From Daphnia carinata (lineage: Eukaryota): a DNA stretch of 64,000 bases. Location: the NCBI RefSeq assembly GCF_022539665.2, contig NC_081331.1, positions 5,518,001 through 5,582,000 of the forward strand, written 5' to 3'. Under the pieces are notes generated by a model that made no database searches, was not told where the DNA came from, and saw nothing but the letters and a program-made list of their open reading frames with translations. A program made the translations under genes and the position numbers. This document shows, one piece after another, positions 1 through 64,000 of this stretch (its first letter is position 1; the number at the start of each line of letters is the position of its first letter).

Positions 1-2702
1 CTGATAGTGGAATCAGAGGACTTGTGCATGAGGCAGAATTCTATGGAATCACTCCTCTCACTCAACAACTAAAACTAGTTCAAGAACTGGATCACTCATC
101 CTGTGGCAATGTTCTTTACTATGGATGCCTTAATCCACCCAGTACTTCTGAAATTCAAATTTTAATTATGAAGGATTGAATGCAGGCTTTATCTATTGTT
201 CTATTTAGGTGTTCCATTTCCAGATGCAAGATCTAATAGAGGTGGGGAAGCTAGCATTGCAAGTGAAAGCATGCAACAACAGGCAAATTACACATCAAGA
301 CAGTCTGTGTTAGATCTCAGAGCGCTGGTGCCCCCGCGAGGCACCAGTAGTTCAAGAAATGGTCACATTGTCATGAACAGGTTTGATTTATTTTTGAATT
401 ATAAATCCGTGCGGGCACAAATTCGACATGGTAGTTTCTAAGCTATAAATTATTAGGACCCATTCTCGGTCTTCTTCTCTGGATCTACGATGGAACTCTT
501 TACGAAGACAAGAGGCAGGAGCAGCAGCCGGGAGTCACAATCAATTGGCTGCATGGTTTGGAGGTTTACACGGTAAATTTTTACTATCATTTCTTGTAAT
601 TTTGTTTTTGAGTTTGACTGTTACGTCAACCCCTATATTTAGTTCGATCATCCATCGATCCTCTGCGAGTGAATCTCATCAAAGCCCACCATAACTGGAT
701 CTTGATTGCCTATGCTCACATGATAACTTGTCACAAGTAACGGCAGAGTTTGAAGGTTTCATTTTCACAAATTGAAAGTCCAATTATCATTGATTCACTA
801 TTTATAGATTCAAAGACGCTGGTGGGTGGCATCTCGTATTTACCAGTCCTTGGATGGAGAATCAAATTGACCGCGTAGCTCTAAACGCACGGATGACAAG
901 TAGCGGGGGTCAAAATCAGACCCCAAATCCTTCATCTGAAACTAAAATGGTCGCTTTGGCGTCAGGTAATATTATATAGTAATTGATTTGTAGTAATCGA
1001 TGTAGAATAGCAGTAATACTGGCAGTAATTCATACCTATACTCTTTACAATTAGGCACCACAATTCGACTGTGGGCGGTCACAGATGATGGCCAGCGCAA
1101 TGACATAGGTACCCAGTTGCTTATGTTGCTTTTGGTTTCACTCGAAGTGTTAATTTGCCTTTCGCACTCTTCGTTTGTTCCAGGAACGTTCAACATGCAT
1201 GTCTCGATAGAATCTCTGTTTTTCATCGGTAGCCAACTAGTAGCTCTTTCACGTCCACCGGTTGGAAAAATTGGAGTATGGCACTCGATGACTCAACATT
1301 GGCAAATCCAAGACGTCACTCCGGTGTCTTCTTATGACACTGCTGGTTCTTTACTTCTTCTAGGATGTAGTAACGGATCCATATGTTACATTGGTGAGAT
1401 GATACCGTCATTCGATAGCCATAGTAGCCTAGTAAATGTGAGCCGGCTTCTATCACAGATATGCAAAAATTTCCTTTGAGAATGAAGGATAATGATCTTT
1501 TAGTCACGGAACTGTATCGAAATCCAACACCTGAGGCCATCACTTCTATCTCAGTTTATCTGACTCCTAAAACAAGTAATATACCTTATATCACTTCATT
1601 TTCGTTTCGTAAGAACCTGATCGTAACAGTAGTGTAATATTTTACAGATCACACAGGCATGTGCGGAAATTGGATAGAGATCGCCTATGGGACCAGTTCA
1701 GGGGCAGTAAGAGTAATTGTGCAACATCCCGAAACAGTTGGTCATGGTCCGCAGCTCTTTCAGACGTTCACTGTCCATCGCTCACCTGTCAATAAAGTGT
1801 GATTAGATATTTGATTTAATTTAACCCTTTTTTAAAAAACATTTTCGCTTAAATTAGGTGAGGCTTTCTGAAAAGTATCTAGTCTCCGTCTGTAGCGAGT
1901 ACAATCACGTACGTACCTGGAGCGTCACGCGCTTCAGGGGGATGATATCCACTCAACCTGGCTCTACACCAGTCTCATCCTTCAAAGTTTTATCGCTGGA
2001 TGAGTACGACGGTTATTCGAATGGCCCTAGTCCTTCACGGAGCGATTGCGGTTGGAGAAATATTCATTAATACTCTACGATAATTCGGCATAATTACCTT
2101 AACATCTCTAGGGCCGTACGGAGAGCAAGATGACGAACAACTCTTTGTTCAACAAATTGTGCCGGACAGTGATGAACTCTACGTTCGTTTGGCGTCGACG
2201 GGAAAGCGGTAAATTCTTATTTTAAAATATAATAGGTTCCATGTCTTATTGTCGACTCGACAGGGTTTGCGTAATCAAATCCGTCGATGGTACAATCATC
2301 ACGTCCTTTTGCGTGCACGAATGTGAAGGATCTAGCCGAATGGGATCGCGTCCTCGTCGAGTTCTTTTCACCGGCCATTCAAATGGCGTGGTCCAAATAT
2401 GGGATTTAAGCACGGCACTTGACCTCTCTAACCGCGGAGATCCACCCCAAGTAGGTGGTCCTACACCCGCTGAATTGGTCCGTGCTCTGGAACAGTGTGA
2501 AGTGGTTGCCTCACGTGGATCCACCCCTGCCCCTACTCCCAATCCCGGTCTATCAGCTGCCTATCTTCACGGCCACTCAAGAATTAAGGCAGCCAATGTA
2601 CCTCTTCTTCTACAACTACAACGTCCCAACAACGATGCTACCCATCACGATGACACTGAAGCGGATTGCCGTCTGGCCCCCTCTGGTGATGGTGACCATT
2701 AA
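1..2702 (+). CDS. KCTD3: BTB/POZ domain + WD40-like protein KCTD3/SHKBP1 homolog, multi-exon, 5'-truncated by the window edge
   Basis: Spliced exons give AEFYGITPL (end of BTB), [96 protein letters not shown] and [15 protein letters not shown], all recalled KCTD3/SHKBP1 motifs; stop TAA 2700-2702. Confidence 0.92.
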
Positions 2703-4547
2703 TACTGGGCTATGTGCACGTTGTACTCTGTAAGTAAACTTTCCTTAAGAACCGAGTCCGGTACTTATGCGTCGAAATCCCTTGATCTGGTACGGATGTA
2801 TCTCATAGATCTTTGAGTCACAAATGTTTGGGATATGAAGGTACAAGTAGAATCAATGCCCTTCTCGTGTTATTTTAGGAAAGCAAACGGTCACGTATTT
2901 TTTACTAGTAGCACTCCATATTGCAACTCCTGTGCCTATTTCTCCATTTCGACGCTTGACCTATCGCAGACTTTTAGATAAGCCACTTTATCGATTAATG
3001 TATGCGTTGTATTACTGTAGGGGCCGTTCTAGCGCAATTCTGACATTCTGGCGTCTTGCGTTTTTCATATCCCCTACCCCATACATGATTAAATCTCGTA
3101 TTAATAACACCTTGCACCATATCCACGGAAAGGGCTAATTGGTTTATCATGTTGCCATCGCTGGTGATCGTGCGCTTCTAAAACAATGTTTTCAGCCACC
3201 GAATGCACGTCTTTGTCTTCCAAATTAAAGTTACGTTTATTCCGCTGAAGCGTTTTTTATTTTTTTTCCCTCTTGCGTTGTTGTCATACGTTTGCAGCAA
3301 ACGCTCGGCGATCGCCATTTTAAAAACTATCTCTTGCTTGTTTTGTTTTTTGTCTGTTTCTTGCGATACAGAATGATCTTTATAAACACCTTAAAAGGTT
3401 ACCGAGATATCCCAGATAGTTTCAGTGATCTTTTGTTTAACCTCTTCTTTAAGGTATGACGGGTAGAGTAGATGTAGAGCTTCGCGTATTAAGAGATAAA
3501 TCTTTTTTTAAGTAACATGAGGATGAAAAGTTACCAGAAACCATGGCCGTAAAAAGAAAGCGGCTTTAACGAACTATATAAATCAAAGCCTTGGTAACTG
3601 GTCTTGGAAAAGATCCATTATGTTTAACCTATGACGGTGTCGCCAAGCCAACGGCAGGTACACCAGGACGTTGTCCCGAGTGCTCTTCGCGGGTAAGGAG
3701 GAACTCCCAAATATTACAGTTTTTGATTCGATTCTTTTATTTCCATGTGTAGTAGAGTTTATTTACGCTAAAGTAGGTTTTCAGCTTTGGAAAAATCAAT
3801 CACCCACATCACCTGATACAAATTTCATCTTGTTAATTCTAGGGACTATTGAATTCAAAAATAACAATGACAGAGTATTCATTATTAGTTGTATCGATTG
3901 TATTTACTTACAAATCATGGTAATCAGCCTTCAAAAATGTGGATAACGGACTTAAAAAATTTGAAAATCCCGTCGAAATTGCTAGTAAAAATGTTGAAAT
4001 ATTTAGCGGAAAGAGGACGATCACCGTACATTTACAAACAGCGGATTGATTTCCTTTTTTTCATCTGGCTTATACTACAATGCAAAAGGTACATTGGCAA
4101 TCGAATCTTGTCGACTTCATTGATAGAATGTTCTTTTCGTCTACAGTGGTACGTCAATCCCCCCTATATTGGATCTTGGACTTGAAGGGCTGCATTTTCA
4201 GTGGCCGTTATTCTTGTAACTCCAGCAGTGAAGAAAAGAAATTGAATAAGATCCCAGAGCTAAGAAGATGCTAGCGGTCACGGTAAAAAAAAAACCTTCC
4301 ATGAAACCTTTCGTGACTGAGCACCTGTTTTGAAGAAACTGTCTCTCAGTAGTATATGGAAGAAATCGAAGTTTTCGGAAAAGATTACACGTACCGATCA
4401 AGGAAGTAAGTCTTACCAACTAATCTTTATACGAGAAATCTTTTATCGAGCAACACTCTGTTTTTCGTAAGTGTTAGAGATGTGTATTGATAGTTGTGAC
4501 CCCTAACATCAACCAAACTACTCTGGACATGTATCGAATGATGGAAT

Positions 4548-6080
4548 CTACTGATTAATTTTACTTAGCGGTGTTCTCCTGCTGCCTTCAGATGAAACGG
4601 CATCGGTTTGCATAGAAACCAATTGACTTTCAGCGACACCGGACACTATCGGTAAGTCAATATCACCGGGCTGAGTAATGGTGACCTGATGGGTGTTTCC
4701 AGTCGTCCTATTAGGTTCACCGACATTTGCTTGGCTAAAAGGAAAATGAGGTCCGTTTCGACTGATCTGATGTTGACCCCTCATTAGTTGACTTCTCTCC
4801 ATGTAATGGATACGTATTCATCCGATTTCTCACCTGAGTGTTAAACAAGACGTAAATGACCGGATTGTAGGTGATGGAGGTTTTGGCCAGAAGGGCAGGA
4901 ACGTAGCCACCTATGCCGTTCACATCGATCAGCATAACGGAACTCCCAAGGACGGCGTGGAATACTTTGATTAAAGCGAAGAGCGCGTAGGGCAGCCATG
5001 CAATCAGAAAACAAACCACCATGAGCGTCAACATGCAGACCACCTTTCTTTCAGCTCTTCTAGCAACGGTGACTATTTGACTTTCCCCAGTTGACGTGAT
5101 CTGCAAAACGAATAATTTTGCATCGAAATATATTCGTTCGGCAACCTAATAATTCTTTATGAATCGGGCCAACCTGCCGAATGGCTAAATGGATGCTCAC
5201 GTATGAAATTGATATGATGAGAATCTGAAGAAGGAATCCCATCGTAAATAAAAACGTGATGTACGACAAGGAATTCCATGTGGTAGACATCCAGTTTACC
5301 GAACAACTGCCGATGAACGTTATTGTACAGTAAGTTACATTTGTTTTGATTTGCTTTTGTCGCATTTTTACCTTATGCCTGGGCCTTCCAAAATGAAGTC
5401 TCCCCATCCAAACAATGGTGGTGACGAGACAATGAAAGAGTAGATCCAGAGGACAACAATAATCAGCCGTGTTTCTGGAAGTTTTACTATCCATGTTGAT
5501 TGACATATCTTAAGTGCTCTGTCTAGCGCTAAAATAGCTAAAGTGGTGGCAGAAGCGGTCCCTGGCGTATGCAATCATAAGTTAAACACTGATATCACAT
5601 TCTTGTAAAATCATACTGCGTAATGGTTTTGTTGAATTCAAAGACGACTCATTTCAAATCTACCACTAGGCTTACCTACAACAGTTGTCACGAAAGCATA
5701 GAAATTGCAACCCAAGTCACCGAAGATCCATTGGCGGTGGATTGACGAAGTCAGAGGCATCAGGATGCCAAACGTTGCGTTAAAAAAATCAGCGCAAGCA
5801 ACGTTGACAATTAACATGCATTGCCTATTCCACAACTGTACAAAAATAGCCTTAATGTTAAAGGTTTTTCTGGCGTAAGTGAACAAAAAAACTATTAATT
5901 TTGTGTTTGATTTCAAACCTTACCTTTCTGTTCCTGGCAACGATAATGATGACTGCTAAATTCGTTGAGCTTCCTATTACAGCAATGGTTGTCAAGACAG
6001 CAGCAATCAAGTTGTACCAATGTTCCTCCATCGCGTTATTTGGATGTATTACGGAACAGTCAACAATTTCCGTTGTTTCT
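4548..6080 (-). CDS. Ciliary-type opsin (pteropsin-like), multi-exon; first coding exon possibly 6781-6823 (MRATQRSKLWKLCK, phase-compatible) or start at ATG 6031
   Basis: 7TM exons: WIFGDLGCNFYAF, PPLFGWGDFILEGPGISCSVNW, CFLIAWLPYA and LLAKTSITYNPVIYVLFNTQ (retinal-binding Lys plus NPxxY); E181-equivalent present; SCSVNW and N-x-Q helix 8 fit arthropod pteropsins. Confidence 0.85.
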
Positions 6081-7912
6081 ATGAGAAAAGGGAGCAGTAG
6101 CAAGGTAAGCTTAGCCTAAATTTCTCTTCGACTCCTGTGCGCACGTGCAAGTTAAGCAACAGACTACGTTCATACTATACATCTGTAAATTTCAATAGCT
6201 GTCTTCGTGAAGCTAATAACGTGTTGATTGGAATTCCTCTTCCGTAAACCATAACTGATTTAATTGAGTACAGCTCTTGGTTATGTGTTACGTAGGCTAA
6301 CGGTAAATTATGCCATTTACGTAACTCTGGTGCCCTTTCTGTTGCGCTTAAGTCGTTTAACAAGGGCTACCGTAAGGGACTGTCAGAACTTCGTCTGGGA
6401 ACCGTCCACCACGCAAAATAGAAAAAAGGATATATCCCATCATTAACTTACGCACTTTTGGGTTGAAATTAGAAAAATATTTGCTATAAGAAGACAAATT
6501 CTTGCCGTTTGCAGAGACGGTTACAAGTTTTAAAATCTTGAAATCGTTCCATTTTTTTAATAGACGTAACTTTGGTAGGCTGTGCTGAGCAACCTACACC
6601 ACCTCACAAAATTCTTGTTCGAAAAGTCGTCGTGCAATCCCACATTCTCTAGGAATTTTTGTAATAACGACACGCATAATTCTGGGTTGTGATTAGAAAA
6701 ATCTCACATAGGAATCTCCATCAAAAGATACCAATGTGATCTCACTTGGTTTATTGACATTATTGTATTGTTTATAATACCTTTACAGAGCTTCCATAGT
6801 TTGCTTCGTTGGGTTGCTCGCATAGGTCCTTAGGTTTCTTAGTATTCCTTATTGCATCTTGTCAGAAACAATTTCTATCTCTTAACTCATCGCAGTTTGA
6901 CTACAGAAATATTTCCTTGTTTGCCAATATTGTCAAACTAACATTTGATTCGAAGTATACATAGACTTTTGATTCTACGTTTGAGAATATCTTAAGAGGC
7001 GAAACTTAAGTTGAAATTTCTTAGCATACAGAGATAGTAAAACACAACAAAAAGAACGCACTATACTGCTAATCGCCAGCCACTGCACATCCAAGTGAGC
7101 ATACTCCGTCGTTTATTCTTAGGTTTAAGAATTCTAAAAACATAAAAAAAATATGTTAAGACTTTGAAAGAATTTAGACTTGTTTCTTTTCTAAGTCTTA
7201 ACGGCTTTAAAAACTTTTTTTTTTATTATTTCAACTTGCAACTTTGAGGTTGGAAGTTACATACTGAAGGCAAGGATCAAGAAAACCCTGTGCCGCAACA
7301 TGTCGTTATAAGCCAAAGTTAAATAGGATTTGGAGACAATAGGACAAAAGAATAGATATTCTCATATTCGACGATAAGCTGCGAAACGTATCAAAGCCGA
7401 CCTATTGTCGGCTCATTAGACGTTGGATCGCTTCGTCGGGGTGTTATATGAATATCGAAAAAAAAGATGCATTGAACTTTTCGTGAATGACGCCTTTATT
7501 TTTCAGAGTGAAAGAAGCAATAGCATGCTAGGTACAGTATACATGGTACGGTATCCAAAAGAATTCATACACAGAAGACTTCTAGCATGAAGTGCTAGTA
7601 ACATTGCGGTAGACCGGGATAGTGTGAATGTCCGTGTTCTTTTCTCCTCGTGTGTTGCTCAAATGGGGAAATAGAAAAAAAAAAAAGAAAAAGAAAAAAA
7701 AATGTATGTATATACATATATATGAAATAAAAATGTAATAATAACAAATCGATACTTAGGGTTGTGCAGACGAATCGCTTTTTTCAGCTTTGCATCGTCT
7801 GTGGTCTGTCGCCGCTGTGCATGGTTCTGTTTGTTTTAATTTAACTAAAAATTAATATTATAAAGTCTGTCAATGTAAACTATCTTTTCTCAAAGAAAAA
7901 GAATAGAAAAAC

Positions 7913-10900
7913 ATGGAACGCGTGAAAATCGAAAAGGAAACTGGTGCGGAAGAAAGGGTTGGTTGATAATTATTCATATTTTTTGGCTTTCATCTAATAC
8001 AGTGCTCTTTGAAAACATATAGATTGTAGAACTTTTGAATTCTGCAGCTACAGATGCTGGTGATCAATCGAGAGTTGATCATCTAATTAAAATTCAAGAA
8101 TTGATCATCCACCAGGAAGCTGGACTCTTGGATAACTTTGTGGATGAAATCACTGCTTTTCAGCATGATCGTTCAGCTGATGTTCGAAAAACTATTGTAG
8201 GTTTCATTGAAGAAGCTTGGTATAAAAATATTAATGTTTCCTAAAATAAAGTAAAATAAATTAGTGTATCGGTTTTACAGTAAAGTAGATCCGGAGTTGC
8301 TTGGTAAAGTCATGCACAGTTTACAGCTTTTATTAGGTGACACATCAATTGCTGTGCAAAAACGTGTAATTCAAGCTTTGACTCAGCTGTATAAAACTAC
8401 TTTGCTATGGCTAGCAAGAGCAAATTCTGTAACTGAGCTTATGGAGAGGACATGGAATATGCTCAGTCAGATGAAATCTCAGATTGCCAAAATGATTGAT
8501 CACGACAATGATGGGTAAACCTTTAAAAATCTAGGCTCCCATAGTGTACTAATCAAATAATCTGGTGGCTGTAGAGTAAGAACGATAGCTGTAAAATTCT
8601 ATGAAATGATTATTGTATCACAAACCTATCCTGAACCAGATAGCGTGCGCAAAGAAAACGAATTTAGTTTAGAAGAGGTACCACTAACACTTAAAGTTGC
8701 CAGACCCAGAAAATTGGAAGAAGAAGCGCAGCTGATGATTGAAGATTTGCTGAAGTTTCATGGCTCCGCACACATAAGCAGTGCAAACCTAATGGCGTGT
8801 ATGGGTTCACTTACTCACATAGCAAAAAGTCGGCCTCAGTTCCTGGATCGCATCGTAACGGCCATGGAAATGCTGCATGCAAACTTACCCCCGACTTTAT
8901 CCAAATCACAAGTGAATTCAGTCCGCAAACACTTGAAATTGCAATTATTGGCAATACTTAAACATCCCGCTTCGTTTGAACGCAGCAGCAACATAAAAAC
9001 TCTTCTTGGGGATTTGGGTGCCACGCCGCAAGAAATCAATAAAGTATGTAGTAATATCATTTTCCTTTTAATGCAATTTTTAGATAAACTTATGTAACAA
9101 TTTTACTTCGAGGTATTGCCTACCGCTGAAGAAATAGCGAAGCATCCAAGACGATCTGAGCGGGCGGAAGATTCCAAAAGCGGTCCAGCAGCTAAACGAA
9201 GAAAGATAGAAGCTGATCCAGTAATTCCAGTTCGCGAGAATACTAAACAGAAAGCTCTTGCTATTACGGAAGAGTTTCTCGTACAACGGCTCACGACAAA
9301 AGGAGCTGTCGATCTCGTAATGGAGACGCTGGTATGCATTTTCGATCCCAATTCCTATTCCACAATCTATAAAGCTTTCTTTTAGCCTGTTTATTTATTT
9401 AAAGTTTTTTTTTTTTTTTTTTTTTTAATATATATATATATATAATCCTTTCGCTGTTGCTAGCCTCACATTACCAGCGGTATGCCTCCACATTTTCCCT
9501 CTATTTATACACCTATCTCGGATGCTGGAACACAAAGCCAAATTCGACACATAGCTCGTCTCATGGCTTCTCAAATGACAAATGCCGGAATTGGACCTGG
9601 AGTTGCAGAAGCCGGTTATGTTCCAAAAATGGTAATTCATATCTCAATATTTTAAAGTAACATGTATGCAGATACTGACTCCTAAAGTTCCCAGGGCAAT
9701 GATTTTGAAGACGAGGATGATGACATGGATGATATCCCTGGTGCAGCTGTAATAACGCCAGGATTTCGAGGTGGGGAAGATCCCGAGTCAGCTAAACCTG
9801 GGGTGGCCTTAATTCAACCTCCAGTACAAATTCGAGCAAGGCAAAGAGCATTAAAACTAGCAGAAATTGCGAAGCCGTTGACGCCACAAATGAACGAATC
9901 CATGGCTCGTTCTGCGCTTCAGCGAGTCTTGAAAGCCGAACGAACTGCCATGCTAGGTGGCGTAGCGGCGAATAGGCAAAAGATTTTGGCCTCACTAGCG
10001 ACCCTTTTTTCGGGAGATTTCAAAGATCGTAAGTTACTTATTTCTACTTTGATGCATGATGAAAATTTATTCATTCTTGGATATGAAAATTCAGTCGTTT
10101 TAGAGTACATTATGGCAGATCCACGCTTGCGAATTGAACTCGCCTTCTCATGGCTCTATGAGGAATATTCTATGGTTATGGGTTTCTGTCGTCAATCGTC
10201 TATTGTAAAAGATGAGTTCCGTCACGCAGCTGTTGACAGTTATACCGACGTGTTTTGCTCTTTAGTGAACGAGTTAAAGAAACAATCCGATTTAAAAGAG
10301 CGAGAAGTGTAAGTATTAGTGTTTGGTCAATGACAAATTCACCGATTTTTCCCATTTTTTAAATAAATTTTTTGTGTTAGGTTACTGAGCCGGTTATTCC
10401 ACGAATCGCCAAACATTCCAGAACAAGGAGTCTCGATATTGCGAACAATGTTATGTGAGGACGCTAAGTTGGTGGATATTTCCATCCAAATTCTTCGCCA
10501 GCTTGTTCACCGTCCATCAAAGCAATTGATCTACCTGAATGTTTTGCTCGAAATCAGTAGCCACGAAAATGAAACTATTCGTTCGGCTGTTCTTTCCTGC
10601 CTGACCGATTTATATGACCGTGGAGCCCTCCGTCGCGTAATTGAGGATTACGCTTTAATGTGCCTCAAGTTTTTGTTGTTAGAGGAACCCCCAGCGCTCC
10701 TCTGCGGGCCTGAAAAGGGCAGAAGTGAAGTGGTCACTACCTGGACCGAAGAGATTATCAAAGCCTGTCTCTATCTGTTCCTTGCCGTGCTTCGTTCCAA
10801 TCACAAGTTGATCCATGAGTGAGTCAAATTCTTCACGTGGCAAACAAAGTTAGTCCTAATGAAATGATTTGGTCTGATTGGTAGACTGGCAGTTGTATAT

Positions 10901-12238
10901 GTCCAAGCAAATGCCGACATCAAGAGAAAAATCTTGCGGATGGTCGAAGGCCCCGTGGAAGGCATGGGAATGGAATCTCCAGAATTACTAAAGTTGGTCG
11001 AAACGTGTCCTAAAGGGGCTGAAACTCTGCTCATCAGGATCATCCATATTCTCACTGATAAATGTAAAGAGCAGAAATGTGCATTTCAGAAAGAATTTAT
11101 CCTGTAAACTTTTTCTGTAGATCCGCCAAGCCCTGCTTTAGTTGAGCATGTGCGCAACATATATCAGCAACGTGTCCCCGATGTTCGTTTTCTTATTCCC
11201 GTCCTCAATGGCCTTGGGAAAAAAGAAGTCCTATCTGTGCTTCCAAAATTGATCAAGCTAAATCCCGATGTCGTCAAAAAAGTATTTAGTCGTCTGTTGG
11301 GCACTCAGGTAAATTTTAGAAATTTTTGACACTATCTAATGATCTTTATTGCCATTTTCACTATTTGTATGTAAAGGGAGACACGACGGTCACGTATCCT
11401 AGCCCGTTGTCTCCGACGGAGCTTTTAATTGCTCTCCATAATATTGACAGCACCAAATGCGACATGAAAACAATCATGAAAGCAACTTCTATGTGCTTTA
11501 TGGAACGAGGAGTTTACACGCAGGAGGTGTTGGCCGTTGTTATGCAACAACTCATGGATCAAAATCCACTGCCAACACTTTTGATGAGAACTGTTTTGCA
11601 GTCTCTATCCCTGTATCCGAGATTATCAGGATTTGTGATGAACATACTGCAAAGGTTGATAGTCAAACAGGTATACTGATACTTAACACAATGTGTATGC
11701 TAGATTTTTTTAAATTTTATTTTTGGATTATTTATCGAAACAAATATTTTATTAATAGGTTTGGAAGCAAAAGAAGGTCTGGGAAGGTTTCATCAAATGC
11801 TGCCAAAGGACGAAGCCGCAAAGTTTTGCCGTTATTCTTCAGCTTCCTCCTCAATTTCTTCAAGAATTACTAAATACATCCCCTGATCTTAAGACTCCAC
11901 TCGTGGAGCATGTCATGACCTTCACCGAAAATCAGGTTTGTATTTGTATTCTTGTTTAATTTTTCTGTTGTTTGAAGTTAAAAAGTAATTTATTTATCTC
12001 CCGTAGCGAATGCATATTCCCAAGCTTACGATGGATGTTCTTAATGGGATTGCTCAGTTTCAAGCGGAAGCAGAAGAACTACACAACGAGGATTCAAAAG
12101 ATAAAGAAGCGGTTGGTGATTTCTTAAACGTAGTATTTGAACAGTCCATTCAAGTTAAGTTCGTTATAGGGATCTCCTGAACCCATTGAGTCTACTTTTC
12201 ATGGCGATATCGAACCACCCGCTCCTGGGGATTCCTAA
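7913..12238 (+). CDS. SYMPK: Symplekin (mRNA 3'-end processing scaffold), multi-exon
   Basis: [104 protein letters not shown] and [20 protein letters not shown] 7913, TAA 12236-12238, AATAAA ~12345. Confidence 0.95.
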
Positions 12239-12744
12239 CCATTCCTTCGTTGAAGTTAAAACAAGCTCAATGATGATGGATGGCCAGAGCTTGGAATGAA
12301 GAATATTTTGTATTATTTCCTTCTTATAAAAAAAACAAACGTATAATAAAACTTAGCCAAGACAAATGCAATTTTCGGAAGTTTAATTGTAATGCAGTGA
12401 AAGCAGAAAAAATTTTAAGCCCGACTAAATAAGCCCGACTTTTCTCGGTCGGGCTTAAATTTTTTTTCTGAAAAAACTGACACTCATCGGAATTGGTTGA
12501 ATATCACAGGGTATACTCAAAATTGAATGCTGATTCCGGGAAAATTGCTGTTTTTAAAATTAAGCAAATCGTTTTTGAAACACACCGAATATTTGACGCA
12601 ATGTTAGCGCGCCAGTACGCTACAGCGCTAGTTCGATGCAGCGGAAATATTCGGTGGGTATATATAGAGAATTAACTATACATCTGAGGTAGATGGCGAT
12701 AGCAGTGAAACGGAAAAAAGGCCGATATATGGCAATCCGTTTTA

Positions 12745-14988
12745 CATAAAAAAAAAAAAAAAAAAAATGGCGGAAAAAAAAAAAAATCGCACTTTTTTCT
12801 CTTTTTTCTACCCGTAGCCATCTATCAGTCGGTTTCGTTATTACAGGCATGTAAGCAATTTTAGTTAATTGTATCCCATTAGCAGTTAATTGAGTAGCGT
12901 GGCTGGAGAACAACGCGTGGCTGGAGGAACAATTGAAAAATGGATAAGATAATAAAACAAAAAAATGGTAAGTATAAACATTATTATATTGGTTTTCAAT
13001 TATTAATTATTGTTTATTAGATCAAATTATGAAGCTGCAGGCCCAGTTATTGGAACAACACAAAATATTAGATAATAAAGCTAAGGATCGTAGGCCTAAC
13101 ACGTAATGATTCTATTTATTTGCTTTTATTCATTCGTGTTTTGTAGCTCAAATTTTGAGTCTTCAAGCTCAGCTAGGGGAAAAGAACAAATTGGAACGGA
13201 ACAGTTTCCAAACAGTGAAGGAGGTTTTTCAAAACTCATCTCTAACTGAGCGTGAGGATGAGTTGGCATTAGGCGAACACAGCCAGGTACCTAAACTTTT
13301 CAAATAAGAATTCAAAATAAGTATAGAATTTTAAAAAACAATTATTTATTGCTTAGTTATTCAGTCCACCACCTGACAGTGTGTTAAATTTAAATTCTGT
13401 TAGTGCTGCACTAAAAGAATCGTTAGTAATAAGCTCATGCAGTGAAGGAACTGAACAATTGTGGGAACGTATTTGGGCCGAAAATGGGTGTGGTACAGAA
13501 ACCCAGAAATGGCACAAGTTCAACATGAAACATGGATTAGGTACTTTTCGGTTTTTTGTCTATCGAAAAAGTATTTTTAATGCTATTATTTTGCATTCAC
13601 AGATTTTAACGGGGGATCAAATCAAGTCTGGAAGTGTTACAGGATGGAAGAGTGAGCCTACAGATGAAAAAACACTGAGAGTGCATTACCGTAAGGTGTG
13701 AGGTAAATTATTAGAGTTATGCAAATTGCCTAATGAGAAGTACCATCTTGTGTTAATGAATCCAGTACAACAGCAATCCTTTATAGTTCTGTCACAGCTA
13801 GAAGCCTCAAATAATTCTGCTTCTCTGTCTAAAGAACAACTTGTCCTTTACGTTCAGAGTGTTGGGGAAACTGGGTACTTAAATGGCCCTAAAGATGTTT
13901 TAATTTTGCTGCTATTGCAGAGATGAACATCATACATGGACTCTTTAGGTATGAAAGGATTTTTCTTCAAATAATTTTGAATTTATGACGAAGAATTTCT
14001 CCTCCTTTTGCCAACCAGGTCTTATCTACCAAAAAAAATTTTATCCAATAGGAAAGGATTTTCATGTACTGGGAACACAACTATCAACAATGCAACATTC
14101 TACAGGTGCTAGTTTATCATTCAAGAGCCTTATACAATGAAGTTAATCTGCAATTTGTATGTCCTTTCCCAAGCTTCCACCAGAAGTTGAATCTATGAGT
14201 CATGTAAGTTCCATGATCAACAATTGATGTGTTTAACTGTGTTGTTTTTCTTTTCTCAATATAGGTTAATAGTAACATTGGATCTGAAAAGATTCTTGGT
14301 TGGGGCAAGACACTGAATAAATTGTATTGATTGGATGGATGACATGACATTGCTATACTTAATTCGGATTCCCCAGACGGTATTTGATATTTAAAAAATT
14401 GAAGTGCATATCTGGGCTCCCTTCTTTTCTGAAGCCCCGTTTCCCCTTGACTCATAATAAGCCCGTAGGGGGTCATGCCCCTACTGTACGGTATATATAA
14501 AAACAACATATACCGAGGTTTGGAGGGCTCTGGCCGGAAAGGGGACGTGGGGTGCCGCTTCGTCCGATGATGTGTTCACGGAGGGTGACGTGGCTGCCCA
14601 CAAATCCGAACTAAAGGTTAATCGCTCCTGTAAAAATGTTCCAAATCTTCAGCTCTTCTTCCGGCTTCTCTTAGCCAATCACCGGGTAATCTCCCCGGTG
14701 GGTCAACAAGGCAGTGTCTCCCCCTGCCTGGGTTGACGGCAACTTTTGAAAGGGCTATTGTGCCTTTTTAAAGTTGCAAAAATAATTGTAATGTGCAGAG
14801 AATTGTCAATAAATTTTTTTTATAAAATATTTTTTGCAAAATTTGTTTCTTTCATTGTCTTTGTTAGCTGTATTCACACATTACAATTATGAACTTTTTT
14901 TTTTTTTGCTTTGCTTTACTTGTTTTTATCACCTTTGATGGTAAGCATTGTTTCCATTGGTTTATCGTTTATCTGTAAGTATTCAATT
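12745..14988 (+). repeat. Left arm of ~2.25 kb inverted repeat
   Basis: ORFs 13381-13701(+), 13726-13926(+) and 14117-14509(-) have identical translations at 16789-17109(-), 16564-16764(-) and 15980-16372(+); coordinate sums ~30490, so the centre is ~15245. Confidence 0.97.
12940..14378 (+). pseudogene. Decayed multi-exon gene of unknown family in the left arm (coiled-coil-like N-terminus)
   Basis: ATG 12940; short GT-AG introns join in phase to MDKIIKQKN-DQIMKLQAQLLEQHKILDNKAKD-PQILSLQAQLGEKNKLERNSFQ...HSQ-LFSPPPDSVLNL...KHGL; later exon-like blocks are out of phase or contain TGA stops (KILGWGKTLNKLY*LDG*HDIAIL). Confidence 0.6.
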
Positions 14989-15079
14989 TTATTTATTACA
15001 CTCTTTCAATTCTTCAACTTAGATTCAAGGAACAACGTGTAGTATCTGGATATTTTTTGAAGTAATTTTGTATTTTGTT

Positions 15080-15150
15080 TACTCGTATGGGAACCGATCC
15101 CCAGACAATCAGCGTGCAACGCCGATGCTCTAACATTAAGCCACGAGATA
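15080..15150 (-). pseudogene. tRNA-like element (Ala-TGC-like), degenerate
   Basis: Minus strand CTCG-TGGCTTAATGTTAGAGC-ATCGGC-GTTGCAC-GCTGA-TTGTC-TGGGGATCGGTTCCCA-TACGAG: A box, anticodon arm with TGC, GGATCG T-loop variant, partial acceptor stem CTCG/CGAG. Confidence 0.6.
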
Positions 15151-15246
15151 TAACTAAATATTTTATTATCGCATATCATATGTTATCGTCTAGGATGTTT
15201 ATGCAGTCTTTCACAATTATATGTTTATCTTTCTATTGCATTTAAA

Positions 15247-15312
15247 AGGTTCATAGCTCTGTGGTAGAGCGTTTAGCTACGACAACTGTTACCCTGGGTT
15301 CAAACCTCAATA
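15247..15312 (+). pseudogene. tRNA-like element, degenerate
   Basis: A box TAGCTCTGTGGTAGAGC (15254-15270) and B box GGTTCAAACC (15297-15306) at tRNA spacing; anticodon and acceptor stems decayed. Confidence 0.55.
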
Positions 15313-15433
15313 GATGTGTTAAAATGAAGTAGAATTAATGTAGAAGAGTATGTTGCAGAATTGCATTTCATTTTTATTCTAAGTGTAAATGCAAGTCCAC
15401 AAGTGACTAGTAAAAAGACAACTTGACATAACA

Positions 15434-15500
15434 TGATTCATGGCTCATTGGTAGAGCATCGGCGCGGGATGCCGAACATCCAGGGTTCGATCCCTGGATA
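15434..15500 (+). pseudogene. tRNA-like element, degenerate
   Basis: TGGCTCATTGGTAGAGC (A box/D arm), TCGGC-GCGGGAT-GCCGA anticodon arm, CCAGGG-TTCGAT-CCCTGG T arm with B box; no acceptor stem. Confidence 0.65.
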
Positions 15501-15502
15501 AT

Positions 15503-17763
15503 AATAGAATGCTTACAGATAAACGATAAACCAATGGAAACAATGCTTACCATCAAAGGTGATAAAAACAAGTAAAGCAAAGCAAAAAAAAAAAAGTTCA
15601 TAATTGTAATGTGTGAATACAGTTAACAAAGACAATGAAAGAAACAAATTTTGCAAAAAATATTTTATAAAAAAAATTTATTGACAATTCTCTGCACATT
15701 ACAATTATTTTTGCAACTTTAAAAGGCACAATAGCCCTTTCAAAAGTTGCCGTCAACCCAGGCAGGGGGAGACACTGCCTTGTTGACCCACCGGGGAGAT
15801 TACCCGGTGATTGGCTAAGAGAAGCCGGAAGAAGAGCTGAAGATTTGGAACATTTTTACAGGAGCGATTAACCTTTAGTTCGGATTTGTGGGCAGCCACG
15901 TCACCCTCCGTGAACACATCATCGGACGAAGCGGCACCCCACGTCCCCTTTCCGGCCAGAGCCCTCCAAACCTCGGTATATGTTGTTTTTATATATACCG
16001 TACAGTAGGGGCATGACCCCCTACGGGCTTATTATGAGTCAAGGGGAAACGGGGCTTCAGAAAAGAAGGGAGCCCAGATATGCACTTCAATTTTTTAAAT
16101 ATCAAATACCGTCTGGGGAATCCGAATTAAGTATAGCAATGTCATGTCATCCATCCAATCAATACAATTTATTCAGTGTCTTGCCCCAACCAAGAATCTT
16201 TTCAGATCCAATGTTACTATTAACCTATATTGAGAAAAGAAAAACAACACAGTTAAACACATCAATTGTTGATCATGGAACTTACATGACTCATAGATTC
16301 AACTTCTGGTGGAAGCTTGGGAAAGGACATACAAATTGCAGATTAACTTCATTGTATAAGGCTCTTGAATGATAAACTAGCACCTGTAGAATGTTGCATT
16401 GTTGATAGTTGTGTTCCCAGTACATGAAAATCCTTTCCTATTGGATAAAATTTTTTTTGGTAGATAAGACCTGGTTGGCAAAAAGGAGGAGAAATTCTTC
16501 GTCATAAATTCAAAATTATTTGAAGAAAAATCCTTTCATACCTAAAGAGTCCATGTATGATGTTCATCTCTGCAATAGCAGCAAAATTAAAACATCTTTA
16601 GGGCCATTTAAGTACCCAGTTTCCCCAACACTCTGAACGTAAAGGACAAGTTGTTCTTTAGACAGAGAAGCAGAATTATTTGAGGCTTCTAGCTGTGACA
16701 GAACTATAAAGGATTGCTGTTGTACTGGATTCATTAACACAAGATGGTACTTCTCATTAGGCAATTTGCATAACTCTAATAATTTACCTCACACCTTACG
16801 GTAATGCACTCTCAGTGTTTTTTCATCTGTAGGCTCACTCTTCCATCCTGTAACACTTCCAGACTTGATTTGATCCCCCGTTAAAATCTGTGAATGCAAA
16901 ATAATAGCATTAAAAATACTTTTTCGATAGACAAAAAACCGAAAAGTACCTAATCCATGTTTCATGTTGAACTTGTGCCATTTCTGGGTTTCTGTACCAC
17001 ACCCATTTTCGGCCCAAATACGTTCCCACAATTGTTCAGTTCCTTCACTGCATGAGCTTATTACTAACGATTCTTTTAGTGCAGCACTAACAGAATTTAA
17101 ATTTAACACACTGTCAGGTGGTGGACTGAATAACTAAGCAATAAATAATTGTTTTTTAAAATTCTATACTTATTTTGAATTCTTATTTGAAAAGTTTAGG
17201 TACCTGGCTGTGTTCGCCTAATGCCAACTCATCCTCACGCTCAGTTAGAGATGAGTTTTGAAAAACCTCCTTCACTGTTTGGAAACTGTTCCATTCCAAT
17301 TTGTTCTTTTCCCCTAGCTGAGCTTGAAGACTCAAAATTTGAGCTACAAAACACGAATGAATAAAAGCAAATAAATAGAATCATTACGTGTTAGGCCTAC
17401 GATCCTTAGCTTTATTATCTAATATTTTGTGTTGTTCCAATAACTGGGCCTGCAGCTTCATAATTTGATCTAATAAACAATAATTAATAATTGAAAACCA
17501 ATATAATAATGTTTATACTTACCATTTTTTTGTTTTATTATCTTATCCATTTTTCAATTGTTCCTCCAGCCACGCGTTGTTCTCCAGCCACGCTATCAAT
17601 TAACTGCTAATGGGATACAATTAACTCAAATTGCTTACATGCCTGTAATAACGACTACCTAACCTTTAATAATAACTAACCTAACCTAACCGACTGATAG
17701 ATGGCTACGGGTAGAATAAAGAGAAAAAAGTGCGATTTTTTTTTTCCGCCATTTTTTTTTTAT
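15503..17763 (-). repeat. Right arm of ~2.25 kb inverted repeat
   Basis: Reverse complement of 12745-14988 with a few substitutions/indels and a ~33 bp CCTAA-rich insert near 17655-17688. Confidence 0.97.
16111..17550 (-). pseudogene. Mirror copy of the decayed multi-exon gene in the right arm
   Basis: Reverse complement of 12940-14378. Confidence 0.6.
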
Positions 17764-18600
17764 GGCAATCCGTTTTACATAAAAAAAAAAAATGGCGGAA
17801 AAAAAAAAAAAAATCGCACTTTTTTCTCTTTTTTCTTTTTCTCTTAGTCAATCACCGGGTAATCTCCCTGGTGGGTCAACAAGGCAGTGTCTCCCCCTGC
17901 CTGGGTTGATGGCAACTATTGAAAGGGCTATTATGCCTTTTTAAAGTTGCAATATGCATGAAGCAGCGCAATATTTGCAGATCGATAATGGCGGTGGAGG
18001 TAAAAACTACAAAAAATAAACGAGATAACGATACCGTTCAGACGAGGGAAACTCAGATACACGTTGTCAACGTAAAAACAAAGTAAACAATGGGAACCAC
18101 ATGACAAAAAAAGTAACAATAGTTCCATTTCACATGCTAGAGGCTGATGAATCTGCAGCGCCATCTAGTGGAAATACTGTTTGGCCAGGTTTTAAAATAA
18201 GCCCGACAAAATAAGCATCGTACTAGCGCTGTAGCGTACTGGCGCGCTAGCATTGCGTCAAATACTCGGTGTATTTCAAAAACAATTAACTTCATAAAAA
18301 AAATAGTAATTTATTCAGAATCAGCATTCAATTTTGAGTATACCCTGTAATATTCAACTAATTCCTATGAGTGTCAGTTTTTTCAGAAAAAAAAAATTAA
18401 GCCCGACCGAGAAAAGTCGGGCTTATTTAGTCGGGCTTAAAAATTTTTTTCGGTCAGTGTATGTTGAGAATTAACTAGAAACGTGACCGGTAGATGGCGA
18501 TAGCAATAAAACACAAAAAAAGGCCAATATTTTTTTTTTATTTTGGGTAAAACGGATTGCCATATGTTTACAATATATGGTTTATTGATTTAACCGTAAA

Positions 18601-19816
18601 ATGTTAAGCCAAACGCAACTACAATTCTATAAAGACAACGGGTATCTTTTGTTGGACGAAGTGTACACGACAGCCGAAATCGACGAATGTTCTTCCGAAT
18701 ATGATGATATTTTCGTACTGAAAAAGAACTCAGAACTTGAGGCCACATGGAAAGGCGATTGGAAGGATGAAGCGTTGGTAATTTTTCTTGGCAGTATTAA
18801 TGGAACAACTTTTAACCAAGTTTCGTCTGATAATTTTAGCCAACACAGCTTTTTTCCGTTCACAATCTCCAAAACCATGCTGCAATTTTTACGAAGATGC
18901 TTTTGAAAGACACATTACTTCAAGCAATTGCTGATATTCTTGGAACTAAAGACATCTTACTCCATCATACAAAAGCTCATGTAAAGCCATCTGGTACAGG
19001 TTCGGCATTTCCCATGCATCAAGTTAGCTTCACATTTTTAAAAGATTCTTTTAACAAACAATTGTTTAACATCTATGCAAGGAATTTATCAATTTCCTTA
19101 AATAGGATTACCAATACTTTCCATACAAGAATGATTCTCTGGTTGCTGTTTTTATACATTTGGATGATACTAATATGGAAAATGGGGGTTTAGCTGTTTA
19201 TCCTGGTTCACACCATCTTGGACCATTAGAAGATAGAGGCAACATTCCAGGTAAATTTGATGTTAAATTTCATAGTGCATTGTCAGATCAAATTAAACTA
19301 CTTAACCTGTATTTGCTGTGCTCCATCAAAATTCTAAGGCTGGCATTATGTCGACCAAGTAAGTAAAAGGCTTTTCCTTATATCATTATATTCTTTTTAC
19401 GAGTTCGTCAGAGTATAATGCAAATTGATGCTTCTTTGGTTCCAAGGATAAGTTCCCGATCGACAAGGCAACGCCCATTAACGCAAAGCGAGGTGAGGAT
19501 TTTCCACAAAAGCCACCAAACGTATTTTATCTTTAACTTACATGATCAAGGGCAAGTCGTTATTTTTTCGTATCTACTTGTACATGGCAGCTATCCCAAC
19601 ACGTCTGATGGCGTTCGACGAATGCTGCTCTTTCAGGTGAAAAGGTCAGTTAAAATGGAAGATGAATTATTTTTACCTTTCGTTACAATTTAGATGATGT
19701 CAGCTCACGACGAAAAACTTAAGGAAACCCATCGTTCCCCATGCCAAGGCATGGTTCTGAGTGGAAGAAATCCGCATGCAGAAGCCAGCATTAAAAAACG
19801 GCATGAAGAGTGCTGA
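18601..19816 (+). CDS. Phytanoyl-CoA dioxygenase (PhyH)-family 2-oxoglutarate/Fe(II) dioxygenase, ~7 exons
   Basis: QLQFYKDNGYLLL N-terminus, spliced FPMHQ|DYQYFP (HxD), VFIHLDDTNMENGGLAVYPGSH, GQVVIFSYLLVHGSYPNTSDGVRR (distal His and 2OG-binding Arg); TGA 19814-19816. Confidence 0.9.
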
Positions 19817-20239
19817 GCACAGTGCAGTCATGGAGGATGCTTGTTAGACATGTATTATGTTATTGATTTTGGTCCTTCGGCATGAATTACAAGTTATTTT
19901 TTAAAAAACGTACCTAGGTCTCCGAAAGTATGTACAGTGGTCGAAATAAAAGACAATTACCCAATTTTGTCACAAATGGAGGACTCACCGTCAAATCGAT
20001 CGCCATTTTCTATAGCTAATTTTAGAACTGTAAATCACGAATGCTGCACGCAAACTGGGACAAGTGGTGTACTAATCAATAGCCGAAAAAGTGCCGATTG
20101 TTGAAGGCCATCATACTATTGGGAGCTGTCGGTAGATGCCCGTTGTTGCACGTAATGCCATGTAGTGCCTTGGATGCCATGGAAGGAGAATGGCAGTTTT
20201 TGATGGCGGAGAACTGTACACTGAGAGGAAACACTTAAT

Positions 20240-23200
20240 TTACACAGATTTTCGAAAAACAAGTTGTTGAATCGAATATGTAAACCAATGCGGGTTTAGC
20301 TGTGAAAGCCAATTATGGATGCATTGGTGAAGAGCGGCAATATTTCCATGAATCGAGTGCAACGATTTCGTCACCAAGAAAAGCTTGATGACATTCACAA
20401 TGTAAACAGTAGCAGATCGTCGATTAGAAGAAAGCAAGTCCACGGCTGTGGTATCACAATTTCCCAGCGATTTCCAATGATTTTCAAGGAGTTCTGCCAA
20501 GATATCCGAATCCGGCGGAGAGGCAACATGTTGTCTGATGCATTGCTCAATGAATTGACAGAGGAGCACGGAGTGCGCTAATGGTTCTCGAAACACATTG
20601 CTGTCACCTGTCTCGAAGGCCTGACTCTCTTCTTCCGATTGCTCGTCTTCCTCCAGAACCATATCGAACAGCAAGAGAATCACCCTCATCGTATAAGTGG
20701 AGCCAATTTTGTCGATTAGATATTTCAAGGCCTTATCAGTGGCGACGGAGGGCTGACTCCAATATCCGGTGCCGAGATCCCCGACGACTGCAGCTGCTGC
20801 CGTTCGTATGTGTTCTTCATCATCGATAAGGCAACGTAACAGACATACCCACAAGTTCGATAAAATTGAACCATGTTCTGTGGAGGCGGCTAGACTTCCG
20901 TCGATTTTCAACAATTCAACGCACCTTGCAACAGATTCGACAACCATCTGGCGAAAGGAGATCGTCGATGACACAGATTCTACCAAATATTCACTCCATT
21001 TCATCACGAGATCGAGGTCGTCGGAATTACTTGGGCACATGATGCGACCCGCGGCACCCAAGGCTGTGCAGCGGAAAATGTCGTCACTTGTTTCTCGATA
21101 GAGCTGAAGCATCCATTCGAGCTGTTCCTTGTTATAGCCTCTAAAGCGACCAACAAGCGCTAATGCTTTGATTCGACATTCTCTCGCCTCTTCTTTGTCT
21201 GCAATGATATAATTCAGCGCAGGCCATATGCAAGTTGGTAAAGCGGCGGCTGTGTCCAAGGATTCCAGCCTTTGCAAAACTTCCAATCTAACTTCGCTAA
21301 CCGGATGCTTTAGCAATTCAATGGCGTTCGCGGTATGAGATATGACGTCGCTAGGTATGGCGATACCTGCAAACTTCTGGGAGGCAAGTGGGTAAAAAGG
21401 TTTGTCTTGAAATACTTGAAACTGGTAGCGAAGTATTCCCAAACACTTGCCAGACACGCTATCCTCGATAGACGTTTCTGAATCAATAACAAGTCTGAGA
21501 ATCTCAGCGGCTTCATATCGAATAAGGTAGCAGCAGCTGCGTAGCCATCCAACCAATCTTTCAATTTTGTTGGTTAACATTCTGAACACCAGATCACGTG
21601 TTTCAGGCGAAAGAGACGAGTCCTTGACGAAATAGTGAATCTAAATCGGTACAATAAAGATAATTTATAAGCAGACAAAGAACAAACGTAAAAGATAATA
21701 ATCTGAACGACTATTCTCCTCACCTGTAATAACGTTCCGTGAAGTTCGTTATGCAACGCACAATTCGGAAGGGAATTCCAGAGTTCTAGAAGCAAACGAT
21801 AGTAGGCCTTTGTAGTCAACAAAGGTGTCAGAGCTTGTGCAGCCAATTGTCTCGTTTTCAGGACGGGTGAAGATCCACAGGCACGAACTAGCGGAATAAA
21901 AGGTTCCAGCTGGAAAGCTGAATCCGAAAATTCGCAAGCTGGTGGATGTAGCCTCCCCAGCAATACCAACATTGGGAACAATGAAGGGTGAAGATGAATT
22001 CCGCCACTTTTGATATCGGCAACACAAATACGTAGACGATCCAATAGAAACGGGTACAACGACGGGTATAATTGAAAGAAGACGCGGCCCGTAAGACTAT
22101 TTTTTTTCTGGAAATCGTGTTTGGATTTCGGTACGCCAAAGATGCGAATCATTAAAGCACCGAACAGCAGGGTAGACGAATTTCGTTCCTAAGGTTGTAA
22201 AACGCATTAAATTTGCTTTGTACGTACACGAAATTATTTATAATTACCGGCCAATCTGGGGCCTCAAAACCTGTTATGGATAAAATCAATCCACGCGCAA
22301 TGTACGGCCCAATCACTTGGTTTAGGCGTGATTCCCGATAAAGATTGCGCAGAATATTAAGAGCGTGAATTCGGCACTCGTTAGATTTCCCGTTACTTGC
22401 GATCTCAAGAAGAGATTCGATGGTATTTTTAAACAGCTCCCCGCTTCCCATTTCTACTTCCGGCGACAGGATGGCCTACAGAAAAAAGCAAAACAAATTA
22501 CCTTTCATTCACTGGAATACATACTCAATTTAAAGAATACCAATCTACCTGGAAGATGAATGGTAAACCTGCTGAACGACGAGTGGCGCATAATTTGGCT
22601 GCCGAATCATTATCCTTTAGATCCTGAACGAGTTCTAGGAGCCAGGACGTAGGACAATTATGAATTTCTGGTTTCGAACTCCTAGAAATAAGATCTTAAT
22701 TAAATAAAAAAGTGTACCATGTTAAAGTTAATAGGCAATACCTCCATAGAGCGTAACAGAGCTGCGAAAAACCACAGTAGACTTGCTCGAACGCTCCACG
22801 ATGTTTTGTTTCGAGCAACAGTAGTTTGAGATGTAGACCTAATTTAAGGATCACATCGTCTTCTATCAATCGAAAATCGCTTTCAAGCATCCAGGCTGAT
22901 ATTTGACCAAATAGAAGAGCCACCTAGTCAACAAACGATTGGATTTGTTCATGAATGATGCGAAATTAACAATGCCTCACCTCTTTTACAGTGCGCCAAG
23001 CGGACACAAGCAGCGTTTGAGCGTTCAAGTTCTGCGACGGTAAATCAGAAAAATCTGTTTGATCAGTTAAATTTTAGCATTTGTGGAAAGTCATCAATAA
23101 AAAACAAGTTCTAATACCACCAGGAAGAAACCCTTCAGGAGATTCGCAGGTAACCACCGGTGATGCAATGGCGCTCGCAGCAAAACAGATTTCTATAACA

Positions 23201-26200
23201 AATGAAAGAATGGATGCCCACGATTCATTTTTCATTTCCTCCGTCCTGAAAAAAATGACACCCAAATATTCGTGCTTCCCTAGACTTATTCATCATATGC
23301 TCCTACCTCGATTGCTGATCGCTTAATAAGAGCCGGACTGATGAAAGCACTCCGTAAATGGGGGCATCAATGGCCAATTGGCCCACATCTTTCCGGGCCG
23401 CATCCAGTTGATCTTTCAATATCTGAATTAATTCGCCAATCAGCGTGAATGTGTTTCTTGTTTTCAGCGACCAATCGTGCCTAAAAGAAAAGAAATTTGA
23501 AATGTATATTTGTATTGGTATAACACAATCTTTGCTGTAACGAAGGCATACTTTCACTATCGCCCACCTACTTAAAAAAGGTAAACAAAACTGACACTGG
23601 AAGTAAGGCAGGGGGAAAGTGTATCGGTTAACTTATATGGTTATCATAGGTCCAAAAGTTGAACAAACGGTCCGTAAAGACGGTTTACAATTCTTCCGCA
23701 CATGTTTGAGAGAAGAAAGCGTGGTAAAATACGAATGTTTACAGTATTTAATAAAATTGGGGAAAAAGGGGAAACCATACAGACTGAGACTAAAACTGTA
23801 TACGGGAATAGTTTGATGTGCAGTCCAAACCCGAATTCAAAGTGCCTTTCAGCTATATCTCAACGATACCGGTCCAAAATCTACTGTATCCAGAGCATTG
23901 TTTTCGAGAAATTACTAATGCGATGGACGAATTTTTAAGAGAGAACATTCAATATTCTTATCACTACAAGGGGGGAAACCCCTAGATATTGCATCATAAC
24001 AAACCTGTGTGCCAACATCCCACTAGCTGAAGTACCAAATAGAAATAACAACACAATCTTACACGACATTGACCAATCAAAATACGTTTACGGCCACGAA
24101 GACTTTCCTCAAACTTTTCCAGTCCAATCACCCCGATGGGGCTAAGATACATTCTAAACAAAGTAGACCTCACCAGGCTACCTGGTATATGATAACGCTT
24201 TACAGCTTTTAAAATACCGTACGTGTAGGTCAATGCAACCTAAATGAGCCTATACTAAACCTACATAAGTAAGGGGAGTCTTCTGAAAGGAAAATTCCAT
24301 GCAAACTACTTGATCTTGTGTCGCTGGGTGCAAGCGCATTTAAATCCTCAGTAAATTTTGACTGCCATCCAAAATAAAGCGAGTATAATGTTAAGGAAAC
24401 GGATATTTGGGATTTCTTTGTGTGTTTGGCCTTAGACGTGATATTCGTATCAAGCCTAGGCGTGATCGATTTTTAGAGGATGCGCAAATTTCAAATACAA
24501 TCTGCAGATTCAATTGCATGTACCTCAAAATGCGGTGTCAATAACAGAAAGGCAATTTTTCTAAAACTTGTTACCATATCACGTTAATCACTGGTTCAAT
24601 GTTTGGACACTATCTGGGACAGAGCCATAATCAAACGGTATAAACAGCATGATTTGCGTAGTTTTCTTGACCTAGTCCTGGAAAACTTTAGACAACTAAA
24701 TGGACTCTTTAAAACAAGCCATGAAATAATAAGTGACAAATTTTTCCCCAATTTTCTAGCTCATCCTGAGGAACAGGTTTTTTTTTTTAAGAAGTCTACG
24801 AGAAAGAGGCAATTTTCAACGCTTTTGATTAAACAAAGAAAACAAAAATGTGGTGAACGCCTATAGAAACATCCGATCTATAGACACGTGTGTAGGTGTG
24901 ACAATGGGAAAATGAAAACCTGCGCATCGAGTATGACACAAGGGCGCAAAAACGAGCTGAGACGGTTGGGCGGGTAAGTTGGCCAACGAAATGAATTTCA
25001 AAGTGGCAGATACAAGTGCGCTAAGTTTCAATCGTTGAATTCTCCTATAAAAGTAGCTCCGACAAGAGAAAGGTCTTCATTCCGATTCCAACCGGCTTCC
25101 ACTGACACGAAGGATCAACCCTTGTCTTTGCCTCTTATTGCCTATCCCACTTTATTCTCTTCCCTTTCCAGAATGTATCACTTTCTTTTCAAAAGATGTC
25201 TGATGGCATTCATTTTGTTCAGTTTAGCTGTCGCCACGCAAGGAGATTCGCCAACCCTTTTGTATTCTCCGACGGAAGAGAATGCAGCCAACAGTCCCAC
25301 TTCGTCCACTGTAGTTCGCCCTGACCCTAACAATTACTCTAGCCACTTTGGACATTGGATCACAACTCGAGGCAACACCCGTTTGGTAAGATCGCTAGAA
25401 AACGCAGGATTGCGTCGATCTTGTGATACCATGGCCTACCACGTGGACAGCCAAATCGGACAGCAAGCCTCTTGCCCATTCGACTGGATGGAAAACTACG
25501 AAGCCCGACGGATACCTAGACGTATCGTGGAACAGGTGTGCCGCAGTTGCAGAGCGTGTGGTTTCAATCACCATTGCGTTCAGCTTAAGGTACGCACTGA
25601 AGTTTTCTTCCGCGACACGGGCGAGTACGGGCACCAATTCGTGCGTGCTGGTTGCGTATGCATGCCGCAAGAGGTCGGATCTACAGCCAACCCTTACGAC
25701 ATTGAAATTTAGAAAAATCCAAACGGTGGAAGACAAGAGCGATGGCGATCTCTCCTTAGCCAATCATTCATTTTTGAGTTGAAAAGCAATTATTTAAAAT
25801 CTTGTTTTAAACGCTTTAACTGTCAAACATTACGCAGTAAATAAATCTATGTGATACACGCCGAACCGTTCAATACAAGTATATGTTATATGTGCAACTT
25901 CAACGAGAATAGTGTTGATTGGTGCTTACCTAGATCGTACTTCTTCTTCGCTGTCGAATTTTAGATGGATGAGCCAACGGAAAAAGAAGTTAGCAGCTAC
26001 TGTATCAGCTGATCGAAGACTTTGACTAAGAGCTGCGCTCGATTTCCTGTAAACGCTTATCAATTCGTATCCTTTCGGGTCCTAGTGAAGGGGACATCAA
26101 GAGTTAATGTTGTTTGAAAATTTGTATTTGTTGCTGCTTACCTGGGTGATGACAGTAATCATAGGAGGGGACTGCAAAAGCTCTAATGCAAGTTCTTTGT

Positions 26201-28807
26201 TGACATCATAAGAATCGAAAAAACAGTCGACGAGCGACGAAATGGCAGGTAAGCCAAGATTAGAACTTATGTTTAGGCCTTTAGGATTGGACTCCAATCC
26301 TATGGTTTCCTGAATCAACTTCAGGAATTGGAGTGACAGAAATCGCCGTGGAAAACTCGAACCAGGTCCCAAATCTATGAGACATTTGACAGTTAACCAG
26401 AAAACAAAACTCCGATAACTGGTCACGATAGTATCGTTACGGCCAATGAGAGGGACACCACCATTGCGTAATTTCAACAGAAACTAGAAAAATTGGCAAA
26501 AACATTTTAGACAATTTTCATACTAGTCTATGCGAAATGAATAGAGGCAACCTTTTTGATGTAGGAGCAGAACTGTTGGCGGAAAGCAGCATTATGGTTA
26601 ACCATATTTCTTGAGATGAATTGGCAAATCCATTGGACTTCCAGCTGAGAATACAACTGGGAAGTTTTCGGTCCTTCGACGATAACGCCAAGCGCATTTA
26701 ATCGCAGCTGAAAATATGAGATGCTCCGTTTCTATTTGCCAAAGATAGAATTTATATCAAATTACCTTCTCATCTTTGTGTTCCAAAGCCTGTTCTAGTA
26801 CGTCCATATTGACGACACTGTTCCAAAGATTTTCATCCGGTGCATCACCATTGGTGGGAAGGAAGCCAAGCTTTCTACATGCAAGCAAAGCCGTTATGTA
26901 TACAGCAAGGCGTGACGCACAGTCCCCTTGGCACCATATTTCGACATTGTAGATAGTCTTAGGATATTGCTTCAATAAATCAACTAATGAACTATCGAAA
27001 CTCTGTCCGTTAGGGTATTGTTCTATCGCACTCAGTAGAGGGTACAACCACCGTCTCATCCATTCATCTGTGTGTTCCGTATCTTTTAACATCAACAGGT
27101 TGAATACCTCTCTGACCTGCTTGTAGAAACTTAAAATGTACATTCTTCCTGGAATAGAGGATAAGGAAGGACTAGATGAAAGCTCACCTGACTAGAAAGA
27201 TCGACATCTGTGGCAACATGGAGAAGCTCTTCTGCCAGGCTGTGTTCAGCACTTATGAGGAACGAAATGAGCTCAGTTTTTGCAAGACAGGCAAGTGCCA
27301 TGTATTTTGATTTCTTGAAACGTGGCATTCCTAAAATGGTGTTCACAATCCGGCTTTTGTCACCTATACGGCGGAAGAGATAATCGAAAATTGGCAGGGC
27401 TTCTTGAAACTTTAATTCTGTCATACCTTGAAGAAGAATGTAGATTTTCACATTATAATGGAATGCTTCTTTGGAAGTGTGGCGTACAACATCCACTTGA
27501 TGTTCGAGGCCGTTTAGGATTAATTCCAAAAGTCGATCACGCGCTCTGTTCCACTCAATTTGCAGCAACGTTGCTTGATGGGCCGTGAAACATTCGTAGC
27601 ATTTCCGCTGCCATTGTTCCATTAGGCGCGCAGTCAGCAGCGCTAATCCAGTTTCGTTGAATCTAAGGAAATATTTAATGAAACAAAATATTAAACATTT
27701 CAATAATACACTAAACGTTAAAGAATAATTACCCATAGCCAGAATTCAGAAGGAATGGAAGAATAACACCACCCAGAATAGTGCCATTTGATGGTTGTTC
27801 TTCTAGCAGTTCTTTAATTTCCAAGCTAGTGAGTATGGCAATTGAGAGGTTCAGTCTGGTTGGCAAAGTATTTTCTAGGGATATCAACATGCTATGGTTG
27901 TTGTCTTCTACAACTGTTATTTTCTCAATTATACATTGTATTCCATTCTGCTGTTGTCTCAACAAGAGAACTAGAATTTTTGAGCAGTTCCCCTGAACCT
28001 CCAATGGGATTCCTTTCAGGTTAAGGACCGATATGATTGAATATAGAAGTTGATGGCTTTGTTCTTCAATACTCGTTATCTCTATGAGCTTAAAGACAGA
28101 CAGTAGGGTTCTTGACAATGAATGGATGTTGGCATGCAGCTTTGCAATTTCAGTTGTTAACTTGGAACAGTGGACTTCCTTGTAGAGTTGATTAAGCAAG
28201 GTGGCAAAGAACTTCAAAACAAAAGTAATATTTCTAACTATCACTTTGCTTCCAAAGTCTGTCTGAAGTAAGGCTGCCACAAGTTCAACACCATTCATTT
28301 CAAACATTGTTTCCAATGTAAGAGAAGACACAGTCCCAAGATCAGCATCGGGTAACTTTCTGATGAGTCCATTGATTGAAGATCTGATGCTATGATTTGA
28401 ATGGCAATAACAGAGACCACTCACAACAATCTCAAGCAGCAAAGGCCATAAATCAGATGAAGCATATGTTGTAAGGTTTTTTGTTATCTGCATCAGATTG
28501 TATTAGCAGAAAACTCAGAAGAAGAAATTTTCATCATCAATTACCTTTTTTAAAACATCCAAATGTTTTCTGGAAAGTGGATTTAGCAATTCGTTAATAT
28601 AATCAATCAAATCATCTACTTCAGACTTGTTACCATTGCTGGTTTTATTTCCATCTATGATACAAAGGAAACGTTGGGTGAATTCATCAAGGAAATATCA
28701 GACACCTCAATGAACGTACTCAATTTTACGGAGACTTTTTCAACTATATCTGCTGGTAACCAGATAACTGGTTCCTTTTTCAGCGGCGAAATATTAACGT
28801 TCTCCAT
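20240..28807 (-). CDS. THADA: THADA (Trm732 homolog; ARM repeats and DUF2428), multi-exon
   Basis: SPEGFLP, SAWRTVKEVALL, LLLETKHRGAFEQ, CATRRSAGLPF, IHALNILRNLYRESRL and FFQLYPSLYPFLL...LHPSLFPMLVLLGRL; likely ATG at 28807; ~2.45 kb intron 23481-25929. Confidence 0.92.
25046..25082 (+). promoter_or_regulatory. TATA box plus Inr-like core promoter of the nested cystine-knot gene
   Basis: TATAAAA at 25046-25052 and TCATTC at 25077-25082 (about 33 nt apart), ~90 nt upstream of ATG 25173. Confidence 0.55.
25173..25712 (+). CDS. Secreted IL-17-like cystine-knot protein, single coding exon, nested antisense in a THADA intron
   Basis: Signal peptide MYHFLFKRCLMAFILFSLAVATQG; S/T/P-rich pro-region; RR dibasic site; SCPFDW...RRIPRRIVEQVC...C...GCVCMP matches the IL-17-type CPW..R.P..I.E..C...GC.C pattern; AATAAA ~25840. 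Confidence 0.75.
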   Translation: MYHFLFKRCLMAFILFSLAVATQGDSPTLLYSPTEENAANSPTSSTVVRPDPNNYSSHFGHWITTRGNTRLVRSLENAGLRRSCDTMAYHVDSQIGQQASCPFDWMENYEARRIPRRIVEQVCRSCRACGFNHHCVQLKVRTEVFFRDTGEYGHQFVRAGCVCMPQEVGSTANPYDIEI

Positions 28808-31800
28808 GACTTTTTGAACAGAAACACGTGTTCAACTTTGTTGTCTTCACTTCGTCGTCTGCTAGTTCTTCCTCAAATACTCTCACTAGATGGCGTTCAA
28901 CGCAGGGTGTAAAGTGAAGGAAAGTAGGCTAATAGCTAAAGAAGCCGATGAAATATGCCGATAAGGGATTTGCCGGTCATTTCACGAAAAACACACACAA
29001 CAAAAAAAAGAGAAAGTAGCCGTTTAACGAATATGAAGATGATTTTCTAGCGAAAAAAGAAACGTGATAGCATCGTTCTCTTTTGGGTCGTAAAAAAATT
29101 GCAGTCAAAACTAGCCCATCGGAAAAACACTGTAGTAAAAAATAAGGCAGTGATTAACTGTTTCGATAACCTTAGATAGCGGCCCTGGAGACAAGCCGGT
29201 TACAGTTCACCTCGAAAACAATTGGCAAAGAGAATTTTTATCCGCACGTAAAAATTGTCAGACAGGTTTATTATTGTTTTTGCCGCTTGTCTGTCTGCCG
29301 GCTTCATTGATTGGCCTTCATTTTGTTATTGTTGCGAATCGTGTGATTCCCCCCTCTAATTTTTTTTTTTGCGGATATGAAACTAGGAAATATCAAGACC
29401 CGGAAATACCTCGCAAATAAATAAATAAAGAGGGTATTCTGAACGTGGGTGTGGGCGCTTCTATCGAGTCCAACGGATAAGACGCCTGAACACGGATGTA
29501 GTATGTTCTATGTCGTTCCACTTGACTGGGCATTTCAGGCCGGGAAATGGGAGGAGGAGGAAACGAGGTGATGAGGTTACTCATATCAAAAATAAAGAAA
29601 AAGAATACAGACATCTCGAGCCATAGAATCTCCTCTCTCCTTTTCTCCGATAGATGACCTCAATCTAATTGCGACTGCCGTTCTCCTTTTAAAGGTAAAA
29701 GATATATATAAATACATATATACCAGATGTAGGACCAGGACGTTTCTGGTATACTGTACACAAGGTGGTAGTTGGCATCGTCAGAACACACTCCTGTATA
29801 AGACCACCACCACCTTTTGAATGCTGATGAGCCCCCTCTTCACTTGGATGCAACCCCCATCTTCTTCGTTTTGGACTTTCTAACAGTCAGGATATAATAC
29901 AGATGAAAATAACAACAAAACAAACGATTTCAAAATGTGCTTTAGTGGGTCAATCTGGTCTCTTTTTTTTCTTCTCTCTTTTTACTTTTGAGGGCACAGA
30001 CATTCACGCACATACACGTAAGATTGAATGAAAATGTTGGCCTCTCCTTTTCATCCAATCACGTGCATGTCGTTTTCGTTTCTCTGATTCAGTGCTCTGG
30101 GAGTAGAAGTTTTCCACAACCACATCTCATTACTCACTTTGGCGTGTGGTAATAAAACGTCTACGTGGATTTCCCAGAAAACGATGGAAGCTAGTTGAAA
30201 AAGTAGTCACTAGATGGCAGCTACATTAAATGGCGCGCTACTATCACATCGGTAAAAAAACAGACATTTTTATGCAATGCACGCAACAGTATACAATGCA
30301 ATGCAGGCATGCAGCAAAGAAGAATAGTAAACAACAACGCGAGCAAAACGAAGAAAGGAAGAAAAAATGTGTAATAAAAATCCGCGGGTGCCGGTTTTCC
30401 ATTTTCTTTTGGGAGGATGCAGTGGGCGTTGCATGGTCGACGTGAAGGTCACGCACAGGCAGCTGGAACGCTGTATACGTTCTCTGCTAGTAACACATAC
30501 GTTGTATACGCATAAACGAGGGAGATTTTAGGAGTTGTGAACGCTTTTGGACGACGAGAAAAAGAAAAGAAAAGGCAAAAATAAAAAAAGAATAACAAGA
30601 AATAGCTCTTTTAGCTTGTGACTCTTTCCCAAGGAGAAATGATCTTGTTTTTGTTTTTTTCCTTTTTTTCTTTTTTTAAATCAATGTTGACCGAAAACGC
30701 CCAGGTCCCCCGCCTCCTATTTTTCTTTAAAAACGTAGTGGGTGATAATGCGTGATGTCCTCCAACATCCGGTCCACCCCCTCCTTTAGTATTAAATGTA
30801 ATGAGCTACTGCTGTTTGGCTGCGATAGGACACAATTGCAACCAACCAACAACAAAATGAGAGGGGAAATTCACTTTTAATTTGTACTGTCGATTGGAAA
30901 CATTTCACGAAGAGATAGAGAAATCCTCGAGAGCAGAAAATGAATCTTAAACGCGGAAAGACCTTGAGCAGAAAAGAACGTTTTTTAGTGTCTCGTTTTG
31001 GAGCGTGCGGGAGTCCCGACAATACACACGGTACGTCCGCAGTGTTGCGTAATGGTTAGACTGAATAGACGTTCTCCTATCCCACTGAGCGTGATGATGG
31101 CAGACATTTCATGGTCATCGATAGTCAAACAGTTTCCGCATCTCCTCCAAAAGTTTTTAACATGTGCATTAGTGAAAGTAACTAATACCATTTGACGTCA
31201 TTGTCGACTTGGCAAGCTATACGTGATCGAAACCAATTTGGCAAATATGCCAGGGAGAAATAATAAAAAACTTGGTTATATTTAGATGGGGGTAAAAGAA
31301 CAAAGAAACTATTGAAAGTTTTGTTCCATTTTTGTTTTAAACACAAGTCACCCCACTCTGAGTTTTCAGTATCACATTACACACAAACTTGGTGCTTTGT
31401 AGATGGCCCCCTCGACGTTTGTACCAAGAAAACATACACTTTTTCCACCAGTGTTGATGTATTTAAAAATAAGGTCAAACTCTGCGTGGGAAGTTTTTTG
31501 GTCCCTAACAGCAGTTCCCCCCACCAAAAAATGTTTTTAAAATAGATTGTTTCTGACAAACTACCCCCATCTCCATAAGTTTTATTTTGGACACGATGTA
31601 CGAATTCTCATTAGCAATTGTCTTTAGTTTTTTAACAGTTATTCTAATGGGAGGGCGTGTGTGCACTTGTTTCAGGGTCTGCGATTTTATCGACACACGT
31701 ATCAAACATAATTGGAATACGATCAAATAAAGGAGGACATAGTATATCGCGTGTTGCTGTGTCCGTTTCTAGCTTTTCTATTAAATTCTTTTATGTCTTT

Positions 31801-34101
31801 CTATTCGGATGGAGCATTAAATGAAGAACGGCCTTGGATCGCTGCGTCTCTAGAATCTCGTCGGGAGCGAGAAGATGGCGTCGAAGAAGTCCCGAGGCCA
31901 TCCGATATTCCCGCTCTCTTGACACACAGACACACACGCCCAGTTTGTGTGTGTGTGTGTATGCTTAGTTTGTATATATTTATACCATCAACAGAAAAAA
32001 AAGCCGCCATTTTTCAAGGATATTGAGTTGGATATGCGAACAATCGTCTATGTTTGACGTAGGAATTATTCAGGAAGCGTTTTTTTTCGTTAACAATAAA
32101 ACAGTTTTGCTTTTCGTTTTCTATGGGGCAGCGTACGAGAAGACGAACTGAAAGAGGATCAACTTCCTGCTCAAGATTGCCCTGTACATAATATAGATGG
32201 CGTAATAGGGAGGACATGAAGGTAAAGCCAGCAGCATACTATAAAAGTGTAACGCCAAGGTTCTTCCGCCCCGTGAGCCACAGCCCTTCCGCATCATCTC
32301 TCTCTTTTTTGTGATATTACAATATTTTTATTAAAAGCTCATTTTTCGTTTTCCTTTCTCTCTCTTTTTTACGTATCTCCTGCTCACTACCACTTGATCG
32401 CACACAATCAAGGCCAATTGTTGGACTTGCATCCAACAATTGATCCACTTGATGTCCTCACACAAGATCCAATATCCGGTCGCGTGTTCTCTGCCCGTAT
32501 ATATTCATATTAAAACAACCTTGATTGACTGATTTACTACTTTTTTTAAACGACTACGTCTCCTTTTTTTTTAAATTTTTACAACATCGCCAAACAGCTA
32601 AAAGCGGAGCGATAAAGTCTTTTTCAATTAATGGTGGCCTAGTTTAAAGTCGTTGCACTCGACGTTATTCGATTAAAGTTTTATTTAAACAAAATATATA
32701 TATATATATCTTGCGTGCAAACGCTACAGTCTTCCCCTACACCAGCTGAACTGGCTCAACAAAAGCTTTGACAATCTTCTATGTTTAAAAAGACAAAAAA
32801 ACGACCATTTTTGTTTTGTTCGTTCTGGAGAAGATAATGTCAGTTTTCCCTATACCCCCCTCCAATATTTCCAGTTCAAAAAAAAAAGAAAAAGAAAAAG
32901 AGGGTGTGGAGATAACAAGTGTGTCCGGGCAACGTGACTGGGCTCAACACGTGGTCTCCACCCTCTTTCCCCCCTATCAACAGACACAGAACCCCAACTG
33001 TTTATCTTTAGTCAATAGTCAAATCTATCTGTACACTACCAACCAAAAAAAAAAAAAAAAACTGAAAATAAAAACCTATTGGCGAAAATATGTGTACGAT
33101 AAACACTTGTTTCAAAGCCATGTCGTTATCTTTTGGCCTATAGCCCTTGCTTAAATGGGATAAGTCATTTGAAACTGGGCGTCGAATGAAATGTGATCAA
33201 GCCGAGAGTCCGATAGTCGGACGACGTCGACCTGTGTTGCAATGTGAACCTTTTCGGTGTGTGTTGCAACGATTCCAATGCAACGAGCCACAACTTGTAG
33301 AGCACATATGATTTGTAGGAATCTTTTCCAAGCTGCAGTTCTGCTAGACGGACAGATTTCTCTTATGGCTGGAGAAAAACGTTTCCAATGTCTCTTGTTT
33401 AATAGACATATAATGCGATCCTACTGCAAGTCTCATTAAAAACATTTAACATCTTTTTAAACGCTTTTCTAACGTATAGTGTGTGTGAACGTCAGGAAAA
33501 AAGGAGGGCTCCTAATTTGGAAACATTTTTTGAACTGAGAAAAAGGATTTCGATCGTGTAGTCACATAACAATCAGATCTCATCAAATGCGTACCAACGC
33601 GTCCTTCACATTTCGAGTTGGCCGTTTCGTGTCTGTGTTCCAGATGGCCGAGACGCACACACACACATACAAAAAACGGACGAGAAAAAAGTAAAAAGGG
33701 GTTATCTTATTGACGTGCTCTATCAGATACGTTTTTCTAGCCAAACTGTTTGTCGTGGTTTTCTTTTAACTTGCACGTATTTTCATTTATTCTGTATTTA
33801 AATAGCACGTTTTCCAAACGGCTAGCAGACATCTGTCAATGATTTTCTCGGTGTTGTGCGTATGTGGTGATAAAATATTATGGCTGTTAGCCTTCGGAAA
33901 AAAAAAAAGAGCCGCGATCGAGATGGCCCGTTTGAATCTTGACCCTTGACCACGAGTTGATAAGAGAAACTGGTGTAAAAAATGAGATATACCCCCTCTT
34001 TAAAAATACGCTGCTCAGGAACGAGAAAAGCGATAAGACGAAATGTTGTGTGCGCACTTGAAACCGACAAGTAGTCAAGAAAAAAGAAAAACTTGAATTT
34101 C

Positions 34102-34132
<31 letters not shown>

Positions 34133-35443
34133 AGCAAACAATGGTTATGACGAGGCTGTTCAAACCGGTACAGACTCGTCGGGACACGCGCAGGACCCCA
34201 TGGCACACCACCTTCAGTTTGTTAACTAACACGGGCCATCAAACGGCTGGAGGCAGTGAAAGCCTTTGAATCCTACAAATGTATTTCTTTTTTTTTTCAG
34301 GTCAGAGTTCAATGAAATAAGACTAAGCCAATTTTATTTTTAAAATATTATAAACCCTTGTATTGTTTTTCTTTTTTTTTTTCTGCTTTTTTTTGAATTG
34401 TTGCTTATGTCTGGAGAGAAAAATAAATTCATCGAGCCGTATCGTTAAACGCGAGACATGCAAAAAAATATACTAAATTAAAACAAAGTAAACACGAATT
34501 TTCGAGTGGTCCGTTTCCATGGAAACAATCGTACACAAATCGCACATACATTAGGCAAATTCCTCCGATTAATCAATTGATATATTAATAGGGAGATAGA
34601 TGATAAAATGGATGGGGAACCGAAAAAAAAAAGAATTAGATAATAAAGAGAATGCGACGATTTAAAATAAAAACGTCCGTCCGAGGAAAAAAAAATTGTA
34701 ATTGAATGGGTTGTCCAAAATTCTTTGAGTTTAAAAAAAAAATTAGCAGTAGAAAACGAGCAGATCGATGAGGGGAACCAATGAAAAAGAGGAAGACACG
34801 AAACAAAATTTCTGGAAGGAAAAATAAATCTTATGTTTGTTTTTGTTTTTTTGTTTTTTTTTCTTACATGAAATAGTCCCGTTAATTATTAACTTACGCT
34901 CCCTGACTAAATGAAAATAAGGAAGAGAGAAAAAATGAAAGTGTAGTAGAAAAATACCTCAGATATAAATAAACTGCATAAATAACATAACACCTACTAC
35001 GACGATGAAATGGGGGGAATTACACGCGCTTTTTTTTTGGTCCGGGTGGTGGGGCGGTTTGGAGGGGGAGGAGGGTTGAACAATGTTCTTCTTGGTCAAA
35101 ATAACATAACTTACGACACACCCTTGAAAAAAAAAAAACGAAAAAATTCGGAAAGGGGTCAGGGAAGTCAAAAAATCTTTTGCATGTTTTGGTCTGATTT
35201 TTCTTGGAAAAAAAAATTAAACAAAAAGGTATAACTGAATCGATTTTCTATCACAGTGGCATCGAAAATATATAAGGCCACACAAACACGCTCTCTCAAC
35301 GCGCACCCCACGCACTTCCGGATTCTCTTTTCAAGTGTAAATTACCTCAAGAAGATGAGAAAAAAAAATTGATTAGTAAATAGCTTGTGGTTGTTGATAC
35401 GCTAATCCCCCTTGTCCTTTCATAATATTTGAAATTGTCGTTT

Positions 35444-37862
35444 TTAATCCTCGTTCAGCGTCTCCGAGATGCGGCTGAAGATAGGCAGCCGGAGAGCTCG
35501 AGAAGTATCCATGGGGCTTGATATTGATGGAGGAGGGCTAGCGCTGTTGCTGCTGCTACCCAGACTCAGAGAATCCAGATCAGAAGCCAAAGAACCCACC
35601 GGAGAAGGTGAATCAAGTTCCGGAATAAACTTGCTGCTTCCAGTAGAAACAACTGGACGTTTCAAATTATTATTATTATTATTATTATTGTTGTTGTTGT
35701 TGTTATTGTTGTTCATAAATCCAGACGAATAAGTGTTGCCTTTGGCGGATGAAAAGAGCGGCGATACGAAATCGGTTGATGCGCCAAAAAGGAATGCGGA
35801 CGCATTTCCCAATCCAGACGAAGACTGAGGGGCCATGGGCGAAAATGGGTTACCCGGAAACATGTCGTCCGAGAAGAAAGTGCTCATTGAAGTTGGCGAT
35901 TCGCTCAACGACGATGGAGGCGATGGGGAATCAGCAGTCGATCCGTTGCCACCCATTCCACCAGCCGGAAGAGTGAATTTACCGCGATGCATGTTGTTAT
36001 TCTTGACAGCCGGAGGCGGCGGCGAATTGTTGCGGGCCTCGTCGGCGTTGTGTACGAAATGGCAGCGTGGTCCGTAGGGACAGAAGCCGATGGTATGGAA
36101 AGTGCGGCACAGTTCCGTCTTGTATTTCGGGTGGCGGATGAGACTGCGCAGTTCGTGAAATCCGTGAGCAAATTGGCATTTGTCGCCGTATTTGCACGTT
36201 CCATTCTCTTCGTATGGTCGGCAAAGTTCCGTCTTGTAACGACTCGAATTCGATTGTTGTTGATTTTGTTGTTGCTGTTGAGCCAATTGTTGCGATCGAT
36301 CAACCACCGGCTCGCTGTGGCTCCTGTCCAGTTTACGATGACCACGATGCAATTGCATCATCAACGATGAATGATTGTGTTGTTGCAATTGATTGGTCAA
36401 CAGAGAAGATAACGATGATAGCGAATCAGCTCCAAACAAGCTGCCCTCATCAGAATCTGGGCTGCCTGGAGGATTAGAACGGCGACGACTCAATGGCCTG
36501 TGAGCGCCAACAGCTTTCGGGTCAATTTGATGATTCATGTTGTTGGTCTGTTTCATTTCAAAAAAATAAGACAGAAAAATGACGATAAATATTCTGGCAT
36601 TTTTCTTTTTTATCATACATCCTTGGATACTACAAGGTCTTTCCCGATAATGTTTTTGTTCCAAAAAAATTAAAAATCTGCAAACACATCGAGGTCATGC
36701 TCATCGAATTCCGGGTATACAAAGTTTTCTCCAGTTTTTGAGACCTCAAAGAATAAAAACAAAAAAAAAAAATTGAAGACAGGAAAACTTACGGATGACG
36801 CATCTACAGAACGAGTCGGTTGTGGGACAAAGCTCACTGGCACGGAATAACTACGAGATAATGTGGACGGCATTTCGAGAAAAAAAAATGTGTTTTCGAT
36901 TATCCGGCGAGTGAAGCACAACACGTCCAGCACGGAAGCTGGAAGGCGACTGAAGAATGGAGAGAGCTCTAACGTCCGTCCAAGTCTTTTCCAAGTCAGA
37001 GTTAGAAAGTATACGAAGAAGAAGCCCAGGTAGGAAATTGCGCGACTCCCCTCCACTGGAGAAAAAAAGAGGGCGGAGTGGACGATAGACATCCTCCTCT
37101 CTCCGGCAACAAGTAGGTCAGTAGGCCTCCCTTCCTCATTTTCCCTTTGTCCAACATTTTCTCTTTTTCTCTCTTTCTCCCTACAGCTAGTAGAAAGTTG
37201 ACTTAATTGAATCAACGAAAAAGAAAGAAAAAAGATGATCCGCACGCGAAAGTGTCGCAATGGCTTCTTCATACACGTGCACCTCGTGTCCGGAAGTTTT
37301 TCTCCCTTTGCCTTCAATCATCACGTGGACAATTGGATGAACAAAAAAAAAATGGACGACGCATAGTCACAAAATGTTACGAAACGGTAGTATGCACTCG
37401 ACAACAAAACTTATCATCTGATGTGGCGCAAGTCTCGAGAGATAAAAAGAAAACAGGGAGACTTTTTTTGTAGTACGAATGGGAGAAAATAAAAAAAAAA
37501 TATAGACACAAGAGCCGGTTCAAGAGTGGGTCTCGGGTGCAGGTAGGTCACCAGGTTAGTGGTTGAAAAACCGGTGAAAGAATTCCCTGAAACTTTCTCC
37601 TCGTCATCTCTTTTCTCTCTCTTGGCACTATGACATTAACTATTCAACACACATGCATCGACTTTTCTTTAAAAAAAAAAGCAGATAATCATCAAAAACT
37701 GGACGGGAGGGGTTAAAATCAAAATCTATCATGGCCGCTGGTCACGAACGACCTTGATTTTCTGTGAATCACACAAACTCGAGGGGAAGGGGGTAGAAAA
37801 ATAAGAGAAGTGAAATAATCTTTTACCTGATAATCGTTGAGTGATCTCGCTAATACCGACAT
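35444..37862 (-). CDS. Tis11: Tis11/ZFP36 tandem CCCH zinc-finger mRNA decay activator; exons 37827-37862 and 35444-36547
   Basis: RYKTELC..C..C..H and KYKTELC..C..C..H fingers; C-terminal CNOT1-binding RLPIFSRIS; first exon [12 protein letters not shown] ends phase 0 at a GTAAAA donor and joins the CAG acceptor before TNNMNHQ. Confidence 0.95.
35666..35713. repeat. (AAT/AAC)n coding microsatellite encoding poly-Asn in Tis11
   Basis: ttattatta...ttgttgttg on the + strand; run of ~16 Asn in the ORF. Confidence 0.9.
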
Positions 37863-40800
37863 GTTTTTCAGCGTCGAAAATCCACACTAATTATTGTTCA
37901 ATTGGGCACCGTTGTGGTAAATGTTCGAGAAACTGTTACGATGGGTTTAAAAATCCAATTTCGGACTGCTAGTCTCAAACAGGCGAGACGTAATAATGCA
38001 AACGCACCGACAGAAAAAAGTATGGCAAGTGAGAGTGAAGAAGACTGGCGTACGAATGATAGGAAAAGAACCCACTGGCCCAGTCTTTATGGTGTCCTAC
38101 GGTTGGATAGTACAGTGCTGCTACCGCCGCTCTGCTCTGTCTCTCTGTGGTTTCTGTCTACACTCGCTGAATATCGCCCTCCAAAGTCCTTGAAAAAAAA
38201 TTAAAACAAGGAAACCACCAATGAGAGAAGGCTCAGGAGGCGGGACGGATCTGACGTCACGCTACCCGACTGTGACGAAAGCGAAAGTTTTCAAACACCA
38301 GGGCGGCGCTACTCATCACTTCCCCGTTTCTCCCGCGCGCGTTGCCTTCACACGTAACGTACCACCCCGATGGCGATCGAAAGCACACGACAACTAGAAA
38401 CACGAGGAGCTGGAAAAAACGCTTCAACGCTAAAACCACCGAAAACGTGATTTTTGTATCACGAACAATGAAAATTCAATAAGCCATGAGGAAGCTATAC
38501 GGCCGGTATGCTCAATGAGCTAACTTACAAGATGGACGTCAGTCACGTGGACTCTGTTGAATAGATTATCACAAACGAGAGTAGAAAAAAAGAAATAAAA
38601 ACAGATTTTTGTAAAAAGTTTGGCCGTTTCCGGTGCAAAGGAGATTGTTCGTTATCGACGTTGTTTGTTTCTTACTTTTTCATTTCGTCTTCATAGTTTT
38701 CTTATTTATTTTAATTGGGGAGGACAAGGTTTTTTATTTTCGACATAACGTCGTTTTACGTCGTTTTTTTAAACCCCAATCCCCAAATGAAAACGTTTTC
38801 AGTCTAATGTGACCTTGCCCGCAGGTCAATGTTGGTACATTTTCAAAGATAAGCTTTAGTTGATAATAGCAAGTAAGTATGTATTTCTTTTTTTTTTTTT
38901 ATTTTCAGTCATTGGAGAAGATGTGAGTTTTTTTCGATGGTGGCGCCGGACGGTCAGCGTACTTTGATCTTTTCCCAGCTCAGCTGCTTTTCTTTTTCAA
39001 AAATAATTAATAGAAAACAAGACTAGGGAGAAAAGAAGAAGAAAACGTACTGAGGCGGGTGAGAGTCGTCGTCGTTAGGCAGAGAGAGTTGTGGGCTTCT
39101 TTCTCCTCTCTTTCTCTCAAGAAAGTTCTTGTTTTCTATTTCAAAAAGAGGAAAATGATGGGCTTTCTAGGCTTCTTCATTTTGTGTTCATTTTTTTTCA
39201 AATCCATTCTCTCCGCTTTGAGACATGCATCACATGACGTCATGCAGCGGCACCTGTTGCCCATTCGGCCGCCATGATGTGCCTCGATGACGTCATCCAA
39301 CAATGTTGTTTACAATAGTCTTTTTTTTTCTTGAATAATTCATGATTCAACGCTAGTTGTAAACAAAATCCCCCACATTTCGCCATTTTGAATATCGTCC
39401 GGAAACTGAGTCAACGAATAATTTCATTCGTTATTTTTTTCCCCACAAAGTATGCATTGATTAATATACAGAAAAACAGCCTATCTAAATATTAACAACA
39501 CGCTTTCCCTTTTGTCGTTCGGAAAAAGAACAAATTTGCCTTTTTTTTCCCGCCCCAAATTCTTCCTGTAACTTTCTCCAATAAGCCTCATGAGGAAAAC
39601 GAAACACTTTTCGTTCAAAAGCTTTACTTAGCAACGACAAGGACCCGCATTATTGTTTTCTGCGTGTGCATGTGTGTGTCTTTTTCTCCATTTGTTTGGT
39701 TGTTGCTTTGAATCGATCCCGGAAGTTCTTTCGATTTTCATTATACGGCGTTATGACGGCCAGACGGAAGTTTTTTGGCTCAAGCGTCATATGGCCTTGA
39801 ATTCAAGAGAAAAACGATGCAAGTTTGCGTTTCCTTTTTTCTGTTTGCAACCTCGTCTCGTGTGTGTTGATTCCTGGACTTGTGCCCTCTCTTTTTTTCA
39901 AAACAACCTTGGCCATTTGTACTTTTCGCACAAAACGTTTTTCTCAGTTCCGTTTGATGTAATGATAGATGTCTAGGTGATTTCCCGTCAACGAATTAAC
40001 GTCTGTCAAAGCTTTCTTCCACTGTGAAATGTAGGTTAGATGCCACAGAGAAAGAGACTATTCGTATAATGGACTGACAACGTCTTTCTTTTGGTTACAT
40101 TCAGTACCATGGCTGTGTGTAAAGAGAGTCCAAAACAAACTTGAAACTATACCTGGAGGAGAGCAGAAGCTGCTGCGTTGCCACTTTGACTTCATACTTG
40201 GCGCCTAGCCAAATATGATGCACTTTCTCCGACCTAAATTTTTTTCTTTTTCGATTTTTCCGCCTCTAGGCCATTTACATGAGACGGGAAAGAAACAAAT
40301 CTCGAATCGAAAACATTATTTTACCTGAAAGACGATAGGAAAACAACGAAGCAGACGGGGGAAAGTTTTACGATCATTGAGTGTTGTATAATATCGCCAT
40401 CAGCTACAGGCCATGCTACTACGAGGCTATTATACCCTTTTTTAACGTAAAATAATGAAACATCCGGCTCGTTATTTCATTCACCCTCTCTCTCGGTTGT
40501 TGACGGTAATTTGACGCAATCAAGGAATTAACAAGAAACCAAAGGAGTGATGAACGCACTCCAGTCGTCAACGTGAGTCACGCGGGATAAAAAATTTTCG
40601 GCATTAGTTTTATTTTTCAGATATTTTTTTTTGTTAAGAACATAACTGACAAAAGGTAAAAATAAAAAGGAACTACCGCCTGAAGAGTGAAAATGAAGAA
40701 ATGGAATTTTTGTTGCGGTTGGAGGCGACAGTGGTTTTTTTGTTTCATTTATTTTCTGTCGGGAGAGAAAAGAAAGACCATAACAAAAACGGAGAAAGTC

Positions 40801-41361
40801 GTGAAAGTGCCGGAGAGAGCGCGCTTTTTCCTTTTTGCCCGTTTTTGTTGACCGAATTGCTACAATGAGATTCAATCGGTTTAAAAACTGGTTCGAACAT
40901 AACAGCATATAAGATTAGCTCGATTTTTTATTTTCCCCTGCTATAAACGATGACTTTGATGAGCTAGTTTCTCCAACTGGTTCTCTTTTTTCTTTCGGAT
41001 TTGTGACTAGACTGTTTATAGAGGTAGAGAACGTCTGAGCTCTTCTTCTCGGTGAACAAAAAAAAAGAAAGTTTTTTATATACTATTCCTCATTTGTTTT
41101 TATATATACATGTTAATGACGTCCAGCATCCGGTCCCCGTTTGCTTTTGCAACTGTTATTCCTCGACCATGCGACGCATTTATGTGTGGGGGAATAGCAC
41201 TAACGCCAACTAGGCGCCATTTTTACAAACATGTTTCTCAGTCGCGAAATAACTACAACTTTTTGGCACTCGGTTATTTGTTGATGTTGACTTAGTTGCC
41301 AACTTACAGCATGAATAGAAAATATTACAAATTTTTCGGTATGGAACGTAATCGGTGCTTT

Positions 41362-41559
41362 GCGCCATCTAGCGGCAATTTAACGAAAATTTACAAAATT
41401 AGCGATAAGATGCGAATGAAACTACCGTCGCCATCTACTGAATGAAACACAATCAAATTAAACGCCATCTAATGCTGGAAATAACACTATCTGTTCAAGA
41501 TTACGACTACGCCATCTAGGCACAATTAGAAGAAGGTTTCGGAACACGCCATCTAGGGG
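41362..41559 (-). promoter_or_regulatory. Cluster of five co-oriented CTCF-like motifs (CGCCATCTA core), putative insulator
   Basis: GCGCCATCTAGCGG 41362, CGCCATCTACTG 41429, CGCCATCTAATG 41463, CGCCATCTAGGC 41510 and CGCCATCTAGGGG 41547, with unrelated spacer sequence. Confidence 0.65.
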
Positions 41560-42430
41560 TACTTTCGAAAACGCTATATAGAGAAATTACTATTACCTGA
41601 GCTACGCTACTTCGTTAGTTACTGCATCGTCTACGTTATTTGAATATCTCTTACAAATTTTAAAGTTAAAATCAATTAATGTATGGCTATTTGGCACAAC
41701 CAGCAATCTGTTCAATTACCTTTACAAGGTACCTGATGTGTAGGGTTGTGTAACTGCTTGAAATATTTTTTTTACTTGGAAAATTGGCAATTTAAGTTCT
41801 GAATGGGTCGAATATCCTTCACGGAACCAACTGGCTACTTCACGATGGTGTAACATACATGAAAATAGAAATAGGGAAACGTTAATGAAGCAAACAAAAA
41901 AAATTTAATATTTACAGACAACTTTACCTGGTTAGTGCCCATGGTGTCGGTCGGTTAGATAGTGGAATTTAAATCGCATTTACACCCAACACCGATGCTT
42001 GCTTTGGAATCGCCGAAACTATTAGAACTAAACCGAATAAGGAAATTACTTTAAAAGAAATTTGTACATTAATTACATGTTTAGAATGATTCGCTCTTTT
42101 TGGCCGACTCAGAGATGGAAGAAAAGTCCTGTAAGCTATAATCGCAATTTCCAGGCTTCAGTATGGAAACCACTTACAATGTTATGACTTTCGTTCCTTT
42201 CCTAAATAACACATATAAGGCAAGGTAGTAGTTGCAAAAAGATTTACATAAAATAAAGAAATTTACTTTCTCTGGTACCTAATGGACAGGTGTCAGGAAG
42301 AGACGAAATTTGTTAACTGATTGCGGTTACGGCAATGCTGTTCAAATGTTCTCAGCTGTCGTCCTGTCAACAATAACAAAGAAAGGAGTTTAAAAAACCA
42401 GAATATTGGCTAAAAGTAGTGACTGAAGAT

Positions 42431-43255
42431 ATGGCTGAAACAAATTCGACTTTACACCAACCATGGACAAAAGTTCTATACCAACGCAGCACCTATCCGG
42501 ATAATTACACTGACCCCAAATTTTTGGAGGAAATAAAACATAACGTGCATTTTAAACCTGTAGATTCACGCACGGCTGTGTTGAAATCGACTAGAATATC
42601 TACGCAGATCAGCGTAACAGTTATTTTTTGGGCGGTTTTCCTCCAACTCAAGGAAGGCAATGGATCTTGGGAGCTGACATATGGAATGTTTTCTTGCCTC
42701 ATAGTTGCTGGCTATGTGATGTCTTTTCGCTTCAATAACATTTTACCTGTTATAAAAAATGTTCTCCTTTTCATAGCTATTGGGTATGGTTGTACACCTG
42801 TACTTAAAACTTTAACAGATACAATTAGTACAGATTCCATCTATGCAATGAGTGTAGTTCTTATGTTAGTGCACATTGGTTTTCATCAATACGGCATGGG
42901 TGGAGTATGTGTCTCTCCTTATGTTTCCCTCAATGCAGCCATTTGTGGGGCAATATGCCTTGCATCACGTCTCCAAGAAACAAGACATGCATTTGCACTG
43001 CTGGCTTTGGCTGTACAGGCATTTGCTTTATTCCCAGAATTGTATGAAGCCCTTAATCATACTCCAATTGCTTTCACAATTTTGACTGTTGGTGCCTTCT
43101 TTTGCATGGTTTCTATTTCTACCGTTTCAGCCTCACTATTTCTTGTATCCATATTTTGTGTAAACATAATTTTCCCATTGTGCTTTGTTTGGGCCCAACA
43201 GTATAAAAACAATATATATGGTCCATGGGATGAGGCCATGGTTTTCAACAGATGA
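42431..43255 (+). CDS. PIGC: GPI-GlcNAc transferase subunit C (PIG-C/GPI2), single exon
   Basis: WTKVLY...YPDNYTD..FL, TPVLKTLTDTISTDSIYA, SLNAAICGAICLASRL and QQYKNNIYGPWDEA. Confidence 0.95.
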   Translation: MAETNSTLHQPWTKVLYQRSTYPDNYTDPKFLEEIKHNVHFKPVDSRTAVLKSTRISTQISVTVIFWAVFLQLKEGNGSWELTYGMFSCLIVAGYVMSFRFNNILPVIKNVLLFIAIGYGCTPVLKTLTDTISTDSIYAMSVVLMLVHIGFHQYGMGGVCVSPYVSLNAAICGAICLASRLQETRHAFALLALAVQAFALFPELYEALNHTPIAFTILTVGAFFCMVSISTVSASLFLVSIFCVNIIFPLCFVWAQQYKNNIYGPWDEAMVFNR

Positions 43256-43703
43256 AAGCATAAAGTGTAACTTACCAATAATCTGTAATAAAACAAAAGT
43301 TTGTAAGTAAAGGATTCCATGATGCTATAAATCTTATTTAGTGGTTACTCCTACAGCCGGGTCATTATAAACGACATGAAAGATGATAATTTTGCCAGTG
43401 AATATACAACGCCAAAGCATGGCCAGATTCATGGAATCCAAAGTGTTGGTTCTATAACTCTGTTTCTGTAGCCTGTACTTTGCAGTAAGCATGGACGCAT
43501 GATTTTATAATTTTAAAATTATAGATCGTAGGATAATTAAAATCAATTGTCGCAAAAATAGAGCTATATTTTGTTGTCCTAGGGAATCAAACGTCCAAAT
43601 CAGAGTTTTTCAGGTTTCTTTTGGATTTTGAGACTGAATTGTTTAAATTTGGCATTTTTGTCAGAAGCTTAAGTTAAGGTGGCAACGTCGTCCGTTATTC
43701 ATG

Positions 43704-43715
43704 TTCTCTTTCTCA
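43704..43715 (+). promoter_or_regulatory. TCT/5'TOP polypyrimidine initiator of RpL15
   Basis: TTCTCTTTCTC followed by a short non-coding exon ending at a GTGAGC donor (~43760), as is typical of ribosomal protein genes. Confidence 0.6.
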
Positions 43716-44111
43716 TTGGACATCTTTGCTTAGGACTAGGACAATTGTGGAGCTGCCACGGTGAGCAATCTGTTTTTCATCAAACATCATCCTAGTTGTC
43801 TGTTAAGTTCTTTTTCAGTTAATGTAATTATAAAATTTAGCACATACAAACCAAAGTTTTAATGTAGATTTTTCTTTGGCTTGTTGTCGAGTATTGTGAA
43901 AAAAAATACCTTCTTTGCTGTAGTGGGACCGGCCATCCACGACTCGATTGTCAAATGACTATTTACGACGAAGCATTTATATCAGTCCTTTAATATTTAG
44001 CGGTAGAAGTAGTTTAAGACCCACTTTACTTGTTATTGGCAGTCTGTTTGAAGTTCGAAACTAATTTCACATGTTAAATTTTTAAATTGTAGGTTGTTTT
44101 TCTAGATCAAC

Positions 44112-45123
44112 ATGGGTGCATACAAGTATATGCAAGAGTTGTACCGCAAGAAGCAGAGCGATGTTATGCGTTTCTTGCTTCGCATGAGGTGTTGGCAGTA
44201 CCGCCAGCTTCACCGTGTGCACAGGGCACCCAGGTCCACCAGGCCTGACAAGGCTCGTCGCATGGGATACCGTGCCACTCAGGGTAAAGCTTCCATGTTC
44301 TTCAGTGATTATTTTCATATCTTTATAGTTAGGAAATATCAATGCACTGTTCTTACGTTAAGTGCAAAATGAAAAGGAGTAACCGAATCTAAACCTGACA
44401 AATGTTTGAGTTGTGCAAACTTTTAGTTCTTAAACATATTAAAAGGTCTCAAACACATGTAGGTTTCGTCATCTACCGCGTTCGAGTTCGTCGTGGTGGT
44501 CGCAAGCGCCCAGTTCCCAAGGGTTGCACCTATGGTAAACCCAAGGGCCATGGTGTCAACCACTTGAAACCCACTCGCAACCTTCAGGCTATTGCTGAAG
44601 TGTACATGATTTCTAAATGATAAATAACAATGACTTAACTCTGTTTTGGAATAGGAACGTGTCGGACGTCGTTGTGGTGGACTTCGCGTCCTCAACTCTT
44701 ACTGGGTCGGCCAAGATTCCACTTTCAAATTCTACGAAGTTATCCTCGTCGACACTGCCCACAAGGTAAAAGTTCTAACAAGCTCACATAACTACACTTT
44801 AAGATGATGATACTCCTTTTGAATGGTGAACAAAATGATAAGTATTCTTCCTTGGATGTCTGAAAATTGAAGAGTATTTCAGCTTCAGTTCGCAGTAGAT
44901 TCACGACTAACAAGTACCTTTCTCGTAGGCCGTCCGTCGCAACCCCAAGACACAATGGATTGTCAACCCTGTACACAAGCACCGTGAGCTTCGTGGATTG
45001 ACCTCAGCCGCCAAGAAGTCGCGAGGTTTGGGCAAGGGACACGGTTTCTGCCAGACAAATGGTGGATCTCGTCGTGCCACCTGGAAGAGGCGCAACACTC
45101 TTTCCCTCCTCCGCAAACGTTAA
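44112..45123 (+). CDS. RpL15: 60S ribosomal protein L15 (eL15), 4 coding exons
   Basis: [61 protein letters not shown] and [15 protein letters not shown] 45121-45123. Confidence 0.98.
44800..44867 (+). ncRNA. Intronic box C/D snoRNA, U14-like (guide for the 18S rRNA site equivalent to human Cm462/yeast Cm414)
   Basis: C box ATGATGA 44804-44810, C'-like ATGATA, D box CTGA 44860-44863 preceded by CTTCCTTGGATGT, the complement of conserved 18S ACAUCCAAGGAAG and the recalled U14 domain B. Confidence 0.82.
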
Positions 45124-46060
45124 ATGGAATCCAAGTGTTGTGGTTGTATCTTGCTCGAGTTGTGCGCTTGTTCAATACATCTACTTGACCAGCTCGCAAT
45201 CATTTGCAAAACTTTAATGCAGCACGCTGGAAAACTGGGCAGAAATCTAAGAATGTCAAAGAAAGGTTATCAAATAAGTAACAAACATTTCTTTTTTACT
45301 CTCTTATTGATAACAAAAATACACGTTTTCAACCGCCACTGGACGAAACCAATTATAAAAATTATTACGCATTGTCTTTCGTTTCAAATTTTCCATAAAG
45401 ATTAAGTCCAAAAAGCTCTGCAAAAAATTAGGCTGGCTCACGAAATCAACGAAAAAAAGGCTAGTTTCTTTTCCACCAATATTTGTTGAAAATAAAAAAA
45501 AAACTTTAAAAAACAAAGGTTATACCACTTCAGTGGAAAGCGTACATGAGATGACGGGGCGGAACTTTGTACAATATGGACAGCGCCATTTAGTCAACTT
45601 TAGTTATGCGGCTGAGGGAAGGGGAGATGAGAACCAAATAAGAAAGTTGAAGATAAGAACCCAATGCCATTTCACCAAAATAGCTGTGGAAGTTAAGAAA
45701 AACCGGAACCGTAAAATAGCCTTTTAAAGAGCATTGGACAATGGGTTCTTGTCTTGTGCGGCACTTTACGATGAATTTCACACTCATTCCATGCTGTTTC
45801 TTTTTTAATAAAGGAGAAATTCAAACGATCAATCATCAAAATGTTTTACAAATGGGGGAAACAATGAATATATCCGTTTTTCTATCTGAATAAACGGAAT
45901 GAATGCGAAATTCACCGAACGCTGCAGGCGGAGAATTGCACAAACAATTCATGAAGTTTGGGACTTTTCAAGGGAGGGGGGAGGGCAAATGTCTGGGAAC
46001 AACCAATTTCCCATGGAGAGTAAGACTGAAAGATACACTATCAAAAACTGAAAGAAAGGG

Positions 46061-46913
46061 TTAAGACTGATTAGTCAATTGGGTGACTCCCTTCTCTCGG
46101 CACTTGGCGCAGATGAATTCATCAGGGATGTTGGTCCTTCGGATCCTGGCACACGAAAGGTGAATCCATGTTAGGCAGTGACTGCACTCAATCATGGGCC
46201 GTCCAGCAAAAGGTTTACCACAATAACATGTCACAGTGTTGTAACCATCATCACCTTCACCATCATCTGAGTTGGCAAAATTCAATTAGAAATGTGCCTT
46301 TCAAAAGCTCTACACAATTTGCACTTACCTGAGTCGCTGTCTGAAGACACTTTTCTCTCTTCACCACTATTGGATGATGGAGTTTCTGACTTGGCGCTTT
46401 CAGAACCAGTACTCCCAATAGGACTATTTGCTTTAGATCTCAATTCCTAATATTCAACAACAATGTTTTGAAGAAATTCTGAGACTCTTACAAGATGTGT
46501 CACAGTACCTCATGTTTTAGCATTTCATAGTTTTCATGCTCTAATATAAACTTGCAGAAAAGGAGGAAATCTTCTGATGTTCTAGGTCTTTTCCCTGAAT
46601 GTGATGATGGAGGAGGCTGTTATGGAAAAAGACAATGAACACATTAGTTTCTTTTGTTACTAGAAACTTATTCTAGGCTTCTCAACAACACAATGTAACT
46701 TGTGGTTGCCAGTTATTACCTCATAGTCATCTTGTCGCGGAGATTTCCTTGTTCTTGGAGCTATACATAAAATAAACAGAAGAAGAATATCATTAACGAC
46801 AGACTTTAAACAGTGGCTTCTACGTCGACATATTTAGTGTCAACTGTGCAAAACGGCCATCTCGGTTCAGATTGAGGGATCGAAGGTTTACCTTTAAATA
46901 AAGTATCAGCCAT
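46061..46913 (-). CDS. PHD finger protein, PHF13/PHF23-like, 5 exons
   Basis: [18 protein letters not shown]-terminal motif and [48 protein letters not shown]; exons join in phase from ATG 46913. Confidence 0.88.
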
Positions 46914-47464
46914 ATTTCTCAATTATAAATTTTGTAATAGAACTATAGAACCGACCACAAAGGGCCAGAAATGACACAAATCAACTAGAATTTCGTTCAA
47001 ATGGCCTAAGCGACTGCTCGAGCAAGCTAGGCATAGCAACTTATAGTAGTCAAATATCTCTATTTCTTTAGAGTGGAGCTCACTCTCAGAGAGAGAGAGA
47101 CAAAAATGAGGGGAATGGAAAACGTTGCCAATTTGCTGCTTACTTGGCTCGAAGCTGAATGGGGATACGGAACATCCAAAACTCAGATTATTTTGTTTTG
47201 AAATCATATGCTTCTTAGCGGAAACCAAACATTCACCATAATTGATATAAATTACGATATTAGTTTTTATAAATAGGAATTCAACCTAATAACGTTTAAT
47301 GCAAATTCTTTGAAAGCAGCTGACAACTCCAGTCCTAATTGTTTGTATTCTATACCAGAGCAGCAGCTGATCTGTCGCAATTTATTCGTTCACCTTTTGT
47401 TGTTCTGTTGTTTTTTTCGTTTTGGTAAACTTTAGTTTAAAATTTGCCACAAACAGAGTTGAAA

Positions 47465-49570
47465 ATGTCCTCGGCCATTTCACATGAAGAATTTCATCGT
47501 ATCCAAACACAATTACTGGATCTTCGGACAGCAAATTATACTCTAATGGAAGAATCAAATCGATACAAGAATGGTTTGTCAGCGTTCTTTATTGCCATTT
47601 TTGTTCATCGTCTACATTCTATACTCCCATTATTTTTCAGAGGCAAAAAACACTGTTTTGAAACTTGATAGTTTGGAGAAAGACTACCAAAAAGCCCAGC
47701 GTGCTCTGGAAAAGAGTAGAAAAGCAAAAGATGTTGAAATGTTGTTTGCAGAAAATGATGCTTTGCAGAACAAGCTCATTTCTCAGGAGGAACAGTTCAG
47801 AGAGCAAAACCAGGCACTACTTCAAGAACTTGCAAATGTAAGTAAAAATCTATGTTTTACTGGATGGAATTTGTTTTCAAAACTTGATTTTTTAAACAGC
47901 TTGTTGCAGCCAATGAAAAACTTGAAGCACTTGTGAAATCCCAGCAGGGTGGACGTGAACTCTCTGATTCATATAGCCAATGTGATTTATCTAGAGAGCT
48001 TTATGAGAAGCTCCTATCTGAAGAAAAACAGCGCTTCGAGCTGCTTAATGAACAGTTCTGTGTGAAAGTCAATCAAATGACAGACCTGACTGCCACCTTG
48101 AATGAAATGAGGGCAAGTTTTGATGCACAAGTAATGTGTTTAAAGAAAGAAATATCACTTTTGCAAGTATGGTCACACAATGAATACTGTAGTTAAGAAA
48201 TGAAAATCAAAGATGTCCTCATTTACAGATAGAAGCCGAGAAAGTTGGACCGTTGACGGAACAGTTGGAAAATAGTAGCATAGAAAAAAATACCCTATGT
48301 AACGAAATTAATCAACTTAAGGATCACGTTGATCATTTAAAACATTCCTGCCAACAAGAAATATCTCAGTTACATGAAGCACATCGCATAGAAATGGATA
48401 CCCAAAGTAAGTTCGTATTCTTGAATCATCGATGGGCATTATTTATTTTTTCAAATCACGTCGCAGAAACCCTTCACGCAGAAGAAGTGAAGCAATATGA
48501 AATTCAGGTTGAACTGGCAGCCGCCCAGAGAGCGGAATTTGAAGATGAAGCCGCTCGAGCCCGCCAGGAAGCTCAGGATGCCCAAGAGGATGTTCGTATT
48601 GCTGAACGACGAATTTTGTCTGTCACGGCCGATTTAAGAAGGCAGTTGCGAGGAGAGCGCCGAAGAGCTGATAAACTTCAAGAGCGCCTTCGTGACGTTG
48701 TAAGTGATGCTTCCACTTCGCTGCCTAAAGCTGACGTGTCGATCGATCATGACAACTGCTCAGTTTCCTCTTGGAGCTTGATGAGCGGACAAAACGATGG
48801 AAATGCCCCAGCCACGCCGTCCTCTCCCTTCCCACCAACGGTAAAATGAATGCAAATGAATCCTTTTTATGTCCGTCTTTTAAATCCATGTGACGCTTGC
48901 CAGGATTCACCTAGTAGTGGCTCAGAGAAGAATGGTTCCCGGTCAGAAGGAGAGCAAGCCCCAGACTTAGCCAGTGAAAATGCCCGATTGGTTAACCGAT
49001 TGGCGACGATGCAACAGGAAAAATGGAGATTGGAAGAACGAGTTCTCCATTTGGAAGAGACCAATGCCGCCATGGCTGATGAAATGGTCAAGCGAGGCAA
49101 ATTAATTCAACATTATTGTATGGAAGGTCGCTCTAGTCCAGCGAAACCAGGTAATCTCTTGCTAGTCTGTTGTATCAGTGTAAATCTTCCATTTCAAATT
49201 ATTGCTTTAGAGAGTTCCGGCTCAATTTCGTTCAGTCCTGGTAGTGAGAAACTCAGCGTACGTAGAATGGTCAGCCTCATCCGGCAGATCGGTGGGGATG
49301 CTGAAGGAGAAACAGATGGCCAACAACGTCGGCTAAGGCGTATGCTCGAAGAGACCTTGACGAAGAACATGCACCTTCAGGTATTATGATTAATAAAATT
49401 GTTTTTCTTCCTGGGAGTACTATACAAGATTTGGATTACAGGAGGATATTGAACGACTTTCTCAGGAAATTGTCCGTCTTAGCCAGATCGTTGGGTCGAA
49501 CAATACTTCTCCAGTCGTCCACCGTTTGCCTTCTAACCACATTGAAGCTGCTGTTATGAATTCGGCTTGA
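47465..49570 (+). CDS. GRIPAP1: GRIP1-associated protein 1 (GRASP-1) coiled-coil protein, multi-exon
   Basis: MSSAISHEEFHRIQTQLLDLRTANY, QQEKWRLEERVLHLE and RMLEETLTKNMHLQ|EDIERLSQEIVRLS; TGA 49568-49570. Confidence 0.9.
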
Positions 49571-50015
49571 CTAAATACCTTGGTCACCAGAGATCTGACT
49601 GAAACTCGTGTTTCTGAAAAACAATTTCTTTTACAAAATTTTTGTATTATTGCGAAAAATGCGGTTTAACAACGATGTTCGACATCAAGCGGCGCAGGAA
49701 ATTGTGGTTCGTTATATAATTTCAAAAGTGGGATTCATAAAAAAAAAAATTAAACAGGCATCCCATATCTTCCTTGTCTAAGAATATCAATTATTACAAC
49801 ATCTCGGAAGCTTAAAGTGGGGTGTAAGTTTGTGTGCAATCCAAGACAAAAAAATTATGTACAGCAGATGTTGAATGTTTAAACAAAAGAAAGCTACAAT
49901 AAACAAATCCTACATACAAGGCTTTACAAAAACAATGCTTGATTAATACCTTTTCTTTGAAATCGAAGGATATGTACAATATCTTTGGTAGTTTTCGTCG
50001 CTTTCGTTAACAGCG

Positions 50016-53000
50016 TCATGATGGAGATGGCAAATCAGCTTTAGCAGCCATTTGTAGGAACTGGACCCACCTGATTAGAATTAATTTAGTTTCATTGCAC
50101 ATAACTAACTTCAAACGTAGACTTACTTTTCAGCTTCTTGTCGAGTCGACGACTGGAACTGATAGCTCTTGTGGACATGAGCCATTTTAAAAGATCTGTC
50201 ACGTTCTGAAATCATCCCTCCCCCGTCGCCGTTAGGTGTTGCCAGTTTGCTAGCCTGATCAATAACGGTTTGCAGGGGACTAGGACTGGTACCGTCGGCC
50301 AGCAAACTACTGGAACCGCTAACAAGAGTAACTGCGAAGCCGGGAACTGGGGTCGCGGTCATTGACCGCCTTTCGCCTTGATGACTTCGATATGAGTATA
50401 GCACAAAATCCGAACGCAGGGCGAACCAGCGCCGCTGCCACGTTTTGCCACGAGTCTTGAGACTGAGGTACCCACTCAGCACGGAAGGCGTCTCCACATC
50501 GACCTGTAATGGAAATTGCGGATATTTAGAATTTAAGTATTCAACAACTAATAACAAAAGACAATGTACCTCTAGGAGACTTGACCGTAGACTGGGAGGT
50601 GAAGGAGCCAACTCGGGTGTAGTAGCAGGTGAAACATTGGCCGACTCTCGACGTCCAGGCGAAATCAAGACTTCATGACAGGGGTCACAAACTCTCCAAG
50701 ATTTGGTGCCATCATACGGTAGAGGAAGTTTATGATTAGAACAACGATTGCAGGCCACCTTCAAAATTCAAACAAATGCAATTAACTGAATAAAAAACTT
50801 TGTTTTCTAATCAAATTACCCTTCCGCAAGAGTAGCAATGATGTCTGCGTTTCATAACGGAAAACTGTCCCTGACAATGGAAACATCTTGTAACGGAATC
50901 CATACGAACTAACGTCGGGGCTGCCTTGCCCAACTGTAAATCACTATTATCCGTGTCTAGGCAGGGTGGTCTGACTTGTTGTGACTGCATTGGTGAGATC
51001 CGCAGTGAAGATTTACGACGTGTCAACTCCGTCATGGTAGCAAAAAGGGCGTCGATCCACGCTTCCTTCTCCTCTTGAGTGCCAGTATACAGTTCCACTG
51101 TTTTGGCTCCTTCACGCAGGTAGAAAGTGTTTGCCGTCTCCAAATTGTCCCCTTCCAACACTTCCACATTGGAGACGGTGAAGCGGGCACGTACGCGGTA
51201 TGGCGGTAGTCCAGCACCCCCAATGACCCGATTAGGGATGAGTCGTGGCGAGCAGAGCAACAACAAATCGGTAAACTAAACATCAATGGGTGTAAAAAAG
51301 AACATGAAATTTTTATGCTGCTACCAACACACAAAAATATATATCTATGGGAAATAAAAAAAGAAACGTACGAGAAAGAGATAGCGTTCTTGGTGGTCGC
51401 CACTTCTAGCTGAAATTTTGACGATTTTGCCCTCTTTCACCAGTTCGCGGGTGGGCGAGACGAGATCGACGGCGCCGCCTAAACTCTCCTGGATCTCCAG
51501 CAGCTGTTTAAACTGGTCAATCTTCTTCATCGCTTCGTTGGCATGATTGGCCGCTGTCGAGACCAAATGAAGCGCTTCTGCATCAACAATATGGTTTTTG
51601 GGAGGGGGAGTGTCACATCGTTAATCCCAGAATGTGTTTTGTCTTTTTATTACTCTCGGTTTCCGCTCGATCAGCTGAATTTTCAGGCAGCCTCCTTAGA
51701 TAATCACGTAATAACATTTCGTATCGTGGAACTCGTTGGATTGGTGTCAACATATGATGCTGTAGACTCAAATGGCCGCACTGGGGCAGTTGCTGCGTGA
51801 ATACCGTTTCTATTAGTTTTCTTTCGAATGATATATTTTTAGCGTATTACCTGAATTTCATCAACGATGGCGAGAAAACGTGGCGATTTTAAGCTCATGC
51901 TGCTAATGAGATTCGTTGCGTGGTCAAAATTGCGAACGTATTCTGCATACATTTTGAGAAATGGAGCAAAACTCGTCATGATGTCACCGATACGTCGTTC
52001 TTGTTGCTCCTGATCTTCCCAATCTCTAAGACGTTCTTCCAGTCGTGGTAAGAAAAAGTCATGGTGCAATTTAAACAATGATTTGATGTTGGAAAACATT
52101 TGCGGAATTAAATCCTGGGCAAACATTCCATGCGCCCTGTTTTCCTGGTCAATCCGGAACTGGAACACCTTGACACGTACACACACATTATTAAGATTTT
52201 TAATTGATTCGTTACGGAAGATAATTAAATACCTGATCAAGCAAGTGTAAAACGTCAACATAAGTCCGTTCAGTTTGTAAAAGCTCTAGGGCGACGCGAT
52301 GCGCCCTATCCCGACGTGGATCTCCTTCTACGACTAGGATACTAGCCCTCGTGTCGTTAAATGATCCTTCATCAGACTGATGTCTGGAAGATTCTTCAGG
52401 GTGGGAATCATCCGCTTGCTGTTCTTCCGTTGTGGTATCGTGCACGACACTATTGCGTGCACTGATGCTATCGATGTACAAGATGCTCTGCGACGGGCTG
52501 AGAGTCGATTCACCGAAAGCGGCGGCCGAAACACGCGGGCTGACGCCATCGATTCCACTATCTGCATCCGAGGCTGTCGATGATGTTGTCGTGGCTTGTG
52601 ATGAAGACAATCCAGAGGAAGAAGAGAGTCTAGCAGCCGACACTCGATGATTTCCAGGCGAGTGAGTCCGTCTATTGGCTGTCGGCTCTTCCTTGCTGGT
52701 TTCCTCATCTTCGTCTTCGCTTTCCGTCTCCGAAACGGCCTCGTAGAGCCCGTCGGATGGATAATTGGCCTCGGTCGTCTCTTCCGTCCTGATCCTGTCA
52801 AAAACAATTTCCAGAATGTTAATATCGCACATAAAAACTAATTTTTTTTCTATTTGATAACAGACAATACGCAGTTGAATATGGTAAGTTCCGGAATTCC
52901 GCTGGCGTCGTCTGCAACCATATATTACAAGTAGAGAAAGGAAAGAAAAAGTAGGGGAGCGGAGGGGAGATAACACCTTGAGCTTTTTTACTCTCTTCTT

Positions 53001-55600
53001 TTGCTTGTCTCTCTCTTTCACACCCCTTAAAGACTAGAAGTGTGGGCACCGGAGATGCTGGAGTATTTCTGGAACACCCGTTGCTCTGACCAAAGAATGG
53101 CAAGACAAAAAAGAGAGGAAAATAAAGTGTCAACCTAACGACATGCAGTTGGAAACTATGTGTTTCTTTTTCTAGATTAGAACGAAGCGCTCGATTCGTT
53201 ACGTGAAACCTTCGTATACAAAAATTCCCAAAGCTTTCTTTTTCATTTTTTTTTTTTTTTTGTCTTGGCAAAGGCAGAGGATTAGCTGAATGAATGGTGA
53301 ATCTACAGCTCAACACGATATTATAAAAATAACAGTCTTCCATGGCGGTTCACGCACCTCTGCTTCGACACATCGATCCGATGAGTGATGGTGTTGTAGG
53401 GGGGAGAGCGTTCCTTAATTGACTTACCATTACCACGGCATATTGCTTTTGTCTGTTGTAACTACACACACACACAAAAATACGCCGGTCAATATAGGTG
53501 TGCACAGCGGGTTCTCTCCCTTTTCGGCCAAGGGGTGAGGGTCGAAACTGAAAGAATGTACAAAAAATTCCTGTCTGGGCTGATCAACCACCAAACATTA
53601 CAAGCTGGAGAGAGCCTTTGATTTTTTTTTTCAGGGTACGCTTGTGTTGCACGAAGAGAGAGAGAGAGAGAAATGGAGGATGAGAAAAATCGATTTCGCT
53701 TCAAACTCACATGCGACGAATAAAGATGCGCTGAGAGTGCGTCGAGAGGCAGGTTAACCATGGCCACCATCCGGTATTAGTCCATTTGACAGAACCCGTC
53801 ATCATATTTGAACAAATTTACACATTCCCAAAGACAAAACTTAACGATTGGCACGCACCATATATTTCTTTGAATATAAAACCGAGTGGGAATTTTTTTT
53901 TTTAGGGATAGCTGTGAACAAGGGAGAACGGTGTTGAATAGCTACCGCTCGGCTGGGAGGCTGGAACAGCAACTGACGGAGGGGTATTAGTAGTAGGGGC
54001 TTGGATGGAATCGACGGCGTCGGTGTAGGGGGATAGAATTGAGAAGAGAGAAAGCTTGATGAAAAGAAGAGCAAAGAAGAACATGTATAGTAGTATATAT
54101 AAGGAGGGTTAGGGTAGAAAGGGGGGGGGGATTTGGTTAAAAGAAACGGAAATAGCTAAGAGAGAAAGAGGGAGGTCTTTCCAAGAAGAAAATACATAAA
54201 AAAGAAGAACAAGACGGAGGGGGAAGCGTCCCATTGACAGATTCCTTCCTTGCTCTTTGGAGAATCCAGCCTTCCCTCTCTCAATAGAAACATCACGTGA
54301 CTTTCCACCCTCCTCCGCAATAAATGTACGTATAAAATCGAATAAAAGAACGATTGGCTAGGAGGGGAATACGCACTTACCTTTGCCAGAGTATTTTATT
54401 GCCTTTTTTTTAGCTCGATGGCGGCGCACTTTCAATTTTCTTTTTATTACAATGTTGATTTGTTTTTGAAAAAAGTACTATTGGACATATGGTATCATCA
54501 ACCACTATGGCCGGCTGTACTATCCCATTGAAAACTAACGACAAAGGACAACAAAAGAAACACCTTTCCGTGTTAGATGCACCGCTACTTCTTTGGCCCT
54601 TTTTGCAGAAGCGGCTCAGTCGGTCAAAGACCCCGATATCGATCCCCCTCCCCCAAAAAAAAAGAAATGTAGTGTAGGTATATATAGATCACCCTATCCT
54701 AAAGTAGAAGAGGTAATGTGTTTTCTTTTTTAATCCTTTCTTTTTTGTTGAAAAATTCTTTAGCCGCATTCCAAAGAAATTCATTTTTTTTTTTGTCTAA
54801 AAATCGTAAAGCGGATGATGGAATTTCGCTACGATAACGGTGGGGAGGGAGAAAAACACTTCACCAGGACTTTATGTGTGAAAGACCGCAGATGTGCGGA
54901 ACAAAAAAAAAATAAGACTTTACCTGTATTGATTGACGGAAGTGGATTGAATGACGACGCTCTTGGATGATCGATAATGGACGCGTGCGGCGCCTTCTAA
55001 CGGGAAGCGGAGAAAAAGCGAGTGTGATTTCAGTCGTTCCAGCTCGTCGTTGAAAACCTGGCTGGCCGTCTCGTTCACAGCCGGAAGGAGAGGCGGCCAA
55101 ACCGGTGGCTCCGTCGTCCAAAACAGTTCCGTCTTGGGTCTGAGTCGAATTGCTGGCGGTCGAAACATGGCCGGCGGCTCAAGTATCGTCTCTGTCGTAT
55201 CGCCACCGGAAACGACCACCGACAGACTCTCGCTGATGCTGCTCGACGTTATTTTGCAGCTGTCTGCCAGATGATCTTGAAAATCCTTGGGTGGAGTAAT
55301 GACCGTCGACTCTTCTTCTTCTTCCCGAACTGAGATTGGATCACCACTGTCCAAACTGCGACAGTTGAGATGGTGGTGGCGAAGCTGTTGGCGCTCCATT
55401 TTGACGTCACGGGACGTCTTCGGCGCAATCACATGGCTCTCCGGTTGACACACAGAGGTCAAGAGCGATGGCTGACGCAAAATGGCGCAGCTACGACGTA
55501 CGAAACGTTTTTGCTTTAAAGACCAGCAGCCCTGTCCCCCGTAATTCACTCTCCTCCAATTGACTCCATCGCCGCAAATGTCCGGTACACACGGCGACGC
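50016..55600 (-). CDS. FGD-family FYVE, RhoGEF (DH) and PH domain protein, multi-exon; true start uncertain
   Basis: DH: ELLQTERTYV..L.LL, APFLKMYAEYVRNFD, HHMLTPIQRVPRYEMLLRDYL; PH: RELVKEG.I.KIS; FYVE: RRHHCYSCG.V.C..CS...VCDPC; C-terminal PH WQRRWF; exon 54922-55600 joins the 52795 exon in phase 2; TGA at 50016-50018. Confidence 0.9.
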
Positions 55601-58600
55601 CTACAACGATACCAGGAAAAATAAATTAACGATACTAGTGCCATCGTGCGTGAAAATTTGCGACACAATTCACAAAAAAAAAAAAGCGAGACATTCACAT
55701 CAATAAAATGTTAAATCAATAAATGCAATGTTATGGTCCGATCAAAAAGGCCTTTTTAGCATTCCCAGTCAACAAGCAGATCACAGACGGCCCATTTTCT
55801 CAAGTCTAACCGTCTGGCATGTTGAGATTTCATCGTATTTGACGAATCGAAGTAGGCGAACAGGTTGATCTACATCTTCCATGTGTCAATTCAACAACCT
55901 TATAAAACAAAAGAAAGAAAACTAAAAAAGAAACGAAAAATCGTTATAAAGGTACAAAGGCTGCGCGCGTGTCTTTACATCAGGTGAGGCTGACAGTCTC
56001 ACCCCCCTCCCCCACTCCACATAAAACGAAAAATCAGACATCCCTCCGTTTTGCCAGATCGATAAAGGCTCACGGCCCTATGTGATCTTTATCTTGTAAC
56101 CTCAAGGTCTATTGGATTCGAACGCAGACTGTGCCAAAACTATTATCCTTTTAATCATGGTATATAACACTTGGGCAATTCAAACGGCTGCTGGACTGTT
56201 GCCCATCATCAATAAATGAAATGGAACACTTTTCTTGCGGCTGTTGAATGAATAACTGAAGCCTTAATGGCTAATACGAATTACATCTTTTCTGGCGGCA
56301 CACACAGACGGCGCTCCTAACTTAATAATCCAACAACCGGCTTCTCTTCAAAGGGGTTGCCATGGCAATGAACACGGAATTCGTGGAATGGAAGACAAAT
56401 GCACCCTTTACTGGCTGCGGTACAAAACAGATGATAAGAACGCGCTGATCGCTGTTTATTGTCAACTTGACACGAACAGCTTGCTGGCTAATTTGGGTAC
56501 AAGCGTTTAGACTTTAAACCGCCGAAAGATGGAAGGGGAACGTAATTGATGTCAATCCGCAATAAAACGCCAAACGACTTACTTATTGGCACACCAAGAC
56601 TTTTTCTGGGTATTCCAGTCAAACCTCGCCACAATCCACACGTTATCTGAACGCCGACTGGAGCACTAGGGTGGGTGGATGTCCGGAAATCGATAAGGAA
56701 CTCGAATCGTAGTCACGGCGGCGTTGCGGCCCAGCGTTACACTGAAGGGCGTTGTTTGTTTGAGTCTGAATGGAACACCAGGACACACTGTCGCATAGGT
56801 AAAATCTCGGAAGGAAATGGTTTCCAAGTCAACCGGTTTCACAATTTCCAAGAAATTTAATCGACCCGGGATGAGCTGGGCGGTTTCGCAACGTGGGAAA
56901 GCTCACCCGCGTCACGATGTTCCTTTTGCTATTTTTGACGCAAGCCAGCAATAATAACCGGCCAGGACGGCGGAACCGGACTCTCTGCTGGAACGAGAGC
57001 GACAACTATGACGGGAGAGAAAAAAAAAAGGAGGGGAAGGGGACGGAATCAAGCGCGCAGGAACCAGCGGGACTAAACGCGAAGAGGGAAAAAAGGCGGA
57101 GATTTTGTTCACGTAACCCAAACCCGAGACCACCCACTAACCCGGTAAACATCGAGGGATTTTACTTGTAATCAACAACTTGGTGCAATGTCGTGTGATT
57201 TTTTCATATCTCAACTAACGACTTTGATCTTGGCAATGCGATAATAAATTTTAACGGTTCAACTACAATGATTCAAAAATCTACCTGTGTTCTATGTTGC
57301 CGAGTGGCGTAAATGATTGTGAATCTGCAGTCAACTTGAAGGTAGATGTCCTGTTATTTAAAAAAAAAAAATTTATATTTACAGTAGAAATAGAGAAACA
57401 CAAATATTAGCTTACCTTGGGGTGTGAGTTCCTGTGTCCCGGATATGGCTAAAAGCAATGCGACTTTTAAAACGGATTTGACAAGATGGCGCTGATTGTG
57501 TGTAAACAAACCTGGCTGAAAATAGAAGGGCATTGTTCGTTTAAAAATATAATAAACAAAAGTTTTTTAAAACCTAGTTTTCACTTGCTGTCATTATCTT
57601 TTTTATGAGGCAAGGATGGCGGACAAATTCATTTCTTTTAGTGTAGACAATCTCTTTCACTGAGCTTTACATTAAGCTTTAACATAGTGATACTAAAATA
57701 CCAATACAGAGAATAATAAAAACGTGGAGATTAAGTGGGACAAAAGTGAAAATATAGTTGGCACTTTGTGGCACTGGCAAATAAAAAAACAATTATCTGT
57801 AAAAACTTCCGTAATCGGAACATTCAATACCACTGTTTGGCACCGCCGGAGCAACAGCAGACACTGAAAAATGGTGCCTTGGCGGGCTTGGGTATCTCGA
57901 AATTTGAAAATTTCACTTGGTTACAGCTCAAACTACGTTTTACTCCGACAATGAATCAAATAATTTTACTAGAGGTGAGAAACAGAGTAAATTCTTTCTC
58001 GGGACATCGCCAGGCAACGATATTTTAAGCTTAAAAAGGCTTAGATTAGGTGTTTGTTTGAAAACAATGGGAACTTGATGTCTATGCAAACATACCTGCC
58101 CATAGTAAAGCATAATCATTTGTCATATTGCACTTTGATTTTCAAAATGGATAGTCAATCCCAGTTACGAAGGGAAATTTCTGGCACTAATGAGATTTCT
58201 CCAAGTGGCAATTGTTAGATTTTCAGTAACCCTTAGAAGAAACAAAAAATGAATCTATACTTATAAAGATAGAAACGACTGCTACCCTAGTTAAAACATG
58301 GAATGCTTAATACACGTTTACATTACATTCTACCCCAAATATCGACAAGATTTTCTGACAATAAAAGCCACACACCAACCAGCCAAAAGTCGGATCTCTA
58401 TTGATTCTAGTCACAACTTTTCAATTTTTTACCTCATGTAGACGAAATCAGCACAGATTTCAATAAAGTTATAACCAAGCAGTATTAGAGATATCTTACC
58501 AGATCTCAATTTCATCAGTAGGCAGGTGCAGTTACAGGAATAGAAAGATGTGAACTTATTCGTATTTGATGCGACTGGCGAGTGCTGATCCTAATGGCTG

Positions 58601-59854
58601 AATGGAAAAAAAAAAGTCATTACCACTGTTGCCATATCCTCGCCCACAGACAACTAGACCTATGTTAACGGGATGACAGCTTGATGCCATTATAAAATCA
58701 AGGAATTGAGTCATACATGGCTAAGAAACCAAGCTTATTTTCATAAAAATTTAATATATCATCTTCTTCGGTTGCTGACACGATAGCAAAAGGTTGTCTG
58801 ACAACAGTAGAAAATAAAAATGGATGGAAATTAAACCCCTCCTATTTCACGACAAAGCATTCCAGACGTCGAACCCTACCCCCAAAATTAAGGTTGCTCA
58901 ATTTTACACTTCTGACATTTGATACGACTGCATTCGTGTTTAGCGTATTATAACGTGTTTCTTTGGTTCGTTTCTCCTACAACAATAATTGTAAAAGACT
59001 TACTGTCTGTTTGTGGGCTCCCCCTTTTTATTTTGCGGAGACAATTTGTATTTAAACGATGAAATGCAAAGCCATGAAACAATCGATTGGAACACTTCAG
59101 CTTGATCAGACAGACTTCAACCCGAATTTTAGTTTCTAGGAAAATACAAGTAGAATGGTTACAGTATTTTAAGATTATAACGTGAAATAGCTGTAAAAAC
59201 ATGTTAGTTACAAATTAACGCCATTCCTATTCTATACAACACTGGTGTCACGACTCACCATTTCCATTAGTTAGTTCTAGGTTCCCTGTCAAACAAGGAT
59301 AACAAACAGAACAAACATACGATTTTCCAGTTGGTCTCTATACTCTCTGAGAATATGATATGAAGTATTTGACTACAACCAACTAAATATAAACTAACCT
59401 TGAAGACCTACAAGGACAATCAATTCGTACGCTGTTGGATTGGCGCCGCGCGAGAAGAGACTCCGCTACGAGCTACAGGGGAAGCCAGAAATCTGCTTGC
59501 AGAAGACAAAAGTGGTTTTCTGGTCCCGCTTGGACTCGAATCTCTTTATTTCGGCGTTAAGTAGTTTACTTCTTTTTGCTTTTCAATAGTTGCTATTTTG
59601 TTATCATCGTTCACGTAAATTTCTTTTGAAAACTGTTGAGCTTAAGGCAACAAGTGTTTATATTTCCATTCCGGCCATTCTGGATATATGTGACCTGACA
59701 AATCATGCCAAATCTGGAGTGATAAGCAGATGTCATATTCCGTGATGCGGATACGGATGCCTTTGAATTCAACTAAATGACGCAAAAGGAGTCTTTGTAG
59801 CTCTTTTTGTTTCGCTCCCTATACAATTCTGCAAAAAATTCTGTTGACTCATCA

Positions 59855-61777
59855 ATGGATGTTGATCCACCTTTACCACATCCTGTTTTAAAAAGATGCT
59901 CTAGTGCCCCCATGATCAGTGAATGTGACACAGAGGCTGGTGCTGTAGCCACCTCCTCAGCTACAGCTTCACTAGCCAGTGCAGCCCCTTCACATTCAAG
60001 GTTTGTAATATTTTAATATTATTTATTCATTAAAATTAACAAAAAATCATTGACTTTCCACCAGAACATCACCTACATTTATTTTGTGTTCCACATTTGA
60101 ACCACGGACCAGAAGATTTAGTGCAAGTTTTAGTCCATTGCATTCCCCTGGGGGTGAATATACTTTTTTTTTGTAATGAAGAAATTTCACTAAACATATT
60201 TTTACATGTAAGACGCCTGGGAGCCCAAGAGTCCCTCCCTCCAGAGTTAGCCAATTAAAGAAAGAAGAAGCTTGTGATGCTGTAGGTCGAGAGGTTGCCA
60301 GTGAAAAGGAATTCCAATCCACTTTACAAATCTCAGCTTCATGGGAAGATCTATCTCTGGTGAGAACTTTTTATTTATAACCATCTTAACAAAAACATAT
60401 AATGATGGTAAATTGCAAACTGCAGAGTGATACTGATTCAAAAGAATCTAAAGCTGAGCCTCACCGAAGGCCTTCCTCTGCTTGTACGGAGCCAATACAC
60501 GTAACTTTACCTAACGGGTTGTCAACCTTCGTCTCGTCTCCTTATCCTTCACCGACCAGGTAAAAAAATCTCAGACCCATGTTAGCAAATTTAAGTGAAA
60601 ATACAAAAGGATGGATTTTTAGGGTCAGTGGTCGACAGTGTTTTTCTCCATCTATGCAAATTCCTGTACGGAACTCGTCATTCTCGCCGACTCCAAGCCC
60701 AAGTCCTACAAGGAAAACGTTTTATACCAGGTAAAACGAAAAAGAGAATTGTTTTTATTGCCTTTCAAAATGGTAACTGTCTATCCTATTTTCTTTTTAA
60801 TTACCATCACGCAGTCGACGGAGTCTCTCGCCAATAGCTATTCGTGCCAGTTCTTTTGGACCGGTAAAGCGGAAATGTGATTTGGAGGACCGAGGAGATT
60901 CAGCTTGGACCCCTAACAAAAAGTATCAACATTTCTCGCCAGCGGCAAATGTTTCTAGCGTTGGAGGTCCTCTTTTAGTCACCCAGTCTTCAAGGTAAAA
61001 CTAGATTTCTTTTGTTGACCAGCATCTTGAAGATTAATAACTGTTCTGTTTAATAGTGGAGAAAATGGTGAAATCTCTGGGAGAATTCCCATTGTTAGCC
61101 GTAGTAGTGTGATCCCTACACCAGATTCGCAATCATCTTCAGCAAGTCCGTCAGATTCAGGTTCTAACCAATCACCTCTTCAGGTATAACAGCAGTCCAG
61201 CGATGATGTTTCATGCCTAATGTGCATTAGCACGCACACATTTTAACTTTAAACCAGGTGTGTAAAGTGGTTGATAGCCCAGCTAACAGTCCCGGTGGAC
61301 GACGTGGTAGCACTGGCGGCGGAGGTGAGAGCAGTGGTAGCCGCTCTCGTGATCGGACGTCGTGTGTCGTCCCTTCACCTTTAGCTGCCACCAACACGAT
61401 CGAAGATCCTGATGCTGAATACAAAATGAGTTCTACAAGCAAAGAACGGAAAGATTTCTCTAGGCTTTTCGTTCCAATTCCGCCATCACCTGGAGCTATG
61501 GATTGCTGTACGGGCGATAGCGAAGAATCTTTAGCCAATAATCATCACGATTTTTCAACCAACAGAATACGCGACCAAGTTTCCAAGGAGCTGGATGCTA
61601 GTGGTATTTTTCTTTTCTTTTTACCTATTTATCTGAATGGGAGATTTAAAAGTTTATTTTGCAGGTGCGGATTACGGCCCCATGGATGAAAATATGGAAG
61701 AACCTGCCACCGTTTCATCCCAGGAACATTCGATGAGCGTCGACTCTAGTCACTCTCCTATGGATCCTTCCGTTTAA
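59855..61777 (+). CDS. FAM122/PABIR family PP2A-B55 regulator, multi-exon
   Basis: LKRCSSAPMI, RVSQLKKEE...REVASEKEFQSTLQISASWEDL, RQCFSPSMQ, SPTPSPSPTRK and RRSLSPI; TAA 61775-61777. Confidence 0.85.
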
Positions 61778-62420
61778 TCCGTATTTTCGACAAGAAATCC
61801 TGTCAAATCGTCTTTATTTCTCTTCAGACAAAATGCCCCCTTGCCCTGATTCGCCTTCTCTTTACGCTTTTAGTCAACAAACACGGGATATTTTGTAGGG
61901 GCATCCGACGCAGTGTCGACGTCCGATGATAACCTGAAAGTAAGAGAAAATTTGTGCCCACGTTGTACGTCGCACAGCCTTGTTTTTTTTTCATACATGA
62001 GTTCCAAGTTACGTGTTGCCAACCCCCTGCCTATTCCGTCACTTTCTCCTTTACATATGTTACCTGACATATGGAATGATCAAGTGACCGATTTGTTTTC
62101 TATCTTCTTATTTCTTTCACTTTGTTGCAGAATAGTAAGCCGTTTGTTCCGTGACTTTTTTACTCTTCGAGTGGTTTTCGCTCGTTGCCATGACACCTTA
62201 GAAACAGAAAAGAAAAGTATAGTAATAATTGGAAGCACGATTAAGATGCTAATGGAATTTGAAGTGTTTCCTGTTTCGAATTGGCATGTTGGTAGACCAA
62301 CACAGTCTGCCCCGACCGAAAATATAAATCTCAATGTTAATACTAAATTTTTTTTACACTACAATTATTACTAAGCACGAAAAGAATAGTTTAAGACACG
62401 AAAGAGGAGAGGAATTGGTT

Positions 62421-64000
62421 TTAGGTCGGTGGGGATTTATTCACTTGTGACCGCCGTGCAATCCTTTGACACCGTGGACAAGATGCCGGGGTGCTCCAGC
62501 ACGGTCGGTGAAAGCAGCTACCACACTGATTACAGCGAATCACAGTGTCCACTTGGAAAGGAAAGATCACTTCAGACGAATGACATTTTTCACAGAGAAA
62601 TCCCCGGGCTTTGCATAACTAGAAAGCATATTGAAAAGATGAGACGATCACACTCTAGGCAGAAAATGTTATGATGATACCTCGCAGTGAATGATGTGCT
62701 TCATTCCATTTGAAACAATTTGGCGCAAAATCTGGAATAGTTCACCAGAATTTACCCTGGTTAGATCATACAATGAATATATTTCAGGGTCCTCGAGCCA
62801 ATCCGCCGCTTGTTTTCGGAATTCTTCCCAGACACTAGAAACACAGATATTTAAAAATTATACAATGACATAAAAAAGATATAATTATGACATACTCGGA
62901 ACCGAAACGGCAAATACGTAGGAATTCTGCAACATTTATTAGCTGTAAACGTAGCTCAAGGACTTTGTTTAGTTGTCGACACCGACGGTATAGCAACGGA
63001 TTAATGTAACCCAGTCGAAAGAGGGGATCAAACCACATTCTTTCTAGCAGATCATATGAAAAGTTTGAAACAGGATACCTGCAAAGAAACAAAATGATAT
63101 ATATCAGGTTCAAAAAAAAAACAAAAAAACAATACACGAGCTTACTTTCTAAAATCCCATTTCTTGAAAATCCGACTAGGCACAACAAAGGTTTTGTTCG
63201 AATGGCAAGCTGTGCAGAAATAACGTCCCAAATAATGGCAATAACGGAAGTTATGACTGTGTTCGGGTTCAACTCTCATGCCACACCCCGCACAGCGATA
63301 ATTTTGTTTCGCCATGACAACCTTGAGACTGTGAAACAACTACATGAATACCACACGAGCAATGAAAATAGTTTAGCATCTCACTTACTTCGGTGACGTA
63401 TACACAGCAAAGACGATCTGAGGACGCGGCGGTGCCCATTCACTATTTCCTCGAAGGTTTGTCATCTGCCCCTCATCAATTTCGTTTTCTTTCAATTGCA
63501 TGAATGGATCATCAGGATTGATGGGCCAACTTTGTGGCATTGGCAACAGCTAAATGGATTGTTATGATAAGCATTGAGCGAAAAATTGTACGAATGCGAC
63601 TAGTCAATTATTACGTGTTGGGGTGCATCCTTCTCCGACACTAGCCATTCCATATCCGATTCGTTTGGTAGCCGAAGTTGACTGAAGTGGCCCAAAAGAT
63701 TAAGTGCAACGTTTTCGGCAGAAACAGTTGATTCATTAAGAATTCCTAATGAAGGTGAGGGTGTAGAAGCAGAGACTGGTGATGGAGGTGACGGGGTAAA
63801 CAGGGCTCGCCGGCTAGTAGAATCACCACTTATTCGATGTTGTTTGACGGCAATAGGAGCGCTCGGCATTACGGTGGTCGCATCGGATGGATTTTCGGAT
63901 TGAAAACCCGAATTCATTCGAGATATCAAACGCGAATGAACGCGTCTCAAACGAGCCAATTTTCGCGATCTTCGTCTTTCTTTTTCAATTGCTGAGCAAA
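62421..64000 (-). CDS. RUBCN: Rubicon (RUN and Cys-rich Beclin-1-interacting protein), 3' part
   Basis: SAENVALNLL, LPNESDMEWLVSEKDAPQ, LRGNSEWAPPRPQIVF, QNYRCAGCG, RYCHYLGRYFCTACH...PSRIFKKWDF and CKARGFLCEKC...CPRC; stop 62421-62423. Confidence 0.92.

Follow-up and report, generated by a model that had tools for sequence, protein, structure and literature searches.

An inverted pair of gene-carrying repeat copies between two host genes of Daphnia carinata

Between two host genes of Daphnia carinata, one spliced gene stands twice in near-perfect mirror image. When the window (the whole stretch of 64,000 nucleotides from contig NC_081331.1) was compared with itself by BLAST, eight matches were returned, every one within positions 12407–18565. 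The palindrome is a single inverted pair, 12758–14992 / 15498–17761, with 97.9% identity over 2270 columns (E 0.0 across the whole 64 kb). Its left arm (12758–14992, + strand; self-BLAST and arm alignment) and its right arm (15498–17761, − strand; an inverted copy without the last 150 bp and without its own 5′ tip) enclose a spacer of 505 bp (14993–15497), in line with an earlier note on this DNA that had described arms of ~2.25 kb around a spacer of ~515 bp. The arms are 99.8% alike over the inner 12895–14979 (2085 bp, ~2.1 kb), which holds three one-base homopolymer indels and two substitutions, the latter at 13197/17293 and 14867/15623, the sites already named in that note. The outer 137 bp carry three point differences, a 33-bp indel and unequal A-run lengths, in agreement with the outward rise in divergence reported earlier; counting point differences, outer and inner parts differ (3/137 versus 2/2085, Fisher p 0.002, with the boundary picked after inspection). 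The right arm also contains a TTAGG-like stretch. Upstream of the palindrome, and pointing at it, lies symplekin (Pfam Symplekin_C, E 7e-37) with an AATAAA behind it at 12345, again as previously described, and a PhyH-family gene (PhyH, E 6.6e-14) lies on the other side.

Each arm carries the same intron-containing gene, both copies facing the centre. The earlier note had rightly seen this, but its view of the gene as a decayed remnant does not hold: five exons in the left arm (12940–12967, 13021–13089, 13147–13286, 13357–13540 and 13603–13655; gene 12940–13655, + strand) form an open frame of 157 aa, and the right-arm copy (16835–17550, − strand) has the same five-exon, 157-aa frame with one R>W change. 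Both genes have four GT-AG introns of 53–70 nt, and the two frames are uninterrupted and differ at that one residue, at which both states occur in the family (R 32/57, W 14/57). Two AATAAA signals per arm, at 14316 and 14808 in the left one, precede the spacer. The gene product was modelled by AlphaFold2 with a mean pLDDT of 52.6 and a helical, predicted coiled-coil-like N-terminus; a PDB search gave no convincing match (best E 0.055), and Pfam matches among 16 family members were all weak (best E 0.0097, in one member). GCR1_C is associated with Crypton; the match of P0001 to this domain in the ESM Atlas scored 0.76, the chance level, and no Crypton link is therefore claimed. We found no longer homologue of P0001 among 387 candidates and no longer protein containing the frame of 13357–13926 among 682, each of which is weak evidence. 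Metagenome contigs gave 231 pattern hits in a protein search, none confirmed, and no match to a 26-letter DNA pattern, while viral contigs gave 41 pattern hits and no confirmed relative.

The gene appears to be embedded in a larger repeat. Its left copy, taken at full length, would span 12728–15146 (+ strand) and comprise a 5′ end, the gene, 3′ non-coding modules and a tRNA-like end. A 6-bp direct repeat around this copy (12724–12729 and 15147–15152), of a length reached in 34 of 1000 controls with eight boundary pairs tried, may be a target-site duplication. Behind the gene, 13656–14400 (+ strand) contains intron-like stretches (candidate GT-AG introns from 13703, 13949 and 14204) and is either a long spliced 3′ UTR or a decayed remainder; it matched no Pfam family in six frames and no homologue in a one-frame protein search. 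Ulp1, trypsin and DDE motifs were considered by eye in the 3′ part and set aside as unsupported. The adjoining module (14405–14850, + strand), shared with Daphnia magna and bearing hairpins near 14464–14483 and 14745–14779, is likely non-coding; it matches P0003 and P0004 weakly (E 6e-8 and 1.5e-4) along shifting window frames, and matches to this module carry D. magna names. By depth and alignment, the high-copy repeat extends ~140 bp into the left side of the spacer (14993–15146, + strand), and it ends in a tRNA-like unit placed by alignment (15090–15146, − strand). The remaining spacer core (15147–15497) is low-copy and holds further tRNA-like units at ~15252–15308 and 15438–15497, both on the + strand; an Rfam tRNA match at 15441–15496 reached 30.4 bits against a cut-off of 29, and ARAGORN called no tRNA genes.

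Depth was summed over the arm ends and the spacer from the contigs of one public run (X1), a measure that is not equal to copy number. Depth was 464–870 in bins 14996–15127, with the high values stopping in bin 15128–15149; taking both arm ends together, 11 bins (14952–15127 and 15502–15565) had 464–959 versus 2.4 over 15150–15303. The core itself ranged from 0 to 4.8 over 15150–15435 and from 61 to 180 over 15436–15501. Because the arm ends are so much deeper than the spacer core in this run, the arm behaves as a high-copy repeat. A search of public runs listed six, of which five contained part of the stretch and none half of it, and three runs other than X1 had nothing aligned on the spacer and arm ends; RNA runs were absent from the list, which has no bearing on expression. 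The repeat is likely a non-autonomous mobile element of Daphnia of 2.3–2.4 kb. Dispersion and depth alone carry the case for mobility, since we found no transposase (Pfam in six frames; 16 family members) and, for the single copy, neither a terminal inverted repeat nor a firm target-site duplication.

Known classes of mobile element were compared with the single copy. Canonical Helitrons carry CTRR shortly behind a 3′ hairpin. None was found in 14480–14505, 14775–14800 or 17948–17975, and two in 15140–15200 lie behind the presumed end. Helentrons and HINEs have subterminal inverted repeats of 11–15 bp, a 3′ stem-loop, terminal T-runs and a TT target (PMC4067079). The best candidates for such repeats matched at 9/11 and 10/13 over four end pairs tried; a stem-loop does lie near a 3′ end, as a hairpin at 17952 in a short copy described below; and the 3′ flanks of the candidate ends, themselves deduced, are not T-runs. 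Terminons, which are Penelope-like, encode a reverse transcriptase and bear a hammerhead ribozyme by telomeric repeats at the 3′ end (PMC6431247). No hammerhead was present among 17 Rfam rows with E up to 1, the one match to a hammerhead core motif lay outside the arms, and no reverse transcriptase was matched by Pfam in six frames.

The arm protein belongs to a large family, being 78–96% identical to 56 D. carinata proteins (the left-arm protein shares 151 of 158 columns with P0014). The family comprises 96 sequences in 15 clusters, all 15 of whose representatives are named D. carinata, and lacks a known domain (Pfam, 16 members). The 57 of 96 sequences that were examined are 102–180 aa long and carry 66 gene ids on 10 chromosome-size contigs of 7.9–14.4 Mb. 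Three proteins (P0022, P0023 and P0036) each stand under two distant gene ids (two contigs counted), a pattern that would be expected as after recent movement. Median identity among family proteins is 88.5%, versus 99.8% for the DNA of the inner arms.

Among these 57 sequences, at least six pairs of consecutive ids, on five contigs, encode identical proteins (LOC130686672/3, 130686766/7, 130689229/30, 130692407/8, 130696842/3 and 130704040/1). Consecutive-id pairs numbered seven against 0.2 expected, a value reached in none of 20000 uniform draws, which ignore clustering. The twin count is a lower bound, 54 of the 66 listed ids lying outside identical consecutive pairs; identity is also found between proteins of non-consecutive ids (four proteins with two such ids, and two further identical overlaps). 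Twins are spread over at least four branches of a quick, weakly supported family tree (3 of 54 branches well supported), and different pairs are 85–94% alike. Since proteins are identical within id pairs yet differ by 6–15% between them, twin loci likely recur across the D. carinata genome and the palindrome would be one of several, although the evidence is adjacency of gene ids, which a tandem arrangement would also fit. In the annotation, each identical pair stands as two distinct coding genes, and several of these have at least two transcript records. Multiple transcript records among many members suggest transcription and splicing of the family, given how such gene models are usually made.

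Where the right arm ends, the sequence turns back on itself. A head-to-head hairpin junction (17713–17836) unites the right arm end, a 13-nt loop (17765–17777) closed by TATG/CATA, and the start of a short third copy; the same closing pair is found at the 5′ end of the left copy. The fold of 17590–17960 was exceptional (z −10.3, 0/100 shuffles), whereas that of 12640–12900 at the left edge fell within the shuffle range (z −1.4). Rfam miRNA and leader matches at 17723–17829 were below cut-offs and reflect the A/T hairpin. The third copy (17761–17952, + strand; self-BLAST) is 192 bp long and internally deleted, with the 5′ 76 bp joined to a 127-bp piece 92% identical to 14653–14779 and a hairpin closing it at 17952; its start is identical to the 5′ 32 nt of the left copy. 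Arm edges and short copy diverge by 2–8%. Further relics flank the locus: a MITE-like unit (12407–12640, + strand) with an inverted copy at 18215–18448 (90%); an old relic similar to the 5′ region of the element and lying head-to-head with the left arm (12650–12727, − strand; direct copy at 18449–18530, 79%), which is marginal (local score 37, 0–1/1000 shuffles, against a background maximum of 35 in 359 windows); and a diverged 5′-end copy of the element with 19 perfect bp, directly upstream of the PhyH-family gene (18449–18565, − strand). The third copy, these relics and the ~140-bp extension of the repeat into the spacer were absent from the earlier description.

We consider it somewhat more probable than the alternatives combined that the locus is an inward pair of copies of a gene-carrying mobile element, formed at an element end by fold-back and template-switch repair, then levelled by conversion. 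The arms, the open frames, the family membership, the hairpin junction and the third copy are observed. The DNA would have broken next to the short copy's 5′ tip and folded back through the 4-bp inverted repeat there; synthesis would then have followed element sequence and rejoined, over a short AT-rich overlap, 350 bp behind the left copy. Conversion would later have levelled the inner 2.1 kb and spared the edges, and the same process may have produced identical twins at other family loci. The earlier note had left recent origin and conversion side by side; arm-to-arm conversion is favoured because the inner and outer parts diverge so unequally. A single recent copying event leaves the 33-bp indel and two nearby outer differences unexplained, which counts against our reading. 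The direct-inverted-direct order of copies, together with a short interrupted inverted repeat at a junction, recalls the ODIRA inverted triplication (PMC4689423). A triplication of that type would have three near-identical full copies. The third copy here is 192 bp long, with an internal deletion and 8% divergence, which also counts against our reading; of the two junctions, the outer has the 4-bp stem and 13-nt loop, and at the inner one the tRNA-like pair and the arms are out of register by 94 bp. The arms most likely each produce a spliced mRNA of their own, and a long hairpin RNA would arise only upon read-through, as a by-product aimed at the family itself.

A less likely alternative is that the palindrome (5.0 kb), or a 5.8-kb block at 12731–18561, is itself the mobile unit, a foldback-type element with a gene in each long inverted arm. 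Twins at six loci on at least four branches, identical within pairs and 85–94% alike between them, speak for it, as does a 19-bp perfect inverted repeat (12727–12745 / 18547–18565) that encloses the block, with weaker similarity for ~100 bp inward. Its 2.25-kb terminal inverted arms resemble foldback and long-TIR transposons such as Galileo and Tm1, and its spliced non-transposase gene resembles the cargo of Pack-MULEs (PMC6431247). Unlike those elements, the palindrome has no target-site duplication, a spacer core that is not high-copy, and arms that each hold a complete open gene. The six identical id pairs fit an arm-spacer-arm build in many copies, but the core sits at background depth in run X1, with arms about a hundredfold deeper, and 54 of the 66 ids lie outside the pairs (a lower bound on twins). 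No direct repeat of at least 4 bp flanks 12758–17760 within 6 bp, nor 12407/18448; the larger block has ATAT on either side, but this motif is self-complementary and therefore part of the inverted repeat. Were this alternative correct, the travelling form would be a gene-bearing palindrome whose 2.3-kb arms, each with an open spliced gene of no known family, correct each other at every locus and which could make its own dsRNA, so that a lineage-specific, hundred-copy family both spreads and restrains itself by way of its twin loci.

That the palindrome is a selected 'killer' locus, from which read-through out of an arm or from symplekin yields long hairpin RNA and siRNAs silencing the family in trans, seems unlikely, although a gene-silencing role as such is possible. 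The geometry, an inverted 5′ duplication of a mobile-element gene, facing inward beside a host gene, is that of maize Mu killer (PMC3440606) and the Ac killers (10.1101/2020.01.07.897926); arms of more than 2 kb at 99.8% identity permit a hairpin of that length, symplekin is oriented towards the locus, and 96 sequences make a large target. The target named in the earlier note, a 'parent gene or TE family', stands in its second half: a many-copy family exists, but a single parent gene is absent, its relatives being about a hundred annotated members. Against silencing, frames are open in both arms, AATAAA occurs twice in each arm ahead of the spacer and once behind symplekin, and the twins are annotated as coding genes, many members having several transcript records. 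The maize killers descend from autonomous transposase elements, with dsRNA, siRNA and silencing demonstrated, and even Mu killer's own long-hairpin model was disputed (PMC3440606). The palindrome, known from sequence alone, is likewise an inverted duplication of a repeat of probable mobility, but no Pfam, PDB or longer homologue ties its arms to a transposase gene (the searches for longer homologues being weak evidence), both frames are open and there are likely several such loci.

An assembly artefact, a fold-back chimera or misjoined repeat, is quite improbable. Artificial palindromes are known in assemblies (PMC7953838), homopolymer length accounts for three of the five inner differences, the arm is a high-copy repeat, and no record among public-run contigs spans the locus, no contig or read crossing the spacer (run X1 alone had coverage). 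Yet the arms differ by the 33-bp indel and substitutions, both states of site 13197 are found in the family, and most of the X1 depth (434/644, 9 contigs) carries the extra A that the right arm has at the mirror position of 14988; an artefact would moreover need two switches, because symplekin and the PhyH-family gene flank opposite sides. Least probable of all is a single copy that is a Helitron/Helentron grown by 3′ read-through or a Penelope/Terminon fragment, landed tail-to-tail by chance: a mosaic build with several internal hairpins (one terminating the short copy), retained introns, the predicted coiled-coil-like N-terminus, the TTAGG-like stretch and the commonness of Helitrons in D. 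pulex (PMC2884549) would suit it, but the 11-bp subterminal inverted repeat, CTRR behind the hairpins, T-run flanks and hammerhead were not found, the locus sits between two host genes, and chance landing leaves the shared hairpin junction unexplained.

As a pair probably levelled by conversion, the locus resembles the gene palindromes of Y chromosomes, Adineta and Folsomia, near-identical inverted copies with more diverged edges; those hold single-copy host genes, whereas this one is 5 kb long, belongs to a dispersed repeat family and likely exists at many loci (PMC7953838). If the twins were tandem or artefactual, the locus would be an ordinary inverted duplication of a repeat. Lineage-specific gene families abound in Daphnia genomes. 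One of them, comprising some hundred 'uncharacterized' genes, seems here to be carried by a repeat not described before, and its gene models inflate gene counts. The family seems to form self-homogenising twins repeatedly. If these are inverted, one genome would offer at least six or seven natural replicates of arm-to-arm conversion, and a chance to ask whether RNA silencing in an animal can be set off by inverted TE pairs, as shown for Ac in maize.

Self-comparison of the whole 64-kb window returned eight self-matches, all inside 12407–18565. The largest is an inverted pair (12758–14992, forward; 15498–17761, reverse; 97.9% over 2270 columns), which, together with the arm alignment, bears out the near-perfect palindrome proposed in an earlier note. 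This gene-bearing palindrome is almost certainly real, and it is built of an undescribed Daphnia repeat. Over the inner 2085 bp, the arms differ by two substitutions and three one-base homopolymer indels, whereas the outer 137 bp contain three point differences, a 33-bp TTAGG-like indel and unequal A-run lengths—the outward rise in divergence that the note had described. This contrast is unlikely to reflect chance (p 0.002, with the boundary set after looking). Three further differences fall in the last 13 bp of the arms at the spacer (14993–15497). The palindrome is flanked by symplekin, as also claimed (AATAAA at 12345), and, on the other side, by a PhyH-family dioxygenase gene.

A search of 1.8 billion representative sequences with one read-through frame gave five matches, the two best of which, 'uncharacterized' Daphnia carinata proteins, guided our exon model. 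Each arm carries an open 157-aa frame of five exons and four GT-AG introns, the two products differing by a single R/W change. The gene had been called a decayed remnant; since the frame is open in both arms, the 5′ gene is not decayed, and intron-like parts with no known frame are confined to the region behind its stop. The product is 78–96% identical to 56 D. carinata relatives. Its family comprises 15 clusters with 96 sequences, all 15 representatives being from D. carinata; the 57 sequences examined (102–180 aa; 66 gene ids on ten contigs of 7.9–14.4 Mb) include no exact equal of the window's own protein. This kinship makes D. carinata or a near relative the probable source of the window. 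Domain, structure and longer-protein searches returned no domain, structure or longer relative for the family. A more distant relative, the Logan protein P0005 (two contigs; 51% over 60 residues, E 6e-4), suggests that the gene is also present outside D. carinata. Three Arg codons with CpG (13147–13540 and the D. carinata relatives) are among the family's most variable sites (R/W/Q/L, H/R/C/S and R/C/H/S), a pattern such as CpG deamination on both strands would leave, the counts being of sequences and not of events.

To gauge the arm's abundance, we used 86 contigs on 14930–15565 from one public sequencing run, X1. Summed depth, which is not a copy number and comes from this run only (three further runs had no contigs on the stretch), was 464–959 in 11 bins covering the arm ends and the stretch up to 15127; it fell to 55 in the bin directly after 15127, to 2.4 over 15150–15303 and to zero over 15326–15369, and was 61–180 over the tRNA-like unit at 15436–15501. 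Given this roughly hundredfold step, the arm behaves as a repeat. The repeat extends ~140 bp into the left part of the spacer, the core of which is low-copy, with two X1 contigs there ~9–10% diverged from the window. None of the 86 contigs crosses the spacer. Among the matches listed, one of the two diverged contigs (228 letters) fits 15381–15497 and breaks off at the inner junction of the right arm, its other 109 letters being left over; this hints at a form that may lack the right arm. Three decayed tRNA-like units with a common start (15090–15146, 15252–15308 and 15438–15497; the first within the high-copy repeat) may represent the heads of a SINE-like family. Similarity of the 3′ module (14405–14850) to D. 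magna gene predictions moves from frame to frame, as expected of a non-coding repeat. Two D. magna gene models into which 14405–14780 has been read are likely annotation noise (one source labels the protein P0008 GMP synthase).

Gene ids that follow in number usually denote neighbouring genes. By id order, 64 family ids of one numbering block include seven consecutive pairs (0.2 expected; 0 of 20000 uniform draws), although clustering would inflate such adjacency and the pairs may or may not be inverted. Six of the seven, on five contigs, encode proteins identical over their overlap; when distinct sequences are paired, such identity is seen in just 3 of 1596 cases. These six twin pairs are 85–94% alike among themselves, and twins occur in at least four branches of a weakly supported tree. 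Identical proteins are also found at non-consecutive ids (family proteins P0022, P0023, P0030 and P0036; P0007/P0055; P0023/P0024). The simplest account of the window and the consecutive pairs would be locus-by-locus homogenisation of inverted copies, a process described for gene-bearing palindromes in PMC7953838.

The right arm lacks its own 5′ tip, entering instead a 13-nt loop, which TATG/CATA closes, and after it a third, forward copy (17761–17952), in which 76 bp of the 5′ end are joined to 127 bp from the 3′ module (92%); the left copy's 5′ end has the same 4-bp inverted repeat. One loop common to two head-to-head copies would be the mark of fold-back priming at an inverted repeat that is short and interrupted, as junctions are in the ODIRA model (PMC4689423). 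Unlike in that model, the third copy here is short and diverged, too much so for a fresh triplication. Each arm contains an AT-rich unit of 109 bp (14782–14890 in the left arm) bounded by perfect inverted repeats of 14 bp; its start matches the point at which the short copy stops. Older 5′-end relics lie at 12650–12727 (marginal score) and 18449–18565, and a MITE-like inverted pair with repeated TAAGCCCG ends (12407–12640/18215–18448; 90%) brackets the block, arguing that the interval was hit repeatedly. All nine matches to the TAAGCCCG 8-mer on both strands of the 64 kb are confined to this locus, and the arms contain two of the nine. The 18449–18565 relic, which runs in reverse and has diverged from the 5′ end of the element except for 19 perfectly matching bp, makes up the 115 bp immediately upstream of the PhyH-family gene; either that gene was the source of the element's promoter, or it may now use the relic as promoter. 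A 6-bp direct repeat flanks 12730–15146, the extent suggested by depth, and is a weak signal (reached by 34 of 1000 controls, with eight boundary pairs tried). End features of canonical Helitrons are mostly absent from the element's ends. The same applies to the features given for Helentrons (PMC4067079) and Terminons (PMC6431247).

The palindrome is a variation on kinds already known: inverted TE duplication and converting palindrome. Its build resembles that of Mu killer (PMC3440606) and of the Ac killers, which arose through alternative transposition (10.1101/2020.01.07.897926). dsRNA needs read-through past the AATAAA signals at 14316 and 14808 in the arm and across the spacer, or past that of symplekin; convergent sense transcripts ending within the arms are identical, not complementary. 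Annotation treats the D. carinata twins as two coding genes, and for many family members there are several transcript records, suggesting an expressed family; hairpin RNA is plausible as a by-product, and a selected 'killer' function is no more than possible. That the assembly joined a fold-back chimera is unlikely, for although no spanning read was seen across the locus, the arm differences match family variation (both states of the R/W site at 13197 occur in the family, in 32 and 14 of 57 sequences, and most of the X1 depth carries the extra A that the right arm has at its inner edge), the arms differ by a 33-bp indel and host genes lie on both sides.

Among the mostly open-access papers listed for palindromes and hairpin RNAs in Daphnia, for repeats in D. 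carinata and for elements with long TIRs or a tail-to-tail arrangement, neither the gene family nor twin-gene palindromes in Daphnia are described, and the parts of the D. pulex DNA-transposon survey examined (PMC2884549) contain no class like this element. The finding would matter more if the palindrome itself proved to be the unit that moves, or if it yielded family-wide siRNAs.

What the first reader, a model, noticed from the sequence alone, without database searches (positions are those of the whole stretch)
15080..15500. Three tRNA-like Pol III A/B-box units packed into the palindrome spacer
Seen: three degenerate tRNA-shaped units in ~420 bp (15080-15150 minus, 15247-15312 plus, 15434-15500 plus). 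Units 1 and 3 are related (TGGCT.A.TG.TAGAGCATCGGCG...GC.GA) and point outward into opposite arms; unit 3 abuts the right arm. D arms and B-box regions are retained while acceptor stems are largely lost. Known: A/B boxes bind TFIIIC, and tDNA-like sites can act as chromatin barriers. Inference: the element may carry tRNA mimics as barriers or promoters, or recombination between inverted tRNA-derived SINE heads seeded the palindrome.
Basis: partly seen in the sequence, partly recalled or inferred. Interest (0 to 1): 0.72.

Follow-up and report, generated by a model that had tools for sequence, protein, structure and literature searches.

The report
tRNA-like modules inside a Daphnia transposon
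Three tRNA look-alikes that lack a full tRNA fold sit between two mirror-image halves of what is likely a jumping DNA element of a water flea, and two of them keep their paired stems despite many letter changes, so they probably serve the element as small-RNA promoters.

Summary
All three units have an A box and a B box 44 nt apart plus D and T stems. That pattern occurs 4 times in 64 kb, and 3 of those are these units. Rfam tRNA scores are 30.4, 20.9 and 13.5 bits (cut-off 29), and ARAGORN calls no gene. The host is Daphnia-like. The 2.2 kb arms are two left halves of a multicopy element with TATGG…CCATA terminal inverted repeats (IS3EU/GingerRoot-like; no transposase core or target duplication here), each with a spliced 157-aa ORF. 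Units 1 and 3 differ at 18 of 56 letters yet keep all 14 stem pairs, two by double changes. In one public contig set, 19 variable sites lie beside unit 1 and none is listed inside it; diverged copies keep the units with their neighbours. Best reading: tRNA-derived Pol III modules carried by the element, with units 1 and 3 likely driving outward A-rich RNAs that would end near the element gene's poly(A) signal. Transcription and TFIIIC binding are not shown. Functionless SINE-like relics remain a real rival.

The parts
15079..15150 (-). Unit 1: tRNA-like module; A box from 15143, B box 44 nt on, one mismatch each; D, anticodon (loop centre TGC) and T stems paired; partial acceptor stem
15247..15318 (+). 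Unit 2: most decayed module; perfect B box, A box with one mismatch, D stem intact, anticodon stem broken
15434..15503 (+). Unit 3: perfect A box (15441) and B box; D, anticodon (loop centre GGG) and extended T stems; no acceptor stem; abuts right arm
14838..15078 (-). A-rich body downstream of unit 1 up to the first TTTT (predicted Pol III stop, 309 nt from the unit start)
   Evidence: terminator role inferred
15497..15652 (+). A-rich body downstream of unit 3 up to the first TTTT (predicted stop, 215 nt); includes an A13 run near 15583-15595
   Evidence: terminator role inferred
12758..14992 (+). Left arm: left half of the element
   Evidence: 10 differences over the 2158-nt core
15498..17761 (-). 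Right arm: inverted copy, lacks the outer ~20-30 nt of the terminal repeat
12940..13660 (+). Spliced ORF1, five exons, 157 aa, 127 of 143 residues identical to Daphnia carinata LOC130695125; mirrored in the right arm
   Evidence: intron skips in X1 contigs
14808..14813 (+). Only AATAAA in 14600-15100 on this strand; likely poly(A) signal of the arm gene, 25 nt from the TTTT that would stop the unit 1 RNA
   Evidence: role inferred
12728..12832 (+). Left terminal inverted repeat, starts TATGG
17761..18564 (+). Short internally deleted element: left end at 17761, 127-nt piece shared with the arms (17826-17952), right end CCATA at 18564
   Evidence: 10 loose contig ends behind 18564
12650..12727 (+). 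Diverged copy (79%) of the right subterminal region, cut before its terminal repeat
12407..12639 (+). HINE/DINE-1-like segment, 90% inverted copy at 18215-18448
   Evidence: features compared with PMC4067079 passages

Best explanation
The three units are tRNA-derived A-box/B-box modules lying between two inverted left halves of a multicopy element that is likely a non-autonomous IS3EU/GingerRoot-like DNA transposon, and units 1 and 3 probably act as internal Pol III promoters for short outward RNAs. Step 1 (shown): boxes, spacing and stems are present, full cloverleaves are not. Step 2 (shown in sequence, classification inferred): the arms begin with a TATGG terminal repeat that recurs inverted at 18564 and carry a spliced small ORF with dispersed paralogs. 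Step 3 (inferred): TFIIIC would bind the boxes and Pol III would make RNAs of about 310 and 215 nt, a tRNA-shaped head plus an A-rich body, ending at the first TTTT within about 30 nt of the arm gene's poly(A) signal, so the two transcription units would meet tail to tail. Step 4 (inferred): the arms were made or kept identical by recent duplication or gene conversion, while the heads lie outside that tract and diverged with their stems kept. Unit 2 is likely a decaying third module. What the RNAs or the bound TFIIIC do for the element (insulating its gene, limiting read-through into the hairpin-forming palindrome) is untested.
For: Boxes, spacing and stems beat background. Units 1 and 3 differ at 18 of 56 letters, 7 in stems, yet both keep 14 of 14 pairs, with two double-sided changes in the T stem and a shared 6-nt T loop; random substitution keeps all 14 in 68 and 140 of 200000 trials. 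In X1 (92 contigs laid), 19 variable sites and 7 indel places lie in 14977-15077 and none is listed in 15078-15146; p 0.001-0.005 depending on where detection ends. Single X1 contigs with 15 differences in 171 nt (15147-15317) and 12 in 117 nt (15381-15497) keep unit 2 and unit 3 with their flanks, while the first two exons of the neighbouring PhyH-like gene match with 0 differences, which points to paralogous copies. Element: an exact 18-mer at 12728, 17761 and inverted at 18564 (chance mean 0.09); terminal repeats alike at 65 of 82 aligned positions; 10 contigs leave the sequence at 18564 with 0.43 agreement; ORF1 paralogs on three large D. carinata contigs; ORF1 shares 59 aa (51%) with the N-terminus of a D. 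magna protein whose look-alikes include rva_4 integrase-core clusters. TA..TA and TAYGG..CCRTA ends are described for IS3EU (PMC10045372, PMC12730594; passages).
Against: No transcript start, strand or TFIIIC binding was seen; X1 is one study, holds contigs only and is not on record as RNA. The stem test is optimistic: the structure and the T-loop register were read from these same units, and two different real tRNAs would also differ by paired changes; with only 3 sequences the covariation control is not passed (103 of 500 shuffles reach 2 double changes). Unit 1 has a mismatch in each box. The low-depth variant contigs carry a G-to-C change in the D loop of units 2 and 3 and a changed anticodon in unit 3. 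The flank that varies is AT-rich and may simply mutate faster. T4-free runs of 215 and 310 nt are not rare (14% and 6% of starts). No 6-bp target duplication at any of 4 end pairings and no transposase domain in 61 of 61 reading segments of 35 aa or more. No single contig spans all three units, and no genome was available to count copies.
Confidence: 0.5

Rival explanations
1. The units are functionless relics: heads of a tRNA-derived SINE, or tRNA pseudogenes, that inserted into or were captured by the element and are copied with it as passengers.
For: Head + A-rich body + A13 run resembles a SINE, and lost acceptor stems are typical of SINE heads (own knowledge). The 5' flanks of units 1 and 3 are unrelated. 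Unit 2 is clearly decayed. GingerRoot elements often carry captured host fragments (PMC6839031, passages).
Against: No target duplication directly flanking head and tail for units 1 and 3 (the one shared 8-mer for unit 3 is not adjacent to either end). All 14 stem pairs are kept across 18 differences. Variants avoid unit 1.
Confidence: 0.3
2. The units act at DNA level only, as TFIIIC-bound barriers or insulators that keep silencing from spreading between the arms or into the element's gene; no functional RNA is made.
For: Three B-box-like sites within 420 bp at the centre of an inverted repeat; tRNA genes are discussed as heterochromatin boundaries at fission-yeast centromeres (PMC6538654, passage). 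Units 2 and 3 have perfect B boxes.
Against: A barrier needs the boxes, not the RNA stems, yet stems are what units 1 and 3 keep best, and unit 1 has a B-box mismatch. The locus lies between ordinary genes (symplekin, PhyH-like), not at an evident heterochromatin edge.
Confidence: 0.13
3. Recombination between two inverted tRNA-derived heads started the palindrome.
For: Units 1 and 3 are inverted relatives at the inner ends of the arms (pair I10), and unit 3 sits at the arm junction.
Against: The near-identical tract ends before the heads and is 87 nt away from unit 1; the heads are only 68% alike; the arms run out to transposon ends, which gives a simpler source of inverted copies.
Confidence: 0.07

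Closest known systems
IS3EU/GingerRoot DNA transposons (PMC10045372, PMC12730594, PMC6839031; passages read)
   Same: TATGG…CCATA ends, imperfect terminal repeats of about 100 nt, many insertion flanks, unpaired ends, an ORF with similarity to the N-terminus of an rva_4-like protein, carried cargo
   Different: No DDE core and no 6-bp target duplication at this locus; two left halves in a palindrome; the word tRNA does not occur in the main text of the three IS3EU/GingerRoot papers searched for it
tRNA-derived SINEs (own knowledge)
   Same: tRNA-like head with A and B boxes, lost acceptor stem, A-rich body and tail
   Different: No target duplication found; units stay linked to element flanks in diverged copies; no LINE-like tail could be tested
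tRNA-gene boundaries at fission-yeast centromeres (PMC6538654, passage)
   Same: Clustered A/B-box units associated with an inverted repeat
   Different: Those are true tRNA genes at centromeres; these are non-canonical and sit in a 6-kb insertion between two genes
Dada transposons targeting tRNA/snRNA genes (PMC3706591, passages)
   Same: DNA transposon associated with tRNA sequence; a Dada family is known from Daphnia pulex
   Different: Dada lacks terminal inverted repeats and splits its target gene; here the units are whole and lie more than 2 kb from the element ends
Gammaherpesvirus tRNA-miRNA-encoded RNAs (recalled, not looked up)
   Same: A parasite-borne tRNA-like head used as a Pol III promoter for a longer non-coding RNA
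   Different: Body here is A-rich; no downstream pre-miRNA hairpin was looked for by folding; host element is a transposon

Membership tests
Functional tRNA gene | Full cloverleaf with 7-bp acceptor stem | tested here: not met
   5 of 7 (unit 1, best register), at most 5 of 7 (unit 2), 3 of 7 in the canonical register (unit 3); ARAGORN default 0 genes
Functional tRNA gene | Rfam tRNA gathering score over the whole model | tested here: not met
   Only unit 3 passes, and only for positions 8-63
Type-2 Pol III promoter | A box and B box at tRNA-like spacing | tested here: met
   Spacing 44 in all three; mismatches 1+1, 1+0, 0+0 against recalled consensus
Type-2 Pol III promoter | Downstream run of 4 or more T | tested here: met
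   At 309, 124 and 215 nt from the unit starts; such runs are common
Type-2 Pol III promoter | TFIIIC/Pol III binding and a discrete transcript | not testable with these tools
   Only contigs were available
tRNA-derived SINE | tRNA-related head with internal promoter | tested here: met
tRNA-derived SINE | Target-site duplication around head and tail | tested here: not met
tRNA-derived SINE | Dispersed copies with unrelated flanks | tested here: inconclusive
   5' flanks of units 1 and 3 unrelated, but diverged X1 copies keep the window's flanks; no genome
tRNA-derived SINE | 3' end shared with a partner LINE | not testable with these tools
   No repeat library
IS3EU/GingerRoot | TA..TA (TAYGG..CCRTA) termini | tested here: met
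IS3EU/GingerRoot | Terminal inverted repeats longer than 30 bp | tested here: met
   65 of 82 aligned positions; similarity past the first 18 nt beats 1000 of 1000 shuffles
IS3EU/GingerRoot | 6-bp target-site duplication | tested here: not met
   0 of 4 end pairings; both left ends abut other element pieces, so the true flank may be lost
IS3EU/GingerRoot | Integrase-like DDE transposase, or an autonomous partner with the same ends | tested here: inconclusive
   No domain in 61 segments; only a 59-aa link to a protein with rva_4-like neighbours; three searches for longer relatives found none. Filed as IS3EU-like, not as a member
Dada | No terminal inverted repeats; element inserted within the RNA gene | tested here: not met
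   Terminal repeats present and units unsplit

The most novel reading that the evidence does not exclude
A Daphnia DNA transposon family keeps its own tRNA-mimic Pol III genes under selection for RNA structure, and uses their convergent RNAs or bound TFIIIC to control or shield its own transcript, as some viruses use tRNA-headed RNAs.
Probability: 0.2. Interest if true: 0.72.

Novelty: new variant of a known kind. Interest (0 to 1): 0.42.

Why it matters
tRNA-like heads are routine in SINEs, but my paper searches (listings only) turned up no title on tRNA-like Pol III modules maintained inside a terminal-inverted-repeat DNA transposon, and one paper says IS3EU structure and function are largely unexplored (PMC11934779, passage). 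If the stems are under selection across copies, a DNA transposon would be carrying its own Pol III RNA genes or portable insulators, which is testable in Daphnia. If not, this is an ordinary repeat with tRNA-derived debris that can mislead tRNA and gene annotation. Repbase could not be searched and may already list the element.

Tried and rejected
No whole genome is held, so copy number and empty sites could not be counted. Run search: 3 runs listed, no RNA holder listed. X1 contig depth falls from about 400-800 to 2 across the 5' end of unit 1 and rises across the 5' end of unit 3. This would fit RNA starts there, but it comes from contigs of one study and is not used as evidence. 15320-15361 has no cover, so no contig links unit 2 to unit 3; whether the last 109 letters of the unit 3 variant contig continue into the arm cannot be read from the table. 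X2 laid 6 short contigs on the arm and flank and none on the spacer; X3 laid none. A U2 snRNA-like 12-mer near 15038-15049 (13.1 bits) is rejected: 478 of 486 depth in X1 has another letter at 15042. A fourth tRNA-like unit in each arm (15812-15899, ARAGORN 85%) is rejected: no Rfam hit, fold z -0.38, and other calls appear at that level. The terminal 18-mer gave 12 metagenome and 2 viral hits, none extending past 25 nt, taken as chance. A 26-nt piece of unit 3 has 0 exact hits in prokaryote genomes and viral contigs. No longer relatives of ORF1, the downstream frame or P0004 (weak negatives). The Atlas gave only a 0.76 lead for ORF1. P0002 (fly lysozyme repeats) is treated as spurious. Three look-ups of earlier findings returned nothing. 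Exon models had coordinate slips; one search is the valid one. An assembly fold-back is unlikely because both arms run into different flanks and differ at 10 sites, but no long read confirms the palindrome.

Full report
Observation. The spacer between two inverted arms (12758-14992 and 15498-17761; 10 differences over the 2158-nt core) holds three tRNA-like units. Rfam scores them 20.9 (15079-15150, minus), 13.5 (15247-15318, plus) and 30.4 bits (15441-15496, plus; cut-off 29). Across the window only units 3 and 1 appear as tRNA hits at E<=10, and ARAGORN calls none at default. A scan for A box, B box, D stem and T stem finds 4 sites in 64 kb on both strands, three of them these units, each with boxes 44 nt apart; no spacer shuffle of 1000 reached two hits (box consensus recalled). 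None of the units has a full acceptor stem, so they are unlikely to be working tRNA genes.

Units 1 and 3. They share 39 of 57 aligned letters and a T loop one base shorter than the Rfam model. On a 14-pair D/anticodon/T structure both keep every pair although 18 of 56 letters differ, 7 of them in stems, including two double-sided changes. Random substitution does this in 68 and 140 of 200000 trials. This test is optimistic because the structure was read from the units, and the three-sequence covariation control is not passed (103 of 500). Unit 2 keeps the D stem and a perfect B box but has lost the anticodon stem.

Host and element. Flanking genes are symplekin and a PhyH-like gene. Each arm holds a five-exon ORF of 157 aa, 127 of 143 residues identical to an uncharacterised Daphnia carinata protein, so the host is likely a Daphnia species. 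That protein's cluster has 3 members on three different large contigs, one with three accessions. An exact 18-mer starting TATGG lies at 12728 and 17761 and inverted at 18564; the left and right ends match at 65 of 82 aligned positions. Ten contigs of run X1 leave the window's sequence at 18564 into dissimilar flanks, which marks a mobile end. IS3EU families have TA..TA ends and usually 6-bp duplications (PMC10045372, passages); fungal ones end TAYGG..CCRTA (PMC12730594, passages); GingerRoot repeats are 100-150 bp and often unpaired (PMC6839031, passages). ORF1 shares 59 aa with the start of a D. magna protein whose Atlas look-alikes include rva_4 integrase-core clusters. Against membership: no target duplication in 4 end pairings and no transposase domain in 61 segments. 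I call it IS3EU-like and non-autonomous. The palindrome is two left halves tail to tail, followed by a short element at 17761-18564.

Other copies. X1 is listed as 'DNA?' and not on record as RNA, but its contigs skip five GT..AG introns of the PhyH-like gene and introns of the arm gene, so it likely derives from cDNA. Of 92 contigs laid on 14900-15502, the listed differences fall at 19 sites and 7 indel places in 14977-15077 and at none in 15078-15146; p is 0.001-0.005 over the part where detection is plausible. Two low-depth contigs are about 90% identical and keep unit 2 with the stretch back to unit 1, and unit 3 with its upstream flank. They keep the D stems but change the same D-loop G in both units. 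This fits cargo copied with the element. No contig spans all three units, and all of this is one sample.

Mechanism. From established Pol III biology (own knowledge), A and B boxes recruit TFIIIC, and transcription starts just upstream of the A box and stops at a T run. Units 1 and 3 face outward, and their first TTTT lies at the mirrored sites 14841 and 15649, giving A-rich RNAs of about 310 and 215 nt. The only AATAAA of the arm gene's strand in that region is at 14808, so the predicted RNAs would end close to where the element's mRNA ends. I put 0.5 on this promoter reading. Within it: tRNA origin about 0.97, carriage by a multicopy element about 0.8, IS3EU-like identity about 0.7, present activity about 0.5. 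No start site, strand or binding was observed.

Rivals. Functionless SINE-like or pseudogene passengers (0.3) explain the lost acceptor stems, the A-rich tail and the decay of unit 2, but less well the kept stems. A DNA-level barrier (0.13), as discussed for fission-yeast centromeric tRNA genes (PMC6538654, passage), needs boxes more than stems. Recombination between heads as the seed of the palindrome (0.07) is weak because the identical tract stops short of the heads and their 5' flanks are unrelated. Dada elements lack terminal repeats and split their targets (PMC3706591, passages), which does not match.

Novelty. The parts are of known kinds. The combination was not found in five paper searches (listings only), and the word tRNA is absent from the main text of three IS3EU/GingerRoot papers. 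I read passages only, no supplements; supplements and Repbase may already hold this element. Verdict: a real feature, a new variant of a known kind, interest 0.42.

Noticed in passing
window 12720-12750 and 17713-17836: Both left-end starts abut another element end that lacks its outer 20-30 nt. At 17713-17836 two left ends form a head-to-head hairpin. This suggests end-to-end insertion with loss of one terminus.
   Followed up: partly
window 12407-12639 and about 18190-18448: A HINE/DINE-1-like segment (short subterminal repeats, nearby inverted repeat, T-rich edges) lies beside the right subterminal region in opposite orientations at the two places; X1 contigs also show strand-switch joints there. 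A 3' stem-loop and exact ends were not tested.
   Followed up: partly
window 18158-18171 (-), 12690, 18491, 12765: A motif resembling the CTCF consensus lies at 18158-18171, with shorter AGATGGC variants near both terminal repeats and a YY1-like motif in the left repeat. Consensus recalled, no background test.
   Followed up: no
window 14653-14779, 15711-15836, 17826-17952: A 127-nt GC-rich piece with two hairpins (fold z -2.73 for 15735-15812) is kept even in the short deleted element; no Rfam match.
   Followed up: partly
window 13603-14830: After ORF1 the arm gene appears to continue through further exons with stops in all frames: a long spliced 3' region or a decayed second ORF. The window's ORF1 ends differently from the D. 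carinata protein at the exon 4/5 junction.
   Followed up: partly
window 18537-18776: An X1 contig of the PhyH-like gene ends inside the element's right terminal repeat with 0 differences, so this end likely sits at the same place in that sample, 37 nt before the gene's ATG, and may affect its promoter.
   Followed up: no
window 12937-13064 and 13062-13190: The first exons of ORF1 are an old tandem duplication (69% identity).
   Followed up: no
window 58917 (-): The one other site that passed the box-and-stem scan; no Rfam tRNA hit, likely chance.
   Followed up: partly
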